From the NCBI GenBank assembly GCA_963835065.1, contig CAWIEK010000024.1:32001-96000 (forward strand): a stretch of 64,000 nt of DNA, in the 5' to 3' direction. This DNA comes from an uncultured Chthonomonadaceae bacterium. Its GTDB lineage: Bacteria > Armatimonadota > Chthonomonadetes > Chthonomonadales > Chthonomonadaceae. This document shows, piece by piece, positions 1 to 64,000 of this stretch (position 1 is the stretch's first letter; each line of letters begins with the position of its first letter). The notes under the pieces are model-generated. The model was given only the letters and a program-made list of their open reading frames with translations, did no database searches and was not told the origin of the DNA. The position numbers were made by a program, and so were the translations under genes.

Positions 1-80
1 CGCTTGTCAAAGCAAGTACGCTTGCGCTTTGGGAGAAAATAAGGTATATCTTTTGTAGAAACCATGAAAGGGGGGCTATC

Positions 81-320
81 GTGCAAACGCGAGTTCAAAA
101 ATGGGGAAATAGTCTGGCAGTGCGTATTCCAAAATCCTTTGCGGCAGAAACGTCACTGGAGCAGGATACGCTTGTCGAGTTGTCAATGTTGGAGGGCAAG
201 TTAGTCATTGCGCCCATCAAAACTCGGCCAACGCTCGAAGAGCGTATGGCGTCCGTTACAAAAGAAACGTTACATGGTGAAGTAGATTTCGGGCCGCCGA
301 CAGGAAAGGAAGTTTGGTAA
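81..320 (+). CDS. mazE: AbrB/MazE-family antitoxin
   Basis: KWGNSLAVRIP N-terminal AbrB motif, C-terminal EVDFG..GKEVW; directly upstream of MazF. Confidence 0.93.
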   Translation: MQTRVQKWGNSLAVRIPKSFAAETSLEQDTLVELSMLEGKLVIAPIKTRPTLEERMASVTKETLHGEVDFGPPTGKEVW

Positions 321-321
321 C

Positions 322-660
322 GTGGCCTATATTCCTGAACGCGGCGATTTCATCTGGATTTCCTTCAATCCGCCGGCAGGACACGAGCAGGCAGGCCGCC
401 GCCCCGCGCTTATATTGTCGCCGTCCGCTTATAATGGCGTCACCGGACTCGTCATTTGCTGCCCTGTTACCAGCCAGGTGAAAGGCTACACGTTTGAAGT
501 TGCCATACCGGGGGGACTGGAAGTTTCCGGCGTGGTGTTGAGCGATCAGATAAGGAACCTTGATTGGGAGGCGCGGCAGGCGAGTTTTCTTTGCAAGGCT
601 CCTAAAACGTTTGTGGACGAAGTGCTGATGAACCTCGGCGATTTGCTTACGGGGCCGTGA
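322..660 (+). CDS. mazF: MazF/PemK endoribonuclease toxin
   Basis: RGD.IW..FNP..GHEQAGRRPALILS and DQIRNLDW motifs. Confidence 0.95.
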   Translation: MAYIPERGDFIWISFNPPAGHEQAGRRPALILSPSAYNGVTGLVICCPVTSQVKGYTFEVAIPGGLEVSGVVLSDQIRNLDWEARQASFLCKAPKTFVDEVLMNLGDLLTGP

Positions 661-734
661 TAGCAGTACCGGACTTCTCGCTCCTAAGTTTAATAGCATT
701 CAAATAAGACGGTTGCTGCCTCAAAAACAAGTTC

Positions 735-841
735 GTAGGGACACAACATGTTGTGTCCTCTTCCTGCGGCGGCATGTCCTCGCATAAAGGAGGGCGCGGA
801 CACAACCTTGCCCATGCGGACACAACATGTTGTGTCCCTAC
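735..841. repeat. GTAG-type REP doublet
   Basis: GTAGGGACACAACATGTTGTGTCC...GGACACAACATGTTGTGTCCCTAC; two palindromes in inverted orientation with GTAG/CTAC ends. Confidence 0.8.
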
Positions 842-858
842 AAATCGTTACGTGCCGG

Positions 859-1593
859 TCACAAGGCCAGCACATTCTTAACCTGGATGGCTGCCATCAA
901 TTTTGTGTGGTAATCAGAAAGCGTCTCATAATCAAGGAAACTCACGCGCTGCGCAATAGGCGTAAAGGTATGTGAACCTAACTTGCCCTTGTACTCGTTT
1001 TGACGCGCAGCATCGGCGACAATGTGAAACTTTACGGCAAAATCCTGCAAATCCATAAAGCGCAGCAACGCGCTGTACACATCCGTCGTATGCTCTACCT
1101 CGAAAAACTCGCTCGGCATTTTGCGCGTGTTGAACCATGTTACGTCTATCATACGCGCCCGCGCCAGCAGATGGTCGTAGGTAAAGGCGGGGTACTTCTC
1201 CACGCTGCTGACCTGAGAAAGCGTTTTGTCCAGAAACTTCCGGTTCTTGTCCTGATAAGGCACGAACGTATCGAAGCCTTGTAGGTTGCCGATTTCTACG
1301 ATCAAGCCCTGATAATAAGAGTGGTCAACCGCCTGCTTCTTTTCCAAGGGCGCGTTCGCGCCAAGCGCGAAATGCTTTTCGATGCTCTTGCGCGACTCTT
1401 CCAACCCCCACAAGCCCGGTTTGATTTTGAAAAACTCCGGCCTGTCCTGAACAATCCTGCGCATGGATGCGAACGGCGTTTTTGTGCCCCACGTACTGCC
1501 CTCCACCTTCAATGCAGTCTGATAAAGATGCCCCAATGTGGCATAGCCACCGCTGCTGCGCATGGCTTCAATCACCGCTTCATGTTGCTTCAT
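859..1593 (-). CDS. Putative winged-HTH plus PD-(D/E)xK-like nuclease (restriction-type)
   Basis: 244 aa; N-terminal KTPFASMRRIVQ HTH-like segment, C-terminal IDVTWF...FEVEHTT; downstream of a DNA methyltransferase. Confidence 0.6.
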   Translation of the reverse strand: MKQHEAVIEAMRSSGGYATLGHLYQTALKVEGSTWGTKTPFASMRRIVQDRPEFFKIKPGLWGLEESRKSIEKHFALGANAPLEKKQAVDHSYYQGLIVEIGNLQGFDTFVPYQDKNRKFLDKTLSQVSSVEKYPAFTYDHLLARARMIDVTWFNTRKMPSEFFEVEHTTDVYSALLRFMDLQDFAVKFHIVADAARQNEYKGKLGSHTFTPIAQRVSFLDYETLSDYHTKLMAAIQVKNVLAL

Positions 1594-1707
1594 GGAAGGG
1601 CTGTACTCCTGTACCTCTTGGCCGAGTCGTGAACGCCCCGTCTAAAGGGCGTTCCGCCAGTCGGTCTGCGACCGGAACACGTATTTTGTTGCAAGTCTCT
1701 TATGCAA

Positions 1708-2640
1708 TCAACCCCTGTCAAAGACAAACCGCGCCTGCTGCATCGGCAGTTCGTCCTGCAATCGGGCAACGGCAACGGCAAGATAATCTGGTGTCACATC
1801 AAAACCGACAAACCGCCGTCCCAATCGGGCGCTGACAACGCCCGTCGTGCCACTGCCGCAAAATGGGTCTAATATCAGATCGCCGGGATTGCTTGCCGCC
1901 CTAATGATGCGTTCCAGCAGGGCTTCCGGTTTTTGCGCAGGGTGCTTGCCATAGCGCTTTTCCCGCTTTGCCGGTGGCAGGATGCGCCACAAACTCTGCA
2001 TCTGCTTGCCGGGGGTAGGGTCGCCAATACGCCGCATGTCCTCATAGTGGAAGAGATGCCGCGCTTTGGCGTCCCGCCGCGCCCACAAAATGGTTTCCGT
2101 CGCATGGGTGAAGTAGCGGCAGGACAGGTTCGGCGGAGGCGTTATCTTATACCACGCAATGTCATTCAAAATCGCGTAGCCCAATGTCTGCATGGCAAAT
2201 CCGACGCTGAAAATGTTGTGCGCCGTTCCCGTTACCCACAGCGTTCCATTGGGCTTTAAGACGCGGCGGCACTCCGTCAGCCAGGTTGTATTGAAGCGAT
2301 GTATCTGCGCAAACGTTTCAGCCTTGTCCCAAACGCCCTTGTTGACGCTGACCATGCGCCCTGAATGGCAAGTCACGCCCCCGTTGGACAAAAAATAGGG
2401 CGGGTCGGCAAAAATCAAGTCAAAGGTTTCTGTCGGAACCGATTTCAGCAGTAACAGCGCGTCACCGCAATACAGCCGCACATCATGAACGGCGTTGATG
2501 TAATAAGGTTCAGGAACCTCCACTGCCGGAGTGTCGCGCCTATCGTTCTCATAGTCCTCAATTTCAACATCTGCAACTTCAACCTCAACGTTCTCAACGT
2601 CGGCTTCGACTTCGGTAGCAAAAATTTCCGTGTGCATCAT
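1708..2640 (-). CDS. Beta-class DNA adenine methyltransferase, DpnA/DpnIIB-like
   Basis: DPPY followed by FLSNGG..CHSGRMVSVNKG.WD, HPAQKP, LDPFCGSGTT; DPPY precedes the SAM-binding motif. Confidence 0.9.
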   Translation of the reverse strand: MMHTEIFATEVEADVENVEVEVADVEIEDYENDRRDTPAVEVPEPYYINAVHDVRLYCGDALLLLKSVPTETFDLIFADPPYFLSNGGVTCHSGRMVSVNKGVWDKAETFAQIHRFNTTWLTECRRVLKPNGTLWVTGTAHNIFSVGFAMQTLGYAILNDIAWYKITPPPNLSCRYFTHATETILWARRDAKARHLFHYEDMRRIGDPTPGKQMQSLWRILPPAKREKRYGKHPAQKPEALLERIIRAASNPGDLILDPFCGSGTTGVVSARLGRRFVGFDVTPDYLAVAVARLQDELPMQQARFVFDRG

Positions 2641-2863
2641 CGGGCAGGCGATCCCTTCCTGAAAAGTGATCGCGATCCTACCAGATTTATTGTTTGCAGA
2701 TCAAGTGATCGTTAAAACAATCTGCATACGCCATTTTCTACGCCGACGTGTTGCTGTCAGAATACGCGCTGCGCGTCCGGGCAGCGTCACGGTCGCGGTG
2801 AACGTTTGGCATGGTTCAAGGCGATGTTAACAACGCTTGCTGTGAAATACTGGCCGTGTGGTT

Positions 2864-2982
2864 GCCAGGGGTTGAAAACCCCTGTCTGGACAAAGCAAGC
2901 GTCTTTCAGACGCGCCCATGCTTTCTGGAAGTTGCGTCTGCAAGACGCTTGCCTTTTCCTGCCGGGTGTTTTCAACACGCGG
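2864..2982. repeat. REP/MITE-like palindromic element (two inverted halves)
   Basis: CAGGGGTTGAAAACCCCTG and GCGTCTGCAAGACGC palindromes; half-copies at 7597-7643 and 22464-22513. Confidence 0.7.
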
Positions 2983-3047
2983 AACGCTCGTGTCGGTACC
3001 CGGCCTTCCAGTTCACAGCAAGCGTTAGCAATGGAATGGAGGTTATC

Positions 3048-3247
3048 GTGCAAACGCGCGTTCAAAAATGGGGAAACAGTCTGGCTGTGCGTATTCCGAA
3101 ATCCTTTGCGGCAGAAATGTCGTTGAAACACAATGCGCTTGTCGAGTTGTCAATGTTGGAGGGCAAGTTAGTCATTATGCCCATCAAAAACAGCCAACGC
3201 TTGAAGAGCGTATAGCATCCGTCATAAAAGAAACTTTGCATGGTGAA
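3048..3247 (+). pseudogene. mazE: Frameshifted, truncated second copy of mazE
   Basis: Closely similar to 81-320; 1-nt deletion near 3190 (ccc atc aaa aa cag cca), similarity lost after LHGE; no mazF follows. Confidence 0.85.
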
Positions 3248-3287
3248 AAAGAAACAGAAAAAAAGAGCCAAGCAACGCGAAAAAAGC

Positions 3288-3316
3288 GAACCTTTTGCCC
3301 CACTGCCCTTGTCTAA
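3288..3316 (+). promoter_or_regulatory. Putative ECF-sigma promoter
   Basis: GAACCT-17-GTCTAA; equivalent motif precedes the second copy of the repeat at 22526-22553. Confidence 0.5.
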
Positions 3317-3435
3317 ATAGCACAAGTGTCTACTATACAGACACAAAGACTGAATGTTGGTAGTTCCTATCAACTATCAACTATCAGCTACTCACTCAGG
3401 AAGGAGGTACAGGCCCATGTCCCACCCCTCCCGTG

Positions 3436-3550
3436 CGCCCTGACGCTTACGAGGTCACGACGCCTCTCTCCTACAACCAGACACAACGAGACATCGGGCT
3501 GGAAGCGCTGCATTGCCAAGATTTCGACGCTGCCTCTACATACTCTTATC
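3436..3550. repeat. 115-bp dispersed repeat, copy 1
   Basis: 108/115 identical to 22621-22735 by manual alignment. Confidence 0.92.
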
Positions 3551-3738
3551 CTCTTGTCTGCTTATCCTTCATCCTTTGCTTGCGCCACTTCCCATTGGCA
3601 AAGGTTAAGAGCCTATTCGCAATAGGTTCCCCTTCCCCCAGGTTGCGTATTTCTGCTTCGCTTTGGAAATACGTTTTATGGGAGAAGGGGCAGGGGTTGA
3701 GAGCCAATTGAAACGGGAACTTGTTCTTTTACGAACCC

Positions 3739-5988
3739 TTACGGCTGCTTCGGTTTGGCGAAGATGGCGTTGTCTACGGGCGCGTTGACGGCCACATCCG
3801 TAAACTTCAGGTCAAGCAGCGTGGCCTTGCCCTGCGACACTTTCAGCGTACCGGGAACCTTCACGCCCTGTGAGGTTTTGTAATTGCCCATCAGCACGGT
3901 CACATCCGCTTTGGAGGTCGGCAGCACCATGCGCGACGCGAGGTTGGTCACAGGGTCAATATACACCCGCACATCCGCGCCCTTGTCCGTCGTGATGATA
4001 TAGCCCGTATCGCCGCTGTCACCGGACTTAGGCAGGGAGCGCACGGCGTAGTTGTTGGCGTAAGCGTCGCGCAGCAATTTGATGGGATTGAGCGCGCTGC
4101 CCAGACCGGCGGGCGGCGTTTGCGTTGCGCCCGCAACGGTCAGCCATTCCTCGCTGTTCCCGCCTGCCGTGCCGAACGAAATGGGAAAGGCCGAGGTCAG
4201 GTCGGCGCGTACCTTGTCGGGAGCCGCCAGCGTAAGCGTCAGGGATTCGATAGGAAGCGCGCCGGGGAATTGCCCTGTCGGATCGGTCAGTTCGCCCGAA
4301 CCTTTCAGCACCATGCTTTTCCAGTTCAGGAAAGCCGCGCCGCCGTGCGCCTTGATGGTAGCCGCCAGCCCCGTTTTCCCGGCTGCCATTTCCGCAGGCG
4401 TACCCTTCGCGCCCGTACCACTTCCCCCTGCACCACTCCCCCCTGTCCCCTGTCCCCTGTCCCCTGTCCCCTCTAACGTGGGCGAAAGCAGGTCTACACT
4501 CGCGGCAGGAATCACGCGCACCGTGCCGATGGCTTCCACGTCCTTGCGGATGGCTTTGGCGTCGCCGACAAGGACGATTTGGGGCGCGTTGAGATGCAGG
4601 CCGCGCATGATTTCGGGAACCTGACTGCCTGTAACCGCCTGAACGCGCTCGGCGTAATGTGTCAGGTCGCCCGGCCCATTGCCGTACAGCACGGCGGGAA
4701 CCAGCCGGGTTAAAACGCCGTTCGGGGTCGCCACGCTGACGGCAAATGAACCCTGCAAGAACGCTTTGCGATCCTGAAGTTCCTCGGCAGGCACTTCACC
4801 CATGCTGATTTTACGCGATTCTTCCAGCGCCAGTTTGACCACTTCGCCCGTCGAGGCGTTTTTGGTAAACGTAAAAATTTCAAACTCGCCCGCGTCCTTG
4901 TTGCGCCTGAAACCACTGCCCACGCCATACGTCAGGCCGCGCTTCACGCGAATTTCGCGGGTCAGGCGGCTGTCGAACTGTCCCAGGCCGAGAACCGCAG
5001 TGGCGACGGTTCCGGCAATGCGGTTCGGGTCGCTGTAACCGTTCGTCAGCGTACCGATACGCACTTCCGTTTGCGCGGCTCCCGGACGGTCCAGAATGGT
5101 AATCTGCGGCTTCGCCGTATCCGAAGGAGCGGTCATTCGCGCAGGCGGCGCGGGCGCGGCGGGAACGTCTTTCTTGTCCCAACTCCCAAACGCGGCCTGC
5201 GCTTTTTCCATTGCCTGCGCGGGCGTAATGTCGCCCACGAGGAACAGCGTGGATTGGTTGGGCGCAAAAAAAGTGTCGTGGAACTTCTGCGCGTCGTCAC
5301 GGGTCAGCGATTGCAGCGTTTGCGGCGTACCCTCGCTGTTGTTGCCATACGGGTGCGCGCCATACACCAGGCGAGACAGGGCCAGTTCCGCGATTGTGGC
5401 GGGCTGCGACAGAGATTGCGTCAATTCATTTATGGTTTGGCTGCGCGTCCTGTCCAATTCTTGTTGGGGGAACGAAGGACGCAGGGTGATGTCGGCAAGC
5501 AGGCTGAACAGGGTATCCGCGTAGGGGCTTAACCCGCTTGCCGAAACAGTCAGGTAATCGTCGTCCACGCCCGCGCCCAATGACGCGCCCAGGCCATCAA
5601 TCGTGTCGGCGATTTCCGTTTCGCTCCGGGTAGCCGTGCCCTTGTTGAGCAGGCGCGCGGTCATGGAAGCCAGCCCCACTTTGTCTTTCGGGTCCCGGAT
5701 GGAACCGGCGGGGATTGCCAGCCGCATCCATACGGCGGGCTGCGTATGGTCTTCCAGCACCACCAGTTTCAGGCCGTTGGGCAATGTCTGCTGCACGATT
5801 TTCGGCAATTGCAGGGCGCGTTCCTTGCCCAGCGGCGGCAATCCCGCCGCGCTTTTGGAAGCCTGCTGCGCGCCTGCGCCCGGCAGGACGGATAAGGAAA
5901 GCGTCAGGATCGCGCCCAAAGCAACCCCATTCAAGCCTGTGCGATTGCGCTGCCGGGGAGTATTGTTTATGTTGCGAAACCGGGTCAT
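3739..5988 (-). CDS. M16 peptidase, non-catalytic subunit with extra C-terminal beta domain; signal peptide
   Basis: LPNGLK.VV.EDH, GLASMTARLL (no HxxEH), SRL.REIR.KRGLTYG. Confidence 0.9.
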   Translation of the reverse strand: MTRFRNINNTPRQRNRTGLNGVALGAILTLSLSVLPGAGAQQASKSAAGLPPLGKERALQLPKIVQQTLPNGLKLVVLEDHTQPAVWMRLAIPAGSIRDPKDKVGLASMTARLLNKGTATRSETEIADTIDGLGASLGAGVDDDYLTVSASGLSPYADTLFSLLADITLRPSFPQQELDRTRSQTINELTQSLSQPATIAELALSRLVYGAHPYGNNSEGTPQTLQSLTRDDAQKFHDTFFAPNQSTLFLVGDITPAQAMEKAQAAFGSWDKKDVPAAPAPPARMTAPSDTAKPQITILDRPGAAQTEVRIGTLTNGYSDPNRIAGTVATAVLGLGQFDSRLTREIRVKRGLTYGVGSGFRRNKDAGEFEIFTFTKNASTGEVVKLALEESRKISMGEVPAEELQDRKAFLQGSFAVSVATPNGVLTRLVPAVLYGNGPGDLTHYAERVQAVTGSQVPEIMRGLHLNAPQIVLVGDAKAIRKDVEAIGTVRVIPAASVDLLSPTLEGTGDRGQGTGGSGAGGSGTGAKGTPAEMAAGKTGLAATIKAHGGAAFLNWKSMVLKGSGELTDPTGQFPGALPIESLTLTLAAPDKVRADLTSAFPISFGTAGGNSEEWLTVAGATQTPPAGLGSALNPIKLLRDAYANNYAVRSLPKSGDSGDTGYIITTDKGADVRVYIDPVTNLASRMVLPTSKADVTVLMGNYKTSQGVKVPGTLKVSQGKATLLDLKFTDVAVNAPVDNAIFAKPKQP

Positions 5989-7538
5989 TATTTGGCCTCC
6001 TTGCGGCCTTGCGCGTTTGCCGTGTCATCGTTTGCGGCGTTCCTGTTTATCGTGTCGCCGTTCCCGGCGTTTTGAACCGGCGCGTTTTTGCCTGTTCCCA
6101 CCCGCGCGGACTTTTCGGGTTTGGGCGCGTCCTGTGTTTTCTGCATCGCGGCGGGGAGCATATACAGGACGTTGCGCTGTTCGGGCACAAAGTATTTCTG
6201 CGCCACGCGCTGAATGTCGGCTGCGGTGACGGCTTGCAGTTCGCTCAGTTCCTTATTGGCCTCGTCGGGAGTGCTGTACAATAAATCCGCTTCGCCCAAC
6301 TGGCTGGCTTTGGCTTCCGTAGAAATCGTGCCGAACACCTTGCCGGAAATGGCCTGATTTTTGGCCTTGTCCAGTTCCGCCTGGCTGACGGGCTGATCAC
6401 GCAGTTGGTTCATCTGCTCCACAAGCGCTTTTTCCAATGTATCAGGCGACTTGCCCGCGTTGGCAACCGCATAGAAGAAGAACATGCCGCCCAATTTCAA
6501 TTCCAGGGGTGAGCCGCCTGCTTCCACCGCGATCTGCTGATCCCGCACCAGGGAACGGTACAGGCGCGAACTGTTGCCGACCGACAGGATTTGTGACATC
6601 ACATCGAACACAGGCAGGTCTTTGGCGTCCGCGCCCTCGGTAGCCGGCAGCCGGAAGCCCATAATCACCATCGGCAGGGGCGCGAGTTTGTCATACGCGG
6701 TTTTGCGCTGCTCCGCTTTCTGGTCGCTGGCAATCACGGGATAGCGCGTGAACGGTTTGGCAGATTTCGGGATGGCCGCGAAATATTTGCTGATGCGGGC
6801 AAGGGCGTCCGCCGTTTTGAAGTCGCCGACAAGGATGAGCGTAGCATTATCGGGCTTGTAATACTCATCGTGGAACGCTTTTACGTCGCTGAGTTTCGCG
6901 TCGTCCAAATTCGCCATGATGCCGATGGTGGTATGGGCATACGGATGCGTGGGCGGGAACAGCATAGCCTGAACGGTTTCAAGCAGCGTTCCATACGGCG
7001 CGTTTTCCACATCCAGCCGATGCTCTTCCTCCACGACCGCGCGCTCCGATTTCAAATTCGGCTCGTCCACGCGCAGCGACCCCATGCGGTCCGCTTCCAG
7101 ATAAAGAACTCTGTCCAGAGCGTTGGAAGGCACGGTTTCATAGTACCGCGTCCGGTCGAAGTAGGTGTCGGCGTTGTAATGGCCGCCGATTTGCTCCACA
7201 TAGCGGGCGTGTTCTTCCGAGCCGACATGCGCCGAACCTTTGAACATCAGGTGTTCAAACAGGTGCGCGAACCCGGCCTTGCCTTTGGCTTCGTCCTTGC
7301 TGCCGACGTGGTACCAGATTTGCAGCGTCACGACAGGCGCGTGATGGTCTTCCAGCGTGACCACTTTCAGGCCGTTGGGCAATTTGGTTTCTTTATAATC
7401 CAGCCGGGGCACGGGAATCGCGGCGGCAGGCGGCTTTCCTGCCTCCTGCGCCTGCGCAAACGGCAAAACAGCTAAACTCAGCCCGCCCACAGCAAGCAAA
7501 GGCGCTATAAATCGGGTTTTTAAACCTAAATGCTTCAT
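5988..7538 (-). CDS. M16 zinc peptidase (pitrilysin family), exported
   Basis: HLFEH inverted zinc motif, signal peptide; ATG 7538 with GGAGAG SD; stop overlaps partner start. Confidence 0.92.
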   Translation of the reverse strand: MKHLGLKTRFIAPLLAVGGLSLAVLPFAQAQEAGKPPAAAIPVPRLDYKETKLPNGLKVVTLEDHHAPVVTLQIWYHVGSKDEAKGKAGFAHLFEHLMFKGSAHVGSEEHARYVEQIGGHYNADTYFDRTRYYETVPSNALDRVLYLEADRMGSLRVDEPNLKSERAVVEEEHRLDVENAPYGTLLETVQAMLFPPTHPYAHTTIGIMANLDDAKLSDVKAFHDEYYKPDNATLILVGDFKTADALARISKYFAAIPKSAKPFTRYPVIASDQKAEQRKTAYDKLAPLPMVIMGFRLPATEGADAKDLPVFDVMSQILSVGNSSRLYRSLVRDQQIAVEAGGSPLELKLGGMFFFYAVANAGKSPDTLEKALVEQMNQLRDQPVSQAELDKAKNQAISGKVFGTISTEAKASQLGEADLLYSTPDEANKELSELQAVTAADIQRVAQKYFVPEQRNVLYMLPAAMQKTQDAPKPEKSARVGTGKNAPVQNAGNGDTINRNAANDDTANAQGRKEAK

Positions 7539-7596
7539 AAGAATACTCTCCAATGTCAGGCCTCCTGCAGACGCCATTCTTTGTGTACAATGTTCC

Positions 7597-7643
7597 GCGT
7601 CCGCAGGACGCTTGACTTTTCCTGCCGGGTATTTTCAATACCG
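7597..7643. repeat. Half copy of the REP/MITE-like element
   Basis: GCGTCCGCAGGACGCTTG...CCTGCCGGGTATTTTCAATACC resembles 2934-2982. Confidence 0.6.
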
Positions 7644-7653
7644 CAACGCCAAA

Positions 7654-7926
7654 TTACTCCGGCGAGTGGATGATTTCCGCCTCGACAATCTCGTCCATGA
7701 TATGCTCCGCCGAAGCGTCGTCCGTGCTGCTGAATTTGGACAGGGCCTGCACTTCCTCATCACTGAGCGTACCGTCTCCTATCGCAAACAACTGCGCCGA
7801 CAACGCCCGCAAGTCTTCCAAACGCATTGTGAGCGACTCCATTTCCTCGCTCAACTCGGTGATATGCAGGTCAATCTGCCCCGCAAGATGCAAAATCGCC
7901 CCAACACGTTCCTGACTCAATGCCAT
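7654..7926 (-). CDS. Small acidic coiled-coil hypothetical protein
   Basis: 90 aa, AAGGAG SD upstream of ATG. Confidence 0.6.
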   Translation of the reverse strand: MALSQERVGAILHLAGQIDLHITELSEEMESLTMRLEDLRALSAQLFAIGDGTLSDEEVQALSKFSSTDDASAEHIMDEIVEAEIIHSPE

Positions 7927-7946
7927 TTTGGTATGCTCCTTGTTTT

Positions 7947-8043
7947 GGTGGTTGGTGGCTGGTGGTTGGTGATTGGTTTACAAGTATACGCTTATCGCAG
8001 GCGTCATCTTAAACCAATCACTAATCACCAGCCGCCAACCACC
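7947..8043. repeat. Inverted heptamer (TGGTGGT-like) tandem arrays
   Basis: 34-bp arms with 3 mismatches; right arm overlaps the 3' end of the GT4 gene. Confidence 0.8.
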
Positions 8044-9143
8044 TCCTCATACGCTTGATCCTGCCGCTGCGCCATTGCCTGCGCGGTGTAGCAGGCGGCA
8101 AAGCGTTCCCGCGCGGCGCAACTCCAGCGCTTGTTGATTTCGGGCGTAAACGCTTGGGCAAGCCCTGCCGCAAACGCCGCAGGATCGGCAATCGGGGCCA
8201 GCCAGCCGTTTTCGTCATGCGTTACCACATCCCGGACTCCCGGCGCGTCACAGCCCACAATCGGCAGGCCGCATGACATGGCTTCCAGAGCGGCGAGGGG
8301 AAGCCCCTCGAATTTGGACGGCAGCGCCAACACATCCGCTGCCGCCAGCAGGGGCGCAATGTCGTGGCAATTGCCCAAAAACCGCGTTTGCTCGCCCACG
8401 CCGATCCGCCGGGCTTCCTGTTCCGTCGCGTGTCGCGCCCAGCCGTCACCCGCAAATAACGCCATTGCGGGCTGCCCCTGCGCTTTCAGTTTCGCCAGCG
8501 CATGCAGCAGCACATACGGGTCTTTCTGCTCCACAAGCCGCCCCAAAAACAGCGCGACAGGCATGTCCTGCGGTAAATCCAACGCCTGCCGCGCCTGCCG
8601 TCGAGAAAGGGGCAAGGCTATGGCTTCCACGCCGTTGTCTATGACAAACGCCTTTTCCGGCGCGATCAAATCACATCCCAGCAGCGATTCGCGCACACTT
8701 GCCGATACGCCGTACAGCCGATCCAAAAGCCCGTTTACGCGCCGCCGCCGTTCCAGTTCATGCTCCAGTTTCAGGACGCAGGGAATATGCTCTGTCGCCA
8801 CCACATAAGGCACATGCGCGCACCGAGCAGCAATGGTTCCCCAATCCCCTTCCCACGTCGCGCCGATGTGGTTGTGGAAAATATCAATACGCCATTCCTG
8901 CAATTGCGTTACCAGCCGGGGCAATTGCGCCACATCCGCGTCCCATCGCAGCGTAAACCGCGCCACCCCTGATACATACGATGCCATCCGCGCGACAAGT
9001 TCGTCCGTTCCCGGATGCTCGGCGCAAATCAGGAACGTTTCGTAGCGCGCGGACGGCAAATGCTTCGCCAGCAACTCCATTACGCGGCCCACGCCGCTCG
9101 GATGCAGACTGTCGGTATAAAAGGCTAGGCGGTGAGTGGGCAT
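8025..9143 (-). CDS. GT4 glycosyltransferase
   Basis: GRLVEQK, EGLPLAALEAMSCGLP motif. Confidence 0.92.
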   Translation of the reverse strand: MPTHRLAFYTDSLHPSGVGRVMELLAKHLPSARYETFLICAEHPGTDELVARMASYVSGVARFTLRWDADVAQLPRLVTQLQEWRIDIFHNHIGATWEGDWGTIAARCAHVPYVVATEHIPCVLKLEHELERRRRVNGLLDRLYGVSASVRESLLGCDLIAPEKAFVIDNGVEAIALPLSRRQARQALDLPQDMPVALFLGRLVEQKDPYVLLHALAKLKAQGQPAMALFAGDGWARHATEQEARRIGVGEQTRFLGNCHDIAPLLAAADVLALPSKFEGLPLAALEAMSCGLPIVGCDAPGVRDVVTHDENGWLAPIADPAAFAAGLAQAFTPEINKRWSCAARERFAACYTAQAMAQRQDQAYEEVVGGW

Positions 9144-9239
9144 AGAGATAAGAGATAAGAGATAAGAGATAAGAGGGTAAGAAACGGTATAAGATAGCAG
9201 CTATGAGACGCCTTTTCTCTTATCTCTTATCTCTTATCT
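9144..9239. repeat. Inverted (GATAAGA)n / (TCTTATC)n arrays
   Basis: Direct reading; sits between two GT genes. Confidence 0.9.
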
Positions 9240-10333
9240 AGTGCCTGAAACAGCGCTTCCCACTGCGGCACGACGGCGTGGGAACTGTAGGCGCGAACCA
9301 CATGGGCGCGTAAGGCTTGGCCCAGGCGGGCGCGTTGGCCGGGTTGGTCAATCAAGTTAAGCATTGCTTGCGCGACGGCGGGCGGAGTTTCATGCGGCAC
9401 GAACACGCCTGAAATGCCGTCTTCGATTTGCTGCGGCGTACCGCCGTCGCGGGTAGCGATGACGGGCAAGCCCGCCGCGCCCGCTTCGGCAATCACGTGC
9501 GGCATCCCCTCGCCCTGCGACAGCCAGGTGAAAATATCCAGCCCGGACAGCAGGCGCGGCACGTCGGGACGGTCGCCGGTGAAAATCATGCGGTCAGCCA
9601 ATCCCCGCTCCTGCGCCTGTTGCTTTAATCCGTCCGCATATTCCGGGTGAAACGCATCCGGCCCGCCGATAACGACAAAACGCGCGTTCGGACGCTGAGG
9701 CGCGACAAGGGCGCAGGCTTCGACAAAATCCTGTACGCGCTTTTTGGGGTCCAGCCGCCCCACCCATCCAATTACAACCGCATCAGGCGCGACGTTCCAC
9801 TCCGCCCGTACCGCTGCGCGGTCTTCCGGGCGAAACTCCGACATATCCACCATGCTCGGAATTTCCAGCGCCCATTCGGGGTCGGGCATCACCGTTGCCG
9901 CCGCGTCCCGAATGTCTTTGCACACGCCCACATAGGCGCTCGTATGGTGCTTGGGATTGTGGAACGCTTCGGACACCAGCCCGCCATGCTCAATTAAAGG
10001 TGGAACCGGCCCGCCGTCCGCGCGCAGCAAATCATAGGCCACATACACGGGGCGGACGCCCTGACACGCCACCACGACATTAAACTGATCGTCGCGTATC
10101 CGTTGCGCGATATGCGGCCCGTGTTCCTCCGGCCCCGTGCCGTAGCAGTACGTGTCTACGGCAACGCCCAATTCGCGCAACTGCTCGTGCGTCTGGTACG
10201 GCATGTTGGGACGCCGGTACGTGGACAGCGCTTCCAGATGGTAGCGCTTGCGATCCAGACACCGCGCCAACAGCCGCAGTTCCGTTTCTTCCCCGCCCAC
10301 CACCAGCCACGCAAACACAAACAAAATCTTCAC
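9227..10333 (-). CDS. GT4 glycosyltransferase
   Basis: GRLDPKK, EGMPHVIAEAGAAGLP. Confidence 0.92.
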   Translation of the reverse strand: MKILFVFAWLVVGGEETELRLLARCLDRKRYHLEALSTYRRPNMPYQTHEQLRELGVAVDTYCYGTGPEEHGPHIAQRIRDDQFNVVVACQGVRPVYVAYDLLRADGGPVPPLIEHGGLVSEAFHNPKHHTSAYVGVCKDIRDAAATVMPDPEWALEIPSMVDMSEFRPEDRAAVRAEWNVAPDAVVIGWVGRLDPKKRVQDFVEACALVAPQRPNARFVVIGGPDAFHPEYADGLKQQAQERGLADRMIFTGDRPDVPRLLSGLDIFTWLSQGEGMPHVIAEAGAAGLPVIATRDGGTPQQIEDGISGVFVPHETPPAVAQAMLNLIDQPGQRARLGQALRAHVVRAYSSHAVVPQWEALFQALDKR

Positions 10334-10348
10334 GGGTTTACTTGTTCC

Positions 10349-11491
10349 TTACCCTTCGCACTCCAACACCACCTGCAAAGCCTGCCCGCCCTCATGCGCC
10401 AGCAGGGAAAAGGCTTCCTGCGCTTCGGCAAACGGCAGGATGTGCGTAATCAGGTGTTCGCGTACATCCGCGCCTCTTTCCTGTAAAAACGCGAGGGTTG
10501 TCAGTGCCAGGCGGCGGTGGTTCCATGTTGCCGACATCTTGCGTGGGACGCGGTAGATTTGGGCGCAGATATGTTTCAGGCCGTTGTGGTGGAATTCGCG
10601 CCCCAGTTGCAGATTGTTCGCGCCGCCCTGATAAAAGCCCAGGTCAATGACGGGGCACTGTGGCTGCAAAGCGCGCAGGCACAAATGCAACAGTTCGTCC
10701 GAACCCGAACATTGGAAGGCTATGTCCGCGCCCCGGTTGCCCAATCCGTCGTGCCAGTGCGTTTTGGCCCACCAGCCCACGTCTATCTCCTGCGTGTTCA
10801 GAGCCGTCATGCCAAGCCGCGTCGCCCGCTCCAATTTCCACGCATTGCGGCCCGCAACTGCCACTTCCGCCGCGCCCGCCCACTGGCACAACATGCCCGT
10901 AAACAGCCCGATAACGCCCGTGCCGCCGATTAGAACGCGCTTGCCTCGGACGCCGCAGCCAAAGGTTTGCGCATTTGCGCCGAACGCTTCTTCATCCGCA
11001 TGAAGCAGGCCATTGGCGCAAATCGGCCCCATCTGCGCCACATAAATACCGAGCATGGGATCGAAATCGGGAGGGAGAGGATAATACAGTTCGTTGCGGG
11101 CCAAAACCGTATGCCCGCTCTTGTGTCCATACGTCACGCTGACCGTTTGCCCGGCTTCCACGCCCCACGCCCGCGACGCGACGACCTGCCCCACCTGCAT
11201 ATAGCCGGAAAACGGCAGGGGATACTGCGCCCTGTCGCCCCAATCGAAGAACACTTTGAGGTCATTATCCCAACGCGCATGAAGATAGGGGTTGGTTCCG
11301 AGGAAATGGGTCAGTTCGGTTCCCGTGGAAAGCCCGCAATACAAGGTGCGAACGCGAAACGCCTCCGGGGGCAGTTCGCCCTCTTCGTAATGAAAAATCG
11401 CGGCGCGTTCGGGCGCTACAAACCCAATATGCTCCACGCCAAACGGCCCCTGATAAGCGTTTTCCTGTTCGCGGCTCATGCGTCCATCCAA
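10349..11491 (-). CDS. MDR-family (zinc-type alcohol dehydrogenase-like) oxidoreductase
   Basis: GLSTGTE GroES-like start, GxGxxG (GTGVIG) Rossmann motif. Confidence 0.8.
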   Translation of the reverse strand: MDGRMSREQENAYQGPFGVEHIGFVAPERAAIFHYEEGELPPEAFRVRTLYCGLSTGTELTHFLGTNPYLHARWDNDLKVFFDWGDRAQYPLPFSGYMQVGQVVASRAWGVEAGQTVSVTYGHKSGHTVLARNELYYPLPPDFDPMLGIYVAQMGPICANGLLHADEEAFGANAQTFGCGVRGKRVLIGGTGVIGLFTGMLCQWAGAAEVAVAGRNAWKLERATRLGMTALNTQEIDVGWWAKTHWHDGLGNRGADIAFQCSGSDELLHLCLRALQPQCPVIDLGFYQGGANNLQLGREFHHNGLKHICAQIYRVPRKMSATWNHRRLALTTLAFLQERGADVREHLITHILPFAEAQEAFSLLAHEGGQALQVVLECEG

Positions 11492-11607
11492 TCCCGGTCT
11501 ACAGATGTAATGTATCGGCTGCGTTGTTAAGTTCCACTCGCCTGGACGCCGTACCGCCGCCTGCTTCCGAACTCTTCTTTATCTACGTCTTTGGAGCGTC
11601 AATTTCT

Positions 11608-12843
11608 TCAATCTGAAGTTATAATTTGTTTGTCCGGCAGCAGCAGGCGCATCTCGATTTTGTCCGCGCCGAAATAGCCCTGCTGTCGGCGCACTCCAGC
11701 AGGAACTTTCACCACAAGCGCCTGACGGCTTTGCGCCACATACGCGCCCCTGCGCGCCACAACCCAACCGCCCTCCTCCACGCCCAATCCCGTATAGCCC
11801 GGCTGATCCAGCACCGCTGTCAGCAGGCGCTGCATCCGATTACGGGCAAAAAAATGCTGGTCTACAATGGTTTTGGGCAGCAGGTTGAGGCCGCTTGCCA
11901 GGGGACAGCCGCCGGACTGCAAGCCCTGCGTTTTCACCGTTTCGCCCGTCGGCATTTTGGCTCCCATCAGCGAGGCTCCCGCGCTTGTTCCCCCCACAAC
12001 GCCGCCGCGCCGCAATACCTGTCGTATGGCTTCCGGGACGCCCGAAGTTTCCGGGAAAGCGGTCATAAAGCGGTTCTGGTCGCCGCCCGGTATCCACACG
12101 CCCCGCGCTTCCCGCAAGCGCCTGCACAAGTCGTCGGGAGACAATCCTACCGGAGCATCCACCTGCCGCGCGCCGTTGTCCCGAAACAAGGCGACGGATT
12201 CCGGCCCGCCCACAGCCGGGTCCGCTTCCGTTTGCGGCAAAATCACAATCGGCGCGTCCGGCCCGCCCGCCGCTTCCACAAAGGTCTTTACCAGCGCGGG
12301 CGATGTTTTGCCGCCGCCCGCCACCAGCACGGTTCCGGCGTGGTTCGGCTCTTTTGCAGGCGCGGAACCTTCCGGCAGTTGTCCGGCTGCCGTCGTGTCC
12401 TGCGCCTTTCCCTCCTGCACAGTTGCCGCGCCAGGAAGCGTATTCGCCGCGCCGCGTAGTTCTTTGGCTATCGGCGCGTTCAGGCGATCCGGGCGTTCGG
12501 CGGCGTAGCCGGGAGCCACCATCAGCGCCGACAGCAGCCGGAAAGCGGACCGTGAAGCCAACGAGAACGACAAGCCGCCGGGAAGATGCGCGGGCCGAAA
12601 CAACACCCAACCCTGCCACGCAAACACCAGCAGCCAAAACAGCGTCACCCAGGGCGGCTTGGCCCAGCACCGCCACGTTTTCACGCCCTTTAACGCCGCC
12701 AGAACATAGAACAGGGTCGCCAGCCCCGACAGCGCGAACAGCGCGTACTTTTGAAAAATCAGCACGAGAAACGCCGCCTTACAAAACGTAAAAGCGTAGC
12801 CCTCGTACTTGCGCCCCTGCTCTTGTCTGTCCCATTCGCTCAT
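11608..12843 (-). CDS. Cyanophycinase-like S51 peptidase with N-terminal Cys-containing membrane segment
   Basis: GGDQNR, GGTSAGA, DQHF..RNR..RL motifs; first ~90 aa are hydrophobic and unrelated to S51. Confidence 0.8.
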   Translation of the reverse strand: MSEWDRQEQGRKYEGYAFTFCKAAFLVLIFQKYALFALSGLATLFYVLAALKGVKTWRCWAKPPWVTLFWLLVFAWQGWVLFRPAHLPGGLSFSLASRSAFRLLSALMVAPGYAAERPDRLNAPIAKELRGAANTLPGAATVQEGKAQDTTAAGQLPEGSAPAKEPNHAGTVLVAGGGKTSPALVKTFVEAAGGPDAPIVILPQTEADPAVGGPESVALFRDNGARQVDAPVGLSPDDLCRRLREARGVWIPGGDQNRFMTAFPETSGVPEAIRQVLRRGGVVGGTSAGASLMGAKMPTGETVKTQGLQSGGCPLASGLNLLPKTIVDQHFFARNRMQRLLTAVLDQPGYTGLGVEEGGWVVARRGAYVAQSRQALVVKVPAGVRRQQGYFGADKIEMRLLLPDKQIITSD

Positions 12844-12896
12844 CGCACCCTCCGATTCAGGTATTCGGTGTTCAGGAAATGCAAAAGCATAGAGGT

Positions 12897-13442
12897 TTAC
12901 TTTAGCACGTCAAGATTATTATCTGCAGCATCTCCAATACTGGACTGTTGCCTGCTCCGCCATACCTTCCGACAGAGTATAATGCCGCCTACTAATCCAC
13001 TGCCGTAACTGCCCAGATGGATCCACAAATCGGTTAAAAAATAAACATGGCGACTGGCAGGAATTTGAGAAGCAAGTGGCTCTACCAAGTACACCAGACG
13101 CGCTGTTGCGGCGGCAAAGCCGATGATACCCGCAAGAATAGCACAACACGCCATCGCGCCAAGCAAAATGCCAATCGGACGCGCTAACGACCAAACCGAA
13201 CGTTTCGGAGCCTCACCATGCAGCGCGGCAAACGCGAGCGGAATGCCGAGAAGCAACCCTACCCACCATGTAGCAACAATTCCCCAACCCAACCCCAACA
13301 GCGTGGGATTGTCTGTGCCGAAAATGTTCGGATGTCCAATCGTAAAATATTCGACACAAATACGCGCCGTGATTTGGTCATGGATGATACCGTAGCAAAC
13401 CGCCGCAACGATGCACAACAGGATGATAGTTAAGAATTTCAA
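12897..13442 (-). CDS. Hypothetical 4-TM membrane protein
   Basis: 181 aa, TTG start with GGAGG SD; YGIIHDQIT..IC.EYF..GH motif. Confidence 0.7.
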   Translation of the reverse strand: MKFLTIILLCIVAAVCYGIIHDQITARICVEYFTIGHPNIFGTDNPTLLGLGWGIVATWWVGLLLGIPLAFAALHGEAPKRSVWSLARPIGILLGAMACCAILAGIIGFAAATARLVYLVEPLASQIPASRHVYFLTDLWIHLGSYGSGLVGGIILCRKVWRSRQQSSIGDAADNNLDVLK

Positions 13443-13472
13443 AATACCTCCGTCTGCTCAACCCTCAACTAC

Positions 13473-14969
13473 TCAACTCTCAACGCTCAATGGAATAATC
13501 GTTTCCGGCTTCCTTTGCCCACGATGAAACACGTTGTACTCGCAGAAGGAAACGGCTTCGCCCTGCGCGTTCAGGATTTTGGTGCAGCACTGTTGGATAC
13601 GCTTGTGGTCGTATGTGTGCGCGTCCATGAACGGTTTTACCACGACGCGAAACACGCGCCTGCCGAACTGTTCCGGCTGCCCGATGAGCGGCAATACATC
13701 CCGCAGGCCGCTGCGCAAAAACAGGGTCGCCAGGTCGCGCAGGGTTTGGCGGGCGCGCAAATGGGCTACGTCCGACCAGACCCGCCGCGCCGCGCCGCCC
13801 AGCATCCCCGCGAAACTGATCCGATCCGCGAACAAATCCAGATAGCGGGCCACGTCCAGATGGCGCGGCAGGGGCGTAATAGTTTCGCGCTTGGCGTCCA
13901 GAAAGCCATACGTCAGGGCGCAGCAATCGGGGTGCGAACAGGGCAGGCCGACAAAATCGCTCGTCAGCAACGCGCCGCCCGTTTGACAATCCAACTCGCG
14001 CAGCACGTCCGTCATGGTCAAGCGCTCATGCGCGGCGAATTCATGTTCGTACCGCCCCGCGCTCATTACGGGCTGAAACGTCAGGCCGTTGATGTTATCG
14101 AGTGACAGGGCGTAGCGGTACAGGTCGCCGATTTCATCGTCATTAACGCCCCGCTCCAATGTCGCCACAAGAGTTACGAACAAGCCCTTTTCCTGCGCCC
14201 GCCGCAAGGCTTTCTGCTTGACGGCAATCAAGTCCCGCCCGTACAAACGCGCCTGCACATCCGCCCGGAAACTGGAAAACGAGAAAAACAACTCCACGCG
14301 CTCACGATGCGCCGCCAGAACTTCCAGCAGTTCGTCGCTTTGCTCCAAACGCAGGCCGTTGGTATTCACCAGGATACGCCCGATGGGATATTCTAACGCC
14401 AAATTGAGCATTTCGGCAAAGTGGGGATGAATGGTCGGCTCACCGCCACTGAGCATTAGCACATCCAGACTGCGCTGTGTCCGAAAAAACGTGTCCAATC
14501 GCTGTCGCGCCGTTTCCACGCTCATAAAATCGTGCCCCCGCGCATCCGCATAGCACGTCGGGCAGCGCAGATTACACGCGAGGGTGATTTCCAGCAGCAG
14601 CACACAGGTGGGAGGAGCGGGAGGAAAGGATGAATCCATTGCCGGTTGCCGATTGCCGACTGCCGATTGGGTTTTTCCTGTTCCCTGTTCCCTGTTCCCT
14701 GTTTCCTCTTCTATTCCCCCGCAGCAGGCGGAGTCGCTGCCGCAGCAGCCGGTGATTGCGCTTGGCAGCCCGACACGCGGCGACACGTACCGGCGGAGGC
14801 GCAGGTACTCGTTGGCGTCTGATGCCAGCAGCGCTTTAGATGCGCCGTGACGCGGACAGGTTCGTTCCATCCACACTCGTTCCGCCTCGACAAACAGCCG
14901 GGCGGGAACCGTCCGCAGGCACGTCGGGCACAATCCGTCCGTCTGCTCGGTCCACTCTGCCATTTCCAT
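13473..14969 (-). CDS. Radical SAM enzyme, Tes/GDGT-MAS (MJ0619/COG1964)-like
   Basis: N-terminal CPTC...CPRH, CNLRCPTC SAM motif, PCSHPDC, C-terminal FMD...R...CC...FCEYN. Confidence 0.85.
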   Translation of the reverse strand: MEMAEWTEQTDGLCPTCLRTVPARLFVEAERVWMERTCPRHGASKALLASDANEYLRLRRYVSPRVGLPSAITGCCGSDSACCGGIEEETGNREQGTGKTQSAVGNRQPAMDSSFPPAPPTCVLLLEITLACNLRCPTCYADARGHDFMSVETARQRLDTFFRTQRSLDVLMLSGGEPTIHPHFAEMLNLALEYPIGRILVNTNGLRLEQSDELLEVLAAHRERVELFFSFSSFRADVQARLYGRDLIAVKQKALRRAQEKGLFVTLVATLERGVNDDEIGDLYRYALSLDNINGLTFQPVMSAGRYEHEFAAHERLTMTDVLRELDCQTGGALLTSDFVGLPCSHPDCCALTYGFLDAKRETITPLPRHLDVARYLDLFADRISFAGMLGGAARRVWSDVAHLRARQTLRDLATLFLRSGLRDVLPLIGQPEQFGRRVFRVVVKPFMDAHTYDHKRIQQCCTKILNAQGEAVSFCEYNVFHRGQRKPETIIPLSVES

Positions 14970-15057
14970 ACCGTTTTCTACGCTTTCTTCAAACAGGCAA
15001 TGCAGGCATCAGGCACAAGTTTCAAGCATACCTGTACCGAACACCCTTAGATGTGAG

Positions 15058-15219
15058 TAACTTTTCACCACCAAGACGCCAAGAACACCAAGAGAAAACA
15101 GGCCACAAAAAGACACAGAATCGAAGTTGGTTTCGTTCTCTCCTGCAATTTCACTACGTTGTTCTTCTCGTCCTTCTTGTTCTGCTTGGTGTTCTTAGTG
15201 TCTTGGTGGTGAAAAGTTA
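15058..15219. repeat. CACCAAGA-based inverted-repeat element, copy 1
   Basis: TTTTCACCACCAAGACGCCAAGAACACCAAG...CTTGGTGTTCTTAGTGTCTTGGTGGTGAAAA; second copy 23479-23610. Confidence 0.85.
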
Positions 15220-15228
15220 GCGATGTGA

Positions 15229-15585
15229 TTATATATTTCTGCACAGTATCAGGATTCCCAGGAAAATCAACAGCACAACCAAGAAGGGAATCATCATGCC
15301 GCAGGCCGCGAAATGGGATCGTCGGTACACATACAGCGCGGCCAAAACCGTGCCTACCCAGGGCAGAGAGTACAGCCATAACGCGCTTGGAAACACAGAT
15401 ATGAACGCCACGCTGACGACGCTCAACCCGATCAGCAAACCGAAGGATAGGCCGAACCCCGCCAGTATGTCCAGGGCTTTGTTGTTCGTCAGCAGCTTGG
15501 GCGATGGATGCAGCGACGTGCCGCATTGCGGACAGTAGAGGGTGTTGGGAGGCGTCTGGATATGACAATTCGGGCATTGTTTCAT
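15229..15585 (-). CDS. Zinc-ribbon membrane protein with C-terminal Cys
   Basis: CPNC...CPQC, three TM segments, ends ILILCRNI; GGAGGAGG SD. Confidence 0.75.
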   Translation of the reverse strand: MKQCPNCHIQTPPNTLYCPQCGTSLHPSPKLLTNNKALDILAGFGLSFGLLIGLSVVSVAFISVFPSALWLYSLPWVGTVLAALYVYRRSHFAACGMMIPFLVVLLIFLGILILCRNI

Positions 15586-15664
15586 GTTGGTTCCTCCTCC
15601 GGCAGCGCGCAATAAAATGGTTCATCCGGTTCGTGAACGCAAGGGACGGCCCGTGATTGGCGTG

Positions 15665-16342
15665 TTAGGAAAGCGCGAAACTGTCCGTCGCTTGTCCTGC
15701 GCGCAGCAAGTGGCGCAGGCGAACCGAAAAGAAAATCGCGCCCGCGATACATGCCCACTGCGCAGCGGTAATCATGGCGGCATCGGGATGGTCGCGCCAG
15801 AATTCCACGCCGAACCGCGCTATGCAGTACAAGGCTCCCTGCGCGCAAAACAGCGCGTTTTCCGGCAGGGTTTGGTTTCGCCGCGCTTCCAGCAAAATCA
15901 GGACGATCAAAATCAGCAGGCAGGACAGGGATAAATATAGCTGCGTGGGATGGCGATACGCGCCGTGCTGCCACACCGCCCATGCCATGCCCGTCGGCTT
16001 GCCATAGCAGCACCCGCCGAAAAAACAGCCCCACCGCCCCACCGCTTCGCCCGCGCAAATCGCCACCGCGAATAAATCTCCCGTCGGGCGTCGGATGCCA
16101 AGCCACTTTTTCGCCAGCGCGACAGCCAGATACCCGCCCACAATGCCGCCCAATACCGTTTTGCCAGCCGTGCCCGTCGTCAGCCATTGCGCTACATTCG
16201 CGCACAGCAGCCCGCCGATGATGCCCGCTACGAGCAGCGCGAAAATGCCTTCTGTCGCCAGGCCGCGCCGTCGCGCCATCCACGCGAACGCCGCCAACCC
16301 AGTCAAATATCCTGCCGCATAACAGCCCGCCGAAAGCGTCAT
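15665..16342 (-). CDS. Divergent prolipoprotein diacylglyceryl transferase (Lgt-like)
   Basis: GRWGCFFGGCCYG, HPTQLY, RFGVEFWR motifs; short (225 aa). Confidence 0.85.
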   Translation of the reverse strand: MTLSAGCYAAGYLTGLAAFAWMARRRGLATEGIFALLVAGIIGGLLCANVAQWLTTGTAGKTVLGGIVGGYLAVALAKKWLGIRRPTGDLFAVAICAGEAVGRWGCFFGGCCYGKPTGMAWAVWQHGAYRHPTQLYLSLSCLLILIVLILLEARRNQTLPENALFCAQGALYCIARFGVEFWRDHPDAAMITAAQWACIAGAIFFSVRLRHLLRAGQATDSFALS

Positions 16343-16480
16343 TTCACTCCCATTCCGTAAGCGCTCTGTGATCTCATTCGCGCTTTTTTATTCGCGTTCA
16401 TTCGCGGCTTCTTAACTCTGAAGTCGGTTTTGAAGCCGGTTCGCCAATCTTTGCTCCCCATTTCACCCTTCATTGCCGCG

Positions 16481-16999
16481 TTATTGCCGTGTCAGGGTGA
16501 AGACAGCGCCGACATTGACATGGCTTGGATCGGAAGGCAGTCCGGGCAGGAGCAATATTCCTCCCAAATGTCCCTGAGCGTCAAAACCATAGTTGCCGTT
16601 GGCAGGATTACTCTGGCTGCCCTGCACAACGGTTCCTCTCACAATGCCTGTCGTGGTGTCGCCGCTGGTATCGAATTGGGCGTCCACCGTGCCGTCCTGA
16701 TTGGCAGTCGCATTGTGGAGCGTACCTGTGATTTTGCCCTTCGCGTCAATGTCGAGCGTCAAGTTTCCGGTTTGCAGGGGGCCGAGGGTTGATCCGAGAT
16801 TCGTCGGGGTCTGCCATGTGCCGATCCAGCGGCCAACAAACTTGGAAAGCGGCTGCGGCGGCGTCAGTTGAGCCACGGGAAAAGAGGAGGCTGGCTGAAA
16901 GTCCTGGGGGCGTATAGGCCCGCCATATCCGCATCCAATGAGCAAGCTGCTGCCGAGTGTGAGCGGGATCAGCAGTAAGAGCGCGTGAGAAGTTCGCAT
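16481..16999 (-). CDS. Putative lipoprotein (beta-rich)
   Basis: Signal peptide with lipobox-like LLIG-C; GGAGG SD. Confidence 0.7.
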   Translation of the reverse strand: MRTSHALLLLIPLTLGSSLLIGCGYGGPIRPQDFQPASSFPVAQLTPPQPLSKFVGRWIGTWQTPTNLGSTLGPLQTGNLTLDIDAKGKITGTLHNATANQDGTVDAQFDTSGDTTTGIVRGTVVQGSQSNPANGNYGFDAQGHLGGILLLPGLPSDPSHVNVGAVFTLTRQ

Positions 17000-17185
17000 A
17001 GTCCCTCCTGAATGGCAACGATTGCAAAAACCTACGCTTCTTGCGGCGACACGAAAGCATTCGGATACGCCGCAGTTTGTAGATAGGGCTTTCTTTCGCT
17101 ATTGCTTACCAAACCTCCTGCAAATCCCCCACATTTCTGAGAGGCAAAGAAACTCCTGCGCAAGTTGGACGCGCAAAAACATTCC

Positions 17186-17214
17186 TTGACAACTGCGCGT
17201 TTTCCGAATATGAT
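17186..17214 (+). promoter_or_regulatory. Sigma70-type promoter
   Basis: TTGACA-17-TATGAT, 40 nt upstream of the glycoside hydrolase. Confidence 0.7.
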
Positions 17215-17254
17215 TGAGTAACTTATTCCGCAAGCAAGTAGAAAAGGAACAACC

Positions 17255-19099
17255 ATGCGCTTTCGCACTACCTCACGTATTCTGCTGCCTCTCATTCCGA
17301 TGGCTGCCCTTGCCCTTGCCCTGCCGCAGTTCGCGGCGCGCGGGCAGGCGGACGGCAAGCCGACAGTGGTAAAAATCACTGAAGCCAACGGGACGTTTCA
17401 TCTGACCTGCAACGGACAGCCGTTTGTCATCAAGGGCGCGGGCGGCGACGGCTCCAAGAAACTGCTGCATGACGCGGGCGGCAATTCGTTTCGGACGTGG
17501 GGCGTGGACAATCTCGGCCCGCTGCTTGACGAAGCCCAGAAGCAGGGTTTGATGGTGACGGCGGGAATCTGGCTCGGCCATAAGGAACACGGCTTCGATT
17601 ACAACAACGCCGATCAAGTGGCGGAACAGTACGACAAAGCGCGGCAGGCCATTCTCAAGTACAAAGACCATCCCGCCCTGCTGATGTGGGGCATCGGCAA
17701 CGAAATGGAAGGCTACGAAAAAGGCGACAATGCCGCCATCTGGTCGGCTGTCAACAACATCGCTGCCTTAGCCAAAAAACTTGATCCGAACCATCCCACC
17801 ATGACCGTGATCGCCGAAATCGGCGGCGACAAGGTGAAGAACATCAATCGCCTGTGCCCCGACATAGACATTGTGGGCATCAACAGCTACGGCGGCGGGC
17901 CAAGCCTTGCAGCCCGTTATAAGCAGGCGGGCGGCGTGAAGCCCTATGTGGTCACGGAATTCGGGCCGGCGGGCGTGTGGGAAAGCGGCAAAAACAAGTG
18001 GGGCGCGGTTCCCGAACTGAGCAGCACCGCGAAAGCCGCCGCGTATAAAAACACGTGGCAGCAGGCGATTGCGGGGCAAAGTTTAAGTTTGGGCGGGTAC
18101 GCTTTCGCGTGGGGCAACAAGCAGGAAGCGACGGCAACGTGGTTCGGCCTGCTATTGCCGGACGGCAGCCGATTAGGAGGCGTGGACGCCCTGACGGAGT
18201 GCTGGACAGGCAAGCCGCCCGCCAATCGCTGCCCCGAACTGCGCAGCCTGAAAATCGAGGGCGTGGACGAAGCCGATCCCGGCGCAACCGTAAAAGCCAC
18301 TTTAGACGTTTCAGACCCGGAAAGCGACCCGCTCAAAGTGCAATGGGTGCTGCAGGCCGATGCGGGCAAACTGAATACCAACGGCGACACGGAAGCCGCC
18401 CCGCCAACGTTCCCGGACGCCATTGTCAACAGTGACAGCAAGCAGGCAACGTTACGGATGCCTAAGGGTGGCGGCATTTACCGCTTGTTCGCATACGTGC
18501 GCGACAATCACGGCGGCGCAGCCGTCGCCAACGTTCCGATTTTGGTGAAAGGCGCATCCCCCGCGCCTACGCCTGCCCTTGCCGGCGTTTCCAAAGCCAG
18601 CACCCTGCCTCTCGTTGTGTATGCGGAAGCCGGGCAAACCGTTCCGTTTATCCCGTCCGGTTACATGGGCAATGCGGGCGCGATTAAGATGAACGAACAG
18701 TGCGCGGACAATCCGCACAGCGGCAAAACCTGTCTGGAAGTGCAGTACGCGGCCAAAACGGATTGGGGTGGCGTGGTCTGGCAATCGCCTGCCAACGATT
18801 GGGGCGACCAGCCCGGCGGCAAAAACCTGACCGGAGCCAGCAAATTGACGTTCTGGGCGCGCGGCGCAAAGGGCGGCGAATCCGTAAACTTCCTGTGCGG
18901 CATTATCGGGCGCGACAAACCCTATTTCGACACGGTTCAAGCCAAATTAGAAAAGGCAACGCTGACAAAAGAGTGGAAGCAGTACAGCATTGACCTCAAA
19001 GGCAAAGACCTGACGCGCATCAAAAGCGGCTTCGGCTGGACGCTCGGTTCCACCGGCGAACCCATCACGTTCTACCTCGATGACATTCGCTACGAGTAA
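17255..19099 (+). CDS. Secreted glycoside hydrolase (GH2-like TIM barrel, clan GH-A) with C-terminal carbohydrate-binding module
   Basis: Signal peptide; GNSFRTWG, WGIGNE (acid/base), VVTEFG (nucleophile); C-terminal LTFWARG...WKQYSIDL...FYLDDI. Confidence 0.85.
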   Translation: MRFRTTSRILLPLIPMAALALALPQFAARGQADGKPTVVKITEANGTFHLTCNGQPFVIKGAGGDGSKKLLHDAGGNSFRTWGVDNLGPLLDEAQKQGLMVTAGIWLGHKEHGFDYNNADQVAEQYDKARQAILKYKDHPALLMWGIGNEMEGYEKGDNAAIWSAVNNIAALAKKLDPNHPTMTVIAEIGGDKVKNINRLCPDIDIVGINSYGGGPSLAARYKQAGGVKPYVVTEFGPAGVWESGKNKWGAVPELSSTAKAAAYKNTWQQAIAGQSLSLGGYAFAWGNKQEATATWFGLLLPDGSRLGGVDALTECWTGKPPANRCPELRSLKIEGVDEADPGATVKATLDVSDPESDPLKVQWVLQADAGKLNTNGDTEAAPPTFPDAIVNSDSKQATLRMPKGGGIYRLFAYVRDNHGGAAVANVPILVKGASPAPTPALAGVSKASTLPLVVYAEAGQTVPFIPSGYMGNAGAIKMNEQCADNPHSGKTCLEVQYAAKTDWGGVVWQSPANDWGDQPGGKNLTGASKLTFWARGAKGGESVNFLCGIIGRDKPYFDTVQAKLEKATLTKEWKQYSIDLKGKDLTRIKSGFGWTLGSTGEPITFYLDDIRYE

Positions 19100-19116
19100 A
19101 CCGCTTTACAACTGTT

Positions 19117-19329
19117 TCAAAACACGACATGCAGCACGTCCGGGTCGCAATCGGACGCGCTGCGCTGCGTTTCCGGCTGTGTTTTGGCGCGTTCCGGCTG
19201 TCCCTTGCAGCACAGGGCGGCGGCGCTGACCAGCATCGCGGCACAGGAAACGACAACGATACCAACGCCGAGAACAAAGATAATGGGGCAGTGCAGGCAA
19301 TTCAGCCATAAACCGTGCAAGTTCGTCAT
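19117..19329 (-). CDS. Small Cys-rich single-TM hypothetical protein
   Basis: ATG 19329 with GAGG SD; 70 aa. Confidence 0.4.
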   Translation of the reverse strand: MTNLHGLWLNCLHCPIIFVLGVGIVVVSCAAMLVSAAALCCKGQPERAKTQPETQRSASDCDPDVLHVVF

Positions 19330-19584
19330 GGTTCTGTCTCCCTCATGGCAGGAAGCGCAAACGTGGAAGAGGATAGTGCTGCTCCCATTATAAGGCATAA
19401 TGTGTAAAAATACCATAAACTTTTCGGCATATTTTCCGCGAACTGCATCACTTTGGTTCTGTGAAGCGCGTAACAAGAAGCCCCTGTCTTGATGGTCACG
19501 CCGACGAGGGCGGAAACATCAAGGCGGGGGCTTTAAATGCTGCCGGAACAACTTCTACGCGCCTCTGGAAAGCAGGAATAACTT

Positions 19585-20463
19585 ATGCCTACGCGCCGTT
19601 TCTTCTCTCGTCCTGTCCTCCTCGCTTGTGGCCTGTTGCTCGCGCTGGTGGCTGTACCCTGTGCGCTGACGTGGCGGGCATGGCGGCAGGAGAAGTTAGA
19701 TCAGGCGCTGGCGGCGGCAGTCGAACAGTACAATTCTGCGGCCACTCTGGACCTGCTCAGGCGGGGCGCGAACCCGGACGCCTGCAAAGGGACGGGACAG
19801 GTCCTCTCCCTGTGGCAACAATGGAAAGCCTGGCAGGAGCGACTTGGAGGGACAACGCCCGCAGCGCCTACGGGTACGCCTGTCCTGCTCCTTGCGATCA
19901 CCAATCTGCCTTCACCCTATGAGAACAAGGCAGGATATGCGCGGGGCGTAGCCATCGTGAAAGCCTTGCTGGATCGCGGGGCGCAGGTGGCTGTCAACAA
20001 TGAAGAGGGCGTTCCCCTCCTCAGCCTTGCTGTCGAGTTGGCCTATGATACGCAGATCGCGCGTCTGCTGCTTCAGCCTCACGACCACGTCAGCCCGCCC
20101 GCGCTTGACACCAAAAACCCGTTAAATGGAAGAACCCCCTTAATGGCCGCTGCCGGATGGGGCGAGCCGGACATGCTGAACCTGCTGCTCGGCGCAGGCG
20201 CGAACATTGACGCGCAAGGACAGGGCGGATGGACGGCGCTGATGCTTGCCGTGAACAAGGGGAGGGATGAAAACGTGGCTTGCCTGCTCGCCCATCATGC
20301 GAACCTCCGCATCAAAAACAGCATCGGGGAAACGGCGCTGTCTATGGCGCGAGTAAGCCGAACAACTTCCTTTACACACGACGCAGGAGCGGATTTCTGG
20401 CCGCGATTAGTGAAGATGCTTGAGCAGGCGGACGCCATAAATTCCGCCGCGACAGTCAAGTAA
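19585..20463 (+). CDS. Membrane-anchored ankyrin-repeat protein
   Basis: GRTPLMAAA...LLGAGANID, GWTALMLAV, GETALSMA; N-terminal TM. Confidence 0.88.
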   Translation: MPTRRFFSRPVLLACGLLLALVAVPCALTWRAWRQEKLDQALAAAVEQYNSAATLDLLRRGANPDACKGTGQVLSLWQQWKAWQERLGGTTPAAPTGTPVLLLAITNLPSPYENKAGYARGVAIVKALLDRGAQVAVNNEEGVPLLSLAVELAYDTQIARLLLQPHDHVSPPALDTKNPLNGRTPLMAAAGWGEPDMLNLLLGAGANIDAQGQGGWTALMLAVNKGRDENVACLLAHHANLRIKNSIGETALSMARVSRTTSFTHDAGADFWPRLVKMLEQADAINSAATVK

Positions 20464-20593
20464 TCGCCGCCCTGATTGCCAACGACACGCCCCTACAAGG
20501 CAAGATGAAGTCAGGGGATGGAGTCAGAATTTGAACAGGGATTCTGCTATACTACGAGTGATAAGCAGAAACAAAAGCCTGTAAGGAGCGCAA

Positions 20594-21280
20594 ATGTCGG
20601 ACACGTCGCAAGTTGCCAACCCCGGCAGCACATTGGGCGAGGCCGTGGGAGCGTTGGTCGAAAAAGAGGTCAACCGCCTGATGCGCCCGATTGCGGAAGA
20701 GTACGGCTGCGTGTACGTGACGGCAGGCAAACCCGATCCCCACGCGGCCCGCGCAACCAAACTGTTAATGCAAGATGCGGCAGGCAGGCAGTTCCAAATC
20801 GCGGCTGTCATTGCTTCCCGGCGCATACAACCCCTCATTCTCATTGATGCCGTATACGCAGGCAACGCGAAACGCGCGCAGGAAAAAGGGAGTGAAATAG
20901 GGGTGGCGCATCACCATTTGCGCAGCGCCTATCCTGCCATCCGCCAATCTATCGCTGTTCTTATCGGAAACTGGAGTGCGTCTTCAAAAGCCATAATGCG
21001 AAGTTCCGACACAACCATTTTTGAAGTCGGCACTCCGAAAATAGTATCCACGCTGGCACAATATGGGATTGAGTTTGAGGTAAGCGAGAAAGAGCCGGAA
21101 CACGCGATTGCGGCATGGCATCGGTGGAAAGAACTGAACGCCTCAGAATACGATGCTATTGCCCATGCACTGCTGGAAGATATAGAACCGGAACTGCGGA
21201 AAACACTTCAAATCGCGCTGAATAGGCGCCTTCCGCGAAAAACACGAGCGCCAAGATGTGAAAAGATTGCGCGGCTGTAG
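20594..21280 (+). CDS. Hypothetical protein, possibly a degenerate restriction-endonuclease fold
   Basis: 228 aa with AAGGAG SD and upstream TGCTATACT -10; pattern recalls REase-like families but acidic/Lys catalytic positions are not evident. Confidence 0.55.
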   Translation: MSDTSQVANPGSTLGEAVGALVEKEVNRLMRPIAEEYGCVYVTAGKPDPHAARATKLLMQDAAGRQFQIAAVIASRRIQPLILIDAVYAGNAKRAQEKGSEIGVAHHHLRSAYPAIRQSIAVLIGNWSASSKAIMRSSDTTIFEVGTPKIVSTLAQYGIEFEVSEKEPEHAIAAWHRWKELNASEYDAIAHALLEDIEPELRKTLQIALNRRLPRKTRAPRCEKIARL

Positions 21281-21292
21281 ATATAACCATGA

Positions 21293-22154
21293 CTATTTCA
21301 CAGCCGCCTTTGAGGGTGATAAAGGCGCGACGGCGATATTGATGTGGCGGTAAGTCACGCCGTTTTCTTCAATCTCCTCTATCCTGTTCAACTGTTCTTC
21401 GGACACCAGAACGATATAACGGTAGTTTGCCAGTTCGATACCGCCAAGTATCCCGGCATTGTAAAGCGCGGCCTGCTTACGCGCATATTCGGCTTTAGCG
21501 TTTGCCTCAGTCTGCGCCTCGACCTTCTTCCATTCCGTCAACACCAAGCCGTCAGCAGTACGTTGAACAGTATCCGTGTTGAGTGGCCTGTCTGGAAATA
21601 CGAGGTCAGTTCTCGCCCCCTCTGCATTGGCTTTGAAGGCGTAAATGCCATGCAGCAACAAATGCGCGGCCCCCAACTTTTCGCAGGCCGTTTCGCCTAC
21701 ATCAAAGGCTTTCTGCCATCGCTCCTGAATGTCTTCAGCCGCCACAATGCTTTGTTGGAGATGCAGAAAGGCGCGTTCCGATTGGCGTTTAATGACTTCG
21801 GAAATGTTCGTAAGGAGGTAGTTCACTTCCGTAATGAGCAGCAATAGACTGAAGAGCAGAGAGTCTGGCTGTTATCTGAGGCAGCACTCCATCATTGTGT
21901 GTGAACTCGTATCCATTCCCTATGCCGAAGTAGTTCTGTACATTTTGGCTGGCTTCTCCGGGTATCACATATCTAAATTTTTCGTAGAACTGTTTCAAAC
22001 TGGCTTTAGCGAGATTGGCTTGGCCTGCAAGAGTGGTTGACAGTTGATGAAGATGGTTGTTATGCTGTTGTTTGTATGTGTCTAATCGTTCCCCAATCTC
22101 TACAAGGGCTTTGACTCGCCCGCAGATAGCTGTCCACTCGTTTTGCCAATTCAT
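21293..22154 (-). pseudogene. Frameshifted PD-(D/E)xK-like nuclease gene
   Basis: Two overlapping ORFs (21789-22154 with AAGGAG SD, 21293-21844) joinable near 21840; RTDLV...VLTEWK motif; lower GC. Confidence 0.65.
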
Positions 22155-22463
22155 GATGTGTGTTCTCCTTGATGGTAGATAGCCAATCTACTATGGATAA
22201 CGTTTGCAAACCGGAAACAACTAAGAACGGTGTAGTCCGCGCAGGCGGACTTCGTAACCACAGCCGCGCAATTTATTGCACGGACGCTTGTAATTGGTAA
22301 CATAAAAGTTTGCACAACGCGGAAGCTTCTACCCTCACCGGGCGTCCACTTGTGGACACGGCCCCTCTCCCTGATTCGTCCGCAACGCGGACAGGGAGAG
22401 GGGAGCAAATGTGTTCACTTTGTGCGTTTTTATTAAGAGCCACTCCCAATAGGCGCGGCATTT

Positions 22464-22513
22464 GCGTCTGCAAGACGCTTGCACTTTCCTGCCGGGGATT
22501 TTCAATCCCCGGC
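22464..22513. repeat. Half copy of the REP/MITE-like element
   Basis: GCGTCTGCAAGACGCTTGCACTTTCCTGCCGGGGATTTTCAATCCCCGGC. Confidence 0.75.
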
Positions 22514-22525
22514 CAGAAAAAGCTG

Positions 22526-22553
22526 CAACCTTTTTCCTCCACAAGTCGTCTGA
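22526..22553 (+). promoter_or_regulatory. Putative ECF-sigma promoter
   Basis: CAACCT-16-GTCTGA, upstream of repeat copy 2. Confidence 0.5.
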
Positions 22554-22620
22554 ATAAATGTACATGCGTCTACCATACACAAAGGAGAACAGATGCCTAT
22601 GCTCTGCCTGCTCCCACTGC

Positions 22621-22735
22621 CGCCCTGACGCCGCTGAGGTCACGACGCCTCACTCTTACAACCAGACACAACGAGACATCGGGCTGGAAGCGCTGTATTG
22701 CCAAGATTTCGACGCTGCCTCTACATACTCTTATC
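22621..22735. repeat. 115-bp dispersed repeat, copy 2
   Basis: Matches 3436-3550. Confidence 0.92.
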
Positions 22736-22773
22736 TTTATCTTTATCTTTTATCTTTATCTTATCCCTCATCC

Positions 22774-23457
22774 TTACCGATAATCGGGGCGAACGGCATA
22801 CGCAATCGGGTCTTCCAAGCCCGCGCGCTGGAAACCGCGCAGGCGCAGGGCGCAGCTGTCGCACACGCCGCAGGCCACATCCTGACTCTGGTAACAACTC
22901 CACGTCAGATGCAGCGGCGCGTTCAGTTCCAGCCCTTTGCGGATAATGTCTTCTTTGTTCAGATAAATAATCGGCGTTTCAATGCGAATGTCGCCCGCCG
23001 CCGTGCCAAGCCGTATCACTTCGTTGAACGCGGCGTAGTATTCCGGGCGGCAGTCGGGATAGCCGCTGCTGTCCTCATACACCACGCCGATGTACAGCCG
23101 TTTCGCGCCGCACACTTCCGCCCACGACACGCCCACGCTCAAAATATGCGCGTTGCGGAAGGGAACATACGACGTGGGTATCTCCTGATTGTCCAGATCG
23201 GCCTGCGTGACCGGCATACTCGCGTCCGTCAGGCTGCTGCCGCCAATCGCCGCAAGGTGCGCAATGGAGCAGGTCATCCGCCGCGCATGGGGAATCTGGT
23301 AAAAGTCGGCCAGTTCGTGGAACGCCTGCAATTCCCGCTGTTCCGTGCGCTGTCCATAATTCAAATGCAGAAAATTCAACTCGTGACCGTCTTCCCGCGC
23401 CAAAGCCGCCGTCACGCACGAGTCCATGCCGCCCGAAACCAGTACAATCGCCCGCAT
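22774..23457 (-). CDS. queC: 7-cyano-7-deazaguanine synthase
   Basis: SGGMDS, YGQR, YVPFRN, YPDCR, TWSCY, CGVCDSC..R; GAGGAG SD. Confidence 0.96.
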   Translation of the reverse strand: MRAIVLVSGGMDSCVTAALAREDGHELNFLHLNYGQRTEQRELQAFHELADFYQIPHARRMTCSIAHLAAIGGSSLTDASMPVTQADLDNQEIPTSYVPFRNAHILSVGVSWAEVCGAKRLYIGVVYEDSSGYPDCRPEYYAAFNEVIRLGTAAGDIRIETPIIYLNKEDIIRKGLELNAPLHLTWSCYQSQDVACGVCDSCALRLRGFQRAGLEDPIAYAVRPDYR

Positions 23458-23478
23458 AAGCCTTGCTCCTCGTAGTTT

Positions 23479-23610
23479 TTCACCACCAAGACGCCAAGAA
23501 CACCAAGAGAAAAGAGAAGAAGAGAAGAAGAGAAGAAGACATTTACCTATCAAACCTAACATATTCTTTTGCTTTGACTTACTTGGTGTTCTTGGCGTCT
23601 TGGTGGTGAA
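23479..23610. repeat. CACCAAGA-based inverted-repeat element, copy 2
   Basis: Same arms as 15058-15219 with a different spacer. Confidence 0.85.
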
Positions 23611-23719
23611 TAGTTGTTCCTTCTCGTTCCTCAATTGCTGTAAACCACCATTTTACCGCGAAACTCCAAAACGATGTTGAGAAAATAAACGCGGATGGTT
23701 CGTATTCTTAGCAGGACAG

Positions 23720-23755
23720 TTGACGCGCCCGACAAGTTTGTGATAAACTTCACAG
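23720..23755 (+). promoter_or_regulatory. nuo promoter with overlapping Rex-type operator
   Basis: TTGACG-18-TAAACT; TTGTGATAAACTTCACAG (23738-23755) resembles Rex consensus TTGTGAA-N4-TTCACAA. Confidence 0.65.
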
Positions 23756-23915
23756 AAGATAAAGAAGAGGGTGTTCAGGTATTCGGTGTTCGGTGTTGCA
23801 TATTCGGACAAGCCACCATTTCCAAGAGGGTGCGTAAAGCGCGTGGGTGGCTGACCTGAAAACCTGTTGGGAACAAACTGCCGCAGCCCGGCGTAACAGG
23901 GCAGGGGAACGATTA

Positions 23916-24500
23916 GTGAACAGTTATATACCTATTGCCGTATTGGTGTTGGTGGCGACGGTGATTGCTGCCGCGATGGTAGGCGGCTCCTTCTTTCTCG
24001 GTCCCAAAAAGCCCGGGGCGCAGAAAGAAACGCCCTACGAATGCGGCATGACGCCCGTTGGCTCTGCCCGTGAGCGCTTTCCCATCAAGTTCTACCTGAT
24101 CGCGATGCTGTTCATCGTGTTCGACATCGAAACCATTTTCCTGTATCCCTGGGCCGTCAACTATGGCGCGCTCGCCCACTCCCTGAAAGTGTTTAACCTG
24201 ATTGAAATGGCCGTATTTGTTATCATCTTGTTTGTCGGCTATTTCTACATCATCGGCAAGGGCGCATTGGATTGGGACGAGAGCGAGCAGGCCCGCAACG
24301 CCGACGTGCTGACCGCCCATGTTGTCGCGCCGCGTGGCGCGCTCCGTTATGGCAACGAAGACTCCGGCCCCGCCGACCTGTCCAAAACGCCCATCGGCCC
24401 GCGCGTTCCCACTTATGGCGCAAGTTCGCAGGAACTCTACCAGCGCATGCCCGACCAAAGCGTCCCGGCCCTGCCCCGCGACGTGCCGCGTATTCAGTGA
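23916..24500 (+). CDS. nuoA: NADH-quinone oxidoreductase subunit A with C-terminal extension
   Basis: PYECG, FYLIAMLFIVFDIE..FLYPWA, KGALDW. Confidence 0.95.
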   Translation: MNSYIPIAVLVLVATVIAAAMVGGSFFLGPKKPGAQKETPYECGMTPVGSARERFPIKFYLIAMLFIVFDIETIFLYPWAVNYGALAHSLKVFNLIEMAVFVIILFVGYFYIIGKGALDWDESEQARNADVLTAHVVAPRGALRYGNEDSGPADLSKTPIGPRVPTYGASSQELYQRMPDQSVPALPRDVPRIQ

Positions 24501-24502
24501 AG

Positions 24503-24625
24503 AGTAGTCAGTAGTCAGTAGTCAGTAGTCAGTAGAAAGCCCGCTCTCGTAAGGTTGTACTGACAGGTAAAGCCATAAGTAGACAGGAATTTCTACTGAC
24601 TACTGACTACTGACTACTGACTACT
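24503..24625. repeat. Inverted (AGTAGTC)n arrays, perfect 36-bp arms
   Basis: Direct reading; occupies the nuoA-nuoC junction. Confidence 0.95.
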
Positions 24626-24637
24626 TCTGAGGTACTC

Positions 24638-25351
24638 ATGGTTCAATCGCCTCCGCCACCCGCAGTGGAAACCGTTCCTGAGCGGCTGGAAGTGCAAAAA
24701 ATTCGCGCGCTGTTTCCCGACGCCATTCTGGACGTGAACCTGTTTCGCGGTGACACGCGCATTATGGTGCAGCGCCAGCACATCGTGGAAGTCTGCCGCC
24801 TTATGCGCGACGACCCGCAATTGCAATACAACTTCTTTGTGGAATGTCTCGGCGTAGACTATCTGGACTACCGCGACGACTACCGCTTTGAAGTGGTGTA
24901 CAACCTGTACTCGCTGCCCTGGGAAAAAGACGGCAAGCGCTACGGGCACAACACGCGCATTTTTCTGAAAGTGCCCGTGCCCGAAGAAGACGCAATTGTT
25001 CCGAGCGTGACAAGCATCTACCCCGGCGCGAACTTTCCCGAACGCGAAATTTTCGATATGTTCGGCGTCCGCTTTTCCGGGCATCCCGATTTGCGGCGGA
25101 TTTTAATGCCGGACGACTGGATCGGGAATCCACAGCGCAAGGATTACCCGCTCGGCGGCGAGCGCGTCCAATTTCCGGGCGGCAAGTACGGCCCGTCCGT
25201 TGCCGAAGTGCCCGTCCAGCACCCCGGCGAGTCCTTCTACGGCAAAACCGGCGACGAGCAGGGAGAAAAGTACGGTCACGTTCGCACCCCCACGCCGGAC
25301 AAAGGGCCGGGAACGCAGTTGCCGCCGGCGGGAGAACCGGGCAAGAGTTGA
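24638..25351 (+). CDS. nuoC: NADH-quinone oxidoreductase subunit C
   Basis: [36 protein letters not shown]. Confidence 0.95.
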
Positions 25352-25476
25352 TAGTTGATGGTTGATAGTTGATAGGCAAGCACAGACAATATCTACCTTC
25401 GCCTTTCACCCATTTTACAAGCGGCACAAGCTACGCTGACAGGTCACTATCAACTAAAAACTATCAACTATCAACT
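25346..25476. repeat. Inverted (AGTTGAT)n arrays
   Basis: nuoC-nuoD junction. Confidence 0.88.
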
Positions 25477-25494
25477 TTCCCGAAGGGAAAACTC

Positions 25495-26739
25495 ATGGCT
25501 ATTGACGAAAAGCGTCTGAATGAATTAAATACCGAGTCCATGAACGCGCAGGGCATACAGGTTGACGCCCTTGACGACCAGACGATGGTAGTCAACATGG
25601 GGCCGCAGCATCCGAGTACGCACGGCGTTTTGCGCGTGGTTCTGGAACTCGACGGTGAGGTAATCGTCCGCGCCACGCCGCACATCGGGTATGTGCATAC
25701 CGGCATCGAAAAAGAATTGGAGTTCCAGACCTATCTGAAGGCGGTCACGCTGACAGACCGCATTGATTACGTGGCGTCCCTGCTGGAAAACGGCGCGTAC
25801 TCGCTGTCGGTTGAGAAACTGCTGGGCATTGAGATACCGCCGCGCGGGCAGGTATTGCGCGTGATGCTGATGGAACTGGAGCGCCTTGCCAGCCATCTCG
25901 TATGGCTCGGAACCCACATTCTCGATCTGGGAGCCATGACCGTCTTCTTCTACGCCTTCCAGCAGCGCGAAAAAATACTGGACTTGAAAGAGATGATTTC
26001 GGGCGTCCGCATGATGACCAGTTGGATCGTGCCGGGCGGTCTGCGCGGCGATGCCCCGGACGGGTGGCTTGCCCGCGCCAAAGACCTGGTGGACGATTTC
26101 CCCCGCGCAATGGATGAAATCGAAAACCTCTTGAGCGCCAACCCCATTTTCCGGGAGCGGACGCAGGGCGTGGGAACCATCAGCGTGGAAGACTGCCTTG
26201 CGCTTGGCGTGGCCGGCCCGACCCTGCGCGCGGCGGGCGTTCCTTACGACATCCGCAAAACGCAGCCTTACAGCGGCTACGAGCATTTCCGATTTTACGT
26301 GCCGACGGGAGAGTTCAGCGACGTTTACGACCGCTACCGCGTCCGCATGGCCGAAATGATGCAAAGCCGCGAAATCATCAAGCAGTGCATTGAAAACATG
26401 CCCACCGGCCCAATCAACAGCGATGACCGCAAAGTCGTGCCCCCGGCGCGGCAGGAACTCGACAACAGTATGGAAGCCGTCATCCACCACTTCAAGCTGT
26501 GGACGGAAGGCTTTCACCCGCCCGTTGGCGAAGCCTACGTACCCATCGAAAGCGGCAAGGGCGAAGCAGGGTACTACATTGTCAGCGACGGAACCAACCG
26601 CCCCTATCGCTGTCACCGCCGCCCCGCCAGTTTCATGAACTTGCAGGCGCTCTCGAAAATGTCCGAAGGCCGCCTGATCGCCGATGTGGTAGCCATCATC
26701 GGCAGCATTGATATTATTTTGGGTGAAATAGATCGGTAG
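25495..26739 (+). CDS. nuoD: NADH-quinone oxidoreductase subunit D
   Basis: NMGPQHPSTHGVLR, DRIDY, C-terminal GEIDR. Confidence 0.97.
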   Translation: MAIDEKRLNELNTESMNAQGIQVDALDDQTMVVNMGPQHPSTHGVLRVVLELDGEVIVRATPHIGYVHTGIEKELEFQTYLKAVTLTDRIDYVASLLENGAYSLSVEKLLGIEIPPRGQVLRVMLMELERLASHLVWLGTHILDLGAMTVFFYAFQQREKILDLKEMISGVRMMTSWIVPGGLRGDAPDGWLARAKDLVDDFPRAMDEIENLLSANPIFRERTQGVGTISVEDCLALGVAGPTLRAAGVPYDIRKTQPYSGYEHFRFYVPTGEFSDVYDRYRVRMAEMMQSREIIKQCIENMPTGPINSDDRKVVPPARQELDNSMEAVIHHFKLWTEGFHPPVGEAYVPIESGKGEAGYYIVSDGTNRPYRCHRRPASFMNLQALSKMSEGRLIADVVAIIGSIDIILGEIDR

Positions 26740-26850
26740 GCATCAGGCATTAGGCATTAGGCATTAGGAAATGCCAAGTTCCTTTGTGCCAGTACAAGCA
26801 TATCAGCATCCGGGTAGTTCCTAATGCCTAATGCCTAATGCCTGATGCCT
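26738..26850. repeat. Inverted (AGGCATT)n arrays, perfect 33-bp arms
   Basis: nuoD-nuoE junction; variant unit AGGCATC mirrored in both arms. Confidence 0.95.
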
Positions 26851-26860
26851 GGAGTGCCTT

Positions 26861-27499
26861 ATGTCTTCGTCTCCTTCCATCTCCGGCGGCGCGCGCGAGC
26901 CGCTGCCCATGCCGGACAAGCAGTACCATTTTTCTCCGCAGGCGATTGCCGAAATGGAAGAAATCGCCAGCCACTACCCGCAGCGCAAAGCCGCCTGCCT
27001 GCCCACGCTGTGGATCGCGCAGCGCGAATACGGTGGGTATCTGACACCCAACGCCATACAGGAAGTGGCGGACCGGCTTGGCCTGTCGTTTCAGGAAGTG
27101 GAAGGCGTCGCCACCTTTTACACGATGTACAACCTGCGCCCCGTGGGGCGGCATCATCTGGAAGTCTGTACCTGCCTGACGTGCGCCGTGTTGGGCGCGT
27201 ATGACGTGGTGCATACCCTGGAGCATGAGTTGGGCATCGGCATCGGGCAGACCACGCCGGATAAAGAGTTCACCCTGTCGGAAGCCGAGTGCCTGGATTT
27301 CTGCGGCGCGGCCACCGTAATGCAGGTCGGAGACAAGTATTTCACGAACCTGACCGCCTACAACGTGATGAACCTGATACAAGAACTGCGCCAAAGTCCC
27401 GACTTCACACCCGCCAAACTCGCCGACAGCGTCGTAAAAGTGCATATCCCCGGCGCAAGCGAAACCGGTGGCGGCAGTTTCAAACCGGAAGACATCTAA
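26861..27499 (+). CDS. nuoE: NADH-quinone oxidoreductase subunit E
   Basis: VATFYTMY, CTCLTC...CLDFC 2Fe-2S ligands. Confidence 0.95.
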   Translation: MSSSPSISGGAREPLPMPDKQYHFSPQAIAEMEEIASHYPQRKAACLPTLWIAQREYGGYLTPNAIQEVADRLGLSFQEVEGVATFYTMYNLRPVGRHHLEVCTCLTCAVLGAYDVVHTLEHELGIGIGQTTPDKEFTLSEAECLDFCGAATVMQVGDKYFTNLTAYNVMNLIQELRQSPDFTPAKLADSVVKVHIPGASETGGGSFKPEDI

Positions 27500-27526
27500 A
27501 TAGCAGGGGTAGCGGACACAGCAGTT

Positions 27527-27988
27527 ATGAAGTCTACAGCAGATACTTACCATGATGCAGCGCAAGAACATTTGGTTACGGCTCAGGAGTTACACGAAGC
27601 AGGCAACTACTATCTATCTCACTATATTGCAGGATTAGCGGTAGAGTGCATGTTACGCGCTTTCTTACGCGCCGAAGATAAATTTGACGCGGATCATAAT
27701 CTGGCGCAGCTTGCTGAAAAAGCAAACTTTTATGAGTATATACCAACACATCAGTGGGAGCAATTCGCCGCGAAGTTTACGCAGATGAATGTGCGTTGGC
27801 GCAGCAATCATCGCTTTTTTGCGCAATCTGAGGTGAGGAGGTATCTGCGCTCTGTAGGCGCGGATGCAGGCGCAAAAGGCGACACCTTCAAGAACAATAG
27901 CCGTACCTTGTTAAATCTGGCTATCGAAGTGCTTAATCAGGGAGAAGCATCATGGCAAAAACGCAAGTCAGCTTCACAGAAGAAGTAG
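27527..27988 (+). CDS. HEPN domain protein
   Basis: A..L...G.Y..S.Y.AG.AVEC.L, HNL..L, R-x4-H (RWRSNH). Confidence 0.8.
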   Translation: MKSTADTYHDAAQEHLVTAQELHEAGNYYLSHYIAGLAVECMLRAFLRAEDKFDADHNLAQLAEKANFYEYIPTHQWEQFAAKFTQMNVRWRSNHRFFAQSEVRRYLRSVGADAGAKGDTFKNNSRTLLNLAIEVLNQGEASWQKRKSASQKK

Positions 27989-28218
27989 AGCGCCTTCTTC
28001 GGGATCATTTTACAAACGCCAATGTTATCATAGGAATTAACCCCGGGGCGGAGCGTGTCAGCGGTCAACTGGTTACTCCTGACTTTATCGGCATGGAACA
28101 CATTGACCGTCAAAAAATGGTGCGTGATGTGTTGCGCAAAACGCTGAAGAAGAAAGCCGAAGGAGTGTCCATTATCCTCGCCTACACGCCGGACGAATAC
28201 GCGGCTATGTCGGCGTAA
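27952..28218 (+). CDS. Small BolA-like / degenerate MNT-like partner protein
   Basis: 88 aa; V.PDF.GM....RQ.MV...L...I.AYTPDEY; overlaps the HEPN stop. Confidence 0.65.
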   Translation: MAKTQVSFTEEVERLLRDHFTNANVIIGINPGAERVSGQLVTPDFIGMEHIDRQKMVRDVLRKTLKKKAEGVSIILAYTPDEYAAMSA

Positions 28219-28257
28219 GCAACGCTAGAGTTGGAATTTCAGGCAGGAGTTGGTGTC

Positions 28258-29592
28258 ATGGCGGAATTGAATTTGTTGTTTAAGAACCGGAATGTGCCCG
28301 GTATTGAGAATATTGACGTTTATGAGGCGAACGGCGGCTATGCGGGGCTGAAAAAAGCCGTTGCAATGGAGCGGCAGGCCGTTATTGACGAAGTGAAAAC
28401 GTCCGGGCTGCGCGGGCGGGGCGGGGCGGGCTTCCCGACGTGGATCAAGTGGAACGGCCTGCCCAAAAACTACAACGCGCCGCATTATGTCATCTGCAAC
28501 GCGGATGAGGGCGAACCCGGCACGTACAAAGACCGCGAATTGATGCTGAAACTGGCGCATACGCTGGTCGAAGGCATGATTCTCGCGGGTTATGCCACGC
28601 ACAGCACAAAAGGCTATGTGTACATCCGGGGCGAGTACGTGCAGCCGGCCTGGCAGGTGCGCAAAGCCATAGATCAGGCGTATAAGGCCGGGTATCTGGG
28701 CAAAAATATCCTGGGCGTTGAGGGCTTCAACTTCGATCTGTACATTCAGATGGGCGCGGGCAGTTACGAGTGTGGCGAAGAGTCCGCGCTGATGAGCAGT
28801 CTGATGGGCGAGCGGGGCAACCCGCGTTTGAAATTCCCCCACGCGCCCCTGCCTACTGTGGAAGGCGTGTGGAAATCGCCCACGCTGATTAACAATGTCG
28901 AAACGTACTGCGCGGCAACGTGGATTCTCGCCAACGGCGGCGCGGAATACGCCAAATACGGCACGGAAAAAAGCAAGGGCAGCAAAGTGATGTCCGTATC
29001 CGGGCATGTCGCCCGTCCGGCAAATTACGAAATCGAGTTGGGAACGCCCCTGATGGAACTGCTGGACATGGCGGGCGGCGTCACGAACGGGCGCTTGAAA
29101 GCCGTGATACCGGGCGGCTCCTCGGTGCAGATTATGACCGCAGAGCAGTGCCAAAAGATCAATCTGGATTACGAAAGCTGCGCGGCGAACGGCACATTGC
29201 TTGGTTCAGGCGGCTTCATGGCGTTCAACGACCTGACCGACATTCCCCTGCTGATGAAGCGCACGGCGGAATTTTACATGCACGAATCTTGCGGCAAATG
29301 TACGCCCTGCCGCGAAGGAACGCGCTGGATTTACAAAATTCTGGATCGCGTCACATCGGGAGCCGGGCGCGACGGCGACATTGACCTTCTGCTGGATGTG
29401 TGCAGCCAGATTGACGGACGCTCGTACTGCGGTCTGGGCGACGCCGCCGCGTGGCCGATTGTCGGAGCCATCAAAGTATTCCGCCCCGAATTCGAGTATT
29501 GGATTAAAAACAAAAAATCGCCCGTCGGCCCGCGCCACGTTCCCCCAACGCCCGAAGTGGTCAACCCGCTGCTGATGCTGACGGCAGTGTAG
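28258..29592 (+). CDS. nuoF: NADH-quinone oxidoreductase subunit F
   Basis: GLRGRGGAGFPT, NADEGEPGT, CGEESAL, ESCGKCTPCREG. Confidence 0.97.
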   Translation: MAELNLLFKNRNVPGIENIDVYEANGGYAGLKKAVAMERQAVIDEVKTSGLRGRGGAGFPTWIKWNGLPKNYNAPHYVICNADEGEPGTYKDRELMLKLAHTLVEGMILAGYATHSTKGYVYIRGEYVQPAWQVRKAIDQAYKAGYLGKNILGVEGFNFDLYIQMGAGSYECGEESALMSSLMGERGNPRLKFPHAPLPTVEGVWKSPTLINNVETYCAATWILANGGAEYAKYGTEKSKGSKVMSVSGHVARPANYEIELGTPLMELLDMAGGVTNGRLKAVIPGGSSVQIMTAEQCQKINLDYESCAANGTLLGSGGFMAFNDLTDIPLLMKRTAEFYMHESCGKCTPCREGTRWIYKILDRVTSGAGRDGDIDLLLDVCSQIDGRSYCGLGDAAAWPIVGAIKVFRPEFEYWIKNKKSPVGPRHVPPTPEVVNPLLMLTAV

Positions 29593-29639
29593 GAAAACAT
29601 TGTTGATGTGAACTTCCATAGCAAGAAAGGAAGCGCGAG

Positions 29640-30098
29640 ATGACAGCAACGGTTGCGAAAACGTTCCCTGCGTATCGGAATGTCGTGCAGGAGTTGGTAG
29701 AGGAGCATTTGGAACTCACAGATCAGCCCCTGCTGCTGGCTCTTTATTACGTGCCGGATCGCGACTCGAATGATATTTTCTTGTTCGAGGTGGCTGATAA
29801 GTTCGGCGGTAATCGGGTCACTGAAGAAAATGCATTTATGGAAGTAACGTTCGGAGCCAACTCGGGGTTGCGTATCGGCAAAAAGCAGCGCCTGCATTTG
29901 ATTATTACAAACCCCAATGAGCTCCGCGCAGCTATTCGGAATAAGTGGCCCGATGTTGTGGAAATTGGCAAAGCCGTAGCGCAAGAACGTTACCAACAAC
30001 TCTACGCCGCGTCTGAGGATGGAGAAAACTTGTTAAGGGACCTGCGCTATTACGCTGCGCCGGATAGGGACCTCCGATATGAACCTGCCGTCGGGTAA
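29640..30098 (+). CDS. Degenerate nucleotidyltransferase-like partner of HEPN
   Basis: 152 aa; DIFLFEV and LIITNPNEL segments; overlaps the following HEPN gene. Confidence 0.6.
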   Translation: MTATVAKTFPAYRNVVQELVEEHLELTDQPLLLALYYVPDRDSNDIFLFEVADKFGGNRVTEENAFMEVTFGANSGLRIGKKQRLHLIITNPNELRAAIRNKWPDVVEIGKAVAQERYQQLYAASEDGENLLRDLRYYAAPDRDLRYEPAVG

Positions 30099-30609
30099 GG
30101 TCTGGCTGCGGCAAGCGCTATCTGACTTGGAATGTGCAAAGCTTCTTGAAACAAATCCAGAACTGCGCTGCCATGCCATTGCAAAATATCAGCAGACAGT
30201 GGAGAAGGGCGTGAAAGCGTTGGCGGTTGCTGTAAGCGACAGTACGACGACGCAGATAACCATTCAGTTCAACCATGATGTCGAATCGTACATCAATGTT
30301 ATGCAGCGTCTGCCACTCAAGCGAAACTCCAACATTCCACAGCGTATTCGCAGCCTGTTCAATGTACAAGACATGAGTATTTTGTACAATCTGATTGCAC
30401 AAGCGCCGCACCGTCCTGCTGCGGGAGAAAGATACGCGCGTAATACCGAATACCCATTTCAGAATACAGAGGATGCATGGGCGGCTCCCTGTGATGCTGG
30501 TGTTTACTCCGAAGAGGAACTGAGAATGTGGGGCCGCTTGACCACAAAAATGATAAATGAGGTGGAAGCATTAGTGGGGGTTTTGTACCGCAGCAAGCGA
30601 AAACGCTGA
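30079..30609 (+). CDS. HEPN domain protein (NTEYP variant)
   Basis: WLRQA.SDL..AK.L, QQ.VEK..KA, HDV, NTEYPF. Confidence 0.82.
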   Translation: MNLPSGKVWLRQALSDLECAKLLETNPELRCHAIAKYQQTVEKGVKALAVAVSDSTTTQITIQFNHDVESYINVMQRLPLKRNSNIPQRIRSLFNVQDMSILYNLIAQAPHRPAAGERYARNTEYPFQNTEDAWAAPCDAGVYSEEELRMWGRLTTKMINEVEALVGVLYRSKRKR

Positions 30610-30729
30610 TAGCTAACCAAGCGCGTCGAATTTGTCAGCGTGTTTGACGCAAGTTGGATACCTCTTTGTTGCTTTCTGGACAAAGTTGCGGGACGGCAAC
30701 AGCACACCCGTTGTTCCTGATTATCAACC

Positions 30730-31080
30730 ATGCCAATGTTGCCGGAAACCATTCTCTCGAACTCTGAGGTGCAAGCGGCATTGCGTCAGGCATGGCAGGA
30801 ATAGTAACATGACAGCAACATTAACATTGACGCCGGAAGCGCTTGAGGACGTGACCGCCCTCTCACTCGCCCTTTCGCTGGCGGCTGCAAACAAATGCGC
30901 TCGTGAAATTGGCCTCAACGCCAACGAGAACCTGGTTGGAATTATGTATTTGTTGGTTGATGGCGAAGATGTTTGGGAGGTCAGTTACGGACCTCTAACT
31001 GTTTCGATCAGCGCGGCGGTTTGATCATCGAAGTGAACGCCAACGACAATAGCATACGGCGCGTACTGCGGGGCAGTGAA
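30730..31080 (+). pseudogene. Decayed small gene(s)
   Basis: 24-codon stub (30730-30804), then ORF from 30809 whose protein-like text continues in another frame (RGGLIIEVNANDNSIRRVLRG) after ~30995. Confidence 0.5.
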
Positions 31081-31106
31081 CACAAACGGGCGCGAAGGAG
31101 CAAGTT

Positions 31107-32465
31107 TTGAAGCATCAGTGGCTATATTTGAGCAATATTGATATACAAACGGAACGCCTGCAATGTGAGCAGGAGGGGCGCGATTTGTCGAGCGTGGAAG
31201 ACGAGTTCGCCCGGGTTCTGAGTCTGGATTTGGAAGACGAGGCCAATCAGCCTGCCGCCGAAGCGCTGCTGGACAAAACGATTGCACTGCCTATCAAGCC
31301 GGGTTTCAAGTACACTGAGCCATCCGACCTGGAAGGTATTCGCGCTTTGCGAACGGCGGATAAAGTCAAACTGCCTGCCCTGAAATTGAACGACGCGCAG
31401 TTGGAAGACAAGGTTTATGGGGCGTGGACGGGGCGCTGCGTGGGCTGTCTGCTTGGCAAGCCGGTGGAAGGCTGGAAGCGGCCCAAACTGTATGGCTACC
31501 TGAAAGATCTGAAGCGCTGGCCGCTTTCGGACTTCTTCCGACTGGATGTCGCTACGCCCGAAGTGAAGGAAAAGTACAAACTGGAAAGCGGATGGGCCGT
31601 CAAGTTCTTTGCGGATAAAGTCGAGTACATGCCGGAAGACGACGATACCAACTACACCACGACCGGGCTTGCCATCCTCCAGAAGTACGGGCCGAATTTC
31701 ACGCCTGCCGACGTGGGCCGCTTCTGGCTGGATAACATTCCCCTGCTCAATACCTGCACGGCGGAGCGCGTGGCCTGGCGGAATATAGACAAAGGTATTG
31801 CGCCGCCCGCAAGCGCCACGTTCCGCAATCCGTACCGGGAGTGGATCGGGGCGCAGATTCGCGCGGATTTTTGGGGCTACGCCGCTGCGGGCAATCCCGA
31901 ACTGGCGGCCACTTTTGCCTGGCGCGATGCAAGCGTGTCGCACGTCAAAAACGGCATTTACGGCGAAATGTGGGCGGCGGCCATGATCGCAGCCGCGTTT
32001 GTCACGGACGATATTTCGACGATTATCTATGCGGGGCTGGCGCAAATTCCCGCGCATTGCCGCCTTCACAGCGCGATTGAAGACATTCTGGAATGGCATG
32101 AGGTAGACGTGGATTACGACACCGCCGTTTATCGCATCCATGAACTGTGGGACGAGAACCGCGCCCACGATTGGTGTCACACCATTTCCAACGCAATGAT
32201 TGTCGCCGCCGGCCTGCTGTGGGGCGAAAGCGATTACGCGAAAACCATTTGCAGATCCGTTCAGGCGTGTTTCGATACCGACTGCAACGGCGCGACAACG
32301 GGTTCCATCTTAGGCATCCTGCACGGACGCAAAGCCTTACCCGCAAAGTGGGCAGATGCCATCCATGACACGCTGCATACGGGCGTCGCCGGATACAACA
32401 TCGTCAAGTTGGGCGACATTGCCCGCGACAGTTTGAAGGTGATAGAGAAAGTGGCAGCGAAGTAG
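31107..32465 (+). CDS. ADP-ribosylglycohydrolase family protein
   Basis: GAW.GR..G..LG, EDDD, REWIGAQIRAD, SH..NG.YG, DTDCNGAT.G; TTG start with AAGGAG SD. Confidence 0.9.
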   Translation: MKHQWLYLSNIDIQTERLQCEQEGRDLSSVEDEFARVLSLDLEDEANQPAAEALLDKTIALPIKPGFKYTEPSDLEGIRALRTADKVKLPALKLNDAQLEDKVYGAWTGRCVGCLLGKPVEGWKRPKLYGYLKDLKRWPLSDFFRLDVATPEVKEKYKLESGWAVKFFADKVEYMPEDDDTNYTTTGLAILQKYGPNFTPADVGRFWLDNIPLLNTCTAERVAWRNIDKGIAPPASATFRNPYREWIGAQIRADFWGYAAAGNPELAATFAWRDASVSHVKNGIYGEMWAAAMIAAAFVTDDISTIIYAGLAQIPAHCRLHSAIEDILEWHEVDVDYDTAVYRIHELWDENRAHDWCHTISNAMIVAAGLLWGESDYAKTICRSVQACFDTDCNGATTGSILGILHGRKALPAKWADAIHDTLHTGVAGYNIVKLGDIARDSLKVIEKVAAK

Positions 32466-32466
32466 C

Positions 32467-32511
32467 TATTTGTGCATAATTGCACAAATACCGGGCGGAA
32501 CAGGGTACAAT
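32467..32511 (+). promoter_or_regulatory. Rex-type operator and probable internal promoter before nuoG
   Basis: Palindrome TATTTGTGCA-TAAT-TGCACAAATA (32467-32490); TACAAT at 32506-32511. Confidence 0.7.
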
Positions 32512-32564
32512 AAGGGAGTTTTGCACTCCTGAAACTTTCCCAATCACGATAAAGGGACACCGCT

Positions 32565-34871
32565 ATGTCGGAAAACAGGCTGACCATGACGGACGCCTCG
32601 CTCAATCCCGCGTCCAGCGACCTGGTTAAAATCAAAATCAACGGCATCGAAATTCAGGTGCCGAAAAACGAAAATATCATCGAGTCGGCCAAGCGCGTCG
32701 GCATAGACATACCCTATTTCTGCTACCATCCCCGTTTGGGCAAAGGCGACGCGGCGAACTGCCGCATGTGCCTTGTGGAAGTGGCGACAACCGCGCCGGA
32801 TGGCAGCGTACGCAAAATGCCCAAGCCCCAGACCGCCTGCACGATGGGCGTTACGGACGGCATGGTGATTGAAACCGAAACCCCGCAGGTCGTGAAAGAC
32901 CGGCGCGGCGTTTTGGAATTTTTGCTCATCAACCATCCGCTCGACTGCCCGATTTGTGACCGGGGCGGCGAGTGCCCCTTGCAAAACAACACCATTTTCT
33001 ACGGCCCGTCCACGACCCGCTACATCGAAGAAAAGCGGCATTTCCCCAAAGCCTATCCGCTTTCGGATTATGTCGTCTTTGACCGCGAGCGCTGCATCCA
33101 CTGCGCCCGCTGCACCCGCTTTACGGAAGACATCAGCGGCGACTCGCAACTGGGATTTTTGAAGCGCGGCGCGGATATGGAAGTGGGCACGTTTGCGCAC
33201 ACCGCGTATAAAAGCAAGTTCAGCGGCAACGTGATTGAACTGTGTCCCGTTGGCGCATTGCTGTCGCGCACGTACCGCTTCAAAGCGCGGCCCTGGGACT
33301 TGAACTCGCAGCGCAGCGTCTGTTCCCGCTGCTCCAACGGCTGCAACATCAAGATTGACTATCGCCTGGATCAACTGCAGCGCGTCAACGCCCGCCTGAA
33401 CGAAGCCGTCAATGAGGAATGGACGTGTGACCGGGGCAAGTTCGGACACGATTATATATCGTCGGCGTCCCGGCTGCAATCGCCCCTGCTGAAAGATGAA
33501 AACGGACAGTTCCACCCCATAGATTGGGCTGCGGCGTCCAATCTGCTGGCAAGCAAGTTGAAAGCGGCGAACGGCAGCGTGGGCGGCATCGGCGGCGCGC
33601 GGCTGACCAATGAAGACTGCTACGCATTCCAGAAATTGTTTCGGGAAAGCCTGGGCACAAATAATCTGGACTCGCGTATAGGGCAGTATCAGGGCGCGAC
33701 GAACGCGCCCCTGTACGACCGCTTCGGCTTTCACGGCATGGGTAACAGCATTGCAGATCTGGAAAACATGAAGTCCATTCTGGTGCTGGGTTCCGATCTG
33801 GCCGATGAGCAGCCGATTTTGTTCCTGCGCATCCGCAAAGCCTGGCGTTTCAAGGGCGCGTCCGTTGTCAACGCCGTAACCCATGTGGAAAATGACACGG
33901 TGCAGGTAGGCGACTTTGCCGAAGCGGAACTGGTGTACCGCGCGGGCACTGAAATAGCGCTGCTGAATGGCCTGCTCAACGTTCTTTACGCGGAAAACCT
34001 GCTGCCGGAAAGCGCGGCGAGTCTGGCCGCGCTGAAAACAAGCGTCGGCGAGTGGACGCCGGAGCGAACCGCGCAGGAAACGGGCCTGACGGCAGGCCAA
34101 ATTACCGCCGCCGCGCGCCTGCTTGCCAAAGGGCCGATGGCGATACTGGCGGGCAAAGCCGTGATGAACCATCCGCAGTACGCCGATGTTGCCGCCGCAT
34201 TAGGCAATCTGCTTGTGGCGACGGGCAACCCAACAACCAACTTGAATATTCCCGGCCTGGAGTGCAACACGCAGGGCGCGATGGACATGGGCATCCTGCC
34301 GGACAATCTGCCCGGTTACGCCAACGCCACCAACCCCGGCATGAACACGCAGCAAATGCTGGAAGCGGCGGCAAGCGGGCAATTGCAGGTGCTATGGATT
34401 GCGGGCGCGGATTTAATACAGCACTACCACGATCCAAGTTTGGCGCAGCGCGCCTTGCAGACGGCGTTTACGGTTGTCAGCGAATTGCACCTGACGGAAA
34501 CGGCGGAACTGGCTGATTTGGTATTGCCCGCCGCCAGCGTCGCGGAAAAAGACGGCACGTACACCAATTGCGAACGGCGCGTCCAGCGTATCTACAAGGC
34601 GTTCGAAATTAGCCCCAACATCAAGCCCGACTGGCTGATATTTACGGAAGCCGCCACGCAGGTCGCCGGCATCGCGCCCTACTTCTCCGCCCGCGACATT
34701 CTGCGCGACATCGCCGCCAACGTTCCCATTTACAGCGGCATCACGCCCAAAAGCTTGGGAGAAGCCGGCATACGCTGGAACTACCCGGATGGAACGGCAA
34801 AACAGTATACGGTGGCTCCCGTTACGTACAAAGCGCCAACTCGGACGGCGGTTGGAGCGACGGCTTACTAA
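32565..34871 (+). CDS. nuoG: NADH-quinone oxidoreductase subunit G
   Basis: FCYH..CRMCLVE, NHPLDCPICD.GGEC, CIHCARC, CSRCSNGC. Confidence 0.97.
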   Translation: MSENRLTMTDASLNPASSDLVKIKINGIEIQVPKNENIIESAKRVGIDIPYFCYHPRLGKGDAANCRMCLVEVATTAPDGSVRKMPKPQTACTMGVTDGMVIETETPQVVKDRRGVLEFLLINHPLDCPICDRGGECPLQNNTIFYGPSTTRYIEEKRHFPKAYPLSDYVVFDRERCIHCARCTRFTEDISGDSQLGFLKRGADMEVGTFAHTAYKSKFSGNVIELCPVGALLSRTYRFKARPWDLNSQRSVCSRCSNGCNIKIDYRLDQLQRVNARLNEAVNEEWTCDRGKFGHDYISSASRLQSPLLKDENGQFHPIDWAAASNLLASKLKAANGSVGGIGGARLTNEDCYAFQKLFRESLGTNNLDSRIGQYQGATNAPLYDRFGFHGMGNSIADLENMKSILVLGSDLADEQPILFLRIRKAWRFKGASVVNAVTHVENDTVQVGDFAEAELVYRAGTEIALLNGLLNVLYAENLLPESAASLAALKTSVGEWTPERTAQETGLTAGQITAAARLLAKGPMAILAGKAVMNHPQYADVAAALGNLLVATGNPTTNLNIPGLECNTQGAMDMGILPDNLPGYANATNPGMNTQQMLEAAASGQLQVLWIAGADLIQHYHDPSLAQRALQTAFTVVSELHLTETAELADLVLPAASVAEKDGTYTNCERRVQRIYKAFEISPNIKPDWLIFTEAATQVAGIAPYFSARDILRDIAANVPIYSGITPKSLGEAGIRWNYPDGTAKQYTVAPVTYKAPTRTAVGATAY

Positions 34872-34889
34872 AGGACTGTCGAAATCAGC

Positions 34890-36200
34890 ATGAGCTATCT
34901 GGAACAGATTATCAATTATCGCGCGATTTTGCCGGAAGTATGGCACGGCGTTTATCTGCCGGGGTGGGTTCCGTATATTGCCATGCTGGGCATGGTGGGC
35001 TTCATCCTGACGATTTTGCCCGGCCTGATCTGGATTGAGCGCGTCGTTATTGCTTTGATGCAGGATCGTCCCGGCCCCAACCGAGTCGGGCCGCGTGGAC
35101 TGCTGCAATCCACTGCCGATGTCGTCAAGCTGTTCTTCAAGGAAGATTTTCGTCCCAAAAGTATTGACCGAACGCTGTACTATCTCGCGCCGTTCATGAC
35201 GATGGTGATTGCGCTATCCGCAGGCGCGGTGCTGCCCTCCGGGTTTATATTCTTCCGCAACGCGGCAAATGTGGTGTACCCAATCGCCATTACGGTTGGC
35301 GACGTGAACATCGGCCTGTTGTACATTCTTGCCATGTCGTCGCTCGGCGTGTACGGCCTTGTGCTGGCAGGATGGGCGTCCAACAACAAGTATTCGCTGC
35401 TTGGCGGACTTCGCGCCTCGGCGCAGCTTATCAGTTACGAACTTTCGATGGGATTGGCGCTGTTATGCGTGATTGTTCTCGCCGGGTCGGTGAAACTGAG
35501 CGATGTGGTGATTGCGCAGTCCGGCCCGCCGTTTGGTTTGCGCGGCCTGCCGCCGATTTTGAACGGCAGCATTTTCTCGTGGTACTGGCTGCAAAGTTTG
35601 ATTGTGCCGGTTGTGCTGTACACCATTGCCATGATCGCGGAAACCAACCGCGCGCCGTTCGACCTGCCGGAAGCCGAATCCGAACTGATTGCCGGGTTCC
35701 ATACCGAATACTCGTCTATGAAGTTCGCCACGTTCTTTGCCGCCGAATACATCAACATGCTTGTCGTGTCCGGCCTGAACGCGGCGATGTTTTGGGGCGG
35801 GCCGTTGCCGCCGCTCAATATCTGGCCGCTTAACGTCGTACCCGGCTTCATCTGGTTTATCACCAAGATTATGATGGGCATTTTCCTGTACACCTGGCTG
35901 CGGGCTACGATGCCCCGCCTGCGCTACGATGCCCTGATGAACCTGGGCTGGAAGCGGATGCTGCCCATCGGGTTGGTGTGGCTGTTCCTGCTGTGTGGCT
36001 ACAGCCTGGCGCGCGACATGGTTGCCGATCAGCCGGGTTCGCCCATCATGCGGACAACAACCGGCGTACCGCTTGCCTTGCAGCCCCCGGTAGCCCCGGA
36101 GCCGCCAATGGTGATACAGGACTTTGGCCCGTCCGGGCGCGCGTCTGCTCCGCGTACCCGAACGGTTCCAACTCGACCCAATGCGCCGTCTGCGCCGTAA
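34890..36200 (+). CDS. nuoH: NADH-quinone oxidoreductase subunit H with Pro-rich tail
   Basis: GPNRVGP.G, SNNKY..LGGLR, ETNRAPFDLPEAESEL, PRLRYD. Confidence 0.97.
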   Translation: MSYLEQIINYRAILPEVWHGVYLPGWVPYIAMLGMVGFILTILPGLIWIERVVIALMQDRPGPNRVGPRGLLQSTADVVKLFFKEDFRPKSIDRTLYYLAPFMTMVIALSAGAVLPSGFIFFRNAANVVYPIAITVGDVNIGLLYILAMSSLGVYGLVLAGWASNNKYSLLGGLRASAQLISYELSMGLALLCVIVLAGSVKLSDVVIAQSGPPFGLRGLPPILNGSIFSWYWLQSLIVPVVLYTIAMIAETNRAPFDLPEAESELIAGFHTEYSSMKFATFFAAEYINMLVVSGLNAAMFWGGPLPPLNIWPLNVVPGFIWFITKIMMGIFLYTWLRATMPRLRYDALMNLGWKRMLPIGLVWLFLLCGYSLARDMVADQPGSPIMRTTTGVPLALQPPVAPEPPMVIQDFGPSGRASAPRTRTVPTRPNAPSAP

Positions 36201-36217
36201 CAGGGAATTTTTTATTC

Positions 36218-36766
36218 ATGCTTCCTGATTTTATTGTTCCGCTTACACAACCCGGTGGTGTGCTGTTCCTGGTTTTGGCGATTGTGTCTATCGCCGCCGC
36301 CATCATGATGGTTGTCAGCCTGAACCCGGTGCGCAGCGCGCTGTACCTGGTGACAACGTTTTTGTGCGTGGCTATCTTCTATATCACGCTTTCCGCGCAG
36401 TTTATCGCCGCCGTGCAGATCATCGTTTACGCCGGGGCGATCATGGTGCTGTTTTTGTTCGTCATCATGCTGCTCAATCTGGGAGCGCCCGAAGCGCTGC
36501 GGGAGCGTGGAACCATTCAAACTATTCCCGCTACTGTTTTGGGCCTGCTGTTTGCCGTCGCCCTGGCGTTTTCGGGAACGCTGGTCAATCTGCCGACGCA
36601 AAGCGCCGAATCCATTGCGGCTATTCCCAATTTAGGCACGGTGCAGAACGTGGGTCTGTACCTGTACAATCCCAATCAGCCCTGGCTGTTCCCGTTTGAA
36701 GTGACTTCCATATTGCTGCTGATCGCCATTGTGGGCGCGATTATCATGGCAAAGAGAAAAGTGTAG
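36218..36766 (+). CDS. nuoJ: NADH-quinone oxidoreductase subunit J
   Basis: NPVRSAL.L, QIIVYAGAIMVLFLFVIMLL, PFE..S.LL. Confidence 0.95.
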   Translation: MLPDFIVPLTQPGGVLFLVLAIVSIAAAIMMVVSLNPVRSALYLVTTFLCVAIFYITLSAQFIAAVQIIVYAGAIMVLFLFVIMLLNLGAPEALRERGTIQTIPATVLGLLFAVALAFSGTLVNLPTQSAESIAAIPNLGTVQNVGLYLYNPNQPWLFPFEVTSILLLIAIVGAIIMAKRKV

Positions 36767-36775
36767 GAGCGCGTC

Positions 36776-37078
36776 ATGGTTCCGACTTCTTACTATTTGG
36801 TGCTGTCCGCCATTTTGTTCACGATTGGCGTGATCGGCGTGTTGGTCAAGCGCAACCCAATCGTCATTTTCATGTGCATCGAGTTGATGCTGAACGCGGC
36901 CAACCTGTCGTTTATCGCGCTGGGGCGCCACTTCGGCCAGATCAACGGCCAGATGTACGTGATTTTCGCGCTGGCGGTTGCCGCTGCGGAAGTGTCGGTG
37001 GGCCTGGGCATCATCATCGCCATCTTCCGCTCCAAAGAAACGATTAACATTGACGAAGTGAATTTGATGAAGTTCTGA
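36776..37078 (+). CDS. nuoK: NADH-quinone oxidoreductase subunit K
   Basis: IELMLNAANL, AVAAAEV.VGL. Confidence 0.96.
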   Translation: MVPTSYYLVLSAILFTIGVIGVLVKRNPIVIFMCIELMLNAANLSFIALGRHFGQINGQMYVIFALAVAAAEVSVGLGIIIAIFRSKETINIDEVNLMKF

Positions 37079-37083
37079 GGAGG

Positions 37084-37200
37084 GTGTTCAGGTGTTCAGG
37101 TGTTCGGGTATTCAGGACAATGCAAAAGTACAATGCTACTTTTAGCGCGGCAAGAATAGAAGCCGAACACCTGAACACCTGAACACTTGAATACCTGAAC
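37084..37200. repeat. Inverted (GTGTTCAG)n octamer arrays
   Basis: nuoK-nuoL junction; single arms of the same unit near 12857, 23772, 48620, 56803. Confidence 0.85.
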
Positions 37201-37214
37201 GCCGGAGTGTTCTG

Positions 37215-39491
37215 ATGCAATCTTGGGCATCGTTGATTTTATGGCTGCCGCTGCTGGGGTTTCTGTTTAACGCCTTTTCCGGGTTCTTTATCAAGGACAG
37301 GGTCAGGCAGAAGTTCCTGGTGTCTTGGGTCGGGCCGGGCGTGGTATTGGGGGCGTTTGCCATTGCGCTGCTTGTGCTGCTTCAGATTGGGAGCGCGCCC
37401 GAACACCGCCTGATTGTGCCGCTGATACCGGGCATGTCCGCGGATACGCCCTGGATACACATGGGCGGTTTCAATGTGAACTTTGCCCTCCTCCTCGATC
37501 CGCTTTCCATGCTGATGGCGTTGATCGTTACGGGCGTTGGCGGGCTGATTCACATTTACGCGACCGGTTACATGGCGGATGACCCCGAACAGCCTCGTTT
37601 CTTTACCTACTTCAACCTGTTCATCTTTATGATGCTGCTGCTCGTGATGGGCGAGAACTTCCTGCTGATGTTTGTCGGGTGGGAAGGCGTTGGCAGTTGT
37701 TCGTACCTGCTGATTAGTTTCTGGTACACCGATGTCAACAACGCCAAAGCGGGCAACAAAGCCTTCATCGTGAACCGCGTGGGTGACCTGGGCTTCGCGC
37801 TTGGCATTATGGCCGTGTGGAGCGTGTTCGGAACCCTATCATTTTACAATCAGGCGGGAACGGGCTGTCTGGATTTAGCAAAGCAGAGCCATGATGTTTT
37901 AGGACACAGCCTGAGCAGTTTGCCCGGCATCGGGCCGTTCTCGTTTGTCACCGTAATGTGCATGTTGTTGTTTGTGGGCGCGGTGGGCAAATCGGCGCAG
38001 ATACCGCTGTGGGTGTGGCTGCCGGACGCTATGGCCGGCCCGACTCCCGTTTCCGCTCTCGTCCATGCGGCTACGATGGTGACAGCCGGCGTCGTGATGC
38101 TGTCGCGGTGTTCGTACCTGTTTGTGCAGTCGTCACAGGCATTGCAGTTGGTGGGCTGGATTGGACTGGCAACGGCGTTTGTCGGCGCGACAGTCGGCTT
38201 GGTGCAGACGGACATCAAGCGCGTTCTCGCGTTTTCAACCGTTTCTCAGTTAGGCTATATGTTCCTCGCGTGTGGTGTGGGCAACTTCACGGCCGCCATG
38301 TTCCACATTACCACCCATGCGTTTTTCAAAGCCCTGCTGTTTCTCGGTTCCGGCGCGGTTATCCACTCCATGATGGGCGAACAGGATATGCAGCGCATGG
38401 GCGGTTTGAAAGCGCTGATACCGCGTACCGCAACGGTCATGTTCATCGGCACGTATGCCATTGCCGGGTTCCCGCTCCTGTCCGGCTTCTGGAGCAAGGA
38501 CGAGATACTGGACAGCGCGGCGCGAACGCCCTGGCAGTCGGGCATTTTCGGCGGCGCAACCGGCCCGTTCCTGTACTTTGTCGGACTGGCAACCGCGTTT
38601 ATGACGGCCTTCTACATGAACCGCCTGATGTGGAAGACATTTTATACGGAACCGCGCTTCGCAAACGGCAAACTCGTCGCGCACCATCACAGCAACTTTT
38701 CCGATGACGAACACGGGCATGACGCGCATGGACACGCAGACCCGCACGACGTTCATAATAACCCGGAAGGCGAACAGACCGGGCACGAGGAAGCGGGACA
38801 CGCCGCCAATACCGCGCATGTCGTGGACGCCGAACATGGGCATGGACACGAAGAAGGCACAGGTTCAGTACACGAATCGCCGCCATCCATGATGTGGCCG
38901 CTATACATTCTGGCGGTTCCCTCGGTTTTGTTCGGAATGCTGGCAGGGCCGTGGTTCGGCAACCGCTTCGAGCATTTTCTTGCGCCGTCCGTGTGGTCGT
39001 ATGCCGAACCGGGCACTCTGACAACGCTGGAAGAGGGCCGCGCTTTCCTTCCGAACGGCGCGGGGTACGTGATTTCCAGTCTGGTTGCCATAGGTGGACT
39101 GTTCCTCGCATACACGATTTACAAATCACGCATGAGAACGGGCGCGTGGTTCTCAAACGAAGTGAAAGCGCAATGGCTGCGCAAGCCGACTAGCCCGACA
39201 TCCTTCCTGTACGATACGTTCGTCGCCAAGTGGGGCTTCGACGCCTTCTACAACGCCGTTTTCATTCGCGGCGGCGGCTGGTTTTCCGAAAACATTTTGT
39301 GGAAGATCGTGGACAAGGGCATCATTGATAACATCGTCAACGGCTTTGCCGGGATTGTCGGCGTGTTCAGCAACGGAACGCGGAAATTGCAAACGGGCTA
39401 CGTCCGCAATTACGCGCTTGCCATGCTGTTTGGCGTGGTAGCGGTTGTCTTCGGCCTCGTCTACACCCACTTCAAAATCGGGACGCATTAA
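37215..39491 (+). CDS. nuoL: NADH-quinone oxidoreductase subunit L (His-rich loop)
   Basis: GWEGVG, GKSAQ.PL..WLPDAMAGPTPVSAL.HAATMV, THAFFKALLF. Confidence 0.97.
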   Translation: MQSWASLILWLPLLGFLFNAFSGFFIKDRVRQKFLVSWVGPGVVLGAFAIALLVLLQIGSAPEHRLIVPLIPGMSADTPWIHMGGFNVNFALLLDPLSMLMALIVTGVGGLIHIYATGYMADDPEQPRFFTYFNLFIFMMLLLVMGENFLLMFVGWEGVGSCSYLLISFWYTDVNNAKAGNKAFIVNRVGDLGFALGIMAVWSVFGTLSFYNQAGTGCLDLAKQSHDVLGHSLSSLPGIGPFSFVTVMCMLLFVGAVGKSAQIPLWVWLPDAMAGPTPVSALVHAATMVTAGVVMLSRCSYLFVQSSQALQLVGWIGLATAFVGATVGLVQTDIKRVLAFSTVSQLGYMFLACGVGNFTAAMFHITTHAFFKALLFLGSGAVIHSMMGEQDMQRMGGLKALIPRTATVMFIGTYAIAGFPLLSGFWSKDEILDSAARTPWQSGIFGGATGPFLYFVGLATAFMTAFYMNRLMWKTFYTEPRFANGKLVAHHHSNFSDDEHGHDAHGHADPHDVHNNPEGEQTGHEEAGHAANTAHVVDAEHGHGHEEGTGSVHESPPSMMWPLYILAVPSVLFGMLAGPWFGNRFEHFLAPSVWSYAEPGTLTTLEEGRAFLPNGAGYVISSLVAIGGLFLAYTIYKSRMRTGAWFSNEVKAQWLRKPTSPTSFLYDTFVAKWGFDAFYNAVFIRGGGWFSENILWKIVDKGIIDNIVNGFAGIVGVFSNGTRKLQTGYVRNYALAMLFGVVAVVFGLVYTHFKIGTH

Positions 39492-39500
39492 GAGACTCTT

Positions 39501-41438
39501 ATGCCTCAAAATCAGATACCCAATATACTCAGTCTGCTGACGTTCCTGCCGCTGATTGGCGCGTTGATCGTGATGTTTTTGCCGCGGCCCGCCGATCTGC
39601 CGGAACATCATGGCGGGCATGGCGACGAATCGCACGGCGAACCGGAACTGGACGCGCCGATTGCGCCCGTCAATACCGACATCGGGCGCACAATGGTCAA
39701 CAGCGTAGCGCTGTTCTTTACCGTGATTACGTTCGTGCTGGCGATTGTGCTGTTCGGCGCGTTTCAAGTCCATTCCGAGGCGGCTTCCAATTTGACGGGC
39801 GTGGCCCGCAACATGCAGTTTCTGGAAGACTATCGCTGGATCGCCATCGGCAGCAGTTACGTGCATTACAAAATGGGCGTGGACGGCATCAGCCTGCTGT
39901 TGGTGCTGCTGACCGCGTTCCTTATGGTGCTGTGCGTCCTGTTTTCCACGCAGATTAAGACCCGGCTCAAAGAGTTCATGGTGTTCCTGCTGCTGCTGGA
40001 AACGGCCATGATCGGCGTGTTCTGCGCATTGGACTTGATCTTGTTTTACGTGTTCTTCGAGGCCATGCTGATCCCGATGTACTTCCTCATCGGCATATTC
40101 GGGCACGAAAACCGCATTTACGCAGCCGTAAAGTTCTTCATCTACACCTTTGCGGGCAGCGTGTTCATGCTGATTGCAATTGTGGCGGTGTACAGTTACA
40201 CGGGCACGTTCGACATTCTCGCGCTTTCCGACCACACCCAGGGCGCGGGCTTGATTTTGAACCACGTTCCCCCGCAGTCCCTGATGCTGATGTTTGCCGC
40301 CTTTGCCATTGCGTTTATGATCAAAGTGCCGATGTTCCCGTTCCATACGTGGCTGCCGGACGCGCATGTGGAAGCGCCCACAGCCGGAAGCGTAATTCTG
40401 GCGGGCGTGATGCTGAAAATGGGCACGTATGGGTTTGTGCGCTTGTGCCTGCCCCTGTTCCCGCAGCAGGCGCAGGACGCGGCTCCCCTGTTCATTACCC
40501 TTTCCATTGTGGGCATCATTTACGCTTCCCTTGTAGCCGCGATACAGCCGGACGCCAAGAAACTGGTCGCGTACTCATCCGTCGCGCACTTAGGGTTTGT
40601 CGTCCTGGGCATCTTTACGTTTACCCGCGTGGGCATGATGGGCGCACTGGTGCAGAACATCAATCACGGCATTTCCACGCCCATGCTGTTCTTCCTTGTC
40701 GGCATGATGTACGAGCGGCGGCACACGCGGGCGATCAGCGAGTTCGGCGGCTTGAAAAAGTACGTGCCAATGATGGCGACGATGCTGCTCATTGCCACGC
40801 TGTCGAGTATCGCCGTGCCGTTCTTCAACGGGTTTGTGGGCGAATTTCCGATTATGCTAGGTACATGGGTATCGCAGACAGCATTTAATCTTGGCGGTTT
40901 CTGGCCTGCCGCGCTGTGCGCGACGGGTATGATCTGGTCCGCCGTTTACATGCTGTGGTGGTATCAGCGCCTGATGCTCGGCCCGGTGACAAAGGACGTC
41001 AACAAACACCTGCCCGACCTGAAGCCGATTGAATGGGGCGTGTTAATTCCCCTCACAGTTGTTATTTTCTGGTTCGGCCTGTTCAGCAACTTCTGGACGA
41101 AGCGCATGGACGACTCGGTAGACGCCCTACTGCCCGCGCAGGCCGGAACGCGCGAACTTTCCGAAGTGCTGAACCAATCGCTTCCCATGTCGCAGGTGAT
41201 TCTGGCTGACCGTCAGCAGGGCAATGTCGAGCCGCGTTTCCGCCGTCCGCAGTCCAATGCGCCCGCCATGCCGGAACGCCATTCAGAAACAACGCCGACA
41301 CCGGAAAACCTGCCCAAAACCATCCCATCTACCGGTGGTCCCGAAGTCCCGCAGGGAAATCGGAGCGACATACCCGCAGGAACGCCCGAACAGCCCACGT
41401 CTCTGCCCAACAGTAACGGCGCGGGTACGACACCGTAA
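39501..41438 (+). CDS. nuoM: NADH-quinone oxidoreductase subunit M with Pro-rich tail
   Basis: GVDGISL, KVPMFPFHTWLPDAHVEAPT, AYSSVAH. Confidence 0.97.
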   Translation: MPQNQIPNILSLLTFLPLIGALIVMFLPRPADLPEHHGGHGDESHGEPELDAPIAPVNTDIGRTMVNSVALFFTVITFVLAIVLFGAFQVHSEAASNLTGVARNMQFLEDYRWIAIGSSYVHYKMGVDGISLLLVLLTAFLMVLCVLFSTQIKTRLKEFMVFLLLLETAMIGVFCALDLILFYVFFEAMLIPMYFLIGIFGHENRIYAAVKFFIYTFAGSVFMLIAIVAVYSYTGTFDILALSDHTQGAGLILNHVPPQSLMLMFAAFAIAFMIKVPMFPFHTWLPDAHVEAPTAGSVILAGVMLKMGTYGFVRLCLPLFPQQAQDAAPLFITLSIVGIIYASLVAAIQPDAKKLVAYSSVAHLGFVVLGIFTFTRVGMMGALVQNINHGISTPMLFFLVGMMYERRHTRAISEFGGLKKYVPMMATMLLIATLSSIAVPFFNGFVGEFPIMLGTWVSQTAFNLGGFWPAALCATGMIWSAVYMLWWYQRLMLGPVTKDVNKHLPDLKPIEWGVLIPLTVVIFWFGLFSNFWTKRMDDSVDALLPAQAGTRELSEVLNQSLPMSQVILADRQQGNVEPRFRRPQSNAPAMPERHSETTPTPENLPKTIPSTGGPEVPQGNRSDIPAGTPEQPTSLPNSNGAGTTP

Positions 41439-41488
41439 CCATTTTAGGTTAATGCTCAACGCTTAACGCTTTTTCGAGGTTTTTACTT

Positions 41489-43006
41489 ATGATTAGCAAT
41501 GCTGCCAGCGTCAACGCCATGCTGCCCATTATCATTATTATGGTGACGGGCATGGTCGTGCTTCTGGCGGATGCCTGCCTGCCGTTCTGGCGGCGCATGG
41601 GTATCCTGAGCGGCAATGTCAGCCTGATTGGGATCGGCATTGCGGCAATCTTTTCCATCCTGCAGGTCAACGCCAACGATGTCAGCCGGTCAGCCTTTCA
41701 CGGCGCGGTCGCTTCGGATACCTTTGGAGCCGCCTGCAACCTGATTTTGCTGACCGCCGCAACCGTTGCCGTGCTGCTCGCGCTCACGTATCTGGAAAAC
41801 AAGCGGCTTAATTTGGGCGAGTATTACGCCCTTGTGCTGTTTTCCACGTCCGGCGCGATGCTGATGGCGGCGGCAACCGACTTGATCGTGTTGTTTGTGG
41901 CGATAGAAATTTTGTCCGTCGCGCTGTACGTGCTGTCGGGATTTGCCCGCACGGAACAGCGCAGCGAAGAGGCCGCGCTGAAATACTTTTTGCTTGGCGC
42001 GTTCGCCGCAGGATTTCTGCTGTACGGGATCGCGCTTGTGTACGGCGGCTCGGCGGGCGCGGTTGCGGGCGGGGGCGGAACCACGAATCTGATTGAACTG
42101 GAGCGCTCGCTGGCGCAGGGCGGGACGCCAAGCATGATGCTGATTTGCGGCATCGCGCTGCTGCTGGTCGGATTGGGCTTTAAGGCCGCGCTGGTTCCCT
42201 TCCACATGTGGACGCCGGACGTATACGAGGGCGCTCCCACATCCGTCACGGCGTACATGGCGGCGGCAGCCAAAATCGGCGCGTTTGCCGCGCTTTTGCG
42301 CGTGTTTACCGCGTTATCGCCGATTTCCGAATACTGGCTGATTGCGGTTCAGGTACTGGCGGTGCTGACGATGTTCGGCGGCAACATTCTGGCTGTCACG
42401 CAGGACAACGTGAAGCGTATGTTAGCGTATTCGTCTATCGCTCATGCCGGATATTTGATGGTCGCAGTATCGGCGGCGACGGATAATCGCGCAAGCGCGG
42501 CGGCGCACAATTCGGCCTTGAGCGCGGGCGTGTTTTACCTCCTCGCGTATACCTTGATGACGATGGGCGCGTTTGCCGTGCTGATTTACTTATCGCGGCG
42601 GGGCAAGGATTACCAGACGCTTGCGGATTTGAAGGGGCTGGCGCGTAAAGATTCGCCGTCCGCCTACCTGATGCTGGTCTTCATGCTGTCACTGGGCGGC
42701 ATCCCGTCCACCATGGGCTTCATCGGCAAGTGGTACATTTTCAACGCGACGGTGCAGGCGGGGCAACTGTGGCTGGCGCTGGCGCTTGGCGTTGCCAGTA
42801 TCATTTCCATCTATTACTATCTGCGCGTGATCGGCATGATGTGTTTTCAGGAACCGGACGAGGCAGGGGAACAAATTCACGCCACCGCGCCAACCGGCGT
42901 GATTATATCGCTGGCAATCACCGTAGGCGCGTCCCTCATATTCGGCATCGTGCCCCTGTTCCTGAGTCCGCTGTTGGCTGCCGCCACTAATCTGCTGCAC
43001 CACTGA
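41489..43006 (+). CDS. nuoN: NADH-quinone oxidoreductase subunit N
   Basis: EAALKYF.LG, FK...VPFH.WTPDVYEGAPT, KRMLAYSSIAH. Confidence 0.97.
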   Translation: MISNAASVNAMLPIIIIMVTGMVVLLADACLPFWRRMGILSGNVSLIGIGIAAIFSILQVNANDVSRSAFHGAVASDTFGAACNLILLTAATVAVLLALTYLENKRLNLGEYYALVLFSTSGAMLMAAATDLIVLFVAIEILSVALYVLSGFARTEQRSEEAALKYFLLGAFAAGFLLYGIALVYGGSAGAVAGGGGTTNLIELERSLAQGGTPSMMLICGIALLLVGLGFKAALVPFHMWTPDVYEGAPTSVTAYMAAAAKIGAFAALLRVFTALSPISEYWLIAVQVLAVLTMFGGNILAVTQDNVKRMLAYSSIAHAGYLMVAVSAATDNRASAAAHNSALSAGVFYLLAYTLMTMGAFAVLIYLSRRGKDYQTLADLKGLARKDSPSAYLMLVFMLSLGGIPSTMGFIGKWYIFNATVQAGQLWLALALGVASIISIYYYLRVIGMMCFQEPDEAGEQIHATAPTGVIISLAITVGASLIFGIVPLFLSPLLAAATNLLHH

Positions 43007-43151
43007 GCAATCACAGGGACACGGCGCGGTATCGAACGAGGCAGCCCCGCGCTGTCTCGTTTGCTTTTCAGGACATGGCAGGATAAAATAGAGGCAGTAC
43101 GGGCGTAGCGGTAACATAATAAACACCATTGTAGATGAGGAGCCGGCGGTT

Positions 43152-43526
43152 ATGAGTACAAACGAGCAAGGGGTAGGACGGATGCGCAATCATGGGGATA
43201 TTCCCGGACGCTTGATGGGCATGGTGGTGTTTTTCATCGGCGTGGGTCTGCTGCTGCTCGTCTTCAAGATCGCTTACGGCCTGTTTACCGCGTCTCCGGC
43301 GGCGGCCCTCGGCATTAACATCACGGGCGACCCGAAGCGCGACCCGGCCGCAATGGTCATTGGGCAGCAGTTCGGCTGGCTGATGGTAAAGATACTGCTG
43401 CTGTTCCTGATGAGCGTTGTCGCTTCGCTGACCGCGCAAAAAGGCATCAATCTGTATTTCAGCGGCGTACACGGCGGGCGCACGCACGAAACGAAACCCT
43501 CTGCCGCCGTCAGCGCGGACGCATAG
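43152..43526 (+). CDS. Hypothetical 2-TM membrane protein
   Basis: 124 aa, GAGGAG SD. Confidence 0.7.
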   Translation: MSTNEQGVGRMRNHGDIPGRLMGMVVFFIGVGLLLLVFKIAYGLFTASPAAALGINITGDPKRDPAAMVIGQQFGWLMVKILLLFLMSVVASLTAQKGINLYFSGVHGGRTHETKPSAAVSADA

Positions 43527-43553
43527 AAGGAACATGCAAAGGAGAAGATACTC

Positions 43554-44015
43554 ATGTCCGGCGAAAACAGTCTGAACGAAATTCCCTATACCGAGTACCA
43601 CATCATTGGTCAAGTTGTGCGGGGGCATCTTGAGGAGTTTAAGGATGCTCTGCGTGCCGTAATTGCTTTCGGGCCGCTGAAAACGTCCGGCCATACGCAT
43701 GACATTGATCTCTTGGAAGTTATTGAGAACTGGCAGGGGCCGCTCCGCTTTCAGGCGGAAAGCAGCGAAACCTTGCCTATGTACGGCAAGCTGTATTTGA
43801 ATGTTATCTCTCTGGATGATTTTCAGCTCAACGCTGCCCCACGCTCCTCAGACGTGGAGGAACTTTTTGAGCGCGTGATGCAGGGATATGAAATTATCTA
43901 CGAACATCCCACCGGTTTTGCCCGCGACAATCTGGCCCGGTCTGCCATGCAGAAACAGCGCAGGGGGGGGGCGCTGCTGGAAAATCCCATGTTTCTGCCG
44001 GTTGCCGGAGGGTAG
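43554..44015 (+). CDS. Minimal nucleotidyltransferase (MNT)-like antitoxin
   Basis: AVIAFG...HDIDLLEV (DxD); upstream of HEPN. Confidence 0.72.
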   Translation: MSGENSLNEIPYTEYHIIGQVVRGHLEEFKDALRAVIAFGPLKTSGHTHDIDLLEVIENWQGPLRFQAESSETLPMYGKLYLNVISLDDFQLNAAPRSSDVEELFERVMQGYEIIYEHPTGFARDNLARSAMQKQRRGGALLENPMFLPVAGG

Positions 44016-44021
44016 CCGGGT

Positions 44022-44591
44022 ATGACCGCCACAACCACGTTTTCCGTGCCGCTTCCGGGTGACAGTGAAATGGCTCGCGCTTATTTCAGCGAAGCCATTC
44101 GCCATTTGCAGGATGCGCGAATTTTGCATGAGGCCGGTCGGTATGCAGGCGCAATCACGTCTGCTATGAAGGCTGCTGAATTAGGCTTGAAGTCTGTACT
44201 GATCCTTTATGGGGTTCGAGGTTGGCACGATCTGCTGACTCATCGTGTGATAGCGACAGTAAAAAGCATTTCTATATTGGATGACCTGATGGACGCCCTT
44301 AAAAGCCAGTATCCTTCCATAGTCTTAGAGGTAGAGGAGCTTGAACGGCTGGTTCCTGACCGGCAGAACCTGAGCAAATTAGCGCTGGCGGACGCGCAAA
44401 ACACAGAGTACCCTTTCTTTGCCGAGGAATTTAATCTGTCGCGCAATTACCGGCTCTATCTGCCGGAAATCCACTTCGATGAAGCCAAAAGCGTCACTTC
44501 CTTTCGCACAGCTTTGCGCCTGCTTTCCGCGATACAAGCCATTTCTCCTGAAGTCTCCGCCTGGGGGCTGATGTTAGGTTCCTCACTGTAG
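44022..44591 (+). CDS. HEPN domain protein (NTEYP variant)
   Basis: EA..HL.DA..L...GRY..A...A..AAE..LK, TH, NTEYPF. Confidence 0.82.
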   Translation: MTATTTFSVPLPGDSEMARAYFSEAIRHLQDARILHEAGRYAGAITSAMKAAELGLKSVLILYGVRGWHDLLTHRVIATVKSISILDDLMDALKSQYPSIVLEVEELERLVPDRQNLSKLALADAQNTEYPFFAEEFNLSRNYRLYLPEIHFDEAKSVTSFRTALRLLSAIQAISPEVSAWGLMLGSSL

Positions 44592-44596
44592 GTAAT

Positions 44597-44717
44597 GCAG
44601 GGAGTAGGGAGTAGGAAGCAGGCAGTAGAAATATCTGCTTCCACAAAGCTGTGCAGCACCGTAACAACTGACAATAACAGGGCCTCTACTCCCTACTCCC
44701 TACAGCCTACTCCCTGC
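44597..44717. repeat. Inverted (GGGAGTA)n arrays
   Basis: GCAGGGAGTAGGGAGTAGG...CTACTCCCTACTCCCTAC...CCTACTCCCTGC. Confidence 0.8.
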
Positions 44718-44804
44718 TTTTTGAGGAACTATGCACACTCGTTATTTCGTATTGATACTTATGCGTAAGTAAATGTGCGGTTTGGAAAGGCAATACGGGG
44801 CAAG

Positions 44805-45158
44805 ATGAGAATACAATCGAACATGCTGGTGCATTTAGGATATGGCAAGTACGTGCGTTCGGATCGCGTGACGGCAGTGCTGCCGATAGAGGACGAGCGC
44901 GGGCCGGGGCGTAGAACCTTCGTGCAAATCGAGGGCGCAGCCGATCCACTGGTGGCGTCACGGGCGGAAGACTCCATTATCCGCGATCTGGTGCAGGAAC
45001 CGCGTGAAGTCACGCAATCCCGGCAGCAGCAGGAAATTCTGCGCGATCTGCTTCAGGATTTGGCGCAGGTAAACGGAACCGTCCGCCGCATTTCCCGCGA
45101 TGAGGGCTTGGACCTGGAAAAGTACGAGCGCCGTATCCGCGAAGTGGTTGAGGATTGA
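44805..45158 (+). CDS. Hypothetical protein, weak RemA/DUF370-like N-terminus
   Basis: LVHLGYGKYVRSDRVTAV resembles RemA-type L.IG.G..V...R..A; start codon uncertain. Confidence 0.55.
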   Translation: MRIQSNMLVHLGYGKYVRSDRVTAVLPIEDERGPGRRTFVQIEGAADPLVASRAEDSIIRDLVQEPREVTQSRQQQEILRDLLQDLAQVNGTVRRISRDEGLDLEKYERRIREVVED

Positions 45159-45181
45159 GAACAACTCTTTAGAGTGAAAGT

Positions 45182-45215
45182 AAACGCCGTCAGTGAATCA
45201 CTGACGGCGTTTTTG
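45182..45215 (+). terminator. Intrinsic terminator
   Basis: AAACGCCGTCAGTGA-A-TCACTGACGGCGTTT followed by T run. Confidence 0.85.
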
Positions 45216-45624
45216 TTATAGGGAATGCGCTTCGTAAACTACTCGCTCGCTCACCATCCGCTGAGGTAGCAACTTGGGTTATTATAACATATTGACATGG
45301 TAGGCAAAGACCATCGGGGTACGTCCTCTGTATGCTAACCGGTATCTGCTCATCAACCTGGTCAGGTTCTGTCAAGTTGAATCAAGTTCGGTCAGATTGC
45401 GCAGGCTGCGCAGGCTGACCCTTGCGCTCGAAAACATTAACGGGAATACTATTCTCAGTACGGTGTGGCGCAAAACTTCGCAGCAGGCCGGGAGGAACGC
45501 GGGAGCGCAAACAACGCGCCATCCGGTCATGCCGGAAACCGCCGCGCTTATCTTCAGCAGTGGCAGCGCGCCGTTCGCCGCCTGTACCGCGTCGTTTCGC
45601 AAACCGGAAGGGAGTATCCGCAGC

Positions 45625-46875
45625 ATGTCGAACACCGATCTTTTGTTACCCTCGTCCCAAGACGACTATGACAACGCGCTTGCCGCTTACAAAATAGACC
45701 TGAACGCTTACCGCGCGTTAAGCGACCGAACGGGCGAGGGCAAAACGCTTAACGAGATGGGCATTGTCTACTATGAGCAGGGCCTCTTTGACGAGGCCGC
45801 CACAGCGTTTCAACAGAGTTATACCATCTTCCACGAGCGCGAAAACTCCATCGGCCAGGCGCTGTCGCTGTTTAACCTGGGCAATGCCTGGACGTCGCTA
45901 AAACGCTATAACGAGGCCGCTGCCGCCTACGAGCAGAGTCTTGCCATCCGCCGCGCGCTAAATGACCAGATGGGCGAAAGCAAAACGCTGAACAACCTGA
46001 CCATCGTTTACAAGGCGCAGGGCCGCTATGACGAGGCTACTGCCGCTTACCAACAAAGCCTCGCTATCCGGCGCGGGAGCAATGACCAAATCAACGAGGC
46101 AAAAAAACTGAACAAGGTAGGTATTGACTGCTATGAGCAAGGCCGCTATGAGGAGGCGATTGCCGCTTATCAGGAGAGTTACGCCATTTTCCACGAGTGC
46201 AAAGACCCTGTAGGCGAGGGTCTGACGCTCCTCAATATGGGCAATGTTTACGAGGCGCAGGGCCGCTATGATGCAGCGCTTCCGCTTTACGAGCAGAGCC
46301 TTATTCTCAAGCGCGGGTGCGGAGACCGTATCGGCGAGGGCCAGGCGCTGAACAATCTGGCCGTTGTCTACAAAGCGCAGGGCCGCTATGACGAGGCCGC
46401 TGCCGCCTACGAACAGAGTTACGCCATCAAGCGCGAGACCAATGACCGTATCGGCCAGGGCAAAACGCTCAACGATTTAGGCAGCGTCTACCGATTGCAG
46501 CACCGCTATGATGAGGCGCTTGCCGCTTACCAACAGAGCCTGCGCATCAGCATCGAGTTTCAGGATCGCGACGGTGAGGGCAAGACTATCGGCAACCTGG
46601 GCATTGTCTACGAGGCGCAGGGCCGCTATAACGAAGCCGCCGACGCTTATCAACAGAGCCTTGCCGTCAAGCGCACGTCCCATGACCGCATTGGGGAAGG
46701 CCAAACGCTTTTCAATCTGGCGCTGTTCTATGAAGCGCACAGTGACAGGGCGCAAGCGCTCGCCTGCGCCCGCCAATCCGCGTATGTTCTGGCAACGACG
46801 AAAGCGCAGGCGGACTTGCAAAACGCGCGGGATTTGGCGGCGGCATTGGAAAGCGGCGCGATTATCCGTCAGTGA
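45625..46875 (+). CDS. Tetratricopeptide-repeat protein
   Basis: About nine 40-aa repeats GEG..LNNL..VY..QGRYDEA..AY.QSL.I; ATG 45625 after GGGAG. Confidence 0.9.
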   Translation: MSNTDLLLPSSQDDYDNALAAYKIDLNAYRALSDRTGEGKTLNEMGIVYYEQGLFDEAATAFQQSYTIFHERENSIGQALSLFNLGNAWTSLKRYNEAAAAYEQSLAIRRALNDQMGESKTLNNLTIVYKAQGRYDEATAAYQQSLAIRRGSNDQINEAKKLNKVGIDCYEQGRYEEAIAAYQESYAIFHECKDPVGEGLTLLNMGNVYEAQGRYDAALPLYEQSLILKRGCGDRIGEGQALNNLAVVYKAQGRYDEAAAAYEQSYAIKRETNDRIGQGKTLNDLGSVYRLQHRYDEALAAYQQSLRISIEFQDRDGEGKTIGNLGIVYEAQGRYNEAADAYQQSLAVKRTSHDRIGEGQTLFNLALFYEAHSDRAQALACARQSAYVLATTKAQADLQNARDLAAALESGAIIRQ

Positions 46876-46925
46876 TAACTCCCCGGCGTAAACGACTTGG
46901 ATATTGTCGTGGTCGTAGTTTGATG

Positions 46926-46966
46926 CCCTTCTCCCAGCTTTTTGGGAGAAGGGCTAGGGGTTGAGA
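46926..46966. repeat. CCCTTCTCCC/GGGAGAAGGG palindromic repeat
   Basis: Related palindromes at ~3629-3703 and ~22362-22404. Confidence 0.6.
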
Positions 46967-47865
46967 GCCGGTTCGGAACCACTTTCCAGAGCGGCAAACA
47001 TGCGGTTCGCGTAATCCAGATAATCAAAATCCGCCGGTCCGCGCTGCCCGGCGGCAATCAAGCCGTGCTGCACAAGCGCCCATCCCCCCTCGAACAAGCG
47101 CGCCACCCACTGCATGCTGCGCAGGTTCTCCAGCCCGTTGGGAGCGGTATAGCCGTAGACATCCAGCAGCGTTTGCTGTTCCGCTTCCGAATAGCCCCCG
47201 GCCATGCTGAGGGTTGCCAGATCGTACAGGCCATCCCCCCTCCCGGCAAACTCCCAATCCAGCAGCCATAACTGCTGCCCATCGTCCAGAAAGTTGTTGG
47301 CCCATAAGTCGCCGTGCGTCAGTCCCGGCGCAGCAACAGCGTCTTTGGATCGCGCCTGTGCGATGCGCTTCATGGTTTCCCAATGCGCGTTTAGATTTGG
47401 CGGCAATTCTACGGACAGCGCGCGCGCGCTTGCCAGCAGATACTCCACGCGCTCATAAATCGAGGTGTTTGCCTGCGCGTCCTGAACGTAGTGCAGGCGG
47501 CGCAGCACATCCGCGATACGCGCCATGTTGGACGGTTCTCGAAACTCTTCCGGCTTCCAGTGCCGCCCCGTAATGAACGGCATCACCATGCAGCCGCCCG
47601 GATCGGCGTATAGAATTTCCGGCGCTGCGCCCACGTTCGCCGCCGCCCGTGCCGCCGCAATCTCCTCGTCGCGCCGTATGCCCAAAAAGCGCGCCGTGTC
47701 CGCGCCGATGCGAACAAGGTACGCTTTGCCGTCCGCCATAACGCGATAATTGGCGTTGTTCAGACTAATTACGTCTTGCAGGGGCGCAATCTCAATGTCG
47801 GGCATACCCGCGAACAAGGGTATGCGGTCTACAAGCGCGCGAACACTTTGCGAAACTTCCTGCAT
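46954..47865 (-). CDS. Choline/aminoglycoside phosphotransferase-family kinase
   Basis: HGDLWANNFL, LLDWEFAG, YDLA. Confidence 0.88.
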   Translation of the reverse strand: MQEVSQSVRALVDRIPLFAGMPDIEIAPLQDVISLNNANYRVMADGKAYLVRIGADTARFLGIRRDEEIAAARAAANVGAAPEILYADPGGCMVMPFITGRHWKPEEFREPSNMARIADVLRRLHYVQDAQANTSIYERVEYLLASARALSVELPPNLNAHWETMKRIAQARSKDAVAAPGLTHGDLWANNFLDDGQQLWLLDWEFAGRGDGLYDLATLSMAGGYSEAEQQTLLDVYGYTAPNGLENLRSMQWVARLFEGGWALVQHGLIAAGQRGPADFDYLDYANRMFAALESGSEPALNP

Positions 47866-47900
47866 CCTGCCTCCCTCATGCTAACTTATTAGACAGAGCG

Positions 47901-48465
47901 TTATTCGCGTTTGCTCACGGCTATTCCTGAACTCACCTGAATTCCCCCTGCGCAGTCCGTATCCGCCTGCGTAATCGCAATGCCCATGCCTGCGTACATC
48001 AGGCGGCTGTAGCGGCTGTGCTTGCCGAAAAAGCGGCGGGTTTCATGGTCGGGATAGTCGCGCCACAGGCGGGGCGGAACAATCGTCACCTGACTCAGTT
48101 CCGGGTGTCCCTCGTGGCCGTAATACAGTTGCAGGATACGACGCTGATTGTCGGTTTGACGGCGCGTGAAGCCATACACGGTCGCGCTGTTGAACAAGAT
48201 GGCCGTTCCCGCCTTGCCGTGCAGATAGACTGAGCCGCCGCGCTGCAAGTGCGCGTCCTGTTCCAGAAATGGGACCGCTTGCGGGTTCGGGGCTGACGGT
48301 AAAGCAGTGCGTCGTTTCGTCCACATCGGTCAGGTACGCGATCACCTGCGGGTATTCCAGATGCAGGGGATGCTCCGGCTAGTAACAGGTGTCCCGATGC
48401 CAGCCTGTCGGCTTCGCATCCCCCGGTTCTGTGACCTGAACCGATAATTCCTCAAAGCACACCGG
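47901..48465 (-). pseudogene. Phytanoyl-CoA dioxygenase (PhyH) family remnant
   Basis: GWHRD motif followed by in-frame TAG, YLTDVD, frameshift near 48270, GKAGTAILFN; distal His apparently Tyr. Confidence 0.7.
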
Positions 48466-48666
48466 TTATCAAATTTTCATTAAGCCCGTTCCCTGTGTCT
48501 GACTGTCAAACCCCATCCGTCGTTCCCGGCAGATGAACCGTTTCAGTGGAACGGGTATACTAAACACACGTTGCCGAAAAGATAGAAGACAGAAGGCAGC
48601 AGGCAGAAGACAGAAACCTAATACCCAAACACCTGAACACCTGTATCTGAAAAGAGAACACCGGCA

Positions 48667-49524
48667 TTGAAAATCACCAAAGCTGTTATTACCGCTGCGG
48701 GGCGCAATCAGCGCGCCCTGCCCCTGCAAATGCTGATTGACCGCGACGGCGGGCAAAAATCCGTGCTTGCCATTCTGCTCAACGAGGCGTGGCAGGCGGG
48801 CATGGAAGAGTGCTGCGTTATCATTTGTCCCGGTGACGAAGCCGCGTATCGAGAGGCGGCGGGCGAACATGCGGCCCGGCTGCATTTCGTCGAACAGTCC
48901 GAAGCCCGCGGGTACGGCCATGCCGTGTATTGCGCTCGCGAATGGCTGGCCGGCCAGCCGTTTCTGCACATGATCGGCGACCACATCTTTGTCAGCGCTA
49001 AGGGCGATTGCTGCGCGCGGCAGATTGTCGCCGCCGCCGAGTCGCAGGACTGCGCCGTTTCGGGCGTACAGCCCACGCGGGAAACCCTTCTCCCCTTATT
49101 CGGCACGGTCGGCGGGCAGCGCGTAAGGGGAACGCAGAACTTATTCACCGTGGAACAGGTCATAGAAAAGCCCACACCCACGCAGGCCGAGCAAACGCTG
49201 TTCGTACCCGGCCTGCGCACAGGGCACTATCTGTGCTTCTTCGGCATCCACGTTCTGACGCCGCCCGTGATGACCCTGCTGGAAAAGCATATCGGGCAGG
49301 CGAACGGCGCAGGTTCCATTGCCCTGTCGCCCGTCCTCAACGAACTGGCGCAGCACGAGCGGTATCTCGCCCTGGACACGCATGGACGCCGCTACCCCTT
49401 AGACGCCCGGTACGGCCTGCTCACCGCCCAACTCGCCCTCGCCCTCAACGGACAGGACCGCGAAGAAGTTCTGGCGGGACTGTGCGAGTTGCTCGCGCAA
49501 CGGCAGGCCGGAATGACCGCGTAA
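48667..49524 (+). CDS. Sugar-phosphate nucleotidyltransferase (GalU-like)
   Basis: KAVITAAG, Q....GYGHAV, GDH, VIEKP. Confidence 0.85.
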   Translation: MKITKAVITAAGRNQRALPLQMLIDRDGGQKSVLAILLNEAWQAGMEECCVIICPGDEAAYREAAGEHAARLHFVEQSEARGYGHAVYCAREWLAGQPFLHMIGDHIFVSAKGDCCARQIVAAAESQDCAVSGVQPTRETLLPLFGTVGGQRVRGTQNLFTVEQVIEKPTPTQAEQTLFVPGLRTGHYLCFFGIHVLTPPVMTLLEKHIGQANGAGSIALSPVLNELAQHERYLALDTHGRRYPLDARYGLLTAQLALALNGQDREEVLAGLCELLAQRQAGMTA

Positions 49525-49562
49525 GAACACAAGGATTTGCAGATTAAGGAGTTTGTAGAGTT

Positions 49563-50672
49563 ATGAAAGTAGGCATTATTGGCTTGCCGCAAACGGGCAA
49601 GACCAGTTTGTATAACGCGCTCACGCGGTCACAGGTGGATTTGAACCGCTTCGGCGCGGCGGAAGTGAACGTCGGCGTGATTCCCGTTCCCGATCCCCGT
49701 TTCGATTACGCAGTGGCGCAGTGCGAGCCGAAGAAAATCACGCCCGCCGTGATTGAGTTTACGGAAGGCGGGGCGCGGGTGGAGCGGGACGAGAACCGGG
49801 GGCAGGGGGCGCGGGACAAGTTCGGCACGGACTTTTTCGCCAATGTGCGCAACATGGACGCGCTTGTCCTCGTGGTGCGCGCCTTTGAAGACAGCGCCGT
49901 TCCCGCGCCACAGGGCGGCGTCAACGCCCGCCGCGAAGCCGAGCAGATATTGGAAGAACTGCTGCTTGCCGACCTGGGCGTCGTGGAAAACCGGCTGGAA
50001 AAATTGGAAAAAGCGCGCCTGCAAAAACGGCAGACGCCCGGCGAAGCGGCGGAACATCAGGTTATGACCCGCATCAAGAACCATCTTGACAGCCTGGAAC
50101 CCATTCGCTCCCTCGAACTGTCGGAGGATGAAAAGCGCTCCCTGCGCGGCTATATGTTCGTGTCGGGCAAGCCGTTGATTCTGGTTGCCAATGTGGGTGA
50201 GGACGAAGTGGGGGAAGAACTGCCCGCTAAAGTCGCGCCCCTTGCCGCTTACGCGAAGGAGAATGGCATCCTGCTCGTCACGCTGTGCGCCAAAGTGGAA
50301 ATGGAAGTGGCGCAAATGGAGCCTGCCGAAGAGCGCGAGTTTCTGGAAGCGATGGGCATTGCCGAAGCCGCCCGTGACCGCCTGATTCGCGCCGCGTATG
50401 CCGCCCTGGGACTGACCAGTTTCTTCACGGTGGGCGAAGACGAGGTGCGGGCGTGGACGATCACGCGCGGCACGAACGCGGTGGGCGCGGCGGAGAAAAT
50501 CCACAGCGACCTGGCGCGCGGCTTCATCCGCGCCGAAGTGATGGCGTTCGAGGATTTCCAAAGCGTCGGCGGCTGCTGGGACGAAGCCAAAGCCGCCGGC
50601 AAAATGCGTTTAGAAGGCAAAGAATACCCTGTCAAAGACGGCGACATCATGCACGTCCGCTTTAAGGTGTAG
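49563..50672 (+). CDS. ychF: YchF-family ATPase
   Basis: GLPQTGKTS, FFTVG.DEVRAWT, IHSD..RGFIRAE, EGKEY.V.DGD. Confidence 0.9.
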   Translation: MKVGIIGLPQTGKTSLYNALTRSQVDLNRFGAAEVNVGVIPVPDPRFDYAVAQCEPKKITPAVIEFTEGGARVERDENRGQGARDKFGTDFFANVRNMDALVLVVRAFEDSAVPAPQGGVNARREAEQILEELLLADLGVVENRLEKLEKARLQKRQTPGEAAEHQVMTRIKNHLDSLEPIRSLELSEDEKRSLRGYMFVSGKPLILVANVGEDEVGEELPAKVAPLAAYAKENGILLVTLCAKVEMEVAQMEPAEEREFLEAMGIAEAARDRLIRAAYAALGLTSFFTVGEDEVRAWTITRGTNAVGAAEKIHSDLARGFIRAEVMAFEDFQSVGGCWDEAKAAGKMRLEGKEYPVKDGDIMHVRFKV

Positions 50673-50832
50673 AGGCTCTGCTCGTGCCATTCAAACTATC
50701 TTCATCAAGTGAGCCTGTTGAGCGTTAGTTGAGCGTTACTAGAACAGCGTCTGCTTGAACATTCAGCGCAGTATTAGCGCTCAAAAATCGAAACATGGTA
50801 TCATAATCCTATTCTCTTCAAGGAGGCTTGAC

Positions 50833-51087
50833 GTGCCTGCAAGTTCTGAATTAAGGTCGCTTACTCTTCGCATACCCCCGAATGTTTACGAAGCGTCTCG
50901 TCGCATTGCGCATAAGCGTGAAGTCAGTCTCAATGCCTTGATACAGGCAAGCCTGGAAGCGTTGATTCAAGCGGAAGAAGAACGGGCCAGTTATGATGCG
51001 TATACGCTTTTAGGGCAGGATGCGGCAGAGTGCAATGTCGAGTACGCCATTCATGCGCAGGCGGAGGTGATGCTGCGCGATGAGTGA
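50833..51087 (+). CDS. RHH-type antitoxin
   Basis: LTLRIP...A....VSLNALI; AGGAGG SD, GTG start; overlaps toxin start. Confidence 0.75.
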   Translation: MPASSELRSLTLRIPPNVYEASRRIAHKREVSLNALIQASLEALIQAEEERASYDAYTLLGQDAAECNVEYAIHAQAEVMLRDE

Positions 51088-51445
51088 TAATATAAGCATA
51101 GCGCGGCGCGGTCAACTTTACTGGCTGGATTGGAACCCGGCGCGCGGCTCGGAGCAGGCAGGACGGCGTCCCGCGCTCGTCGTACAGCAGAATACCGCCA
51201 GCGCCAACCCCAACTATCCGCTGACGATTGTGGCTGCCGTTACTACCAAAGGGCGCGACAATGTACCCTCCCATGTTGCCATTGCTCCGACACCGGGCAA
51301 CGGCCTTTCCGCGCCTTCTTATGTTAAGTGCGAACAGGTTCAGACCGTGAGCAAGGAGCGGTTAGACGCCTTTATCGGCGAACTTTCCGACACGGACATG
51401 GAGCGTGTTTCTGACGCGCTCAAACGTGTTTTCGCGTTGCTATAA
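51080..51445 (+). CDS. PemK/MazF-family toxin
   Basis: RG..YW.D.NP.RGSEQAG.RPALVVQ, S.VKCEQ..TVSK.RL. Confidence 0.93.
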   Translation: MSDNISIARRGQLYWLDWNPARGSEQAGRRPALVVQQNTASANPNYPLTIVAAVTTKGRDNVPSHVAIAPTPGNGLSAPSYVKCEQVQTVSKERLDAFIGELSDTDMERVSDALKRVFALL

Positions 51446-51510
51446 CTGGGCGCAGGGCAAACTCGATTACGCGGCGTCAATGACAATGCCGCACATCCGA
51501 TTATCAAGCC

Positions 51511-51548
51511 AAAAGGCGAAAGTACCTGAAATGGTATTTTCGCCTTTT
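51511..51548. terminator. Bidirectional intrinsic terminator
   Basis: AAAAGGCGAAAGTACC-TGAAAT-GGTATTTTCGCCTTTT between convergent genes. Confidence 0.7.
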
Positions 51549-51571
51549 ATCTTATGCCTAATGCCTAATGC

Positions 51572-53350
51572 CTAATGCCTCTCATTGGCGGGACGCGACG
51601 GATGCGGCGGGGCTTCGGGCTGGCCGGGAACCGTGCCGTGCAGGACGGGGCCGATGTTCTGCCACAAGCCCCCGATGAAGTTGCGCATCTGCCGGCGCTG
51701 CGGTTCGTCTGTACCCGGCGCTTCCTGGCACACGCGCACGAAGTACGAGGGTTGGCCGCCGTCGCCGAAGAACGTCTGCCAGATTAAGGCGTTGCGTATC
51801 TGGCGCGTGGATTGCAGCACCTTGCCCTGCACCACATAACAGAACATCATCTCGGTTTTTACCGGGCTGCCCGTCTGCTTGAAGTGCGATTCCTGCACCT
51901 GGATGGTTTCCCCAGGCGTGGCAATCGGGATCGTTCCCTGATCCAAAATCACGGCATCGCTGCCCAACGCGCAGTTGTGCGGGTCGTGGAACACCTTGCG
52001 CCCCGTGCCCGCCGTCATAAACAACTGGATACGCGAACCGTCGCTGCCCTCGTAATCGCGGTTCACCACGCGCAGGGGATTGAGCATTTCCAGCTGTGCT
52101 TCCGGCAGCGTGTCCGTTTCCTCCAGGGGGCTTTCCTTGTAAGTATAGGTGACGCCGTTATACGTGAACGTTTTCGGAACTTGAAAAGTGGCAATCGGCG
52201 CTTTCTGCGTGGGCACGGTGCTGCGCAGGGCGGCATAACTCACCAGTGACAGCAGCAGAACCACGTCCAGCACGACCACTTGCGGCAATGCGCGGCGCAA
52301 CTGCCCCGTTGTTGGACGCCAGCCCAGGATTTCCTGCCACCATTCCGGCGCGGGAACCACTTCCGCGCCCCCGGCTTCTCTGGCGGCTCTGGCGATCTCT
52401 CGATCCCGCTTTTCCACTTCATCCGTCAGGGGTACGCCCAAAAACCGCTCACACTTCAAAATACGCGCAAAGTTGAACAGGAACGTGAAGGCGAGAATCA
52501 GCACGATGAAGCCGCTGTAGTCGTGGAAAAACTGCGCCGAACTGGTGCTGAACAACTCGCCCACCACGCCGATAAGCGCGATGCGCAGGCCGTTGATGAG
52601 CAGGCTGAGGGGAGCCGTCGCCAGAAACAGCGTCCAGCGCTTCCAGACGGGGGCTTCCACCAGATAGGCGAACGCAGCGGAAAAGGTGAGCAGCGAGAGC
52701 AGGGTTTTGAAGCCGCTGCACGGCAGTTCCACCGCCATGCGGTAATGCTCCATGTGTATCTGCGTACCCTCCTGTGTGGAAGGCAGGCCGATATGCGTCA
52801 TCATCCAGGTGGCGATTTGCGCGGATTTCAATTGGATCGGAAACGCGATGCCGTTAATCAACTGGTCGGGAATAAGCGGCATCATCATGGTAACGAACAG
52901 GAGGGGGAACAGCAGCAGCCGCGTTTTGGGCGTTCCCAAGAACAGCAGGCTGCCGCCCACCAGCAGAAAGATGAACGACACCGACTGCACGGTTGGTATA
53001 TCCGAATGGAGGGCCAGCAGCAGCAATGCCAGTCCCGGCACGATCAAGGCCAGTCCCGTCCACGAGGGCTGCCAGCGCACATGGTGCAGGCGCTCCCGGC
53101 TGCGCCACAGCATGACGGCCACGAAAAACGGCACGAACGCGGCATGGGCGTAAAAGCTGCCGGGCGTTTTCCATTCGTAGTACCAGATCAAAAACGTGTT
53201 GGAGTACAACGCCAGGGCCAGCACAAGCGCCGCCACATACGGCAGGCTGTACACCAGGCGTTTTGAGTCGGAACCGGGCACGGGCATCGGGTTGCGATTA
53301 TGGGAATCTTGCGCGTCAGTTGACGCGCGGCTGTCAAGAGTATCCATCAA
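51572..53350 (-). CDS. Exosortase (EpsH) fused to EpsI-like domain
   Basis: Catalytic C (PCSG), R (NGLRI), H (FHDYSG); C-terminal HDP..C..G EpsI motif. Confidence 0.9.
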   Translation of the reverse strand: MMDTLDSRASTDAQDSHNRNPMPVPGSDSKRLVYSLPYVAALVLALALYSNTFLIWYYEWKTPGSFYAHAAFVPFFVAVMLWRSRERLHHVRWQPSWTGLALIVPGLALLLLALHSDIPTVQSVSFIFLLVGGSLLFLGTPKTRLLLFPLLFVTMMMPLIPDQLINGIAFPIQLKSAQIATWMMTHIGLPSTQEGTQIHMEHYRMAVELPCSGFKTLLSLLTFSAAFAYLVEAPVWKRWTLFLATAPLSLLINGLRIALIGVVGELFSTSSAQFFHDYSGFIVLILAFTFLFNFARILKCERFLGVPLTDEVEKRDREIARAAREAGGAEVVPAPEWWQEILGWRPTTGQLRRALPQVVVLDVVLLLSLVSYAALRSTVPTQKAPIATFQVPKTFTYNGVTYTYKESPLEETDTLPEAQLEMLNPLRVVNRDYEGSDGSRIQLFMTAGTGRKVFHDPHNCALGSDAVILDQGTIPIATPGETIQVQESHFKQTGSPVKTEMMFCYVVQGKVLQSTRQIRNALIWQTFFGDGGQPSYFVRVCQEAPGTDEPQRRQMRNFIGGLWQNIGPVLHGTVPGQPEAPPHPSRPANERH

Positions 53351-53376
53351 ATTTTGCTTTCAAAGCGCGAAGTGTC

Positions 53377-54303
53377 TTATTTTTTATCTTTGCCGAGGAA
53401 ATGCTCGATCATCGGCTTGTCGTTTTGGTCTTCACTCTTGAAGCCTTCCCCGCTGCCCCACAGTTTGTTCAGATACTCCGCCGAAGGCTTGGCGCGTTTG
53501 GCCGCGACCGTTTCACGCAGTTTTTCATGCGTTTTCTTGTCGTTCAAATCGGCTTTCTTGCCCGGCTGAATGTCCATCAGGCTAACCAGTAATTTCTGAG
53601 CGCCCGCCTGCGCAAAGACATCGGGGGGAAACTCCTGTACCTGTCCCGGCTTCATGTCGAAAATCTTCGCGTTCTGCTTGGTTCCGAAGGGCTGCACGAA
53701 CGTAAAGACGTTGTTGTCGCCGACAAACCGCACCGAACTGAGGAAGTTGCTTTGAATCAGGTTGATGCTGACGTTCTTTTCCATCAACTGCTTGATTTTA
53801 TCCAGGTCGTTGAGGTCGGTGACAAGGGCCAGGCGCGTATGCGCTTTGGCGGGCGTGTCGTATGCCTGCGGCTGCGCGTTGTACTCGTCCTTGATCTGGT
53901 CCTCGGATACGGGAATATCAATCGTGCGCAGGCGAACGTCTTCCATTTGCTGCCGGATACGCGCCTTGTATTCCGCTTCCATAAAGGGCTGCGCGGCGAC
54001 CTGCTGCGCGAACTGTAAATTAAGCTCGCGCATTTCGTTGAACGCCTCATCCACCTCTTTCGGATCGGGGGCGACCTTGCGCTTGTTGGCCTCATCTTCG
54101 AGCATATAGCGCTGAATCATGTTGAACTTCACGGCGGGGCCGCTGTTCTGGCTCAGGTAATCGTAAATATCCTGCTGCGTGACAGCATGGTTGTTGTAGG
54201 TCATGACCACGCGCCGGTTACGGAAGCGCTGGTACATGAAAGCATTGGCCGCCAGAGAAATCAGCAGCATTACAACGAGAATCAAACGAACCGCATTTCG
54301 CAT
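53377..54303 (-). CDS. SurA/PrsA-like exported chaperone (EpsD-like)
   Basis: N-terminal TM, helical SurA-type segments, VSEDQIKDEY...Y..P. Confidence 0.6.
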   Translation of the reverse strand: MRNAVRLILVVMLLISLAANAFMYQRFRNRRVVMTYNNHAVTQQDIYDYLSQNSGPAVKFNMIQRYMLEDEANKRKVAPDPKEVDEAFNEMRELNLQFAQQVAAQPFMEAEYKARIRQQMEDVRLRTIDIPVSEDQIKDEYNAQPQAYDTPAKAHTRLALVTDLNDLDKIKQLMEKNVSINLIQSNFLSSVRFVGDNNVFTFVQPFGTKQNAKIFDMKPGQVQEFPPDVFAQAGAQKLLVSLMDIQPGKKADLNDKKTHEKLRETVAAKRAKPSAEYLNKLWGSGEGFKSEDQNDKPMIEHFLGKDKK

Positions 54304-54459
54304 CAGGTAATACTCCCCTGCGCTCCGCGACGTCCCTGTCGAAAACCGGGTCGGAGACAGGCTGTTAGATAAAGGTTGGAGAAACAATGTTAGACTTACG
54401 CCGGAACGCGCAAATCAGGCCGCAAACGGCGTAAATGTCAGAGCGCATCCTACTATAAA

Positions 54460-55542
54460 TCATCCCGCGCGCTGCAAGCGTTGCGCGTGTAAATTCCGGG
54501 TAACGTCGGCAATTCGGGCTACCCAGTGTTCCAGGGACATAGACGTTTCAATATCGCGCCGCGCCTGTTCGCCCATGCGCCGCGCTTCTTCGGGATCATT
54601 CAGCAGGCGCGTAATCGCTTTGCGCCAGCCTTCCACGTCGCCAGGCATCACGTACAGGCCGTTTTCCCCGTGCCGAATGGCATCCTTTTGCCCCGTCGTG
54701 CTGGTGGTGACAATGGCTTTGCCCATCGCCATGCCTTCCAGGATGGTAGTAATGCCCGCCTGAAAATCGTTTTCGTACAGGGGCACAACCACAAACTGCG
54801 AATCCGCGTACAATCGCCGCAGTTCGTTATACTCATACCGCCGCGCGCTGACGTTGGGCGGCAGAGTTCGGTTTTCGGTTTCGTTGCGGTGCTTGCTCCA
54901 CGGACTCGCCGCCGCAAGCCGCACTTCCACGTCCATGCCTGCCACCGCTTCCAACAAAGTCGGATAATCCCGCCATTCCAGTCCCGCGCTGCAAACCATG
55001 CGCGGGGGCGCGTCCGGGGCGGGCGGCAGCGGGCGATAAAAACACTGGTCGGCATGAAACGGAATCAAATGCAGTTTCGATTCGGGAATGTTCAAATTCT
55101 GCCGCGCAAACTCGTACTGCGTGGCGGCATACACGAAAATCGCGTCCATCTGCGCCTGCAAGCCTTTCAGCAGCAGGCGTTTCTTGCCCGTTGAGACTTT
55201 ATGCCCGATAAGCACATGGCCGGGGCGTCGCTTGCCGTGCCGTTTCAGCAGCATCGCAAGCGGAATACCAACATTTTCCCCATTTGAATAAATAATATCA
55301 TATTTATCCCGCTGCGCGTAGCCCAAAGCGGCAAGCGCGGCATCTTTGCCCATCCGTTGCGCCAGCCGCGCCACCAAGGGGTTCGACGGGTTTTCCAGCG
55401 CGGCATAATCCAGCAAGTCCGCGTTCAAGGCTTCCTGCAGCGCGTAATAGTCCATCCGGGGATGGGCATCCGCCTGCGCAGCCTCAGCAATTCCCTGTTT
55501 GGCAACGCTCGGCACGAGCATCAATACACGAGGCAAGGACAA
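54460..55542 (-). CDS. GT4 glycosyltransferase
   Basis: RDYPTL, AGITTILEGMAMGK. Confidence 0.9.
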   Translation of the reverse strand: MSLPRVLMLVPSVAKQGIAEAAQADAHPRMDYYALQEALNADLLDYAALENPSNPLVARLAQRMGKDAALAALGYAQRDKYDIIYSNGENVGIPLAMLLKRHGKRRPGHVLIGHKVSTGKKRLLLKGLQAQMDAIFVYAATQYEFARQNLNIPESKLHLIPFHADQCFYRPLPPAPDAPPRMVCSAGLEWRDYPTLLEAVAGMDVEVRLAAASPWSKHRNETENRTLPPNVSARRYEYNELRRLYADSQFVVVPLYENDFQAGITTILEGMAMGKAIVTTSTTGQKDAIRHGENGLYVMPGDVEGWRKAITRLLNDPEEARRMGEQARRDIETSMSLEHWVARIADVTRNLHAQRLQRAG

Positions 55543-55557
55543 GATAGTTCACTCCAT

Positions 55558-55676
55558 AGGTTTCAGGTTTCAGGTTTCAGGGGATATACTTCTGTATTGT
55601 CCCTGATGCTCTCAAAGGCCAGCCAAACATTACGGGCATGTGTTTACTGAGACCTGAAACCTGAAACCTGAAACCT
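55558..55676. repeat. Inverted (AGGTTTC)n arrays
   Basis: Right arm encodes the last residues (RFQVSGFR) of the upstream GT. Confidence 0.88.
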
Positions 55677-56783
55677 TTCTGCTGCCACCCTCTTCGCCAG
55701 CGCCAGAATAGCCGTATAATTGCGGCAGGCGTCGAAGCGGGTTTCCGCCAGTTTGCGGGACGCGCGGGACATGGCGGCGCGTTTGGGTTCATCGGCCAGC
55801 AGGGCGCGTACGGCCTGTGCTACCGCGCCGGAATCGCCGGGGGGAACCATCAGGCCGTTGACCCCTGCTTCCACTTCCTCGCGCAATGCGCCCACATCCG
55901 TTGTAATCACGGGCAGTCCCGCCGCCATCGCTTCCATGACCGCAAGCGGCAGGCAATCGCCCTTTGTCGGGAACACGAATACATCGGCCTGCGCGTACAA
56001 GTTAAGAAGTTCGGGACTGTTGGCCGTCAAGCCCTGATGTACCCGGATGCCTTCTATTCCCGCCAGTTCGCGGGCGGCTCCGGCGTCTTTGGTAACAATG
56101 TCAAGAGCGCAGTCCGCTTGCAGGCCACCGCAAAACGCTTCCACGAGTTCCGGCCCGCCCTTGCGCGCGAAATCGCCGCCCACGAACAACAGCCGCAGGA
56201 GGCTCCCCGCTTTGCGCGTTCGCGCTTCCTGCCCGAAATTCCATTTCGCCATATCCACGCCCGGCGGAATCACAGTTACTTTATCCGCCGCAACGCCGTA
56301 TTGCTCCACTAAAGAGTCCTTTGCCCATTGGCACCAGGTTGTCAGCGCGGCGGCGGCATGGAACGTGCGGCGATTCCATTGATATTTACGGCGTTCCAGC
56401 CACGAATCGTTACCCTGTTGATGTCCATATTCGGCTCCAACCGTGTCATAGTTCAGGGGTGTGGCATCCAAAGAGAGGATTGTCGGCACGCGCCGCATCC
56501 ATTCCATAGCAAACAGGGAAGTTGTCTGGGTATGAAAAAACAGCGCGTCGAAGGATTGGCCTGTTCCGGCTGCGTTCAAAGCGTCACGGGCGCGCAGGCT
56601 TGCTTTCAGGGACCAGTTGCCGCGCACAACCGGCAGATGCTCCCAAATGTCGGCGGTATCCGAGACAATGGGCAGCCAGGTGGGAGCGATTTCGGCGTCT
56701 TGTTCCGCCCAATGCGCCAGGTTCTGATGGTGCGTCACATGCCCAAGCGCCTGCTCCATAATAAACGCGATTCGTGTTGCCAT
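55644..56783 (-). CDS. GT4 glycosyltransferase
   Basis: FVGGDFARKG, DCLPLAVMEAMAAGLP. Confidence 0.92.
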   Translation of the reverse strand: MATRIAFIMEQALGHVTHHQNLAHWAEQDAEIAPTWLPIVSDTADIWEHLPVVRGNWSLKASLRARDALNAAGTGQSFDALFFHTQTTSLFAMEWMRRVPTILSLDATPLNYDTVGAEYGHQQGNDSWLERRKYQWNRRTFHAAAALTTWCQWAKDSLVEQYGVAADKVTVIPPGVDMAKWNFGQEARTRKAGSLLRLLFVGGDFARKGGPELVEAFCGGLQADCALDIVTKDAGAARELAGIEGIRVHQGLTANSPELLNLYAQADVFVFPTKGDCLPLAVMEAMAAGLPVITTDVGALREEVEAGVNGLMVPPGDSGAVAQAVRALLADEPKRAAMSRASRKLAETRFDACRNYTAILALAKRVAAERFQVSGFRSQ

Positions 56784-57166
56784 TGCCTATCCTGAGAATG
56801 CCGGTATTCGGTGTTCGGTATTCGGTGTTCGGACAATCCAGCATGTTTATGCTCGAAGGTGAACGTAGTTCATACGGGCTGTTCTCGTTTTCGCCATACA
56901 GAGAAACCATTGCGCGAACCGGCGCGATACCCCTTCGCCGCCACCCACGCCTGCTATCGTTATGCCACAAATAGCCCGCGCATCCACGAAAAATCACAAA
57001 AATTGCTGAAAAACTCACCGGCACGGGAGAGCGATACGGAGAAAAAAAGGCGCATACGAAGGATCAGACACAAGATCGGTACTTGAACGCCCAATTACTG
57101 CACCTCTGACATCTCAATACTAATACCACTCAAATAGAGCCAACTTTTTGGTTGAGCGGCAATTAT

Positions 57167-57262
57167 GTAGGGGCGCAATTTATTGCGCCCGCTTGCCGGT
57201 AATTCAGCCGATCTCTGCTCCATTACCCTACATGATGCCGACGCAATAAATTGCGCTCCTAC
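57167..57262. repeat. GTAG-type REP doublet
   Basis: GTAGGGGCGCAATTTATTGCGCCC...GACGCAATAAATTGCGCTCCTAC. Confidence 0.8.
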
Positions 57263-57266
57263 GCCT

Positions 57267-58536
57267 TTATCCTCGCGGAGGGACGGCGGAGCAGGCTGCG
57301 TCGAAAGCCTCAACGCCTTGCTGCCTTTTCTGAAGCAGTTGAAGGTGAAATTGCTGCATCGTCTGCACGATGGATTCCCAACTGTAGTTTTGTTCCACCA
57401 GGGCGCGGCCTGCCGTACCCAGGCGCGCGGACAACTCGCGGTCTTCCATCAGGCGGACGACGGCTTGGGCAAAGGCTTGCGGGTCGTCTTCCATCAGCAG
57501 GTGTTCGCCGTCGCGCACTTCAATGCCTTCGCAGCCCAGCCGCGTGGACACCATCGGCTTGCCCATCGCCAGCCCTTCCAGCACTTTCAGGCGCGTACCG
57601 CTGCCCATGCGCAGGGGAACCACGAAAATGGAAGCGTTTTGAATGTACGGGCGCACGTCCGGCACTTCTCCCGTGACCTTCACATTCGGGCTGGCAAGCC
57701 GCAGGATTTCATCGGGTGGCCCCATGCCCACAATGGAAAAGACGGCTTCAGGACGCGCCTTGACGATGTGCGGCAGCACTTCATGGACAAAAAATAAAAC
57801 GGCGTCCGTGTTGGGCCGATAGCTGATAAGGCCGGTAAATACCAGGCTGTTCGGGTCAACGGGTTTGGGAGACGGCTGAAAATACTCGATGTCAACGCCG
57901 TTGGGCGCGACGTGCGTGGGCTTGGCGGGCATTTGCGCGTTTAGTATCTGCTGTTCGCGCTCCGACGTTAAAATGCAGGCGTCCGCTTTCTGCCAGCAGA
58001 TGCTGCTCTTCCCGCTTGAACTTGGCGTATTCCATCCAATTGTACAGGCGGCGCAGGGGCGAGCGCTCCGTCTGGTACATGCGGTACAGCAGTTCGTACT
58101 CCAGGTTGTGTTCATCCACGACCAGAACGGGTTTGGTTCCGAACGGGTAGGAGCCTAACTGACTGGATTCGATCTGCACGATGTCATAATTTTCGGTTTC
58201 CAGCAGGCGCGTCAGCAAGGCTTGCATGGCCGACGTGCGCAGGCTGCCGGTGGAAAAGGAGCGGGGCGACAACAGCGAAAACAACTGCGCAACCCGTTTG
58301 TCCGCCTGATGGTTGAGCGGCGCGGGAGCCGTATGAACGGCATGGCAGATTTTTTGCAGCGCGGCGATCTTGGCTTCTTCGCCGGGATGGGCGTAGCAAA
58401 GCAGTGACACCTGATGCGTTCGGGAAAGGTGCTTGAGGAACTGATAGACTCGAATCCCAAAACCCCAGTTCGGCGGGTAAGGAATGGAAGGCGTCACAAC
58501 TAAGATGCGCTGGCACATGGGGTTGTTCATTACCAA
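57267..58536 (-). pseudogene. Frameshifted GT4 glycosyltransferase of the exosortase-associated type
   Basis: N-half 57892-58536 and C-half 57267-58115 (PNGVD, GSGTRLKVLEGLAMG) join near 58000. Confidence 0.8.
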
Positions 58537-58629
58537 AAAACTTCACTGAGGGATATGTCCCGGAACGGTGAAAAGTGGATATATCATTCTAGCACAGATA
58601 GGGCGGTCGCGCCTACTGCCATGTAGGGA

Positions 58630-58738
58630 GGAAGATAAGAGATAAGAGATAAGAGTAAATGCCTCTGTTACTCAATGTTTTCTCTAAGCTGGAAAAGCCC
58701 GTCAGTTCCAAACTCTTATCTCTTATCTCTTATCTTCC
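58630..58738. repeat. Inverted (GATAAGA)n arrays, perfect 27-bp arms
   Basis: Direct reading. Confidence 0.92.
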
Positions 58739-59950
58739 TAACTCCTCCGCGTATTCATAAAGGGCCGTTCGCAGAGCAGGTAGAACCCATACGCGACGGC
58801 AATAATTATTGGCAGGCCAAAGAGAGCCAGCAGGGCGAAACCCCGGACGTCTTCCATACCGAGCGGGCGCAGGGCGTAGCGCACCAGAAACACGACAATA
58901 GGTACATGGATCAGATACAAACTGTAAGAAAATGTTCCCAGCCAAGCCAGAGGACGCCAGGAACAGACGCGATTGACGAGACTTCGCGGCGCAATCGACG
59001 CGATAACCAGCAGGCAGGCCGCGCATACGCCCGTCGGCAAGTCATACAACGGATACTGCAGAAGGGCATTTTCGTAGCCCAATGCGGCGGCCAGGCCGGC
59101 AACAATGCCGACGCACAACGCCGCCGTCCATCCGAAAGGAAACCGTTCGCGGAAGCGCTGCAAGCGCGGTTCGGTGGAAAAGGCAACCGAAGCCGCCGCC
59201 ATGCCGAGCGCGAACAATCCCAGGTACTGCACCGACATGCGGGCAAAGCGGGTATCCCGCAAAATGTAACACAGCGCATACCCGGCAAGGAGCAGGGTCA
59301 GCGTGACCGCAAAGTTGCCGTAGCGGCGCAGGCCGATGAGCAGCAGGGGAAACAAAAAGTATATCTGAAACTCGGTTGCGATAGACCAGTACACATAGCT
59401 GATGCGTCCGGCCCCGTAAGCGTTTTGCAGCAGCAACAGGTGGCTGATAAAATCGGACGGGCGCACGGTCATTGCCGAGTCAAAGTGGCTGCCGCCGGGC
59501 GTACGGAAAATCACAAAGATAAAAAACAGCGTGAACGCGATGGAAAAGTAATAGGGCGGGAGGATGCGCCGGAAACGCCGCTGGAAGAACCGCCGAACGC
59601 CGCCCTTCAACACGCCGCCCGCTTTCAGAACCGGCAGCATCAGGCAAAACCCGGAAATCACGATAAACACGCTCACGGACAAATGCCCGAAGATCAGCAG
59701 ATAGGAAAGAAAGCCATAAGGAGCCGAGGGAAGCCCCCGTTCCAGCCACAATTCCAGGTAAAAGTGATTGAAAACAACCACCAGCGCGGCCAGCGCGCGC
59801 AAGCCTTCCACAAAGACGAGATGGGGCTTCTGCTCCTCTTTTACTGCCGGGGCGGATTGTTCCGTTGGATGTTCTGCGGCGCGATCTTCGCGGGCGATTG
59901 CCGTTTCCTGCGGGGGAACGGCAATCCTCCTGCTTGCTGCTGTCTCCATA
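58738..59950 (-). CDS. Acyltransferase_3 (OafA-like) membrane acyltransferase
   Basis: EGLRALAA..VV..H, FIVISGF, RRF.RI.P.Y, WSIATE.Q.Y, SYSLYL.H. Confidence 0.92.
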
Positions 59951-60104
59951 AACTTGCCTTCTAACTTCAACACTGCCTCAACACAGATGTTGCGCACTAC
60001 GCAAGAGCGCAACGAAATGAATTTCTTTGCTGTAGGGCGTTCCGCCCAATGTCCGCCTGCGCGGACATAACATTCTTCACGTAAACGGTTTCCATCAAGA
60101 AGCG

Positions 60105-61361
60105 CTACGGACGATTCTTTACGCTTGCCGACTGACTGCGGGCGCTTGCCGAGATTTTACTCGAGGCAGCAACCACGTTGATGAGCGGCGCGAGGTCTGC
60201 GGCCAGGGCGTTTGCCAGCAGGCGGTTCCCGTCGGGCAGCATGTGGTCATTGTCATGAAACAGCGGGTCGGGAACCAGTTCGCTGTAATCCTTGCAGGGA
60301 ACACCCGGCGCGGTCATGGATGTGGCGAGCGCTTTGCGGCTTGCGGCATAAATGGCTCTGGGAATGGCGTAACCGGTGGCTGCCGGGTTCTGCGGCGTGA
60401 TATAAAACAGGCACGGCAGATGCGTGTCCGCCGCCATTTGCGCCAGGTGTCGGTAGAATTGGCAGTTCAAATCCGTTTCATCAAAGTCGCGCCGATAATC
60501 CCCCAAAAAGTTTTGCAGTTGTAAACCGCGCCCGTTCCACGGCATCATGCCCAATTTGCCCATTTTTTTGGCAACGCCTACGCCCGTCATTACGGCGGGA
60601 TTGGGCAGGCTGTACGGAACGCGCGGCTGTACGCCGAACAGTTTGGCGTTGATGGCCTGCCGCAGTCCCATAAACCGGCAGTTTTCCTCGATGCTCCAGG
60701 TGAGCGCGTCCTCGAAGCGCTTTTTGGCGTCGCGGGCGGGAACATAAGGCACAAGCGCGGGCGGGATGGAAGCCAGATTGTAGGCCAGCCAGGGTTCCGC
60801 GAGCGGGCGCTGAGAAACATCCAGGCTGGTCGTAAAATAATTGCCTTCCACGACGATGCAGTCCGGCTTACCTTCCAGCGCTTTTTGCAGCAGGCACATC
60901 TCATCCAGCGAACGCGCGCCCGCCACGCTGAAATTCCACACATGGATGTTCTGGCGCGGCAGGGCATTACGCAACGCCTGTTCCAGATATACGGGGATGG
61001 TTTCCGATTTGGCGAGCAATGCGCTGCCCACAACCGTCGAATCCCCGATAACCACCACTTTGTAGGCGGTATCGCGCCGCATCTGCGCGGCAAAAGCGTT
61101 TTCCAGCGCGGGCGTGGGAAAGTTGTCGAGCCGCTCCGTTTGCAGGCAGGTCGAGGTATCGAAATACAGGCGCGTCGCCAGTTCCGCAAGCAGCAAAAAC
61201 GCCAGGCAGAACAGCCAGGGGCGCAGCGTGACATACCAGGGCACAAGCGGATTGTCCCGTGTCTTATCCGCCACGACGACATCCGCCAGTTCCGTTTCCC
61301 GCGTCGGATTGCTGCCGCGTACCACTTCTTTTTCAGGTTGTTCGGGGGCTGATTGGTTCAT
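60105..61361 (-). CDS. Membrane-anchored SGNH/DltD-AlgJ-like acyltransferase
   Basis: N-terminal TM, IGDS block I, D..H (DNDH) block V. Confidence 0.8.
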   Translation of the reverse strand: MNQSAPEQPEKEVVRGSNPTRETELADVVVADKTRDNPLVPWYVTLRPWLFCLAFLLLAELATRLYFDTSTCLQTERLDNFPTPALENAFAAQMRRDTAYKVVVIGDSTVVGSALLAKSETIPVYLEQALRNALPRQNIHVWNFSVAGARSLDEMCLLQKALEGKPDCIVVEGNYFTTSLDVSQRPLAEPWLAYNLASIPPALVPYVPARDAKKRFEDALTWSIEENCRFMGLRQAINAKLFGVQPRVPYSLPNPAVMTGVGVAKKMGKLGMMPWNGRGLQLQNFLGDYRRDFDETDLNCQFYRHLAQMAADTHLPCLFYITPQNPAATGYAIPRAIYAASRKALATSMTAPGVPCKDYSELVPDPLFHDNDHMLPDGNRLLANALAADLAPLINVVAASSKISASARSQSASVKNRP

Positions 61362-61368
61362 ATAACGC

Positions 61369-61485
61369 TTAAAAATCCACGTAGATAAAGTGCGACGCGG
61401 TTCCGGTATAAAACAGGATCGTCGCCAAAAGCATCAGCGCCCAAAACAAGCCGCGCAGCAAGTCGCGTTTCCAGGAAGATTGCAT
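61369..61485 (-). CDS. DltX-like acyl-shuttle microprotein (38 aa)
   Basis: Single TM ending HFIYVDF-stop, between MBOAT and SGNH genes. Confidence 0.75.
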   Translation of the reverse strand: MQSSWKRDLLRGLFWALMLLATILFYTGTASHFIYVDF

Positions 61486-61511
61486 GATGTTGTATTTTTC
61501 TATAAGAAAGG

Positions 61512-62708
61512 TTAGAACATGCGCCGCAGGGCGATAAGCGCTTCGGGCAGGCCGGGAGCGGCGAAAAACACCCATCCGAAGCAGACAAACTGAATAGTCA
61601 GCGCGGTTCCGAACCAGCGGACGGGTTTTGAATCCGGCAGCGGCTTGACGACCATACGGTAAATTTGCAGCCCCGCCAATCCCAGGCCGTTCCACAGTCC
61701 CCACACGACGAAGGTCCAGTTAGCTCCGTGCCACAGGCCGCAGATCGCCATGACCAGGGTTAGATTAAAGATGGCACGCCCTTTGCTGACCTTGCTGCCG
61801 CCCAGGGGGATATACAGATAATCGCGTATCCAACTGGAAAGCGACATGTGCCAGCTATTCCAGAACTTCTGAAGGTTGGCCTGCCGATACGGGCGGTTGA
61901 AGTTTTCCGGCAGCCGGTAGCCGAGCAGTTGCGCGCAACCGATGGCGATGTCGGTGAAACCGGAAAAATCGTAGTAGATTTTCACGGCGTAAGCGTACAT
62001 GGCGATCCACAACTCTATACGGCTGGCGCTGTAGGGCGTTTTCAGCGCCTGCGTCAACAGGTCGGCGCTGTCGGCCACAATTAATTTTTTCGCCAATCCC
62101 TGCACGATGCGCGTCAGCCCGTCCGCAAGATAGACGGCCTGAAACTTGCCAATTTCCCGTCCCTGCTGCTGAAACAACTGAAACCGCTTGACCGGCCCCG
62201 ACACCAGGCTGGGAAAGAAAAAGGCGAACAGGCCGAAGTCCAGCAGGGAAGGCTTGTTCGGCACTTTGCCCAGGTACAAATCCACCAGGTAGTGAATGAA
62301 TTCAAAGGTGAAAAACGAGATGCCCCAGGGAACGAGGAACGTGGGCACGTCCATGGACTGCCCGATTTCCAGCGAACGGAGGGCGGAATTGTACGACAAG
62401 GCGAACATGCGCGAATACTTGAAGAAAAACAACACGCCTGCGCACAATACCAGCCCCACGCCCAAAGTAAATTTAACCTGCGTTTTGGGCGCGTCCCGTT
62501 TTTGCAGCCCCCAAATCACATTGCCAATGACATACACGATAACCGTCAGAGTTCCCAGCAGCAGGACGTAGGGCGGATAATTGTACGTGAAGTACCCCAT
62601 GCTGGCAACCAGCAGAAAAACGCCGCGCCAGGAGGCCGGAACCACCCACCAATAGCCTACAAAGACTAGGAGCATGAACGCGCAAAAGGTCCATGTTGTA
62701 AAAATCAC
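61512..62708 (-). CDS. MBOAT O-acyltransferase (AlgI/DltB-like)
   Basis: GISFFTF, FFP.L.SGP, IY.DFSG.TDIA, ENF.RPY, FW..WH..LS.W.RDY.YIPLGG, GLWHG; GTGA overlap with upstream stop. Confidence 0.95.
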   Translation of the reverse strand: MIFTTWTFCAFMLLVFVGYWWVVPASWRGVFLLVASMGYFTYNYPPYVLLLGTLTVIVYVIGNVIWGLQKRDAPKTQVKFTLGVGLVLCAGVLFFFKYSRMFALSYNSALRSLEIGQSMDVPTFLVPWGISFFTFEFIHYLVDLYLGKVPNKPSLLDFGLFAFFFPSLVSGPVKRFQLFQQQGREIGKFQAVYLADGLTRIVQGLAKKLIVADSADLLTQALKTPYSASRIELWIAMYAYAVKIYYDFSGFTDIAIGCAQLLGYRLPENFNRPYRQANLQKFWNSWHMSLSSWIRDYLYIPLGGSKVSKGRAIFNLTLVMAICGLWHGANWTFVVWGLWNGLGLAGLQIYRMVVKPLPDSKPVRWFGTALTIQFVCFGWVFFAAPGLPEALIALRRMF

Positions 62709-64000
62709 CGGCGGCTGCCTCCCGCCAATTTTGTCGCCGCGCCGGAAAGGGACAGGTCTTCGGCTTCTTCGCCCTCCATCCATTCCACATCGCGGAAGGA
62801 GCCGTCCTCAGATTTGAGGGCAGGGGGCGTTTCCTCCTGCTTCGTCAGCCGGGGCAGCGCGCCCAGCAAGCCGAGCCATATTCCCATCATCATCATGGTG
62901 CGGTAATTGGTAAACTGAAGGTCGTACTTGCCGTAGATGTAGGCCATGAGCAGGAAGATAATGCCCATCAAGCCCGCGCACAGCAATATCGGGTTTTTCA
63001 CGCCCCGACAGATTTGAAGGCCGCGAATGAAAACCGTTGCGATCATCAGCAGAAACGCGAAGAAGCCTAAATGCCCCGTCCGCATCCAAATCCACATGAT
63101 GCTGTTATGCGCGAAATACTGCAAAAAGTTTGTCGTGACGTTGGGCAGCACCTGCACCTGAATAAACGGCTTGCCGTAGCCATAGCCGTACCAGGGTGAC
63201 AGGTCGCGGGTAAACTTGAGGTCAAAGTTTTCGGCTTCGCGGTAGTTGTCGGAACCCTGATCGCGGTAATCGGGAGACGAGTTGGAGCGGATGGCGCGGG
63301 CAGGCAAGGCCCACGCGCCGCTTGCGTTCCAGGCGACGGGCAGATAGATGGCGGAAAGCACCGCAAACGCGCCGATAAACATACCGATCTGCTTGCGCCG
63401 CGCTTCAAACAGCGTCCACATAATCGGCAGGGATGCGACAAACGCGATGACGAAGGCCGCAATCCCGGCGCGGCGCTGATTTTCCAGCACGGTGAAGATC
63501 GTGGTCGGCAAAAACAGCCAGCACGCCCTCACCATCGCGCGGTTGCCTTTGTTGAGCGCCAGGAACATCAGCAGGAAGAAAGACACGTTCAGCACCAGGC
63601 TGTCCTCGTGGTCTAAAATTCCCTGTTCCCCCACCATGCCGCCAAGCTGGAAGTAGCTGATAAGCCCGACCACGCTCAACAAGCCCAAGCCGACAATAGC
63701 GAACCACAACAACTGCTCGACGTGCTTGCGCTCCGTCACCAGGTTCAGCACCACAAAATACATAATCAGCGGATAATACTGCGCCCGCACTTCCCACAAA
63801 GCCATTGTCGGATCGCCGCCGCTGATATACCCGTGTATGTAGCCGATGCTCGTGGTAATCGCGTAAAAGACGAGGACGCCGAGAAACGGCCCGCGCTCGA
63901 TCTTCAGAGTGCGCAGGGCAATAGAGCGCACCAGCCAACTCAGCAGGGCCAGCACAATGATGATTTCCGCCGGGCTGAACTTGAACGCCGACAGCCCACC
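62705..64000 (-). CDS. O-antigen ligase/Wzy-like polymerase (5' end beyond window)
   Basis: Multi-TM, RR.G, G.G.G..F, AHNS...W...G..G; frame open to the window edge. Confidence 0.8.
   Translation of the reverse strand, partial: GGLSAFKFSPAEIIIVLALLSWLVRSIALRTLKIERGPFLGVLVFYAITTSIGYIHGYISGGDPTMALWEVRAQYYPLIMYFVVLNLVTERKHVEQLLWFAIVGLGLLSVVGLISYFQLGGMVGEQGILDHEDSLVLNVSFFLLMFLALNKGNRAMVRACWLFLPTTIFTVLENQRRAGIAAFVIAFVASLPIMWTLFEARRKQIGMFIGAFAVLSAIYLPVAWNASGAWALPARAIRSNSSPDYRDQGSDNYREAENFDLKFTRDLSPWYGYGYGKPFIQVQVLPNVTTNFLQYFAHNSIMWIWMRTGHLGFFAFLLMIATVFIRGLQICRGVKNPILLCAGLMGIIFLLMAYIYGKYDLQFTNYRTMMMMGIWLGLLGALPRLTKQEETPPALKSEDGSFRDVEWMEGEEAEDLSLSGAATKLAGGSRR

Follow-up and report, generated by a model that had tools for sequence, protein, structure and literature searches.

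The window analysed here is a stretch of 64,000 nucleotides from an uncultured Chthonomonadaceae bacterium, in which six consecutive open reading frames (ORFs), all on the minus strand, make up the locus of interest. Two of their products are related to well-known enzymes, namely Tes/GDGT-MAS, the archaeal enzyme that joins lipid tails, and Lgt, the enzyme that lipid-anchors proteins. The original prediction had described this set of ORFs and a series of protein motifs, and all six frames, with their coordinates and the quoted motifs, were found in the sequence as described. The features of the locus are the following:

16481-16999, minus strand: ordinary-looking lipoprotein of 172 residues with a canonical lipobox, LIGC, at residues 20-23
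15665-16342, minus strand: Lgt paralogue of 225 residues (Pfam LGT PF01790, 101.6 bits), a core gene
15229-15585, minus strand: putative zinc-ribbon client of 118 residues, with Pfam Zn_Ribbon_1 at the N-terminus and three hydrophobic helices
15058-15219, no strand: inverted-repeat element with 35-nt arms, 94% complementary, between the client gene and the enzyme gene
13473-14969, minus strand: radical SAM enzyme of 498 residues with the GDGT-MAS fold, a core gene
14625-14715, minus strand: genome-wide repeat inserted in frame in the enzyme gene, in a disordered loop at about residues 87-115
12897-13442, minus strand: hypothetical 4-TM protein of 181 residues, a passenger, probably inserted
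12592-12843, minus strand: two-Cys three-helix membrane protein of about 85 residues, a core gene of this branch
11608-12591, minus strand: Peptidase S51 (cyanophycinase-like) domain, a local in-frame extension of the two-Cys protein and outside the conserved system

The last two features form a single ORF (11608-12843) of 411 residues, with Peptidase_S51 at 235-364; its membrane part holds Cys21 and Cys59. The client ORF had been listed at 15229-15612, with 127 residues from a TTG; its start is likely the ATG at 15585, which lies behind a GGAGG and yields a protein of 118 residues ending in ILILCRNI. A scan of the locus for promoters and terminators gave matches at chance level only. The recurrence of the neighbouring genes was followed by tblastn (E<=1e-3) in 80 related loci, several of which share a genome or come from related ones, so that they are not independent. 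Homologues of the lipoprotein and of the 4-TM protein were found at 0 of these 80 loci and the peptidase domain at 1 of them, and the peptidase fusion is restricted to the window and one locus (L003), the two-Cys protein being a stand-alone gene elsewhere. The boundary first drawn around six genes is thus ruled out, with the lipoprotein, the 4-TM protein and the peptidase as passengers, and the cassette comprises four genes: the Lgt paralogue, the zinc-ribbon Cys protein, the radical SAM enzyme and the two-Cys membrane protein. The linkage of these four core genes is far beyond chance, while that of the other two genes is not. The lipoprotein has no match in Pfam or NCBIfam. The 4-TM gene has a GC3 of 0.51, compared with 0.70-0.77 in the four core genes, and its look-alikes in the Atlas belong to unnamed Planctomycetota and Bacteroidota clusters. 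As for the peptidase domain, it matched Pfam PF03575 and scored 104 against TIGR02069, below the cut-off of 127. Both repeats are dispersed through the genome: one arm of the inverted-repeat element, which is not specific to the cassette, gave 113 blastn matches on 29 contigs, and the repeat inside the enzyme gene gave 656 on 60 contigs. The loop insertion made by the latter is missing from most homologues, and the enzyme model has a pLDDT below 50 at residues 66-95 and 97-111.

At the level of the radical SAM enzyme, the proposed kinship with Tes/GDGT-MAS stood as far as architecture and fold are concerned. Its motifs are CPTC at residue 14, CPRH at 38, CNLRCPTC at 132, CSHPDCC at 344, FMD at 447, CC at 461 and FCEYN at 475. 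The rubredoxin motif CxxC-x20-CxxH and the SAM-cluster motif CxxxCxxC of GDGT-MAS (PMC9433317) are both present, as C14/C17/C38/H41 and C132/C136/C139, respectively. In the C-terminal cluster region C349, M448, C461, C462 and C476 align with invariant Tes positions, and the equivalent of Met439 is retained in 58 of 60 enzymes of the Lgt-linked branch. The enzyme model superimposes on GDGT-MAS with a Z score of 44.2 (rmsd 2.7 over 412 residues; next match 19.9), and Foldseek aligned it to 7TOL with E 2e-33 and a TM score of 0.73. Membership of the Tes clade, however, did not hold. The enzyme reaches 190.3 bits on the Tes model NF045702, below the cut-off of 450, on which seven of seven Tes-type controls score 498-722 bits; its branch of the tree stands apart from both Tes and TrsS; and the AU test (model LG+G4, with groups named after inspection of the tree) rejects grouping it with Tes (p 5e-11). 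This rules out a true Tes. TrsS gives the best NCBIfam score (NF045646, 233.8 bits, below the cut-off of 490), and this identity is ruled out by the score and the tree. Nor do the Lgt-linked enzymes form a single clade (AU p 0.001), since L127 and L191 sit among the rows without Lgt. The N-terminal auxiliary cluster motif CxxxCxxCxxH (C73, C77, C80 and a His) is missing in the window enzyme and at 80 of 80 close loci; in close Armatimonadota relatives a disordered loop with a CC..C patch takes the place of the motif, and Chloroflexota relatives have no Cys in this region. As to the two hydrophobic lipid pockets of Tes, the enzyme has a hydrophobic helical segment at 366-440 that measures 74 residues (69-77 in Tes), with a pLDDT of only 57-62 at 381-410, and the hydrophobic moment of this segment does not separate the branches of the family. 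Sister branches either lie beside methyltransferases and carry no Lgt or correspond to TrsS, and because they too keep a similar helical segment the fold of the enzyme does not fix its substrate. A phage or defence origin was also ruled out: a single one of 80 viral loci matched over its full length, at 24%, and PADLOC returned no specific defence family, only generic weak viperin matches to the radical SAM core.

The Lgt paralogue clears the Pfam gathering threshold of PF01790 (24.9 bits) and stays below the cut-off of the housekeeping model TIGR00544 (50.2 bits against 118.9). A profile search retrieved PDB 5AZB with E 1.2e-29, unlike a single-sequence search of PDB, which gave no match. The model (pLDDT 94.7) fits 5AZC with a Z score of 17.3 (rmsd 3.3 over 215 residues; next match 7.8). 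The profile alignment places its GKTVLGG opposite GMSFHGG of E. coli Lgt, as had been anticipated, and the view of a dedicated second copy gained support from a housekeeping Lgt encoded elsewhere in the same genome. The residues R143, G154, R239, E243 and R246 correspond to R103, G114, R176, E180 and R183; the equivalents of R143, R239 and R246 are present in 66 of 66 paralogues, and that of E243 in 61, with Asp in the other five. The three arginines bind the phosphatidylglycerol (PG) donor in E. coli Lgt, where His103 is essential and the H103A/N/Q/R/Y variants all fail, according to the available part of PMC4728403. This His of the HGG motif is found in 0 of 66 paralogues, as compared to 17 of the 20 lower-scoring Lgt hits fetched (Tyr in two, the remaining one ambiguous), and its absence argues against plain Lgt chemistry. 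The window paralogue carries L64 at this position and K61 at that of Met100, where 59 of the 66 have Lys or Arg. The Cys-rich stretch RxGCxxxGCCYG was discarded as a paralogue-specific feature, as the housekeeping Lgts of the phylum share it.

The Cys-bearing membrane proteins had been treated as one kind, but they turned out to be two: variable clients with a Cys predicted at the outer side, and one conserved two-Cys protein. The last helix of the putative client in the window ends in G-I-L-I-L-Cys (Cys codon at 15241-15243), and a helix-capping Cys closes 62 of 68 related zinc-ribbon or GYF-type genes in the loci. This Cys is predicted to lie at the outer end of the helix. At 89 Lgt-bearing loci, 90 of 168 membrane ORFs carry a Gly..Cys helix-cap box, counted from residue 36 onward; the corresponding figures are 0 of 14 for 46 Tes loci, 1 of 13 for 29 other loci and, genome-wide, 74 of 1465. 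This enrichment is partly circular given that the box was defined after the sequences had been seen, and at 21 of the 89 loci no ORF passes it. The flanks of the helix hold on average 2.4 Lys/Arg before and 0.5 after (n=103), which is the charge layout of a lipoprotein signal. The canonical lipobox [LVI][ASTVI][GAS]C fits only 1 of the 103 boxes, which would account for the need of a dedicated transferase, and the residue preceding the Cys is L, V, I or T in 75. The Cys-capped neighbours form variable arrays of up to 13 proteins, and some Chloroflexota clients continue after the Cys with a soluble domain of about 130 residues.

In the two-Cys protein, C21 (within AFTFCK) and C59 are invariant in 49 of 49 aligned sequences, and both are predicted to lie in basic stretches on the cytoplasmic side. 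Its homologues amount to 1465 protein clusters, with no Pfam shown among the 120 listed. It occurs in 28 of 151 Armatimonadota genomes, all of them within the 34 that carry the enzyme. The cultured Capsulimonas corticalis has it as well. A strict rule by which loss of the N-terminal cluster equals presence of the two-Cys partner was rejected because, of the six Armatimonadota genomes in which the enzyme occurs but the two-Cys protein has no match, three retain the motif and three do not. The pairing of both traits may reflect one evolutionary event.

Conservation of the neighbourhood, which the original prediction had made a point to check, was borne out across several phyla for the pairing with Cys-bearing membrane proteins. 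Among 151 Armatimonadota genomes, the 34 with the enzyme are also the 34 with the Lgt paralogue, and in 29 of them the two genes are adjacent. Where related loci extend at least 3 kb upstream, 49 of 55 contain an Lgt homologue; where they extend at least 1 kb downstream, 65 of 70 contain the two-Cys protein. Natural fusions of Lgt and enzyme were seen in two of 11 long homologues scanned. The same arrangement appears in named Bacteroidota and Actinomycetota records, and the cultured Chondrinema litorale and Nonomuraea gerenzanensis carry the enzyme pair with Cys-capped neighbours. Two phylum searches, one around G002 and one around G001, gave identical genomes and were treated as a single Chloroflexota-type sample; L059, labelled 'Rubrobacter', adds no further phylum to the count. 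The distribution is patchy, with the pair in 0 of 9 genomes sampled from the window's own family, Chthonomonadaceae. A literature search found no description of this cassette.

Starting from the established co-occurrence, adjacency and fusion of both enzymes, their folds and the conserved helix-capping Cys, the reading that we favour, at a probability of roughly 45%, is that the cassette is a private protein-lipidation pathway in which the enzyme acts on phospholipid tails, modifying or coupling them, and the paralogue passes the lipid on to the Cys of the clients. The radical SAM enzyme would alter or weld the tails at the inner membrane face; a lipid substrate is suggested by the GDGT-MAS fold and the retained ligands of the C-terminal cluster. 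The paralogue would then move the diacylglyceryl unit of the altered lipid onto the Cys capping the last helix of the clients, as its retained arginine network suggests, and the conserved Lys/Arg that takes the place of Met100 may make up for the lost His103. Cleavage of the clients by signal peptidase would not follow, because the residue before their Cys is bulky. The two-Cys protein might be a redox or docking partner at the membrane side, compensating for the lost N-terminal cluster. Against this reading, the active sites of both enzymes are predicted on opposite sides of the membrane, so that the lipid must cross it. A more specific form, in which a tail-welded membrane-spanning lipid is bolted to the internal Cys of interchangeable small membrane proteins as a bilayer-crossing anchor, with the two-Cys protein as electron relay for the lost cluster, is doubtful.

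Sulfur chemistry is an unlikely alternative, in which the enzyme stops at or redirects the C-S step of Tes to give a tail-thiolated lipid, or a thioether between tail and Cys in either the two-Cys protein or a client, and the paralogue supplies or moves the lipid. In its favour, GDGT-MAS passes through a thiolated lipid intermediate (PMC9433317), the Cys pair of the two-Cys protein is predicted on the cytoplasmic side, and four Armatimonadota loci without this protein carry an ICMT/PEMT-family methyltransferase. An extra Cys, C344, stands beside the C-terminal cluster in 60 of 60 Lgt-branch rows and 0 of 14 Tes rows, although it is also found in branches without Lgt. Tyr459, present in 14 of 14 Tes rows, is present in 0 of 60 rows of the Lgt branch (Ile465 in the window enzyme), but this residue, conserved in archaeal Tes, is not needed for activity or coupling in GDGT-MAS (PMC9433317). 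In addition, the Cys of the clients is predicted on the outer face, beyond the reach of the enzyme.

Synthesis of free membrane-spanning or macrocyclic lipids, as a bacterial equivalent of Tes, with a non-catalytic Lgt-like protein that carries or flips lipid and Cys proteins that are transient acceptors or bystanders, is quite unlikely. The fold and C-terminal cluster region shared with GDGT-MAS and the loss of His103, which fits a paralogue that only binds, agree with it, and the available part of PMC8941075 puts bacterial homologues of Tes forward as brGDGT synthases; a weaker one, at 32%, is named there for Edaphobacter aggregans. However, such homologues do not track bacterial membrane-spanning lipids, being present in 3 of 14 producing Acidobacteria according to the accessible portion of PMC13159169; no Lgt or two-Cys gene accompanies any of the 48 Tes-type loci, of which 19 extend 2.5 kb or more to each side; the spread is patchy; and the diversifying arrays of Cys-capped proteins would not be expected for bulk lipid synthesis. 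The reverse order, previously put forward, in which the paralogue first adds an ordinary diacylglyceryl and the enzyme then welds its tails either to a lipid or to a second client, so that proteins are tethered through the bilayer, draws on the same genomic evidence as the favoured reading, with tandem clients as possible partners, but is improbable considering that GDGT-MAS takes whole lipids into its pockets with the head groups outward (PMC9433317) and that a tail on an outer-face Cys would be hard to reach from the cytoplasm. Equally improbable is a RiPP-like system in which the radical enzyme has the small proteins or a small molecule as its target and the Lgt fold acts as scaffold, exporter or immunity factor: the strongly conserved two-Cys protein, the lost His103 and the partners of other family branches (methyltransferase, MobA-like, DUF5714 or AMP-binding) speak for it, and against it stand the absence of a SPASM/RRE-type domain by Pfam, the whole-chain match to a lipid enzyme when RiPP maturases stay under Z 20, the invariant PG-binding arginines and the weakness of the viperin matches.

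If the lipidation reading is true, the cassette would represent a new protein modification, the S-lipidation of an internal residue by a radically altered lipid, together with a bacterial enzyme that carries out unactivated C-H chemistry on the tails of ordinary fatty acyl chains; the cultured carriers make the proposal directly testable. Bacterial Tes homologues already serve as candidate markers of brGDGT producers, with their activity described as unconfirmed in the available parts of PMC8941075 and PMC11868695. A large branch outside the Tes clade is linked to both an Lgt paralogue and Cys-capped proteins, and hits to it should therefore not be read as tetraether synthases.

Among known systems, Tes/GDGT-MAS (M. 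jannaschii MJ0619; PDB 7TOL, 7TOM; NF045702) has in common with the window enzyme the whole-chain fold, the rubredoxin CxxC..CxxH, the SAM cluster and the C-terminal cluster with its FMD Met, and differs from it in having the CxxxCxxCxxH motif and Tyr459 and no Lgt paralogue alongside. TrsS, a radical SAM (seleno)protein, shares the superfamily branch and the domain order, although the window enzyme falls short of its model and does not group with it. E. coli Lgt (5AZB/5AZC; PF01790, TIGR00544) shares with the paralogue the fold and the R143/G154/R239/E243/R246 network, whereas the paralogue is a second copy without His103, with mostly Lys/Arg at Met100, and its candidate acceptors are internal or C-terminal Cys residues after the last helix, in a non-canonical box. 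The closest parallel in concept is MYXO-CTERM, for which the available part of PMC11980579 describes a predicted Lgt-like lipidation of a C-terminal Cys followed by myxosortase cleavage. Both systems involve the idea of lipidation, a Cys beside a C-terminal helix and an Lgt-like enzyme; in MYXO-CTERM the Cys precedes the helix, an inverted topology, and a protease follows, while in the cassette the Cys comes after the helix, and the genes alongside include a dedicated Lgt paralogue and one for a radical enzyme but no conserved protease.

The six consecutive minus-strand open reading frames on which the original prediction was built, with every motif that it quoted, are present in the window sequence, where they lie next to further genes and among repeats as follows:

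8025-11491, minus strand, zinc-type dehydrogenase and two GT4 glycosyltransferases, downstream of the cassette (a zinc-type dehydrogenase follows the cassette in loci L001 and L003 only)
11608-12591, minus strand, Peptidase_S51 domain
12592-12843, minus strand, two-Cys protein, the first ~85 residues of the peptidase fusion
11608-12843, minus strand, the whole fusion of two-Cys protein and cyanophycinase-like S51 peptidase (in locus L003, L003:11407-12594)
12897-13442, minus strand, 4-TM protein with YGIIHDQ/EYF/H residues (matching Atlas clusters in Planctomycetota and Bacteroidota, none named)
13473-14969, minus strand, radical SAM enzyme, 498 aa
14625-14715, genome-wide repeat (656 blastn matches, 60 contigs), inserted in-frame where the radical SAM gene encodes a disordered loop
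15058-15219, inverted-repeat element, arms of 35 nt (one arm has 113 matches on 29 contigs)
15229-15585, minus strand, small Cys-capped membrane protein (putative client)
15665-16342, minus strand, second Lgt copy (paralogue)
16343-16480, another repeat family (57 matches)
16481-16999, minus strand, lipoprotein

Pfam recognized LGT, zinc ribbon, Radical_SAM with Zn_ribbon_HMPTM and Peptidase_S51 domains in the six frames, returned no family for the lipoprotein and gave the 4-TM protein a single, sub-threshold match. Recurrence was assessed in 80 loci carrying relatives of the enzyme. The closest of these relatives are in records labelled Chthonomonadaceae, with at most 78% identity, which makes an Armatimonadota genome the most likely source of the window. 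An Lgt homologue is encoded in 60 of the 80 (49/55 where at least 3 kb upstream was available), and the two-Cys protein, queried with residues 1-84 of the peptidase fusion, in 70 (65/70 with at least 1 kb downstream). Neither the lipoprotein nor the 4-TM protein was matched in any of these 80 loci, and the peptidase domain was matched in one; GC3 is 0.51 in the 4-TM gene versus 0.70-0.77 in the four core genes. The fusion is confined to the window and L003, the two-Cys protein elsewhere stopping at ~85-100 residues, and the linker of the window copy (residues ~92-115) is still signal peptide-like, which suggests a recent read-through. Its peptidase carries GTSAG, DQHF and GVEE, which we take to be the catalytic motifs. 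On the basis of these recurrence counts and of the restricted fusion, the system comprises four gene kinds and not the six initially proposed, the lipoprotein, 4-TM protein and peptidase being left out.

The enzyme was found in 34 of 151 Armatimonadota genomes, and exactly these 34 carry an Lgt of the upper of two score classes, which are separated by a gap between at least 93 and at most 76 bits, the cut having been chosen after the gap was seen. As related genomes are not independent, this co-occurrence is given without a p value. Both genes lie on one contig within ~3 kb in 29 of the 34 pairs (counted from two tables). The lower-class matches look like housekeeping copies, since 17 of the 20 sequences fetched from 27 have His-Gly-Gly/Ala, with two bearing Tyr in that position and one ambiguous. 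The two-Cys protein is present in 28 genomes, all of them within the 34. The set is missing from 9/9 genomes of the window's own family and 5/5 of its order and is therefore considered accessory. Outside the phylum it occurs in Chloroflexota- and Vulcanimicrobiota-labelled loci and in records of Chondrinema litorale, Persicobacter psychrovividus, Mycobacterium branderi and Nonomuraea gerenzanensis, and it is nearly missing among the viral contigs scanned; among 11 long homologues scanned, two are fusions of Lgt and radical SAM. As anticipated, enzyme, Lgt and small Cys membrane proteins are thus kept together, also beyond Armatimonadota. It is probable that enzyme and paralogue act in one lipid-to-cysteine pathway. 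The cassette is real and conserved, and the Lgt-Tes pairing is undescribed in the main texts of the open-access papers searched. Term counts in a 2026 review (PMC13459092) return neither Lgt nor lipoprotein; related literature includes PMC12462473, PMC13056109, bioRxiv 2022.04.07.487437, PMC13274423, PMC11868695 and PMC11980579.

One to many small membrane proteins adjoin the enzymes. Their N-terminal parts vary (zinc ribbon, GYF_2-like or a small unnamed domain), and their constant feature is a Cys closing a hydrophobic helix, with Gly at -2 or -5. Of 68 such genes in Armatimonadota-type loci, 62 end in the helix-capping Cys, and 13 tandem zinc-ribbon/helix-Cys paralogues with a median identity of 24% lie upstream of the enzyme in locus L022 (L022:27-5351). 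A Cys box, partly circular in that it was defined from these same sequences, was found in 90 of 168 membrane ORFs, called mechanically, at 89 Lgt-bearing loci (at least one in 68, none in 21; some loci are one genome fetched twice) and in 13/19 at 23 same-branch loci with Lgt out of range, compared with 0/14 at 46 Tes loci, 1/13 at 29 other loci and 74/1465 genome-wide. The client helix has a median of 21 uncharged residues, with a mean of 2.4 K/R before it and 0.5 after, an excess that predicts an outer-face location for the Cys, on the side on which Lgt acts. A canonical lipobox occurs in 1 of 103 client boxes, the residue preceding the Cys being mostly bulky. PADLOC holds no family matching the clients; judging by how their cytoplasmic domains vary and by their expansion in tandem, they may be interchangeable sensors or tethers. 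Limnocylindria-type loci (L063, L064, L066, L067, L071, L075, L077, L078) encode, after the capping Cys, a soluble domain of ~130 aa that contains two more Cys; the one tested has no match in Pfam.

Besides a housekeeping Lgt with GGLSLHGG, the same genome encodes the dedicated paralogue that the original prediction had singled out, whose model (pLDDT 94.7) has the fold of E. coli Lgt (5AZC, Z 17.3, the next match being 7.8). In an alignment of 66 paralogues (the window's, 50 of 68 from neighbourhood loci and 15 others), the equivalents of R143, G154, R239 and R246 (E. coli Lgt numbering) are invariant and that of E243 is Glu or Asp; the Met100 position is Lys or Arg in 59, and the His103 position is His in none. 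According to PMC4728403 and PMC8689077, these arginines bind the phosphatidylglycerol donor in E. coli Lgt and His103 is essential. Judged by these roles, the paralogue thus retains the donor site and has an altered thiol-activating site. Two housekeeping-class Lgt copies (L369, L387) have Tyr at His103, so His is not universal, which softens the objection raised by its loss and does not remove it.

The only full-length sequence match of the enzyme is GDGT-MAS, the archaeal tetraether synthase Tes (7TOL, E 1e-49), and its model (pLDDT 86) has the same fold (Foldseek TM 0.73; Z 44.2, rmsd 2.7 over 412 residues, next match 19.9), and it retains both the rubredoxin site and the SAM cluster, as well as the C-terminal cluster region with the Met439 equivalent. 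In our best reading of the cassette, still tentative (probability about 0.45), the enzyme would act first, modifying phospholipid tails at the inner membrane face, and the paralogue would then transfer the lipid to the client Cys, with no cleavage of the client. In GDGT-MAS the C-terminal cluster site holds the lipid radical as a C-S intermediate (PMC9433317), and a C-S product of the present enzyme is an unlikely alternative outcome. Somewhat less likely still is a free membrane-spanning lipid as the cassette's product. In the literature, brGDGT synthesis is proposed for bacterial homologues (Zeng et al., PMC8941075), Tes homologues do not track the membrane-spanning lipids of bacteria (Sahonero-Canavesi et al., PMC13159169), and bacterial homologues are said to exist with reactions unknown (Lloyd et al., PMC9433317). 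That clients are lipidated first and their tails welded afterwards, or that the chemistry is not on lipids, is improbable in either case.

Across 49 aligned copies of the two-Cys protein, of 23-85% identity, C21 and C59 never vary, and each lies in a basic stretch whose predicted location is the cytoplasm, the enzyme's side. The protein matches 1465 protein clusters, with no Pfam family among the 120 matches listed, and none of its Atlas look-alikes is named. It was found only beside enzymes without the N-terminal cluster motif of Tes (70 of the first 80 loci, and 12/12 inspected among 28 phylum genomes, the window and 11 more) and was not found in inspected loci that keep this motif. The converse fails, as 3 of 6 genomes without the two-Cys protein also lack the motif; the link may represent a single event. 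The protein could serve as an electron relay or docking partner. In four Armatimonadota loci without it (L272, L273, L274, L276) an ICMT/PEMT-family methyltransferase adjoins the enzyme, and a DUF4395-like Cys protein is also present in three of them.

Against a Tes profile cut-off of 450 bits the enzyme scores 190, whereas 7/7 Tes-type controls drawn from a metagenome motif scan score 498-722. In both unrooted trees (FastTree, 106 rows, after removal of 39 close Armatimonadota rows and 29 of Tes type as redundant; IQ-TREE, 50 rows, no mixture model) the enzyme falls amid Lgt-linked rows, split from Tes and the sister family TrsS by a branch with SH-aLRT 98, and an AU test, its groups named after the tree was seen, rejects the grouping of enzyme and Tes (p 5e-11). 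A single Lgt-linked clade is also rejected (AU p 0.001), Lgt-linked rows L127 and L191 being placed elsewhere. Other branches of the family adjoin methyltransferases without Lgt, and every branch has the helical segment that aligns with the stretch separating the C-terminal cluster ligands. A sister branch from Mycolicibacterium and haloarchaeal plasmids (L263, L265, L266) has class I methyltransferases and redox genes for neighbours and lacks an adjoining Lgt, and TrsS-side homologues (P0221, P0254, P0267, P0200) are fusions with AMP-binding, MobA-like/HD, methyltransferase or DUF5714 domains. Tyr459 is present in 14/14 Tes and in 0/60 proteins of the enzyme's branch, an extra Cys344 in 60/60 of that branch and 0/14 Tes, and the N-terminal cluster motif of Tes in 0/80 loci. 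The low score, the separate branch, the AU result and the missing Tyr459 and N-terminal motif rule out that the enzyme is Tes, so that of the Tes-like assignment the GDGT-MAS fold stands and the membership falls. Both enzymes have known folds, yet each is outside its named family, and the mechanism that we infer for the cassette would be of the Lgt-type S-lipidation kind.
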